DNA from: Candidatus Heimdallarchaeota archaeon
GTDB taxonomy: Archaea; Asgardarchaeota; Wukongarchaeia; Wukongarchaeales; JBHIFL01
DNA length: 14,040 nucleotides
Reading direction: 5' to 3'
Assembly (NCBI GenBank): GCA_046761065.1
Contig: JBHIFL010000094.1
Coordinates: 1 to 14,040, forward strand
The notes under the pieces are model-generated. The model made no database searches. It saw only the letters and a program-made list of their open reading frames with translations, and had not been told where the DNA came from. Shown here piece after piece: positions 1 through 14,040 of this stretch. Within the stretch, counting starts at the first letter, position 1. The number at the start of each line of letters is the position of its first letter. The position numbers and the translations under genes are program-made.

Positions 1-1641
1 TTATTGTCAAATGTTGTGGATTGAGCGTATCCTTCAGTCATTTAATCACCTCAATTACCCATACAATGCTTTCTTTCAAAAAGACATTCTGAGTTCTCTT
101 CAGTTGCGAGAAAATCTTCCTCTTTCCCATTCAAAACTCGCAAAATATGAATCTCTGAGCTATTTTGGTATCTGTCGCTAAAAACGAGGCTCTCAGAGCC
201 TCTCTAAGCGACGATCTCAAACCAATCCTTATTCTAAACCTTTATTATTTTTTGCTATAGAGCAACTTCTTCTGTATATAGCTGATCCGCTGGAGAGGTC
301 TCCTCTTTCAATTCACCATCTATGAAGACTTTTTCTTGTAAAACGAGAGGAATCATCTTATATCCTTTCAGTCTCTTCCACCTCTTCTGGGCCTCCTTGG
401 TCAGCTTGAATACCATGGTCATGGTGGCGGTGCGAGAACCGCATCCTTTGGTCCGTCTCGTCCTCAGACGTACAGTCGCAAACGTAGATTCTATCGGATT
501 GATCGACCGGATATGAATCCAATGGGTAGAGGGAAATTCATAAAAAGTGAAAAGCGCATCTTTGTCTTTCTTCAAACACTCTACCGCTTTCGGGAATTTC
601 GCTTCATAGACATCAATAAAGTGCTCATAAGCCTCCCGCGCTGACTTCTTACTCTCTGCCTCATACATGTCATGGATGTGTGACTTAGCCTTTGACTGCA
701 TGCTTTTGGGAAGCTTATCTAAAACATTGGCGGTCTTGTGTACCCAGCAGCGTTGTTCTTTTGAGGTGGGAAAAACCTCCCTCACCGCTGCCCAAAACCC
801 CAGATTCCCATCTCCGATACACAGCTTGGGCCCTTGCTTTAATCCTCGACGCTTGAGCGACAGCAGAAGCTCCCTCCAGCTGAGCTTGCTCTCCCGGTAT
901 CCGTCGCTTACCGCCAAAAGCTCTTTTTTACCCTCTTCATCTGCAGCCATGATAATCAAAACACAGACTCTATCATCATCCAAACGCACATTGAAATACA
1001 CACCATCTACCCAGAAGTATACATATGTTTTCTCACTCAGGTCTCTCTTGGACCATTCTTTATACTCTTCCTCCCACCGGGCCTTCAGACGCACAATATT
1101 AGTTGCAGAGAGCCCCTTGGCCCTCTCTCCAAGTATCGCCGCTAACGCCTGGGGAAAATCACCAGTGGAGATCCCTCTCAAATATAATGCAGGCACCAAA
1201 TTATCGATACTCGGTATCCGGCGTAAATACGGAGGCAGTATCGTGGAAGTAAACGACTCTGCGCCGTTTTGCTTCCTCAGCTTCCGGTCATCCACCCGTG
1301 GCTGTCTCACCCGAATCGGTCCCAGCCCCGTCAGTATCTCCCGCTCAGGCAAAGACCCATTCTTTACCGCCAACCGATACCCCCTCTCATCCCTCTTGAA
1401 TTGATTCTTTACAATGTATTCTTCTACTTCATTCTCTACAGCAGACTGCAACATCTTTCGGGCGCCTTCCCTTAAGGATTCCTCTAGGAGTGACTTTGGT
1501 GAAATTTCTTCTGGATTTTTCTCTTCTTTCTCGTTATACTCACTCATGAAAGCGTATCCTCCTTTCTTTTTTAGTTTTTTTTCTTTTAACTCTAAAGGAT
1601 ACGCTTTTTTCTTATCTGAATCCACAACTTTCGATTATATC
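1..1641 (-). mobile_element. IS256-family insertion sequence (left end at or just beyond the window edge)
   Basis: Imperfect terminal inverted repeats: 1-25 TTATTGTCAAATGTTGTGGATTGAG vs reverse complement of 1616-1640 ATATAATCGAAAGTTGTGGATTCAG (19/25). Subterminal AGCGTATCCTT at both ends. Encloses a Mutator-type transposase. Target duplication cannot be checked because the left flank is outside the window. Confidence 0.9.
255..1547 (-). CDS. IS256-family (Mutator-type) DDE transposase
   Basis: Motifs YLRGISTGDF, YFWVDGVYF, ESKLSW, IGDGNLGFW, QRCWVHK, IRSINPIES. Start placed at ATG 1547 behind AAAGGAGG; the track start at 1625 lies inside the terminal repeat. Confidence 0.95.
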   Translation of the reverse strand: MSEYNEKEEKNPEEISPKSLLEESLREGARKMLQSAVENEVEEYIVKNQFKRDERGYRLAVKNGSLPEREILTGLGPIRVRQPRVDDRKLRKQNGAESFTSTILPPYLRRIPSIDNLVPALYLRGISTGDFPQALAAILGERAKGLSATNIVRLKARWEEEYKEWSKRDLSEKTYVYFWVDGVYFNVRLDDDRVCVLIIMAADEEGKKELLAVSDGYRESKLSWRELLLSLKRRGLKQGPKLCIGDGNLGFWAAVREVFPTSKEQRCWVHKTANVLDKLPKSMQSKAKSHIHDMYEAESKKSAREAYEHFIDVYEAKFPKAVECLKKDKDALFTFYEFPSTHWIHIRSINPIESTFATVRLRTRRTKGCGSRTATMTMVFKLTKEAQKRWKRLKGYKMIPLVLQEKVFIDGELKEETSPADQLYTEEVAL

Positions 1642-2927
1642 CCCTCCTCGTCTTCTAAAGCATTAAACTGGTGGTAAGGAAGAGCTTTTCCTTCAGCTAC
1701 GGGCTGTTCAGGGGCAAAATTTTTATAGGCATATGATGTTCGAAAATGTTCGGGATAGTTCGATACCAGTTCAAAAAAGGAGGCATGCCATTCCTCTTCA
1801 TTTTCCTTTTTATAATGATAACGAACGATATTATAGAGAGCCTCTGCTCGTAATTCTTCATATGGACTTTTTTTAGCTATCTCTGAAAGCATATCTATAC
1901 TTTCATCCAGTCCGACAAGATTAACGGCGTCTGTCAATGCCGTGTAATGCATCATCCATAGGGGGGAGTCTGGCGATAATGAATTAAGTAATGAAACGGC
2001 TTCTGATTCAGAAAGATCAATTTCACGTGAGAAACGAAATTTGGCTAAGGCAGCAGCATTCGATACGGCTGGATTCTGATAGTTATTCTGTATGGTTTTG
2101 AGATCTGCGAGGTATGGAGAAAAATCGTGGTCATAACTTCCTTCTTCTCCCCGCATCTGGAACAGTGCTCTTGAGAAAATGAAATCCACATACTCATCAA
2201 TCATTCGGGTATAAATTGTTGCAATGCCGGTCAGTTCGTCTGAGACATCCTGAGAGAATTTGAGATCAGAATCCGTTACATAAAATGTGTATTCAGAAGG
2301 TTTAAAATGGACTATAAATTTTGGATCATCGGCAGACTTTGTCATTCTGTTCATTACAGGAGTATCAAGTCCTCGTGCATCTACTCTCAATGTGTACTCT
2401 CCATCTGTTCCGGAAAGTGAACTCATTGCATATTGATTTACAATATAGTGAATTGTATCCCGGTCAGACTCAATCTCTGCAGTCCAAATGCCCTCCGGTT
2501 GTTTTGCCATCTGTATTCCTTTACGTGGATCAAAATCGTTAAAATCACCGACAATAACGGGATTTGGATCATCGAGCAGTACGGGTGAACGGAGGGTTAC
2601 CTCAAGATCAAATGAACCGGAACCGGGAGGTAAAAAAGTAAATTTAGGCTGATAGCCCGGAGCGCCAAATTTCAGAATAGCCGGTTCATCTTTTCGAAAC
2701 TGAATAGTAATTGGCTTCTCTTTACCTCCTTCTTTTGAAGTGCGTGGTGTTCCAAGCCAACAATCTTTAATGTCAATAACTTGCAAGCTGTAAAATGGTA
2801 ATTCAATACCCTTTTCATCAGTAATTTTTACTGTTACTGAAGAAATGTGACTCTCTTTTTGATTCGAACAGCTATTAACAATAAAAGCTGTAAGCAAGAA
2901 AGAGATCAATACTCTGTTTACAGTCAT
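1642..2927 (-). pseudogene. Cassette-borne putative lipoprotein, 3'-truncated by the IS256 insertion
   Basis: Signal-like N-terminus MTVNRVLISFLLTAFIVNSC (alternative start 2972). Internal IVGDFNDF...GIWTAEI resembles a CBM48/early-set fold. The frame runs into the IS end and stops at 1635. The last residues (VAEGKALP..F) resemble the lead-in to a TlpA/redoxin domain (inference). Confidence 0.65.
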
Positions 2928-2968
2928 CGTAATTTGACTTTGGTTGCGATAGAAATATAACGTTTTGC

Positions 2969-3045
2969 GCATAACATTCGAATTCACCCGCCTTGCGAGC
3001 CGCTGGAAGCGGCGAGTAAGGTCGGGTGGAATGAGTTGGTATGGG
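2969..3045 (-). other. attC site (R'' degenerate)
   Basis: Minus strand CCCATACCAACTC-ATTCCACCCGACCTT...AAGGCGGGTGAAT-TCGAAT-GTTATGC: paired arms with extra bases on the 5' arm and canonical R' GTTATGC, directly after the stop codon at 3048. Confidence 0.85.
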
Positions 3046-3047
3046 TT

Positions 3048-3767
3048 TTAAAAATCATTCGCAATCGTAAAAATCGACGACACTGCACCTATTGCTGTAG
3101 CTTTGGATATCGTATGTTTTTTACTTTTTTCATTTTCTATATGAACCAGGTTTCTAAAATGTCTAACGGAATCACTTAAGCGATGTATAGCCTCTTTTAA
3201 AATCCCATGGTTTTGACATGTTTTGATATATTCATCGAATGTATTCCTAGCAGGGCTTAAACCCTTGTGAATTAGATATTGTCGTAATAGCTCTTCAATT
3301 ACAGCACCAGACAAAATCACAGATGGCTTTGAGAATCCATTTTTCGCCAAGATGTATGCATGTTCGATATCACGAAAAATTATACTCCTTTGAAAATTAT
3401 CTCTTATGAAATTAATTTTTCGTCCAAATTCTTTTTTCGTAATTTCGAATTCTTCTGCAATGGTAAACCATGAATATTGAGTGTCCATATTTTTCACCTC
3501 TTCTCCACTGTTTTCTAATTCATTTATTGCCATTTGTAACTGGCTAACCATGATATTAAAAGCTGGCTCCAAAGTATATGAGGAAAGATTAAGATTCATT
3601 TTGTGTGCATTTTGGATAAAATTAACATAATATTGTTGGTTAAATTTTAGCAAAGGTGCAACTTTGTTGGCCCATTCAATGCATGCTTGTTGGGAAGGGA
3701 ATCCTTCTTTAACTTCTTTTATTTCAAACAATTTCTTTAATTTTTGAAGCAAGCTATTTTTATTCAT
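3048..3767 (-). CDS. Cassette protein with C-terminal DUF4145/HEPN-like domain
   Basis: SVILSGAVIEELLR helix and RHFRNLVH motif; AT-rich; bounded by attC sites on both sides. Confidence 0.7.
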   Translation of the reverse strand: MNKNSLLQKLKKLFEIKEVKEGFPSQQACIEWANKVAPLLKFNQQYYVNFIQNAHKMNLNLSSYTLEPAFNIMVSQLQMAINELENSGEEVKNMDTQYSWFTIAEEFEITKKEFGRKINFIRDNFQRSIIFRDIEHAYILAKNGFSKPSVILSGAVIEELLRQYLIHKGLSPARNTFDEYIKTCQNHGILKEAIHRLSDSVRHFRNLVHIENEKSKKHTISKATAIGAVSSIFTIANDF

Positions 3768-3776
3768 CTTTAGTTA

Positions 3777-3834
3777 GTCCTACGTGCTCTTCAGCCGCAG
3801 CGGTAAGCTGTCGGCTGCAAGAGCAATGTTGGGC
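3777..3834 (-). other. attC site (R' non-canonical GTAGGAC)
   Basis: Minus strand GCCCAAC-ATTGCTCTTGCAGCCGACAGC-TTACC-GCTGCGGCTGAAGAGCAC-GTAGGAC. R'' GCCCAAC is complementary to this cassette's start GTTGGGC at 4359-4353. Confidence 0.9.
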
Positions 3835-3846
3835 GAAATGTATAGG

Positions 3847-4077
3847 TTATTTTGCTACTTGTAGCGCTTCTTCCGCTTCGCGGGGTAATGAGACGAGAAC
3901 AAAGTAGGACTGAGGATAAAGATAATCTTCTCCGGATTCATCAACGACTCGGAGATATCCTTCCTTTTCTGCATCTTCATCCGGCAGTATCTGATAAATC
4001 TTGCGCTTTTCTAAATCCTCGCAGTCCTTATTCTCAATGCAAAGTGCAAATTTATGATTTTCCTTTGTTTTTGCCAT
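3847..4077 (-). CDS. Small acidic hypothetical protein, second gene of a two-gene cassette (possible antitoxin)
   Basis: 76 aa, starts 3 nt after the upstream stop with GGAG in front; motif LRVVDESGEDYLYP; ends just before attC. Confidence 0.8.
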   Translation of the reverse strand: MAKTKENHKFALCIENKDCEDLEKRKIYQILPDEDAEKEGYLRVVDESGEDYLYPQSYFVLVSLPREAEEALQVAK

Positions 4078-4080
4078 AAT

Positions 4081-4326
4081 TTACTCCAAAAACCGTTTGA
4101 TTTTCATTTTCTTTCTACCGATGCCGTGGGCTTCATACCAGTGCACTTCAGCTTTACGGATATTGCCGCTCTGAAGCCTAACCATAGCAAATCCTTTAAG
4201 TTTTCGCCACCGAGCAGAACCAAATTGCCTTTGAAGCCGCATTATATCACGAATCCTTCCACCGATGGCAATAGTTTCAACTTCCTCAATTTCCCTAATT
4301 ATCTCAAAATACATAGGATTTTTCAT
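4081..4326 (-). CDS. Small basic hypothetical protein, first gene of a two-gene cassette (possible toxin)
   Basis: 81 aa, Arg/Lys-rich, motifs WRKLKG and AEVHWYEAHGIG; begins ~30 nt after GTTGGGC (4359-4353). Confidence 0.8.
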   Translation of the reverse strand: MKNPMYFEIIREIEEVETIAIGGRIRDIMRLQRQFGSARWRKLKGFAMVRLQSGNIRKAEVHWYEAHGIGRKKMKIKRFLE

Positions 4327-4352
4327 CCTTATAATTTCAAATCATAGTTTAT

Positions 4353-4396
4353 GCCCAACTATTAATATACAGCATATTGTATATTAATAGTTAGGC
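4353..4396. other. Palindromic double-attI core (bidirectional recombination site)
   Basis: GCCCAAC-TATTAATATACA-GCATAT-TGTATATTAATA-GTTAGGC. 4367-4392 is identical to 8600-8625 (right attI) and the left arm is the exact reverse complement of the attI end. A cassette starts at the GTT on each strand. Confidence 0.85.
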
Positions 4397-4403
4397 ACCT
4401 AAG

Positions 4404-4432
4404 TTGCATCCAAGTAGGCAAAAGTGTATATT
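4404..4432 (+). promoter_or_regulatory. Sigma70-type promoter internal to the TA cassette
   Basis: TTGCAT-17 nt-TATATT, upstream of AAGGAG (4455-4460) and ATG 4469. TA cassettes typically carry their own promoter. Confidence 0.6.
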
Positions 4433-4468
4433 AGAGTGAGGTAAGATTTTTAAAAAGGAGTTTGGGTT

Positions 4469-4699
4469 ATGTCATCCAATGCAATTGCCACGTTGGTCAA
4501 AATGATGGAGTCTTTGCCTGAACCGGTGCAAGATCAAGTAATCCAGCATCTTCGAGAATATCTCTTGGACTTGCAAGATGAGTTGGAATGGAATAGACAG
4601 TTCAAGAAAACACAGAACCAACTAGTTGCTGCTGCAAGACGGGCCAAACGGGAAATCGCGAAGGGGCACGGGAAACCAATGGACTATGACAAATTATGA
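4469..4699 (+). CDS. Putative type II antitoxin
   Basis: 76 aa, AAGGAG RBS, ATGA overlap with the downstream RelE/ParE-like gene, typical ...KPMDYDKL tail. Confidence 0.75.
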   Translation: MSSNAIATLVKMMESLPEPVQDQVIQHLREYLLDLQDELEWNRQFKKTQNQLVAAARRAKREIAKGHGKPMDYDKL

Positions 4700-4962
4700 A
4701 ATCTGCCACACTACCATCTTTTTGGAAGGCATATGAAGCTCTCAGCAAAGAAATTAAACGAAGTGCCAGAAAAGCCTACCAATTATGGGCAAAGAATCCT
4801 TTTCATCCCTCACTCCATTTCAAATGTATCAACACCGAAGAAAACATTTGGTCTGTGAGAATCACGCGTGGTTACCGTGCTATTGGTATTCTTGAGGGAG
4901 ATACAGTTACGTGGTTTTGGATTGGAAGCCACGACAATTATGAGCGCTTTTTCTCGTCCTAG
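4696..4962 (+). CDS. RelE/ParE-superfamily toxin
   Basis: NPFHPSLHFK, WSVRITRGYRAIG and WFWIGSHDNYE motifs; 88 aa; followed by attC. Confidence 0.85.
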   Translation: MKSATLPSFWKAYEALSKEIKRSARKAYQLWAKNPFHPSLHFKCINTEENIWSVRITRGYRAIGILEGDTVTWFWIGSHDNYERFFSS

Positions 4963-4972
4963 AAATAAGGTG

Positions 4973-5034
4973 GCCTAACAACTCGCTGCAGCCGACGCCG
5001 CTGGAGGCGGCGCAACTGAGCTTTATTGTTAGAC
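4973..5034 (+). other. attC site of the TA cassette (plus polarity)
   Basis: GCCTAAC-AACTC-GCTGCAGCCGACGCCGC-TGGAG-GCGGCGCAACTGAGC-TTTATT-GTTAGAC, extra bases on the 5' arm. R'' is complementary to GTTAGGC at 4390-4396. Confidence 0.92.
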
Positions 5035-6279
5035 GGCCTTATTGCCATGTGCACCGCCATGCTCCGCGACGGCTTCACGTAAGACCCTTGCCTGTTCAGA
5101 GAGACCTTTCCGCACCCAATCCCTCCATTGAGGTGTACCGCCCGTTGGAAAACTACCGTCATCCAGAAGAAAGTCAGCCAGTTGAGCGATGAGGAGCAAT
5201 GTCCTGCCATTGTGGCGTGCGAGTAGATCAAGCTAAAAGTTGCTGGTCATTGGCGACGGGCCTTGTGGTGTTTCCGCTACATACCAAAGGAACCACTCCA
5301 GCGCCTCCCACACACTTGACGCCCATTCAAGGGCGTGCCCTTCGGCCCAGAGCTGAGTATCTAAATCTCCTAGCAGTCGGAAGGACGGAGTGTTCTGGAG
5401 ACTCGACAGCAACGATTCCTTATCTACGCCGTGCTCTGCAGCCTGTCGAGCGCATGACACCAGGCCCTCAAGCCATTCATCGGCCTGGTTCAAATCCACG
5501 GGCATGTTGTCTCGTATCGCCTGGAAATCGGGGTTAGGCGGAAATCTTATCTCCCACGAGATGGCCCGAAGATCACAATCGTCTGGCGGGAGCAAAAACA
5601 CTCCTCTTTGTTCGTAAATTCGCCGACTGAACGGAGGCGGGAGCAAAACCGTAAGCGCCGCGTATTTCCAGGCGACTACAGATGGTATCGCAAAAACGAC
5701 GGCATCATGCGTTCGCGCACTTCTAGAGGCGAAGTATATTGCAACAGCAGGATCAGCGGAGAAATCGAGTAGTTTTGAAGCTATTCCGTGGTGGCGACCA
5801 AGAGCTTCAAGTGCGAGACGCCCCGGGTGCACTAACGAAAACTTCCGGTCGCGGGTATGTTCCCAGGGCAAGATGTGGTCGAGTAACAAGACAAACAGAT
5901 CCATAACGTTGCGCTCGTGTTGTTGGTCGACACCTTCGCGGTCTATAGTCGCAACGATTGGCAAAGAGGAGTCGCTCTGACCTCGGTAGTAGCATCTTAC
6001 AGGCTGAGGTTTTGCGGTGGCTGGGTCTTTTGCTAGAAGGAAGTGCTCCAACTCAGTGTACAGGAAAATTCCCGCGTGCCATGGGCTTGGCGCATAGGCC
6101 AGCTTGTCCCCATCGTCGAACGTCACGTCTCGTACGACATTCTTGACCTCGCGTTCAAGGTCGGCAAGGAGTTCTTTGTCAGGCGGAGCGTCTGGGTCCA
6201 GGAACGCCACTATCGGGCCGAAGCGCGGCAACGCGTTGAGTCGGCTCCAGAGTGCCTTGGCCTCCGTAGTCGTTGTCAT
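5029..6279 (-). pseudogene. FRG-domain protein cassette gene with an in-frame TAG at 5233-5235
   Basis: YYRGQSDS..PI, RHHGIASKLLDFSADPAVAIYFAS and RIYEQRGVF are FRG motifs. The frame stays open for 67 codons after the TAG and ends at a TAA (5031-5029) inside GTCTAAC. The 348-aa product may still be expressed. Confidence 0.8.
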
Positions 6280-6304
6280 TCGCTTACCTATCGATCCAAG
6301 GGCC

Positions 6305-6370
6305 GTCTAACGCCTTGCGCGTAACCTGCAGGCGGCGAAGCCGACTGTCAGGTTCATGCGCCTGTTCGAC
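6305..6370 (-). other. attC site (minus polarity)
   Basis: Minus strand GTCGAAC-AGGCGCATGAACCTGACAG...CTGCAGGTTACGCGCAAGGC-GTTAGAC. R'' with flank (CAGTCGAAC) is complementary to the cassette start GTTCGACTG at 6881-6873. Confidence 0.92.
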
Positions 6371-6373
6371 TGC

Positions 6374-6865
6374 TCACTCAACTGGCGTGAAATGTCGGGT
6401 GATGAGTTCCCACTTGTCGCGATGGGCACTGAGGTCCTTGGGCCACACGGCACAATGTACAGACCGAGGATTCCTCGGTCTCACTCGGCCCTTGTATGTC
6501 TTGTGGAAGTGGTCCTGCAAAACCCTCAAAGGGAAGATGTAGAACTCATCCGGTGCATCTGATCTCAGCAGCACGAATACACAATGCAGGTCTGGATTTG
6601 CCAGTCGCTTCTTTCCCTTCACCACCTGTCGATCACCCTCAAAGGCAATCTTCAGGAAGCGAGTAGCTCTGAACTGCCAGGACGGTCCGTTGATCGCCTT
6701 CACTTGGATTGGCAGCGAGTGACCAGACAAGTCTGAAGCCAGCAAGTCGATCTCTGGCACATTTCCAGCGAAGGGTGTTGCCAGTATACCTCGACGACCA
6801 AGTTCAGCGACGACGAGATGCTCACCTATCTGTCGAGTGAGTTGATTGCTGAAACCGCGCTTCAT
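6374..6865 (-). CDS. PD-(D/E)XK nuclease-fold protein, first cassette of the left array
   Basis: GEHLVVAELGRRG...PEIDLL...IQVK catalytic pattern; lies between attI-left and attC. Confidence 0.75.
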   Translation of the reverse strand: MKRGFSNQLTRQIGEHLVVAELGRRGILATPFAGNVPEIDLLASDLSGHSLPIQVKAINGPSWQFRATRFLKIAFEGDRQVVKGKKRLANPDLHCVFVLLRSDAPDEFYIFPLRVLQDHFHKTYKGRVRPRNPRSVHCAVWPKDLSAHRDKWELITRHFTPVE

Positions 6866-6874
6866 CGCATGTCA

Positions 6875-7020
6875 GTCGAACTATTAATGTACAGCATGCT
6901 GTATTTGATACAAACCGCCCTCAGTAAACGTCATATATTAAGTGGTTTTATCAATTATCCCCGTGAAATTACAGTATTATCTTAATATTATCCATATTAG
7001 ATTGCAAGTCGTATATTCGA
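6875..7020 (-). repeat. attI-left / Pc region (copy 1 of inverted repeat)
   Basis: Canonical position upstream of and divergent from intI; ends ...ATTAATAG|TTCGAC at the first cassette; 126/142 identical by hand alignment to 8484-8625 in inverted orientation. Confidence 0.88.
6979..7007 (-). promoter_or_regulatory. Pc-like promoter for the left array
   Basis: TTGCAA-17 nt-TAAGAT pointing at the attI crossover; lies in the 47-bp block perfectly conserved between the repeats. Confidence 0.65.
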
Positions 7021-7051
7021 TGGCTTTAGTATCCAGCCTGGGAGCAATGGA

Positions 7052-8353
7052 TTGAATAATCAACGAAAAAACCTCGCCGAATTTGAAGATTTTATCAAGC
7101 GTTTCCGTCTAGTTCCCCCGAAAAAAACCCGATTTTATGTTTATTGGGTAGAGCGGTTTATTAAATATTATAAATTCAGGTCTTCCAAACCATTAAAACA
7201 AACCATTGCTGCTTACCTTGAGACTATGGAAACGGATTCACGTTTTGCCGAATGGCAAGTCAAACAGGCGGCGGATGCCATTCTGTTATATGCTGAAAAA
7301 TATCTCAAATCAGATAAAAGACCTCTTGCCCTTTCGATAAATTATCCAGTTGATTTGAAAAAAGATGTTTCGGACAAGATATTCAACAAGACAAGCTGGA
7401 AAGGAATCTTAGATAAATTGCATGAAAGTTTACGGCTTCGACATTATTCCCCCAGGACGGAAAAATCTTATCGCATTTGGATCAATAAATTCCGGAATTA
7501 CGTAAACGATCGCGATCCCCTATTGCTTGAGGGGAAGGAAGTAAAAGACTTCTTGACCCATATCGCTCTCCATGATCGAGTTTCGGCTTCCACACAAAAC
7601 CAGGCTTTTAATGCTCTATTGTATCTTTTCCGGAATATTTTACAGAAAGACTTGAGCAATCTGAAAGATACTATAAGGGCACGGCGGAGGAGAAAATTAC
7701 CGGTTGTTTTGACTCGAGAAGAGGTCCAGCAGCTGTTTTCCTTTCTCGAGAGTCCCTATATTCTTATGGCTCAACTGCTTTACGGAAGCGGTCTCCGCCT
7801 GCTTGAATGCATCCGCTTGAGAGTCAAGGATATCGATTTCGCCAATAATGTATTGATCATCCGGGCAGGAAAAGGCGAGAAAGATAGAACCACCATACTC
7901 GCGGATAAAATCAAGGAATCTCTGAAATCACATTTGCATAGAATTAAGAGACTTCACCGCGAAGATTTAGCGGAAAGATACAACGTCACAACGCTTCCAG
8001 ATGCTCTGGAGAAAAAATATCCGAATGCCAACAAAGAATGGGCCTGGCAATGGGTATTTCCCTCGAAAAGCCTAGTGCTCCATCCCAAGAATGGAAAGGT
8101 CTTGCGTCATCATATTCAACCAAGCACCCTTCAGAGAAAGATCAAGGAAGCCGTAAGAAAATCTGATATTTCCAAACCGGCAAGCTGTCACACGCTCCGG
8201 CACAGTTTCGCTACGCATCTTTTGGAAGCAGGGCACAATATCCGAACAATTCAGGAGCTCATGGGACATAAAAACGTGAACACCACAATGATATACACTC
8301 ATGTTGTTCGAAAGAGCTATTCAGACATTTCCAGTCCTTTGGACAAGCTGTAG
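7052..8353 (+). CDS. intI: Integron integrase, long form with N-terminal extension
   Basis: Tyrosine recombinase motifs YGSGLR, GKGEKDR, HTLRHSFATHLL, LMGH and TTMIYTHV, plus the integron-specific insert LPDALEKKYPNANKEWAWQWVFPS. TTG start after GGAG. Confidence 0.97.
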   Translation: MNNQRKNLAEFEDFIKRFRLVPPKKTRFYVYWVERFIKYYKFRSSKPLKQTIAAYLETMETDSRFAEWQVKQAADAILLYAEKYLKSDKRPLALSINYPVDLKKDVSDKIFNKTSWKGILDKLHESLRLRHYSPRTEKSYRIWINKFRNYVNDRDPLLLEGKEVKDFLTHIALHDRVSASTQNQAFNALLYLFRNILQKDLSNLKDTIRARRRRKLPVVLTREEVQQLFSFLESPYILMAQLLYGSGLRLLECIRLRVKDIDFANNVLIIRAGKGEKDRTTILADKIKESLKSHLHRIKRLHREDLAERYNVTTLPDALEKKYPNANKEWAWQWVFPSKSLVLHPKNGKVLRHHIQPSTLQRKIKEAVRKSDISKPASCHTLRHSFATHLLEAGHNIRTIQELMGHKNVNTTMIYTHVVRKSYSDISSPLDKL

Positions 8354-8483
8354 AGAAGGGATAGAACTTAACTCAAGAAAAACTGTTCCTATTAATTTCC
8401 CAGGCTATAGTCTTTTGCGATAAAATAAAAAAAGTGATTTCTTCTACAAATTCTATGGCAGGCGATGATGGATATTAAAGGAG

Positions 8484-8629
8484 TCGAATATACGACTTGC
8501 AATCTAATATGGATAATATTAAGATAATACGGCAATTATGCGGGGATATTCGATGAAACCATTTAATATACGACGTTAATTGAGGGCAGTTTGTATCAAA
8601 TACAGCATATTGTATATTAATAGTTGGGC
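8484..8629 (+). repeat. attI-right / Pc region (copy 2, downstream of intI)
   Basis: Inverted copy of 6879-7020. Similarity stops right after ...ATTAATAGTT, where a cassette begins (GTTGGGCGGCAT). Confidence 0.88.
8497..8525 (+). promoter_or_regulatory. Pc-like promoter for the right array
   Basis: TTGCAA-17 nt-TAAGAT, identical to the left copy. Confidence 0.65.
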
Positions 8630-8642
8630 GGCATAGGTTATC

Positions 8643-9263
8643 GTGGAAGAGCACATGAGTACAGGCAACATGGGTCTGTTGATTCTCCGCGCATTGTCGC
8701 GGGCGCGCATTCCGATCTTGACGGTCGGCTTGACCTATCTCGTCACAGTTGTGATTGGAATCGTGATGGCGCATGCGGGGAATGAGTTTGCTCTGTCCCA
8801 TAGGGACAGCGTTGTAGCCAAGGCACAGGGGAGTCCCATCGTAATAGCCCTCCGCGAAGGTAACGGGCTGCGTGCTGCTCTGCTTGACTTCGGTGGCAAT
8901 CTCGTTGGCGCTCTCGCAAATACCCTCGGCGGATTAGGTGTTATCGTCCCATATCCTGTAGTAGCGTATCGTGGCTGGATCGGCGGTATCGTTTCAGTGG
9001 ATGGTGCTCATGTGAGCCGATTGATGAATCCCGGTGAGGCCGTGTACTATATCTTCACCTTGATTCTCCAACTCATTCCCTACTCGTTGGCTGGCGGAGC
9101 GGGGGTGAACTTGGGGGTGGCATATTTCCGTCCACGAGTCTTCTATCAAGGCGAGAAATGGCTAGGATTGCCAAAGGAAGCGATTCGGGATGTGCTTAGG
9201 ATTTATCTGCTCGTAGTGCCGCTGTTTCTCGTTGCCGCCCTGTGGGAGTTTCTTGCACGGTAA
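8643..9263 (+). CDS. SpoIIM/DUF95-like integral membrane protein, first cassette of the right array
   Basis: Several hydrophobic helices, YRGWIGGIV, LQLIPYSLAGGAG, C-terminal PLFLVAALWEF; between attI-right and attC. Start may be ATG 8655. Confidence 0.75.
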   Translation: MEEHMSTGNMGLLILRALSRARIPILTVGLTYLVTVVIGIVMAHAGNEFALSHRDSVVAKAQGSPIVIALREGNGLRAALLDFGGNLVGALANTLGGLGVIVPYPVVAYRGWIGGIVSVDGAHVSRLMNPGEAVYYIFTLILQLIPYSLAGGAGVNLGVAYFRPRVFYQGEKWLGLPKEAIRDVLRIYLLVVPLFLVAALWEFLAR

Positions 9264-9302
9264 CTTGGACTGCAGCCGAGACCACATTTGGAACGAAATG
9301 CC

Positions 9303-9372
9303 GCCCAACACGCGCTTGCAGCCGACCCTGCTCCGCTGCGCTCCGCAGGGCGGCTAAAGCGCCCCGTTAACC
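9303..9372 (+). other. attC site (plus polarity)
   Basis: GCCCAAC-ACGCGCTTGCAGCCGACCCTGC...GCAGGGCGGCTAAAGCGCCCC-GTTAACC. ATGCCGCCCAAC (9298-9309) is the perfect 12-nt complement of GTTGGGCGGCAT (8623-8634). Confidence 0.93.
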
Positions 9373-9391
9373 GGCCCTGTTCCCTCACTGC

Positions 9392-9640
9392 TCAACACAG
9401 CTCGAAAAACGAGTCGGTGCCAAGATGCGGAATCATGTCCCCTGCCAATCCTTCAAGCCGGCCGGTCGGGCCGATGTCGATCCAGTCCTCAATGCTCCCA
9501 AGGTAACACATGCGTTCTGCTCTGTACATCCGCGTTTCCTTATCGTGAAGAAAGAACCGCAGAATAGGCGCAAACTGGCCACGTGAATAATACGTTTCTC
9601 GAAACTTGTGATAAGGAGCCGTAGAACCTAAGCGGTCCGG
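9392..9640 (-). pseudogene. 3' remnant of a hypothetical gene (not in the ORF track)
   Basis: Hand translation ...RGQFAPILRFFLHDKETRMYRAERMCYLGSIEDWIDIGPTGRLEGLAGDMIPHLGTDSFFELC*; protein-like, no upstream start before an in-frame TAG near 9700. Confidence 0.6.
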
Positions 9641-9722
9641 GGGCAGTTCTTGACATTCGAACTGACCACTGGAGTTGCTTCTTTTGGCCTTGGCAGCCTA
9701 TCTATGAGTCTGTCGTTTTTGC

Positions 9723-9947
9723 ATGAGAGATGAAATGAAATCCGTCACAGTCCATAATTATTCGAAAGACAAGTACTATCCTCGCGTGGTCCAGGCGATT
9801 GCAAGTATCCTGACCCGCTCTGACGTAGTCACGCCTGTTGATGTGTTAAGGGAAATGGGGAACCTTACGAAGAAGAATCACGATTCCTGGCATAAGGGGC
9901 AGGTTCCGTATCTTGTATGTATGGAACCAATCCCCAGAAAAAAATGA
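9723..9947 (+). pseudogene. Probable N-terminal fragment of a hypothetical protein
   Basis: DKYYPRVVQAIASIL..DVVTPVDVL..MGNL.....W.KGQVPYL looks like a real coding start that breaks off after VPYL (family recollection, unverified). Confidence 0.5.
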
Positions 9948-9997
9948 AAGATGATTGATCGAGCTATCCCGAACCACAGGCTGGAGTAGGATGCTCG

Positions 9998-10192
9998 TTA
10001 CACATGCACTTCTTTAAGAAATTCGAGAGCATCATCAATATTTTCCAATTGAAAATAGGCATAACCAATCTTCTTCCGAACATCTTTCACCCCAGGATTT
10101 TGGGAGAGGATTTTCTGAAAATGAGCAATCGCTGACCCATATTCCATCATATCCAACAGCATATCTGCCTGCTTCATTATGGTTTTTTTCAC
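9998..10192 (-). pseudogene. Short TPR-repeat ORF, probably truncated
   Basis: AIAHFQKILSQNP...IGYAYFQLENIDDALEFL is a TPR pattern; only ~1.5 repeats before the stop. Confidence 0.6.
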
Positions 10193-10247
10193 TCTTTTTC
10201 TCTTTTTTAAATTATATCATAATGAAAGTGCCTTAAAAATTTTACGT

Positions 10248-10263
10248 AGCAAATAGTATGCCA
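10248..10263 (-). promoter_or_regulatory. Sigma54 (-24/-12) promoter-like motif
   Basis: Minus strand TGGCATACTATTTGCT fits TGGCACG-N4-TTGCW spacing; ~55 nt upstream of the TPR ORF. Confidence 0.5.
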
Positions 10264-10644
10264 AAATGATATTGAGGTAATCTCTGCATTTTTGGATGAA
10301 AAATCGTCATTAGGGAGGACACTTGTATATTAATATAGACACTTAATTGAGAAGGAACTCGCCTTTACTGCGGAAAATCGAATAATTATAAAAATCCCCT
10401 TATTTAATTAACGTTTTTACCCCCTAAAAACGCTCATTTAAGCAAAATAGTAAGGGGAGGACTGAAGCTAACTTATTGAAAATAAAATAGATACCTAGGC
10501 CCGACCCTTTATGGCGATTTCCACTGTGACCGGGTTTTCTCCTCTTTTCTTTATTGCTAGACTTTGTCCCAAAGTGACTGGATTTTGAATCTCAACCAAA
10601 CTGTCACCCGCAATTACTTTTATTCTGTCAGAGGGAAAAATTAG

Positions 10645-10673
10645 TTGACTTCAGACAGCCTATTTCTTAAAAT
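10645..10673 (+). promoter_or_regulatory. Sigma70-type promoter
   Basis: TTGACT-17 nt-TAAAAT upstream of the 10855 gene. Confidence 0.55.
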
Positions 10674-10854
10674 TTATATTTTTTCTATAGAAATACTAAA
10701 TTTATATTGACTTGAGTGTGTTGAAAATAATATTCTCATTTCAAATCGTGAACTCGAGGAAAATGGGGAAAATTGTGAGGAATTCTTAGTAATCCCCAAA
10801 ACGAACTTCCTGCATAATCCTCAATATCAATAAGAACCGAGAAAGGAGGACATC

Positions 10855-12140
10855 ATGAAAAGCAGTCTGAGATTTCTGGGGGCGTTAATGTTAACTGCTT
10901 TGCTTACAATATTTTTAATAGTATGTGAAGGCGGTAGTAACGGTGGAAATGGAGGAGGTGACTCGGAAAGATTACTTAACTCTTTTACTCAAGGTTCTAG
11001 CGGTTATTATTACAACCCACCAACTTTGGTTGGTAATTACATCTATATTGGCACCTCTCGTCAGCTTAATAATGATCCTGCCAATGATAATTATTTTTTC
11101 AAACTTGACCTTAATTTAAATAAAATCTGGGAATATTCACTGGAGAGAAAAGAGGTCAGAGGTGGTGCAACACTTGATAGTGCCGGAAATATTTATTTTG
11201 TTGTTGAAGAAGGAAGAAATAAAGGAGATACCTCCAATTCAACACTGCATCTGTATTCCTTAGATAGTAACGGCAATTTTAGATAGTCTAATGTCATATT
11301 TTCTCCTCCTCTTGTTCCTACACTAGGGATGTCAAATCCTGCCATAGCCACGGATGACGCCTTTATGTGGGCGGTGATAAATTTTATACATTTGACATCC
11401 AGGGAAATGTATTATGGATATTATGGACCTATGGAGATACTATGTCCATTATGAATGCTCCCATAATTGATCCTGATGGGAATATCTACTTCAGTGCTAA
11501 TGGGTCTGTTATTTCCCTGGACAAAAATGGGACAGAAAGATGGAATTTTCCTACTTCTGGAGAATATTTCTCCAGCCCAGCATTTTCGGTAGATTATTCA
11601 AAAATTTTCGTTGGAGTAGAAGATAAAGTATATTGTCTTGAGGCAAGCACAGGAAATAAAGTCTGGGAATTTACCCCTATTGGAATGTTCGGCACCTTTC
11701 GTGCTACTCCTGCTGTTGATGGAAACGATAATGTGTACATTGGAACAAAAGCCGACAATAATAGTGTATTCTATGTAATCAGAGCAGATGGTTCTGGTCT
11801 TTTATGGAAGAATGAGATTGGCGCTGATCTTTATTCGTCTCCAGCATTGGGAGACGATAAGACAGTTTATGTGGGCTCTGAATCATCGGGCGGCAGCGGT
11901 ATACGTCTTCATGCCCTTGATATGGTAACAGGAAATACAAAGTGGTCATACTCTCTTGATACAGATGTTGTGTGGAGTTCTCCTGTATTATCAAGTAACG
12001 GGACTTTATACATAGCCACCATGGATACATATGATGTGGGTAAGGTTTATGCGTTTAAGACTGATTCTACTGGACTATTGCCTAATGCTGGGTCACCACG
12101 TTTTCATGAAGGAAATGCCAGTACAGGAAGGAGAGAATAA
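10855..12140 (+). pseudogene. PQQ-like/BamB-type beta-propeller lipoprotein, disrupted
   Basis: AAAGGAG RBS, signal peptide ending in Cys, repeated SSPA..D..VYVG and G..KW motifs across both ORFs. TAG at 11284-11286 sits where Trp is expected (GNFR*S), and a 1-nt frameshift at ~11362 joins ...NPAIATDDA to YVGGDKFY. Confidence 0.85.
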
Positions 12141-12336
12141 CCTGAAGAATTCAAAAACTCTAAAAAATATCAAAATCATGATGGGGGATGATATGGTGCT
12201 TGAGAAGAAAGAAAAGGAAGTTTTCGAGATGCCTCCCTTGACTGCCAGAAAAATTCCTTTTCAGTTCGAAATAGTGGAGCCTGTTAAAGAAAAAGTTGGA
12301 CGATTTCATATCTGTTATCTGCTGTAAAAGCTCACT

Positions 12337-12462
12337 GAGAGTCTTAAAAAAATGAACCCATAATCGATGACCCAGAAGATTTAGAAGGAAAATTAAGTAT
12401 TCAACTCGCCTAAATTACTCTCTCTTACGTCCAAGAAGGTCATTAAGATTTTAGAGAAACAT
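12337..12462 (+). pseudogene. hicB 3' / hicA 5' remnant
   Basis: ESLKK/NEPIIDDPEDLEGKLSIQLA* overlapping PKLLSLTSKKVIKILEKH, typical of a HicB tail and HicA start; start codon lost. Confidence 0.55.
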
Positions 12463-12471
12463 CCTTATCAA

Positions 12472-12500
12472 TTGAATTTCTTAAGCTCATATAATATTAT
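12472..12500 (+). promoter_or_regulatory. Sigma70-type promoter for the MNT-HEPN pair
   Basis: TTGAAT-17 nt-TATTAT, 11 nt before ATG 12512. Confidence 0.45.
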
Positions 12501-12511
12501 ATCTATGAGTT

Positions 12512-12868
12512 ATGGAGATCCAATTTTCAACACACCTGCTTGATAAGGCATTAGAAAAAAAGAAATCCCAAAGAGAAAAACTCAGGTTAAAGACTATAAA
12601 AAAAATTAACCATGTCTTAAACAAGCTTTCCCATGATATTCAGTTTAAAGAAGTCTATATCTTTGGCTCATTGACAAAACCTCACAGGTTCTCAAAAAAT
12701 TCAGACATAGATATGGGATTTATCGGGCTTAGAGATGAAGATTTTTTTAAAGCTCTTGCTTTTCTTTTAAGGGAATTGGAATTTGAAGTTGATATAATAC
12801 AGCTTGAAAGGCATAGATTCAGAGATAAAATAATGAGGGAAAGTATAAAATGGACCAAAAAAGACTGA
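12512..12868 (+). CDS. Minimal nucleotidyltransferase (MNT) antitoxin
   Basis: VYIFGSL....F...SDID (GSx10DxD) and EVDII; overlaps the HEPN gene. Confidence 0.9.
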   Translation: MEIQFSTHLLDKALEKKKSQREKLRLKTIKKINHVLNKLSHDIQFKEVYIFGSLTKPHRFSKNSDIDMGFIGLRDEDFFKALAFLLRELEFEVDIIQLERHRFRDKIMRESIKWTKKD

Positions 12869-13311
12869 ATCTATTACAAGGAGATATACAGGCCCAAATT
12901 AGAGAAATAGAGAAGATCTATGTCAGAATTGGAGAAAGAAAGAACAAAAAGGGCATCGCAAATCTTGAAAGTCTCGGTTATCAGCTCCACAATCTTTATT
13001 GTGCTTTTGAAGATCTTTTCAAAATAGTGGCTGATTATTTTGAAAACAATATAGAAGAAAAGAAAAAATATCATCGGGAACTCCTAGTGCGCATGACCGT
13101 ATCCATCGAAGGAATAAGGCCCGCTTTACTATCCGAAGAATCACATAAACTTCTTGATTCTCTGAGAGCCTTCAGGCATTTTTTTCGCCATGCCTATACC
13201 TATGAACTCGAGCCGAAAAAAGTCAAAATTGTCCTGGAAGATTCCCTCAGACTCAAACCAATTTACCCCAGGGATATCAAATCTTTTTTACATAAACTTG
13301 GTGTTTCCTAA
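12850..13311 (+). CDS. HEPN (HepT-like) ribonuclease toxin
   Basis: LHNLYCAFEDLFKIVA, YHRELL and LRAFRHFFRHAY (Rx4H). Confidence 0.9.
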   Translation: MDQKRLNLLQGDIQAQIREIEKIYVRIGERKNKKGIANLESLGYQLHNLYCAFEDLFKIVADYFENNIEEKKKYHRELLVRMTVSIEGIRPALLSEESHKLLDSLRAFRHFFRHAYTYELEPKKVKIVLEDSLRLKPIYPRDIKSFLHKLGVS

Positions 13312-13509
13312 ACCTGCCTTCTTTTAAGGAGATAGTAGAACGCTATTCTGCTTTCCCCGATGTCCTGCTTGCCCAGAAGTTTGCTAGGGAGGTCTTCTCT
13401 CTTCTCCAATCTTAATCTTTCCCCCGAAAGCTCCTTCTCCACTCTCTTTCTCCTTTACCCATACATGAAGGGAAAACTTTTTTTTCACCGTAGGGAACTT
13501 CTCTCTGAC

Positions 13510-13656
13510 TTCAACGGAAAGGTCACTCCAAAAACAGATTGGCTGGATTCTGCTCTAGGGACGTTCTGCCTTCATCACGATTTTCCTCTGTTACATGATG
13601 ATCAAGACTTTGTTCCCCTTGAAAAACACCTAAAACTGAGAACTGTACAGGTCTAG
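13510..13656 (+). pseudogene. VapC/PIN toxin C-terminal remnant
   Basis: D..LGTFCLHHDFPLLHDDQDFVPLEKHLKL matches the PIN C-terminal pattern; the upstream part of the track ORF is not PIN-like. Confidence 0.6.
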
Positions 13657-13847
13657 CCAATCACTTCACCTGACCACCAATCCGTTGTATGGCATGGTAG
13701 CGAGCGAGTTTTATCGATAGGAATCCGCTTCGATAAGGATTTTAAGTCTTACCCGTCTAGAAATTCTTCGAATTTCATAAAAATATTCGCCGCTTCTTCC
13801 GGCGGCCATCAAGGTTTCCTGATAGGCCATGTCGGGAGTCATAAGAT

Positions 13848-13946
13848 AAAGCCTCGATTATAATAGTCTTTGCCCCTAAGATAATAGTGATATGCCTCTA
13901 AATTTGCGGTTGGCACGGACTCTACAGTTTGGTGCTCTGGCTTCGG
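13848..13946 (-). pseudogene. Isolated fragment of a TPR-containing (kinase/cyclase-associated type) protein
   Basis: Hand translation PEHQTVESVPTANLEAYHYYLRGKDYYNRGF. Confidence 0.45.
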
Positions 13947-13985
13947 GTTTTTCCTCTCGAAGAATTCGGTGAAATTATCTGGGCT

Positions 13986-14040
13986 TCAGCTCTGTTTTCT
14001 GTGCCATTCCCAGGCAGTGGAGATGATGGTTTCTATATCC
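13986..14040 (-). CDS. galE: 3' end of UDP-glucose 4-epimerase (partial, continues beyond the window)
   Basis: DIETIISTAWEWHRKQS* is the characteristic GalE C-terminus; only 17 codons visible. Confidence 0.65.
   Translation of the reverse strand, partial: DIETIISTAWEWHRKQS

Follow-up and report, generated by a model that had tools for sequence, protein, structure and literature searches.

The site at positions 4353-4396 of the window (the whole stretch of 14,040 nucleotides that was analysed) is an attI-derived site and probably the collapsed form of a two-armed integron platform, the platform itself being the larger novelty. The palindrome at this site is probably what a second two-armed intI module left behind on collapsing, this module having been a paralogue of the intact one located 2.5 kb away. 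Integrons are usually described as one-way platforms consisting of one integrase, one attI and one array. In the two-armed family an attI lies on each side of intI, and the palindrome would represent the fate of such a platform after loss of the module, namely a mark of 36 bp with an array still leading away from it on either side.

The site is composed of a 36-bp palindrome and four cassette-side bases on each side, which complete two 7-bp cores of the attC type (RYYYAAC at 4353-4359 and GTTRRRY at 4390-4396). Positions 4357-4392 form a perfect inverted repeat, with 15 bp in each arm and 6 nt at the centre, and with the flanking 7-mers included the inverted repeat measures 20 nt at 95% (4352-4371 / 4378-4397). 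When the site was folded as single-stranded DNA, the same bulge-free hairpin was obtained from either strand, with energies of -12.3 and -13.7 kcal/mol and z scores of -7.3 and -7.5 for the two strands, and 0 of 200 shuffles matched the energy of this hairpin. Repeat analysis and the folding of both strands thus confirmed what the sequence-only reading had described as a perfect stem of 15 bp, closed by a 6-nt loop and free of attC-type bulges. The neighbouring attC sites at 3777-3834, 4973-5034 and 9303-9372 fold with bulged bases on one arm. The 36 bp can be divided into an outer 10 bp, a 16-bp core and a second outer 10 bp. The left outer 10 bp (4357-4366, plus strand) is identical to the family consensus of the attI-arm outer end, with the crossover at its AAC; the core lies at 4367-4382; and the right outer 10 bp (4383-4392, minus strand) together with the core is identical to positions 8600-8625 at 26 of 26 bases.

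The intact module occupies 6879-8625 and is composed of an attI-left arm (6879-7035, plus strand; outer 10 bp 6879-6888, core 6889-6904), intI (7052-8353, plus strand) and an attI-right arm (8469-8625, minus strand; core 8600-8615, outer 10 bp 8616-8625), with cassettes leaving both arms. The two arms are inverted repeats of 157 nt that are 87% complementary. The intI gene encodes a true integron integrase of 433 aa, as the open reading frame scored 441 bits against TIGR02249 (cut-off 265), with the alignment starting from residue 119, and it carries an N-terminal extension of about 115 aa which is conserved in the clade. IntI proteins of about 430 aa with such an N-terminal extension were found to be numerous.

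Fusion of 6879-6897 to 8609-8625, by which 1711 bp is taken out, gives 4357-4392 at 35 of 36 positions. The two pieces are joined at an 8-mer common to both attI arms (6890-6897 and 8601-8608), and the earlier claim that the palindrome equals the empty form of the intI module, which was based on this join, turned out to be exact on recomputation. The left half of the palindrome agrees with 6879-6896 at 17 of 18 positions and equals the family consensus, so that the two halves consist of attI-arm sequence at 26/26 and 25/26 bases. The centre is of the L type in the left half and of the R type in the right half, as in the arms of the neighbouring module, and among 52 sites a private two-base core variant was observed in only two, the window palindrome and the window's own attI-right core (8600-8615). 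This shared variant and the L-type and R-type centres indicate that a near paralogue of the present module gave rise to the palindrome and that it originated within this lineage; gene conversion between nearby repeats could be another source of the variant. Within the genome of 4.4 Mb, exact copies of the 15-nt half-site number four and are confined to this contig, two of them being the halves of the palindrome and the other two the attI ends. A half-site with one mismatch on contig C96 was discarded, as it lies in coding-like sequence, forms no palindrome and looks like a chance match.

The two-armed layout is not confined to the window. The contigs carrying the closest IntI proteins (75-81% identity) come from independent metagenomes, and three of them (L016, L017 and L018) are laid out in the same way, their arms measuring 150-163 nt, being 86-94% complementary and carrying the same end motif; the fourth contig with a close IntI (L019) ends just past intI. 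The layout was also found in G088:C47. From outside to inside, each arm consists of four variable cassette bases, AAC and the rest of the outer 10 bp, the 16-bp core and the inner arm. An alignment of 32 arms showed that conservation starts exactly at AAC and continues for about 150 nt. The consensus core is a perfect 16-bp palindrome, with inverted arms of about 13 bp on either side of a symmetric 6-bp centre, and since it is its own reverse complement, it is present as a direct repeat in two arms which are themselves inverted. Within the inner arm, two direct copies of a 10-nt motif were observed (near alignment positions 59-70 and 138-150), and the outer end contains part of the motif in inverted orientation. 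This arrangement recalls the R/L plus DR1/DR2 layout of attI1. The motif copies are candidate IntI-binding sites, perhaps for the extra N-terminal domain. The arms within one module were 0.80-0.91 identical in 7 of 9 modules in comparison to a between-module mean of 0.78, which suggests concerted evolution or repeated inversion.

On both sides of the palindrome a cassette leads outward. The left cassette (3783-4358, minus strand) contains two small ORFs (4081-4326 and 3847-4077) and the attC at 3777-3834, a bulged hairpin, while the right cassette (4391-5028, plus strand) contains an antitoxin-like ORF (4469-4699), a ParE-like toxin ORF (4696-4962) and the attC at 4973-5034. The start of the right cassette, i.e., the 6 bases after G 4390, has its exact complement in the R'' of its own attC (4973-4979), and the start of the left cassette at 4358 on the minus strand has its exact complement in its own R'' (3834-3828). 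Complete cassettes diverging from both ends, as stated in the sequence-only reading, were thus borne out by the complementarity of R'' and cassette start on both sides. Between the two cassette starts there is a difference of one base, which the respective R'' follows in each case, showing that these are two separate cassettes and not one sequence read twice. An operator of the neighbouring toxin-antitoxin genes was considered and rejected as an identity for the palindrome, since the same site heads unrelated cassettes in other genomes. Promoter scans around the palindrome and in the arms gave nothing better than shuffles, and the loss of both Pc proposed in the sequence-only reading is accordingly no more than putative.

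Some observations were made on the right side of this region. Positions 4973-5034 can be read as an attC in either direction, and this attC is shared tail-to-tail by two converging cassettes, which fits the arrays of two neighbouring platforms meeting head on. An 11-nt inverted repeat, found in the regions 4973-5038 and 6301-6311, brackets a segment with an FRG-domain gene (5233-6279, minus strand). A single inversion of the IntI type as the source of both the palindrome and the tail-to-tail attC was rejected by reasoning on the junction sequences, because crossovers at G|TT cannot join two intI-side sequences.

To find the 36-bp site in metagenome assemblies, a degenerate two-arm pattern was used. 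The same 36-bp site was found in MAGs labelled Anaerolineales (L024 = G002:C6) and Aminicenantales (L025 = G001:C44), the arms being identical and the centres differing by 1-2 bases. The AT-rich palindromes L020-L023, which also came from the two-arm scan, were set aside as unrelated, having other centres, lengths of 32, 37 and 47 bp and no attC-type context. When the outer 26 nt was searched in 151 relatives of the Aminicenantales MAG G001, 18 genomes matched in comparison to 0 for the reversed control, and this search added a well-kept palindrome in G112:C25 and decayed ones in G048:C15 and G079:C18. In five of the six palindromes a cassette with matching R'' is present on one side or both, and the window and G002:C6 have such cassettes on both sides. 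A search of relatives for the 36-mer between divergent cassettes had been put forward as a check on the initial reading, and it was successful, with both flanks present in G002:C6. Both crossover junctions are perfectly kept in four palindromes, and in all six sites the halves differ by 1-3 nt, as expected of two arms that are about 10-15% diverged. The well-kept fused form is rare, as a census of the 36-mer in the phylum of G001 found it in 1 of 401 genomes, which was G001 itself.

The relatives also contain pairs of arms at intermediate distances. The spacings observed were about 1713 bp (the full module, in G088:C47), 1146, 1126, 925, 492 and 385 bp; the shorter arm pairs are different internal deletions of intI, and half modules and solo arms are also present. 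The 36-bp form is the end of this deletion series. Most of the genomes with a palindrome show, in the assembled part, fragments of this IntI clade or none, and the general lack of an intact IntI of the clade in these genomes fits a relic. No orthologous pair, with the module in one relative and the palindrome at the same locus in another, was found.

Two further observations concern G112. Palindrome-like variants were observed in L071 (G112:C59, 2425-2470) and L068 (G112:C25, 3500-3540), one with a short additional stretch separating the core from the second outer end and the other with indels, and they may be a record of other deletion end points. Two-armed units with the same internal intI deletion were observed in L076 (G112:C1, 5144-6068) and L069 (G112:C36, 3979-5124). 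These two units are 82% identical across the deletion junction, their similarity ends at AAC/GTT and their flanks are unrelated, so that the pair reflects either an old duplication with cassette turnover or a copied non-autonomous unit.

The route by which a module would collapse to the palindrome can be outlined as follows. In the ancestral layout, intI would have been located between two inverted attI arms of about 157 nt, with cassettes inserted at the outer end of each, and the 16-bp palindromic core, 10 bp from the crossover in each arm, would have served as a direct repeat. A deletion from core to core would then have removed intI and both inner arms, which amounts to 1711 bp in the present module, and the product would be an outer 10 bp, one core and another outer 10 bp, still joined to the first cassette of each array. 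What remains would be two back-to-back attI crossover junctions forming the common head of two diverging arrays. The deletion may have arisen at the base of the arm hairpin, through slipped mispairing or through single-strand annealing, or else a recombinase may have acted at the core. A long inverted repeat is a known stimulus for the loss of sequence between short direct repeats close to its hairpin base, and the module shares both features, a long inverted repeat and a short direct repeat near its base. Symmetric spacers, such as those of lox or FRT variants, allow both inversion and deletion; the core has a symmetric centre as well. The join would have been made at the core in any event, since canonical G|TT crossovers cannot link two intI-side sequences. 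The direction from module to palindrome is favoured on comparison of the sequences, and the proposal in the sequence-only reading of a scar left by a second two-sided integron is the best-supported reading, given the conserved module, the deletion derivatives down to 385 bp and the recurring 36-bp form.

Several other explanations were weighed against the collapse of a second module. One that we regard as possible, though doubtful, is that the palindrome is a live bidirectional attI, kept for the neighbouring IntI to act on in trans, with cassettes moving in and out at either G|TT; the palindrome would then be a second, integrase-less two-way platform, whatever its origin. An intact intI of the cognate type is located nearby, and both crossover junctions and both cassette footprints are intact, but the footprints would come from the ancestral arms and give no sign of activity after the collapse. 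The perfect junctions in four palindromes may reflect selection for function and not a neutral scar; most of the other palindromes, however, are in genomes in which no intact IntI of the clade was found, and two of them are decaying. Attention must also be given to what the site has lost in comparison to a whole arm, as about 130 nt of each conserved arm is gone, including both 10-nt direct repeats (the candidate accessory binding sites). In published assays, attI remnants of 11 nt were active with IntI1 (PMC12901181). The folded site moreover has an attC-like geometry without bulges, and removal of the extrahelical bases equalises the use of the two strands (PMC5027507). Use of the fused site by the neighbouring IntI may be possible under the collapse as well, and the service in trans proposed in the sequence-only reading is plausible in view of the activity published for very short attI remnants. 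It is unlikely, in our view, that the 16-bp core is a second canonical recombination site in attI, that intI and the inner arms can be excised and re-inserted through it and that the palindrome is a live empty docking site which also takes cassettes both ways; cassettes would be accepted both ways in this case because the palindrome is without the unpaired features that normally set strand choice. The more specific form, in which the 1.7-kb intI unit leaves as a circle and enters again at outer-outer palindromes, making the palindrome a target or an excision product and not a product of decay, is quite unlikely. The core does have the layout of a canonical tyrosine-recombinase site with a symmetric centre, and IntI1 carries out full double-strand exchange between attI and attI in either orientation (PMC4792948). 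The inner-inner junction expected of the circle was not found in G000, G001 or G002, which weighs little, since these genomes are incomplete and a circle need not be assembled. The outer 10-bp ends are conserved like the inner arms, with conservation beginning at the cassette junction and not at the core, which argues against docking at the core, as does the private variant, which lies on the outer side of any crossover at or left of the core centre and would be left behind by a move to a new target. In terms of distribution, arms lie on at least 5 contigs in G001 and likewise in G112, as a moving unit would predict, but palindromes are far rarer than arms (about 6-8 in comparison to 40 or more). 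The occurrence of the same deleted derivative at two loci of G112 with unrelated flanks may indicate that the unit is mobile, in agreement with a docking site, although cassette turnover also explains unrelated flanks.

The remaining explanations carry little weight. In the very unlikely event of a fold-back by template switching at a single attI, the outer end would have been copied across the core dyad, and the palindromic core does permit such a strand switch. A copy of a single arm would be symmetric, however, while the halves differ in all six palindromes, the window halves carry the L-type and R-type centres of the neighbouring module, and the flanks past the 7-bp cores are unrelated and not inverted copies; template switching, named in the sequence-only reading as an alternative origin, is therefore disfavoured by the differing halves and by the flanks. 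There is hardly any likelihood that the palindrome is a symmetric attC of a flanking cassette, e.g., the toxin-antitoxin cassette, whose lack of strand bias led to the backward insertion of that cassette. The RYYYAAC and GTTRRRY cores and the R-5-L spacing are as in attC, and both the adjoining cassette in opposite orientation and the tail-to-tail attC at 4973-5034 would agree with it, but the halves are attI-arm sequence at all but one of their bases, the toxin-antitoxin cassette has an attC of its own at 4973-5034, with the plus-strand motif and the bulge side of the other attCs, the site measures 44 bp and is without unpaired features, and the arrays that begin at this site in other genomes are made up of unrelated cassettes. 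As for an assembly artefact, a chimeric join at repeated arm ends is conceivable for a contig from a short-read MAG with 8.2% estimated contamination, and yet its probability is close to negligible. Only 26 nt is common to the palindrome and the module, and across 4340-4410 none of the 31-mers and 6 of 50 21-mers occur elsewhere in the genome, so that no graph path through the arms yields the palindrome, there being no spanning 31-mer elsewhere in the genome; the same structure is also present in independent assemblies with other flanks.

With the collapse of a second module as the preferred reading, the palindrome can be placed among the known systems. Like attC and the engineered attC mutants without extrahelical bases (PMC5027507, PMC2727003), it has a 7-bp inverse core and core, a single-strand hairpin and about 5 nt from R-box to L-box, and for attC without extrahelical bases it was reported that both strands are used almost equally (PMC5027507). 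It differs from attC in that it contains neither extrahelical bases nor an unpaired central spacer, both strands being bulge-free, and in that a 6-nt loop replaces the variable terminal structure. It is also 44 bp long, attI-derived and located at the head of arrays and not at the 3' end of a cassette; both neighbouring ORFs begin next to the palindrome and read outward. Short attI remnants away from intI and inside arrays are known and recombinable, 11 nt being sufficient with IntI1, and like the attI1 simple site and truncated attI remnants (PMC12901181), the palindrome is the cassette-proximal end of a cognate attI, here found at the cassette junction. As in attI, the first cassette on both sides is joined at G|TT and its own R'' is complementary to its start. 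Unlike attI, the palindrome consists of two ends fused head to head, with a crossover at each end and cassettes leading both ways, and no intI adjoins it, the nearest one starting 2.66 kb away and having two arms of its own. For IntI1, an exchange of both strands between attI sites has been published, whichever way the sites are oriented (PMC4792948). The palindrome shares with the two-armed integron the arm family and the outward arrays on both sides, and differs from it as the end member of decay, in which everything between the cores including intI is gone; with just the outer 26 nt left of each arm, the site at 4353-4396 is, on its sequence, a derivative of the two-armed module and not a member of that class. 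The flanks are the complementary 4-nt cassette parts of two cores and not direct repeats, so they do not form the target-site duplication of an IS or MITE, and at every arm such 4-nt flanks vary with the neighbouring cassette. In the literature searched, no description of a palindromic or double attI was found, and the papers searched likewise contained no description of a two-armed integron with intI between inverted attI arms. Putative archaeal attI sites immediately downstream of intI have been reported (PMC9668308), and they may or may not belong to the two-armed family.

Clusters of attC without an integrase, known as CALINs (PMC4889954), are similar in that the palindromes in other genomes head arrays without an adjacent intI, and different in that CALINs are defined without an attI remnant, while here the former platform is recognisable and the window has an intact intI nearby. 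Collapse to a palindrome could be one way in which CALIN-type clusters arise, which would provide a concrete path by which complete integrons turn into cassette clusters without an integrase, and the sequence of the fused site provides a signature for spotting former platforms in genomes. As a natural and fully symmetric site, the palindrome can also serve as a test of how much attI recombination needs and of how far the choice of strand and orientation depends on unpaired features. Should recombination prove to take place at the core, intI would be mobile in its own right.

Contig C94 of the MAG is covered by the window in full. Among 200 other genomes of the window's phylum none contained the arm motif, in comparison to the 18 of 151 relatives of the Aminicenantales MAG G001, while the composition of C94 is not an outlier within its bin; the presence of C94 in this bin may be due to either mis-binning or recent transfer. 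At the left contig end, an IS256-family transposase gene was observed at 255-1625 on the minus strand (NF033543, 299 bits), adjoined by an ORF of 450 aa (1635-2987) that matched no family. Elsewhere in the same genome, a second integron integrase was observed (G000:C178:2696-3469), which is without the N-terminal extension and is cut by the contig end, along with small intI-like fragments on C159 (311-439) and C216 (194-343); all three were rejected as kin of the module, having no nucleotide similarity to it. Beside the related two-armed module of L017 (6028-10690), the cassettes encode SLATT, several TIR-domain proteins and QueC/TGT-like proteins, and these genes look like anti-phage defence.

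Follow-up and report, generated by a model that had tools for sequence, protein, structure and literature searches.

The window analysed here is a whole 14-kb contig (14,040 nucleotides) of a metagenome-assembled genome (MAG) and carries the integron integrase gene intI together with a series of compositionally foreign cassettes. Read from the left end, it holds an IS256 transposase gene, a 450-aa open reading frame (ORF), the recombination site attC-E, a 239-aa cassette, attC-D, a two-gene cassette, a perfect palindrome of 44 nt, an antitoxin/ParE-like gene pair, attC-A, an FRG gene on the minus strand, attC-B, a 163-aa ORF likewise on the minus strand, intI set between inverted repeats of ~145 bp, a 206-aa ORF on the plus strand and attC-C. 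All of the data are short-read metagenome assemblies of one population. The features that enter the argument are:

2969–3044, minus strand: attC-E, a control site
3777–3834, minus strand: attC-D, a control site
4353–4396: palindromic double attI ('PAL'), two attI outer arms placed head to head; its minus face has the crossover at 4358|4359, its plus face at 4390|4391
4391–5028, plus strand: toxin–antitoxin (TA) cassette, with the antitoxin gene at 4469–4699, the ParE-like toxin gene at 4696–4962 and the attC body included
4973–5034, plus strand: attC-A, assigned below to the TA cassette
5028–5038: 11-mer GTTAGACGGCC, which on the plus strand is the R' of attC-A and on the minus strand gives the FRG cassette an R''-type end
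5029–6310, minus strand: FRG cassette lacking an attC body, its gene running from 6279 to 5029 with an in-frame TAG at 5235–5233
6305–6370, minus strand: attC-B, the site of the 163-aa cassette, whose R' (6311–6305) heads the FRG cassette
6374–6865, minus strand: 163-aa ORF from the ORF list, the first cassette of the left (minus) array
6875–7030, minus strand: left attI, a ~145-bp inverted repeat with its crossover at G6881|T6880, an inverted copy 87% identical to 8478–8629
7052–8353, plus strand: intI, encoding 433 aa with an N-terminal extension
8478–8629, plus strand: right attI, the other inverted repeat, with its crossover at G8623|T8624
9303–9372, plus strand: attC-C, the site of the 206-aa cassette and a control site

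The product of intI matches TIGR02249 at 441 bits (cut-off, 265) over the full 315 positions of the profile, and its homologues are 429–433 aa long. The ~145-bp repeats around the gene end in ...TGTATATTAATA|GTT; their similarity stops at the GTT, where a cassette begins. This terminus, with divergence right after the GTT, is found on both sides of intI as well as on both faces of the palindrome, and at the left attI it is conserved across the clade. The palindrome itself forms a perfect 44-nt hairpin (z −6.9) without bulges; its right half equals the right attI over 26 nt, and cassettes start at GTT on both of its faces. Its strands were scored at 12.2 and 9.9 bits, that is, with no strand preference, by R1, a covariance model made from the top strands of six class 1 integron attCs only, which is narrow (aadA/dfrB-type attCs) and which unusual attCs may escape. 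The palindrome is best read as a second, collapsed platform devoid of intI.

The window is thus organised differently from an integron with a single attI beside intI and one co-oriented array: both here and in related loci there are two inverted attIs and arrays of opposite polarity, and the window is a two-armed integron with arrays running outward from both attI copies. Ten related loci could be read on both flanks of intI, and every one of them has the inverted repeat pair around the gene; three others have a single repeat copy (L027, L036, L045 and L047 being counted by contig limits or decay). Where attCs were detected on both sides of the gene (L028, L032 and L043), those on the left are of minus and those on the right of plus polarity, save for the convergent far arm of L028; L048 is the exception, with plus attCs to the left of intI. 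In the window, the array from the plus face of the palindrome consists of one cassette, the antitoxin/ParE pair with a plus-polarity attC, while the minus array from the left attI comprises the 163-aa cassette with attC-B followed by the FRG cassette, and the two converge until they meet at 5028|5029. The preliminary description, made from the sequence alone, had spoken of two opposing arrays, and these can now be traced to the plus face of the palindrome and the minus face of the left attI.

The relatives of this integrase share at most 93% identity with it over the best segment and 66–87% over the full length, and come mostly from Aminicenantes MAGs; in a search of relatives of the host, the window IntI was absent from genomes of the host's own family or phylum. 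The binning of the MAG is uncertain, and the IntI relatives sit in bacterial MAGs. A second intI of the MAG, on contig C178, is unrelated to the window gene at the DNA level, and a MAG-wide R1 search at an E-value of 1 returned two attCs, both of them on the window contig.

At the meeting point of the two arrays lies attC-A, a 62-nt site with an R'' of GCCTAAC (4973–4979), an R' of GTTAGAC (5028–5034) and its crossover at G5028|T5029. These cores conform to RYYYAAC and GTTRRRY and stand at the ends of an imperfect palindrome, the length being within the range of ~57–141 nt. Either strand folds into a hairpin that is better than shuffled sequence (z −2.65 and −4.12). On the minus strand, GTCTAAC occupies the 5' arm, and the 3' arm has an unpaired T and an unpaired C six bases apart; on the plus strand the bulges are on the 5' arm. 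IntI cuts at 5'-AAC-3', a triplet carried by R' when the bottom strand is used and by R'' when the top strand is (Nivina 2016, PMC5027507), and the bottom strand of a wild-type attC bears its extrahelical bases on the arm opposite the AAC (PMC5027507). Since the minus strand of attC-A bulges on its 3' arm and has the AAC on the facing one, the site has plus polarity and its bottom strand is the minus strand. The R1 scores (57.4 bits plus, 13.9 minus) agree with this and resemble those of non-training controls of known polarity (56.8 versus 15.1 bits). Plus polarity had already been proposed in the preliminary description, with the folding of both strands named as the check; with that fold in hand and the extrahelical T and C located, the proposal stands, and the polarity is not minus.

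A plasmid search aligned the plus strand of attC-A with the top strands of the attCs of dfrB2 (on R388), aadB, aadA1 and aac(6')-IIa, each of which directly follows its own gene with intI1 divergent upstream. The layout and much of the sequence are shared with these class 1 aadA/aadB/dfrB sites (dfrB2 on R388 and aadA7 among them): an R'' of RYYYAAC is separated by a 5-nt spacer from a left arm that has two extra bases; a GC-rich loop stem comes next, and a 6-nt spacer leads on to an R' of GTTRRRY. Two differences set attC-A apart, however. Its first extrahelical bottom-strand base is C, whereas theirs is usually G, and to the right of its crossover stands the R'' end of an oncoming cassette in place of the start of a co-oriented one. 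Judged by its cores, its bulges and its strand-specific similarity, attC-A has the features of an attC and is predicted to be recombined by IntI.

The same approach was applied to the remaining sites. attC-E (32.2 bits minus; bulged T and G) and attC-D (18.7 bits minus) bulge on the plus-strand 3' arm, and attC-C, a partial match at 14.8 bits on the plus strand, bulges on the minus-strand 3' arm. attC-B has a weak minus-strand score of 13.7 bits, with no plus-strand match listed, and carries its bulged T and C on the 3' arm of the plus strand, which is also the more stable fold. R1 and bulge positions together give the polarity map E−, D−, A+, B−, C+; the calls for E, D, B and C agree with the array context, and the strand called bottom has the more stable fold at all five sites. 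GC and AT skew were uninformative for attC-A and attC-B.

We next consider to which cassette attC-A belongs. The genes to its left have the layout of a ParE-type TA pair: a 76-aa antitoxin ORF overlaps the toxin gene by 4 nt, the putative toxin matches Pfam ParE_like at 42 bits, and the pair recurs in homologous loci. The toxin family is very widespread and highly conserved (1737 matches). L016 is 94.9% identical in DNA across 4396–5002, a stretch that opens with the start of the cassette and extends into the attC; its toxin is 95% identical, and the left arm of its attC is identical to that of attC-A. On the upstream side, the two sequences are homologous from the G|TT boundary onwards, which reads G|TTAGACCACC in L016 and G|TTAGGCACC in the window. 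Cassettes of the same type are found in L019–L022, of which L019 and L022 place them between different neighbours, and in L018–L022 an attC directly follows the toxin gene on the same strand (R1, 33.3–56.8 bits plus and ~15 minus). Because TA homologues elsewhere carry the same type of attC in the same direction (L016 and L018–L022; 52.9–56.8 bits plus), attC-A is, on this comparative evidence, the TA cassette's own site, as had been proposed from the sequence alone. The candidate that attC-A might be an inverted attC of the FRG cassette is ruled out by the attCs of the TA homologues.

The FRG gene approaches attC-A from the other side. Its 348-aa ORF (Pfam FRG, 52 bits) stops at the TAG at 5235–5233, and the same frame runs on to a TAA at 5031–5029. 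An exhaustive protein search returned P0002, of 453 aa, as the closest full-length homologue (45% identity). In the alignment the TAG stands opposite a Glu of P0002, the 67 codons beyond the TAG are homologous to its C-terminus (57 residues at 40% identity; pair E-value 4e-6), and beyond the aligned part both proteins end within about ten residues. Judging from this alignment, the TAA is the original end of the gene, which has since acquired a nonsense mutation. The preliminary description had let the frame end at the TAA, which is correct for the ancestral gene but holds for the present sequence only by reading through the in-frame TAG, a codon which that description named solely as a possible objection; the homologue continues past the position of the TAG. 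Since the codons after the TAG are still homologous to P0002, the interval 5035–5232 is coding sequence, and there is therefore no room in it for a separate attC; in keeping with this, R1 found no attC there on either strand. The statement that the FRG cassette is without an attC body of its own is thereby upheld.

Both boundaries of the FRG cassette are nonetheless canonical. Its start reads G|TTAGACGGCC, and its end has the stop codon inside GTCTAAC, as GTC-TAA-C on the minus strand; a stop inside R'' is also the geometry of the aadB, dfrB2 and aac(6')-IIa cassettes. The start, G|TTAGACGGCCC after attC-B, recurs after unrelated upstream DNA in L066, a fragment of an 86% identical FRG gene from another metagenome whose homology begins at G|TTAGACGGCCC and which breaks off inside the gene into what we take to be a sequencing adapter. 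Because the start recurs in this way, the FRG unit is a genuine mobile cassette with that 5' boundary. At the other end, GTTAGACGGCC (5028–5038) is the exact reverse complement of 6301–6311, that is, of the R' of attC-B together with the first bases of the FRG cassette; the match grows to 13 of 14 if one bulge is allowed, and we estimate the chance of an 11-mer match for a single pair at about 1 in 4000, the GTTRRRY consensus being allowed for. As start and R'' are complementary, 5029–6310 is a whole cassette that lacks nothing but the body of its attC. The cassette keeps its R'' (GGCCGTCTAAC) with no attC body behind it: this R'' is joined at AA|C straight to the attC of the TA cassette, and the 55 nt beyond it are the body of that attC, of opposite polarity. 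The earlier claim that the R' of attC-A, read on the minus strand, is the R'' of the FRG cassette has thus been confirmed, the heptamer holding the native TAA and belonging to an 11-nt complement of 6311–6301. An FRG cassette with its native attC was not among the sequences retrieved; a metagenome scan yielded only distant FRG genes outside integrons (L014 and L015), and the gene is absent from four related genomes.

We had considered cassette-end complementarity as a test of polarity and rejected it, as it holds in either polarity by our own derivation. The same derivation is one of two points in favour of a quite different interpretation, in which a single plus array runs rightwards from the palindrome, the FRG and 163-aa genes are antisense within it, attC-B is mis-called, and nothing is shared or lost; the other is the weakness of the attC-B score (13.7 bits). 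Against it, attC-B bulges on the 3' arm of the plus strand, has the more stable fold on that strand and no R1 match on it, and its homologue in L023, of the same layout, comes directly after a gene of the same direction. The 163-aa ORF, for which profile searches gave no family match, stops 4 nt ahead of the minus-strand R'' of attC-B. A single plus array would moreover leave both genes antisense and the FRG stop inside the first bases of its own cassette. We regard this interpretation as very improbable.

Three separate read-set assemblies are 100% identical across the junction, so it is not an artefact of a single assembly; the only other contigs with the junction (n = 3) are 100% identical to the window, and neither variants nor intermediates were found among them. 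An assembly chimera is further opposed by the 11-nt repeat, which is shorter than typical assembly k-mers. An inverted cassette would be permitted by geometry alone, as can be derived from PMC5027507, so that attC-A could in principle be FRG's own site within a wholly inverted FRG cassette; yet the attC body is homologous to the TA attCs of six other loci and continuous with the TA genes. Taken together, a chimera or an inverted FRG cassette has next to no credibility in our estimation.

A second locus, L023, shows a comparable arrangement. To the left of its platform, a 154-aa plus cassette, preceded by a degenerate attI-like arm, has a plus-polarity attC (26.9 versus 15.8 bits; plus-strand bulges on the 5' arm), and this attC abuts a 944-aa TIR/WD40 minus cassette reading from the left attI and devoid of its own attC. 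The 113 nt between the attC and the stop of the 944-aa gene showed no structure (z 0.6 and −0.2), the ends of the 944-aa cassette are 10-nt complements, and the join is again at the canonical position, although with a different heptamer, GTTAGGC. L023 can be taken as a second case of the tail-to-tail geometry, but a single co-oriented array that contains an antisense gene would also account for it. Under the former reading, two of the examined loci share the geometry, which speaks for a reaction that is favoured and against a one-off accident. In L028, convergent arrays have both retained their terminal attCs, which plausibly represents the precursor state.

What the sequences show, then, is the polarity of the sites, which cassette owns the attC, where the cassettes begin and end, and that FRG has no attC, and the FRG join is exactly at IntI cleavage positions; which enzyme acted, on which strand and in what order is what we infer from this. 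With somewhat better than even confidence, we favour an origin from two attI-type start points, with convergent arrays and loss of the FRG attC through an IntI exchange that used the R'' cut. IntI would have cut the former attC of FRG on the top strand, in R'' (AA|C), and joined it to a second site that was cut in the canonical way. The second site may have been the TA attC on its bottom strand, in which case both hairpins would have formed on the minus strand and the exchange would have excised the FRG attC body and all that lay between the convergent arrays; or it may have been the double attI at its plus face, where the ordinary reaction later inserted the TA cassette. Every IntI-based route that we could construct requires a top-strand cut in the R'' of the former FRG attC. 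If addictive, the TA cassette may have determined how far the deletion went. Inversion models (left attI × attC-A) were also tried and rejected, as they explain nothing extra and require FRG to lack its attC already.

A top-strand cut of this kind is in line with published chemistry. Top-strand events occur at ~10^−3 to 10^−4 of the frequency of bottom-strand events and are commonest at the least strand-selective attCs, those of the aadA7 and dfrB3 type (PMC5027507), and the AAC cut in R'' described there by Nivina et al. 2016 coincides with the junction position on the FRG side. The same study expects such events to reverse polarity with respect to the array, and states that promoter-facing, wrongly oriented cassettes had never been observed in natural integrons (PMC5027507). 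Its results were obtained in vitro and in vivo with engineered substrates, whereas the footprint in the window is natural and joins two arrays in place of inverting a single cassette. A wrong-strand IntI event would be the best reading of the junction.

It must be weighed against a deletion in which IntI had no part. The R' of the TA attC and the complement of the FRG R'' could have been direct copies of GTTAGAC, between which slippage or microhomology-mediated deletion removed the FRG attC and the spacer. The junction does lie within a heptamer that both partners would have carried, and the DNA between the repeats would have been rich in hairpins, which favour slippage; the 19-nt overlap of two opposed attCs at non-canonical positions in L023 (10738–10848) indicates that imprecise deletions do occur in such arrays. 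This account nevertheless presupposes a TA attC whose R' agreed with GTTAGAC from the outset, while L023 repeats the geometry with GTTAGGC and again at the canonical position, and an exact G|TT join is what IntI produces, in a locus where an intact intI lies 2 kb from attC-A. We consider such a deletion unlikely, though not negligible.

Alternatively, FRG may already have directly adjoined the double attI at its plus face (or a platform yet to collapse), and the TA cassette was then inserted between them by an attI × attC (bottom-strand) reaction. Consistent with this order, the TA cassette begins exactly at the plus-face crossover of the palindrome and ends exactly at the FRG R'', and the palindrome is free of bulges and of strand preference. 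Removal of the extrahelical bases abolishes strand choice in experiments (PMC5027507), and attI-derived sites can bound functional cassettes, according to Gonzales Machuca et al. 2026 (PMC12901181). Such prior adjacency moves the loss of the attC by the GC-rich FRG cassette, with its stop-in-R'' end, to an earlier time, and the abutment of FRG on an AT-rich, platform-derived site still needs explaining; we think it doubtful. The R'-to-R'' event joining opposing arrays that the preliminary description had proposed is hence supported as to structure and by a join at IntI cleavage positions, but its mechanism is a matter of interpretation among three routes that the junction does not separate: deletion between convergent attCs, entry of the TA cassette at a symmetric, attI-derived site that already lay beside FRG, and IntI-independent deletion between GTTAGAC repeats.

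No report of such a junction was found in the papers searched, in which a two-armed platform with convergent arrays is likewise undescribed, and searches of the literature on two-sided, convergent or opposite-polarity arrays returned nothing relevant. The nearest parallel is with the mobile integrons of Gonzales Machuca et al. 2026 (PMC12901181), which likewise include an attC-less cassette bounded by a site of foreign origin and an attI-derived site within the array; the sites described there are all co-oriented, whereas the neighbouring site in the window is of opposite polarity and belongs to a converging cassette. As in the sedentary chromosomal integrons of Vibrio, the TA cassette of the window lies inside an array and has its own upstream region; unlike in the Vibrio type, intI lies between two inverted attIs with two arms, and a double attI without intI gives rise to convergent arrays. 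TA cassettes protect neighbouring DNA from deletion in Vibrio arrays, and that of the window may do likewise. If the TA pair of the window is addictive, deletions that removed it would be counter-selected, and a deletion ending exactly at the TA attC would be explained.

Integron biology assumes that strand selection at attC keeps cassettes co-oriented. The junctions of the window and of L023 are natural products with breakpoints exactly where top-strand cleavage would fall, and that of the window offers a concrete substrate on which to test the strand strictness of IntI, the collision of arrays, the permanent fixation of cassettes and the limits that TA pairs set on deletions. It is also a warning for annotation tools built on one attI and one polarity per integron. 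Much more tentatively, and at present as a conjecture that we would not expect to hold, IntI of this clade may regularly resolve array collisions by an R'' (top-strand) cut, leaving a shared attC that ends both arrays, a frozen distal cassette and an addictive TA pair that sets the limit of the deletion. Were this true, shared tail-to-tail attCs would be a normal, selectable part of array architecture and the first natural record of top-strand attC recombination.

For the FRG cassette the consequence is probably fixation, as the preliminary description had supposed, with canonical excision strongly disfavoured, because attC-B would need a distal bottom-strand site and only the top strand of the TA attC is found there. 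The nonsense codon in the FRG gene fits the decay of a silent, immobile distal cassette. The TA cassette would still be bounded by competent sites and should remain excisable.

The integrase gene of the window (intI, 7052-8353, plus strand) lies between inverted repeats of ~145 bp, one on either side (6875-8629), each of which ends in TGTATATTAATA|GTT. This repeat pair is present in all ten of the related loci in which both flanks of intI are readable (cited besides the window: L023, L024, L025, L026, L028, L032, L042, L043 and L048), and in three of these loci, L028, L032 and L043, the attC sites have minus polarity to the left of the platform and plus polarity to its right. The platform with its inverted repeats is a two-armed integron. 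Further to the left, the window holds a second element built from the attI outer arms:

4353-4396, perfect palindrome: two attI outer arms around GCATAT

Both faces of this palindrome head cassettes that begin at GTT, and it carries neither bulges nor a strand preference; it looks like a platform that has lost, by deletion, all DNA between its two core palindromes.

Converging arrays were also found at other loci. In L028 (15170-15580 and 19600-19630), the right arm, with four plus-polarity attC sites, runs against four minus-polarity sites that originate at a solo attI-like site, itself turned towards the platform; here the convergent arrays keep both terminal attC sites, separated by ~290 nt that contain a truncated piece of a gene. 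In L023 (10738-10848), where the right arm likewise meets a converging array, a plus-polarity and a minus-polarity attC share a 19-nt overlap, which is a different, imprecise type of array collision. The cassettes adjacent to the L023 platform encode anti-phage-type domains:

L023 1379-4213 and 6028-10690, anti-phage-type cassette products: a 944-aa TIR/WD40 protein, SLATT, a ThsB-like TIR and a QueC-like domain

Within the window itself, a second tail-to-tail junction may lie beyond the attC at 9303-9372, past which a minus-strand open frame of 101 codons (9372-9697) ends 19 nt from the R' of that site; the frame has no Pfam match, and no complementary cassette end was found for it.

The FRG gene, a minus-strand cassette gene (6279 to 5029), is interrupted by an in-frame TAG at 5233-5235, where its 453-aa homologue has Glu. 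Since homology to this protein persists across the 67 codons past the TAG, the stop looks, from sequence comparison, like a recent nonsense mutation of the cassette gene. The public contig L066, which has an 86%-identical FRG fragment, passes at 845-935 into a stretch (...TATACACATCTCCGAGCCCACGAGAC) that we take to be sequencing adapter; its 3' part would therefore not be genomic.

Bacterial MAGs, those of Aminicenantes among them, hold most of the nearest relatives of the integrase and its platform; the protein was absent from every genome searched in the phylum of this MAG. The whole contig (JBHIFL010000094.1, G000:C94) may be mis-binned or recently transferred. The integrase carries an N-terminal extension of ~115 aa ahead of the TIGR02249 region (window 7052-7405), which is conserved in the clade, as most close homologues are 429-433 aa long. 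Whereas published attC sites usually have G as the first extrahelical base of the bottom strand, four of the five sites in the window (attC-A, B, C and D; 4973-5034, 6305-6370, 9303-9372 and 3777-3834) have C, and only attC-E (2969-3044) has G.

Follow-up and report, generated by a model that had tools for sequence, protein, structure and literature searches.

A single integron integrase gene between two inverted attI-like arms, each adjoined by outward-facing cassettes

Introduction

To our knowledge, integrons have always been described as one integrase, one attI site, one promoter and one array. In the canonical chemistry of these elements, the folded bottom strand of an attC site is recombined with attI. 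The choice of attC strand depends on extrahelical bases, and the expression of a cassette drops with its distance from the cassette promoter, Pc. The attI1 site of class 1 integrons comprises L and R boxes, the DR1 and DR2 accessory sites, Pc and a short ORF, ORF-11, while clusters of cassettes without an integrase are termed CALIN. Outside integrons, the Hin system with hixL and hixR is an invertible segment that carries its own recombinase between inverted sites.

The orientation of an array relative to replication sets the rates at which its cassettes are excised (Loot et al. 2017, PMC5371416). IntegronFinder clusters attC sites by strand, and the layouts named in the founding IntegronFinder paper, the inverted-integrase group included, are single-array only (Cury et al. 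2016, PMC4889954). In a search of the full-text literature, no account was found of an intI gene with two attI sites or with an array on either side, and in the literature on integrons in Aminicenantes no description of a two-armed layout was found.

Here, we analyze a window of 14,040 bp, the entire contig C94 of a 4.4-Mb metagenome-assembled genome (MAG; completeness 91%, contamination 8%). Our reading, to which we assign a probability of roughly 0.86, is that it holds a complete integron with a two-armed platform, in which one intact IntI gene is flanked by a pair of inverted attI modules of ~157 bp. Canonical sedentary chromosomal integrons, such as that of Vibrio cholerae with its integrase VchIntIA, have one attI and one array, whereas this locus and 29 related loci each have a pair of inverted attI modules with arrays that diverge from them. 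Shared with these canonical elements are an IntI with the integron-specific insert, an attI that ends at G/TT (the slash marking the crossover), imperfectly palindromic attC sites whose two strands are asymmetric, and cassettes with promoterless ORFs, toxin-antitoxin genes and defence-type cargo, as well as a chromosomal location and an occurrence in uncultured environmental bacteria. The right side of the locus, where intI and the array are co-directed, resembles the 'reverse' or inverted-integrase integrons of Treponema and others (Cury et al. 2016, PMC4889954), but those elements have a single array, while the same integrase here also heads a canonical divergent array on the left.

Results

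The integrase and its flanking arms

The intI gene (7052..8353, plus strand) is intact and encodes an integron integrase of 433 aa. Its product scores 441.4 bits against the NCBIfam model TIGR02249 (cut-off 265), covering profile positions 1-315 of 315, and Pfam assigns to it PF13495, in two stretches, and PF00589. The alignment to VchIntIA (PDB 2a3v; E = 1.7e-81) spans the IntI-specific insert in the I2 helix region (query 300-350), including the ALxxKYPNA motif, with one 1-residue gap, and the catalytic motifs of tyrosine recombinases (R, K, HxxR, H and Y), which read GSGLRL, GKGEKDR, HTLRHSFATHLL, GH and IYTHV, match those of 2a3v. Judged by these profile and motif matches, the product of 7052-8353 is a genuine, full integron integrase IntI. 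Canonical IntI is shorter, the integrase here being ~110 aa longer at the N-terminus. Its first 118 aa constitute an N-terminal extension that is common to a large 'long' IntI lineage (homologues of 427-433 aa) and that showed no similarity to the core-binding domain by BLASTP.

A repeat search of the window returned a single outstanding inverted pair, the arms at 6879-7035 and 8469-8625, which align without gaps over 157 nt, are 87% complementary and differ, on recount, by 20 mismatches. An earlier sequence-only reading of this DNA had described a 142-nt core (6879-7020 and 8484-8625) with 16 mismatches and an identical run of 47 bp. Both values were reproduced exactly, with 16 mismatches in the core and a longest identical run of 47 bp, ending at 7020. 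No significant match to the arms exists elsewhere in the 4.4-Mb assembly, and chance does not account for the pair. The same reading had placed the limit of similarity at GTT, and the likeness of the arms does end there, the left arm finishing in AAC and the right arm in GTT, with the 10 bases past the arm ends reading ATGTCAGTCG versus TATGCCGCCC. Each arm stops at G/TT, the start of a cassette.

The left arm (6879..7035), which carries attI-L and a candidate Pc-L, reads outward on the minus strand. Its crossover falls between 6881 and 6880, and its candidate -35 (TTGCAA) and -10 (TAAGAT) hexamers occupy 7007-7002 and 6984-6979, respectively. It also contains direct repeats of the ATATACGAC type and a short palindrome, TGTAT/ATACA, and its core reads ...ATTAATAG/TT. 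The right arm (8469..8625), with attI-R and a candidate Pc-R, reads outward on the plus strand. Its ATATACGAC repeats start at 8488 and 8566, the hexamers TTGCAA and TAAGAT lie at 8497-8502 and 8520-8525, and the crossover is between 8623 and 8624.

A consensus built from 66 arms, read from inside to outside, begins with a ATATACGAC repeat, followed by TTGCAA, 17 nt, TAAGAT and then a GGGGATA block. The second ATATACGAC repeat comes 78 nt after the first and precedes a GAGGG motif and a 9-codon ORF, which starts with TTG and ends just before the crossover. Outermost is a TGTAT-CAA-ATACA-GCATGC-TGTAT run of small inverted repeats, followed by ATTAATAG/TT. This organization is like that of attI1 from class 1 integrons, in that each arm has a crossover core, two upstream direct repeats at the 78-nt distance, an outward promoter-like pair, whose promoter role is untested, and the short ORF behind GAGGG that closes just ahead of the crossover. 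Unlike attI1, to which the arms have no sequence similarity, the arm module is duplicated and inverted.

The TTGCAA-17 nt-TAAGAT pair is conserved in the arm consensus and faces outward, and its hexamers match just 8 of 12 consensus positions, which is why a promoter scan did not list them. We infer that the pair is probably the Pc of each arm, on the strength of the conserved hexamers only and without transcript data. The ATATACGAC direct repeats could, by analogy with attI1, serve as accessory IntI sites, for which there are no binding data.

Cassettes and attC sites

To determine the direction of attC sites, we used a covariance model of our own, R1, rather than that of IntegronFinder. It was built from 22 attC sites on the right side of related platforms, plus strand only. 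The convention for orientation had first been verified with a known case, the aadA1 attC in plasmid R100, directly after aadA1 and away from intI1. Model R1 separates the strands strongly (one site, for example, scores 69.5 versus 21.5 bits) and matches five attC sites in the window and more than 120 in its relatives. A first attC screen, which demanded complementarity between R'' and R', missed sites because in arrays the outer R' half comes from the next cassette, and this rule was dropped. A bulge-asymmetry score from minimum-energy folds parted the two sides 45:10 and 6:34, but it mishandled the central unpaired spacer, and the signs that it assigned to the attC sites of the window itself were wrong; the covariance model was used instead. 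An Rfam search of the window matched no family.

Cassette R1 (8624..9366, plus strand) adjoins the right arm and points right, with its ORF followed by its attC. The ORF (8643-9263) is GC-rich and encodes a SpoIIM-like membrane protein, and the attC site (9303-9372, plus strand; R'' GCCCAAC, R' GTTAACC) scores 44.5 bits (E = 9e-9) with the covariance model. It is the only complete cassette of the right array within the window. On the other side, cassette L1 (6311..6880, minus strand) adjoins the left arm and points left, again with an ORF followed by an attC. This ORF (6865-6374, minus strand) encodes 163 aa without a family match, and its attC site (6305-6370, minus strand) scores 42.9 bits.

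The ends of both cassettes had been reported as complementary to their own R'' sequences, and this is upheld on either side. On the right, ATGCCGCCCAAC is found only at 8623-8634 (minus strand) and 9298-9309 (plus strand); on the left, CAGTCGAAC is found only at 6873-6881 (plus strand) and 6364-6372 (minus strand); and for each of them 0 of 200 shuffles gave two matches. The signature is symmetric and fits either reading strand, so it cannot show array direction, and we rejected it as proof of direction.

Beyond L1, a minus-oriented segment (5035..6304, bounded by GTTAGAC...GTCTAAC) carries an FRG-domain / PDC-S15-like ORF (6279-5233). It sits between two converging attC sites, where two arrays meet. 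The second of these arrays contains a plus-oriented toxin-antitoxin cassette (4391..5028) with an antitoxin-like ORF at 4469-4699 and a ParE-like toxin at 4696-4962. Its attC site (4973-5034, plus strand, 37.6 bits) is the sole discordant site of the window, being plus-oriented yet left of intI, after the plus-strand toxin-antitoxin genes. The minus strand of this site folds more stably. Further left lie a minus-oriented cassette (3783..4358) with two small ORFs, 4326-4081 and 4077-3847, and an attC site (3777-3834, minus strand, 25.6 bits) whose R' is degenerate (GTA instead of GTT). The outermost attC site recognised in the left array (2969-3044, minus strand, 41.6 bits) is downstream of a DUF4145 ORF (3767-3048).

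The two cassettes at 4358-3783 and 4391-5028 diverge, leftward and rightward respectively, from a double attI core at 4353..4396, a 44-nt near-perfect palindrome of the form AAC-TATTAATATACA-GCATAT-TGTATATTAATA-GTT. Its halves correspond to the outermost 26-30 nt of one arm and of the other (repeat matches of 97% and 88%), and a second solo 44-bp double core was found neither in the rest of the genome nor in 120 related loci. The simplest reading, which remains an inference, is that 4353-4396 is a neighbouring two-armed platform that has lost intI and the inner parts of its arms. Such a collapse may have occurred by deletion between copies of the small core ATACAGCAT..TGTAT, which is nearly palindromic and is therefore present in the two arms in direct orientation. 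With its plus-oriented attC and the apparently collapsed second platform, the left side of the window is not one clean array.

Direction of the arrays

The direction of distinct, non-training attC sites was counted in all arm-bearing loci. Left of the platform, 67 sites lie on the minus strand versus three on the plus strand, and right of it 48 lie on the plus strand versus two on the minus strand (Fisher p = 2.7e-27 for both sides). As the attC strands are opposite on the two sides, the arrays diverge. Two divergent arrays had been inferred in the sequence-only reading, and the scan of both strands agrees, with sites that face away from the integrase on both flanks. The 'wrong' orientation is confined to five of the 120 non-training sites, that at 4973-5034 in the window included. 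In L125, a 'wrong' right-side site is followed by another arm that faces the opposite way, and thus belongs to the neighbouring module.

Related loci

Integrase scans of species-representative genomes yielded 41 loci, and those of metagenomes 80. Of these related loci, 57 have an arm, and 29 have two, inverted around intI. Most loci with a single arm are cut by contig ends or contain integrase fragments; L061 has a full-length intI and no downstream arm, and the downstream arm of L010 is truncated. A one-off duplication would have undone the proposal of a second attI, and when the homologues were checked for the second repeat copy and for cassettes on both flanks, the 29 loci with both arms spoke in favour of the proposal. 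All arm copies (79 of 79) stop at ...ATTAATAG/TT or a near variant, past which the bases are unrelated and variable, mostly of the RRRY type.

The nearest relative of an arm is the same-side arm of another locus in 53 of 66 cases, and its own partner in three, which indicates that the duplication is old. The arms are equally conserved, at 81% between upstream arms and 80% between downstream arms. As read from these alignments, both arms have been retained since the duplication. No flanking inverted repeat was found around IntI relatives at 54% identity or less, which makes the two-armed layout an innovation specific to one clade.

In several pairs of loci, the arms share 99-100% identity across 140 nt, and the flanks past GTT just 20-30%. 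Such a contrast is seen at both arms of one platform in L059/L060 versus L072, for the downstream arm in L062 versus L063 and L069 versus L073, and for the upstream arm in L010 versus L069. Cassettes are also shared across sides: those on the left of L065 recur on the right of L073 (97.7% over 1,800 nt) and of L080 (99.2%), and those on the left of L128 recur on the right of L031 (97.6%), always keeping one orientation, outward. The unrelated flanks and the cross-side cassettes together imply that both sides are supplied from a common pool of cassettes and undergo turnover. Individual relative genomes can contain multiple arms (nine in G401, six in G402), and tandem modules with converging arrays occur in L060 and L125.

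The proposal that one integrase serves two occupied attI sites is supported by its recurrence, the G/TT ends, the divergent attC sites and the turnover of cassettes. The evidence for recombination at both arms is comparative only, and neither recombination nor transcription has been directly observed.

Discussion

A different account of the locus is that the arm-intI-arm unit is itself mobile, either as a TIR transposon-like element that landed in a palindromic attC-like target, with the 44-bp site at 4353-4396 as an empty target, or by folding of its arms into a giant attC that carries intI as a cassette. In either version, the flanking cassettes would come from a pre-existing array and not from two attI sites. 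The outer 26-30 nt of the arms do match both halves of the 44-bp palindrome, both arms contain ATACAGCAT..TGTAT, and the multiple arms of G401 and G402 and the tandem modules of L060 and L125 would suit a mobile unit. However, insertion into one array predicts attC sites that all point the same way, in conflict with the 67:3 and 2:48 observed to the left and right, and arm conservation reaches the crossover G/TT in 79 of 79 copies. Nor can the 44-bp site be a common target, given that no second solo copy was found in the 120 related loci or the rest of the genome, and the cassettes that flank it diverge in the manner of a platform. The marks of a TIR transposon (target-site duplication, recurrent empty targets and continuous flanks) are not met, as the arrays are opposed and there is one solo double core, while the stem of a giant attC, formed from ungapped arms, would lack extrahelical bases. 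We regard a mobile unit of either kind as improbable.

We give very little credence to the view that only one attI works and that the other arm is an inert relic of an old duplication and inversion that happens to abut a CALIN. The right array in the window is indeed very short, and strand-based logic of the IntegronFinder type would classify just one of the sides as a complete integron and the opposite one as a CALIN. Against an inert arm stand the equal conservation of both arms and the maintenance of side-specific lineages, the first cassettes that differ on both sides between near-identical platforms, and the exact core and GTT that every copy of both arms retains. An assembly error, such as a chimeric join or a fold-back at a repeat, might be suspected because the 14-kb window makes up an entire contig and the MAG has 8% contamination. 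With a divergence of 13%, though, the arms are not collapsed copies of an identical repeat, and the same layout recurs in some 29 contigs that many projects and assemblers produced independently, which leaves this explanation with next to no weight.

Under the preferred reading of a two-armed integron, circular cassettes would be inserted at either attI by IntI acting on the folded bottom strand of their attC, a step that we infer from the canonical chemistry. New cassettes would enter beside either arm, so that the arrays grow outward in opposite directions, an outcome for which the support is comparative. Should the hexamers of each arm serve as Pc, each element would offer two promoter-proximal slots, twice the usual number. 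The arrays would also be opposed relative to replication, a factor in excision (Loot et al. 2017, PMC5371416); as they face replication in opposite ways, one array should excise cassettes more readily than the other, as inferred from the same study. Because attC sites are grouped by strand (PMC4889954), standard software would split the element into an integron and an unrelated CALIN, and counts of integrons and CALIN in environmental genomes may be affected. With an apparently intact integrase and both arms present in the window, the idea is open to bench testing.

Two attI arms would also place two inverted IntI sites around the integrase gene. As in the Hin system with hixL and hixR, the gene for the recombinase is enclosed by two copies of the enzyme's own site, and since these are inverted, site-by-site recombination would flip the gene. 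Unlike in Hin, a serine invertase, the enzyme here is a tyrosine integron integrase, inversion is only possible, and the arms are demonstrable cassette-insertion points. It is conceivable, though in our view unlikely, that the mirrored attI pair is itself a substrate, through inversion of the unit by attI x attI recombination or through movement as a giant attC. In the former case, IntI would flip the whole arm-intI-arm unit and swap the arrays between replication sides that favour and do not favour attC folding, providing a switch between 'shuffle' and 'store' states. In the latter, the 157-nt arms would pair in single-stranded DNA as a giant attC, and the integrase gene would move within a cassette. 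The cross-side arrays (L065 left with L073 and L080 right) would fit such events without requiring them, as would the multiple modules per genome and the tandem ones of L060 and L125.

The arm was absent from two other genomes of the window genome's class and from 399 other genomes sampled from its phylum, whereas 29 of the 300 genomes sampled from the class of the relative L016 (Candidatus Aminicenantes) contained it. The composition of the contig is not outlying in its bin, with a GC content of 0.43 versus 0.42 and a tetranucleotide distance at the 80th percentile. The clade that carries the two-armed layout consists of uncultured sediment bacteria, in which genes stack outward on both sides.

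Features of the integrase and the arms

The integrase encoded between the two inverted arms carries a 118-aa N-terminal extension (7052-7405), which is common to thousands of the approximately 430-aa "long" integron integrases. Pfam reports a second PF13495 stretch for this extension; BLASTP detected no similarity between the extension and the core-binding domain. In each arm, in turn, a GAGGG motif precedes an ORF of 9 codons with a TTG start (...YQIQH...); the two lie at 8582-8623, mirrored at 6881-6922, and the ORF terminates in TAATAG immediately before the crossover. This small ORF is reminiscent of ORF-11 of attI1; conservation of a coding sequence cannot be distinguished from conservation of a DNA site.

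Double core and converging attC sites left of intI

At 4353-4396, two back-to-back attI cores form a 44-nt near-perfect palindrome from which cassettes diverge. The arrangement resembles another two-armed platform from which intI and the inner arms have been lost; no second copy of the palindrome was found in the window genome or in 120 related loci. Also within the left array, the attC site at 4973-5034 is plus-oriented, the "wrong" direction for its position, and an adjoining segment with an FRG / PDC-S15-like gene (5035-6304), edged by GTTAGAC...GTCTAAC, lies between two converging attC sites. Together, this site and segment would be the place where two arrays meet.

Contig ends and host assignment

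An IS256/Mutator-family transposase gene at the left contig end adjoins a 450-aa ORF (255-1625 and 1635-2987); the ORF, just past the outermost attC, matches no family. To the right, a short stretch at 10320-10351 resembles the middle of the arm (TTGTATATTAATA..., followed by a 22-nt match of 77% to 8563-8584), and could be either a decayed third arm or a chance similarity in AT-rich DNA. The AT-rich right portion of the contig, where the covariance model found no attC sites, also bears a nucleotidyltransferase/HepT-like toxin-antitoxin pair (12512-13311).

None of 399 further genomes sampled from the bin's phylum has the arm, which is carried by about 10% of the sampled genomes in the Aminicenantes-labelled class. 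The contig may be mis-binned or transferred; its composition agrees with that of its bin.

Arms and joints in related loci

In one related locus (L073, approximately 2300-2340), a cassette boundary consists of an extremely short attC-like joint, GTCTAAT-ATAT-GTTATGC, without a full hairpin site. Relatives, exemplified by the loci L060 (2068-2206) and L125 (460-616 and 3991-4120) and by the genomes G401 and G402, show additional solo arms as well as module pairs placed face-to-face. Platforms multiply and decay in these relatives, whose genomes contain as many as nine arms each.
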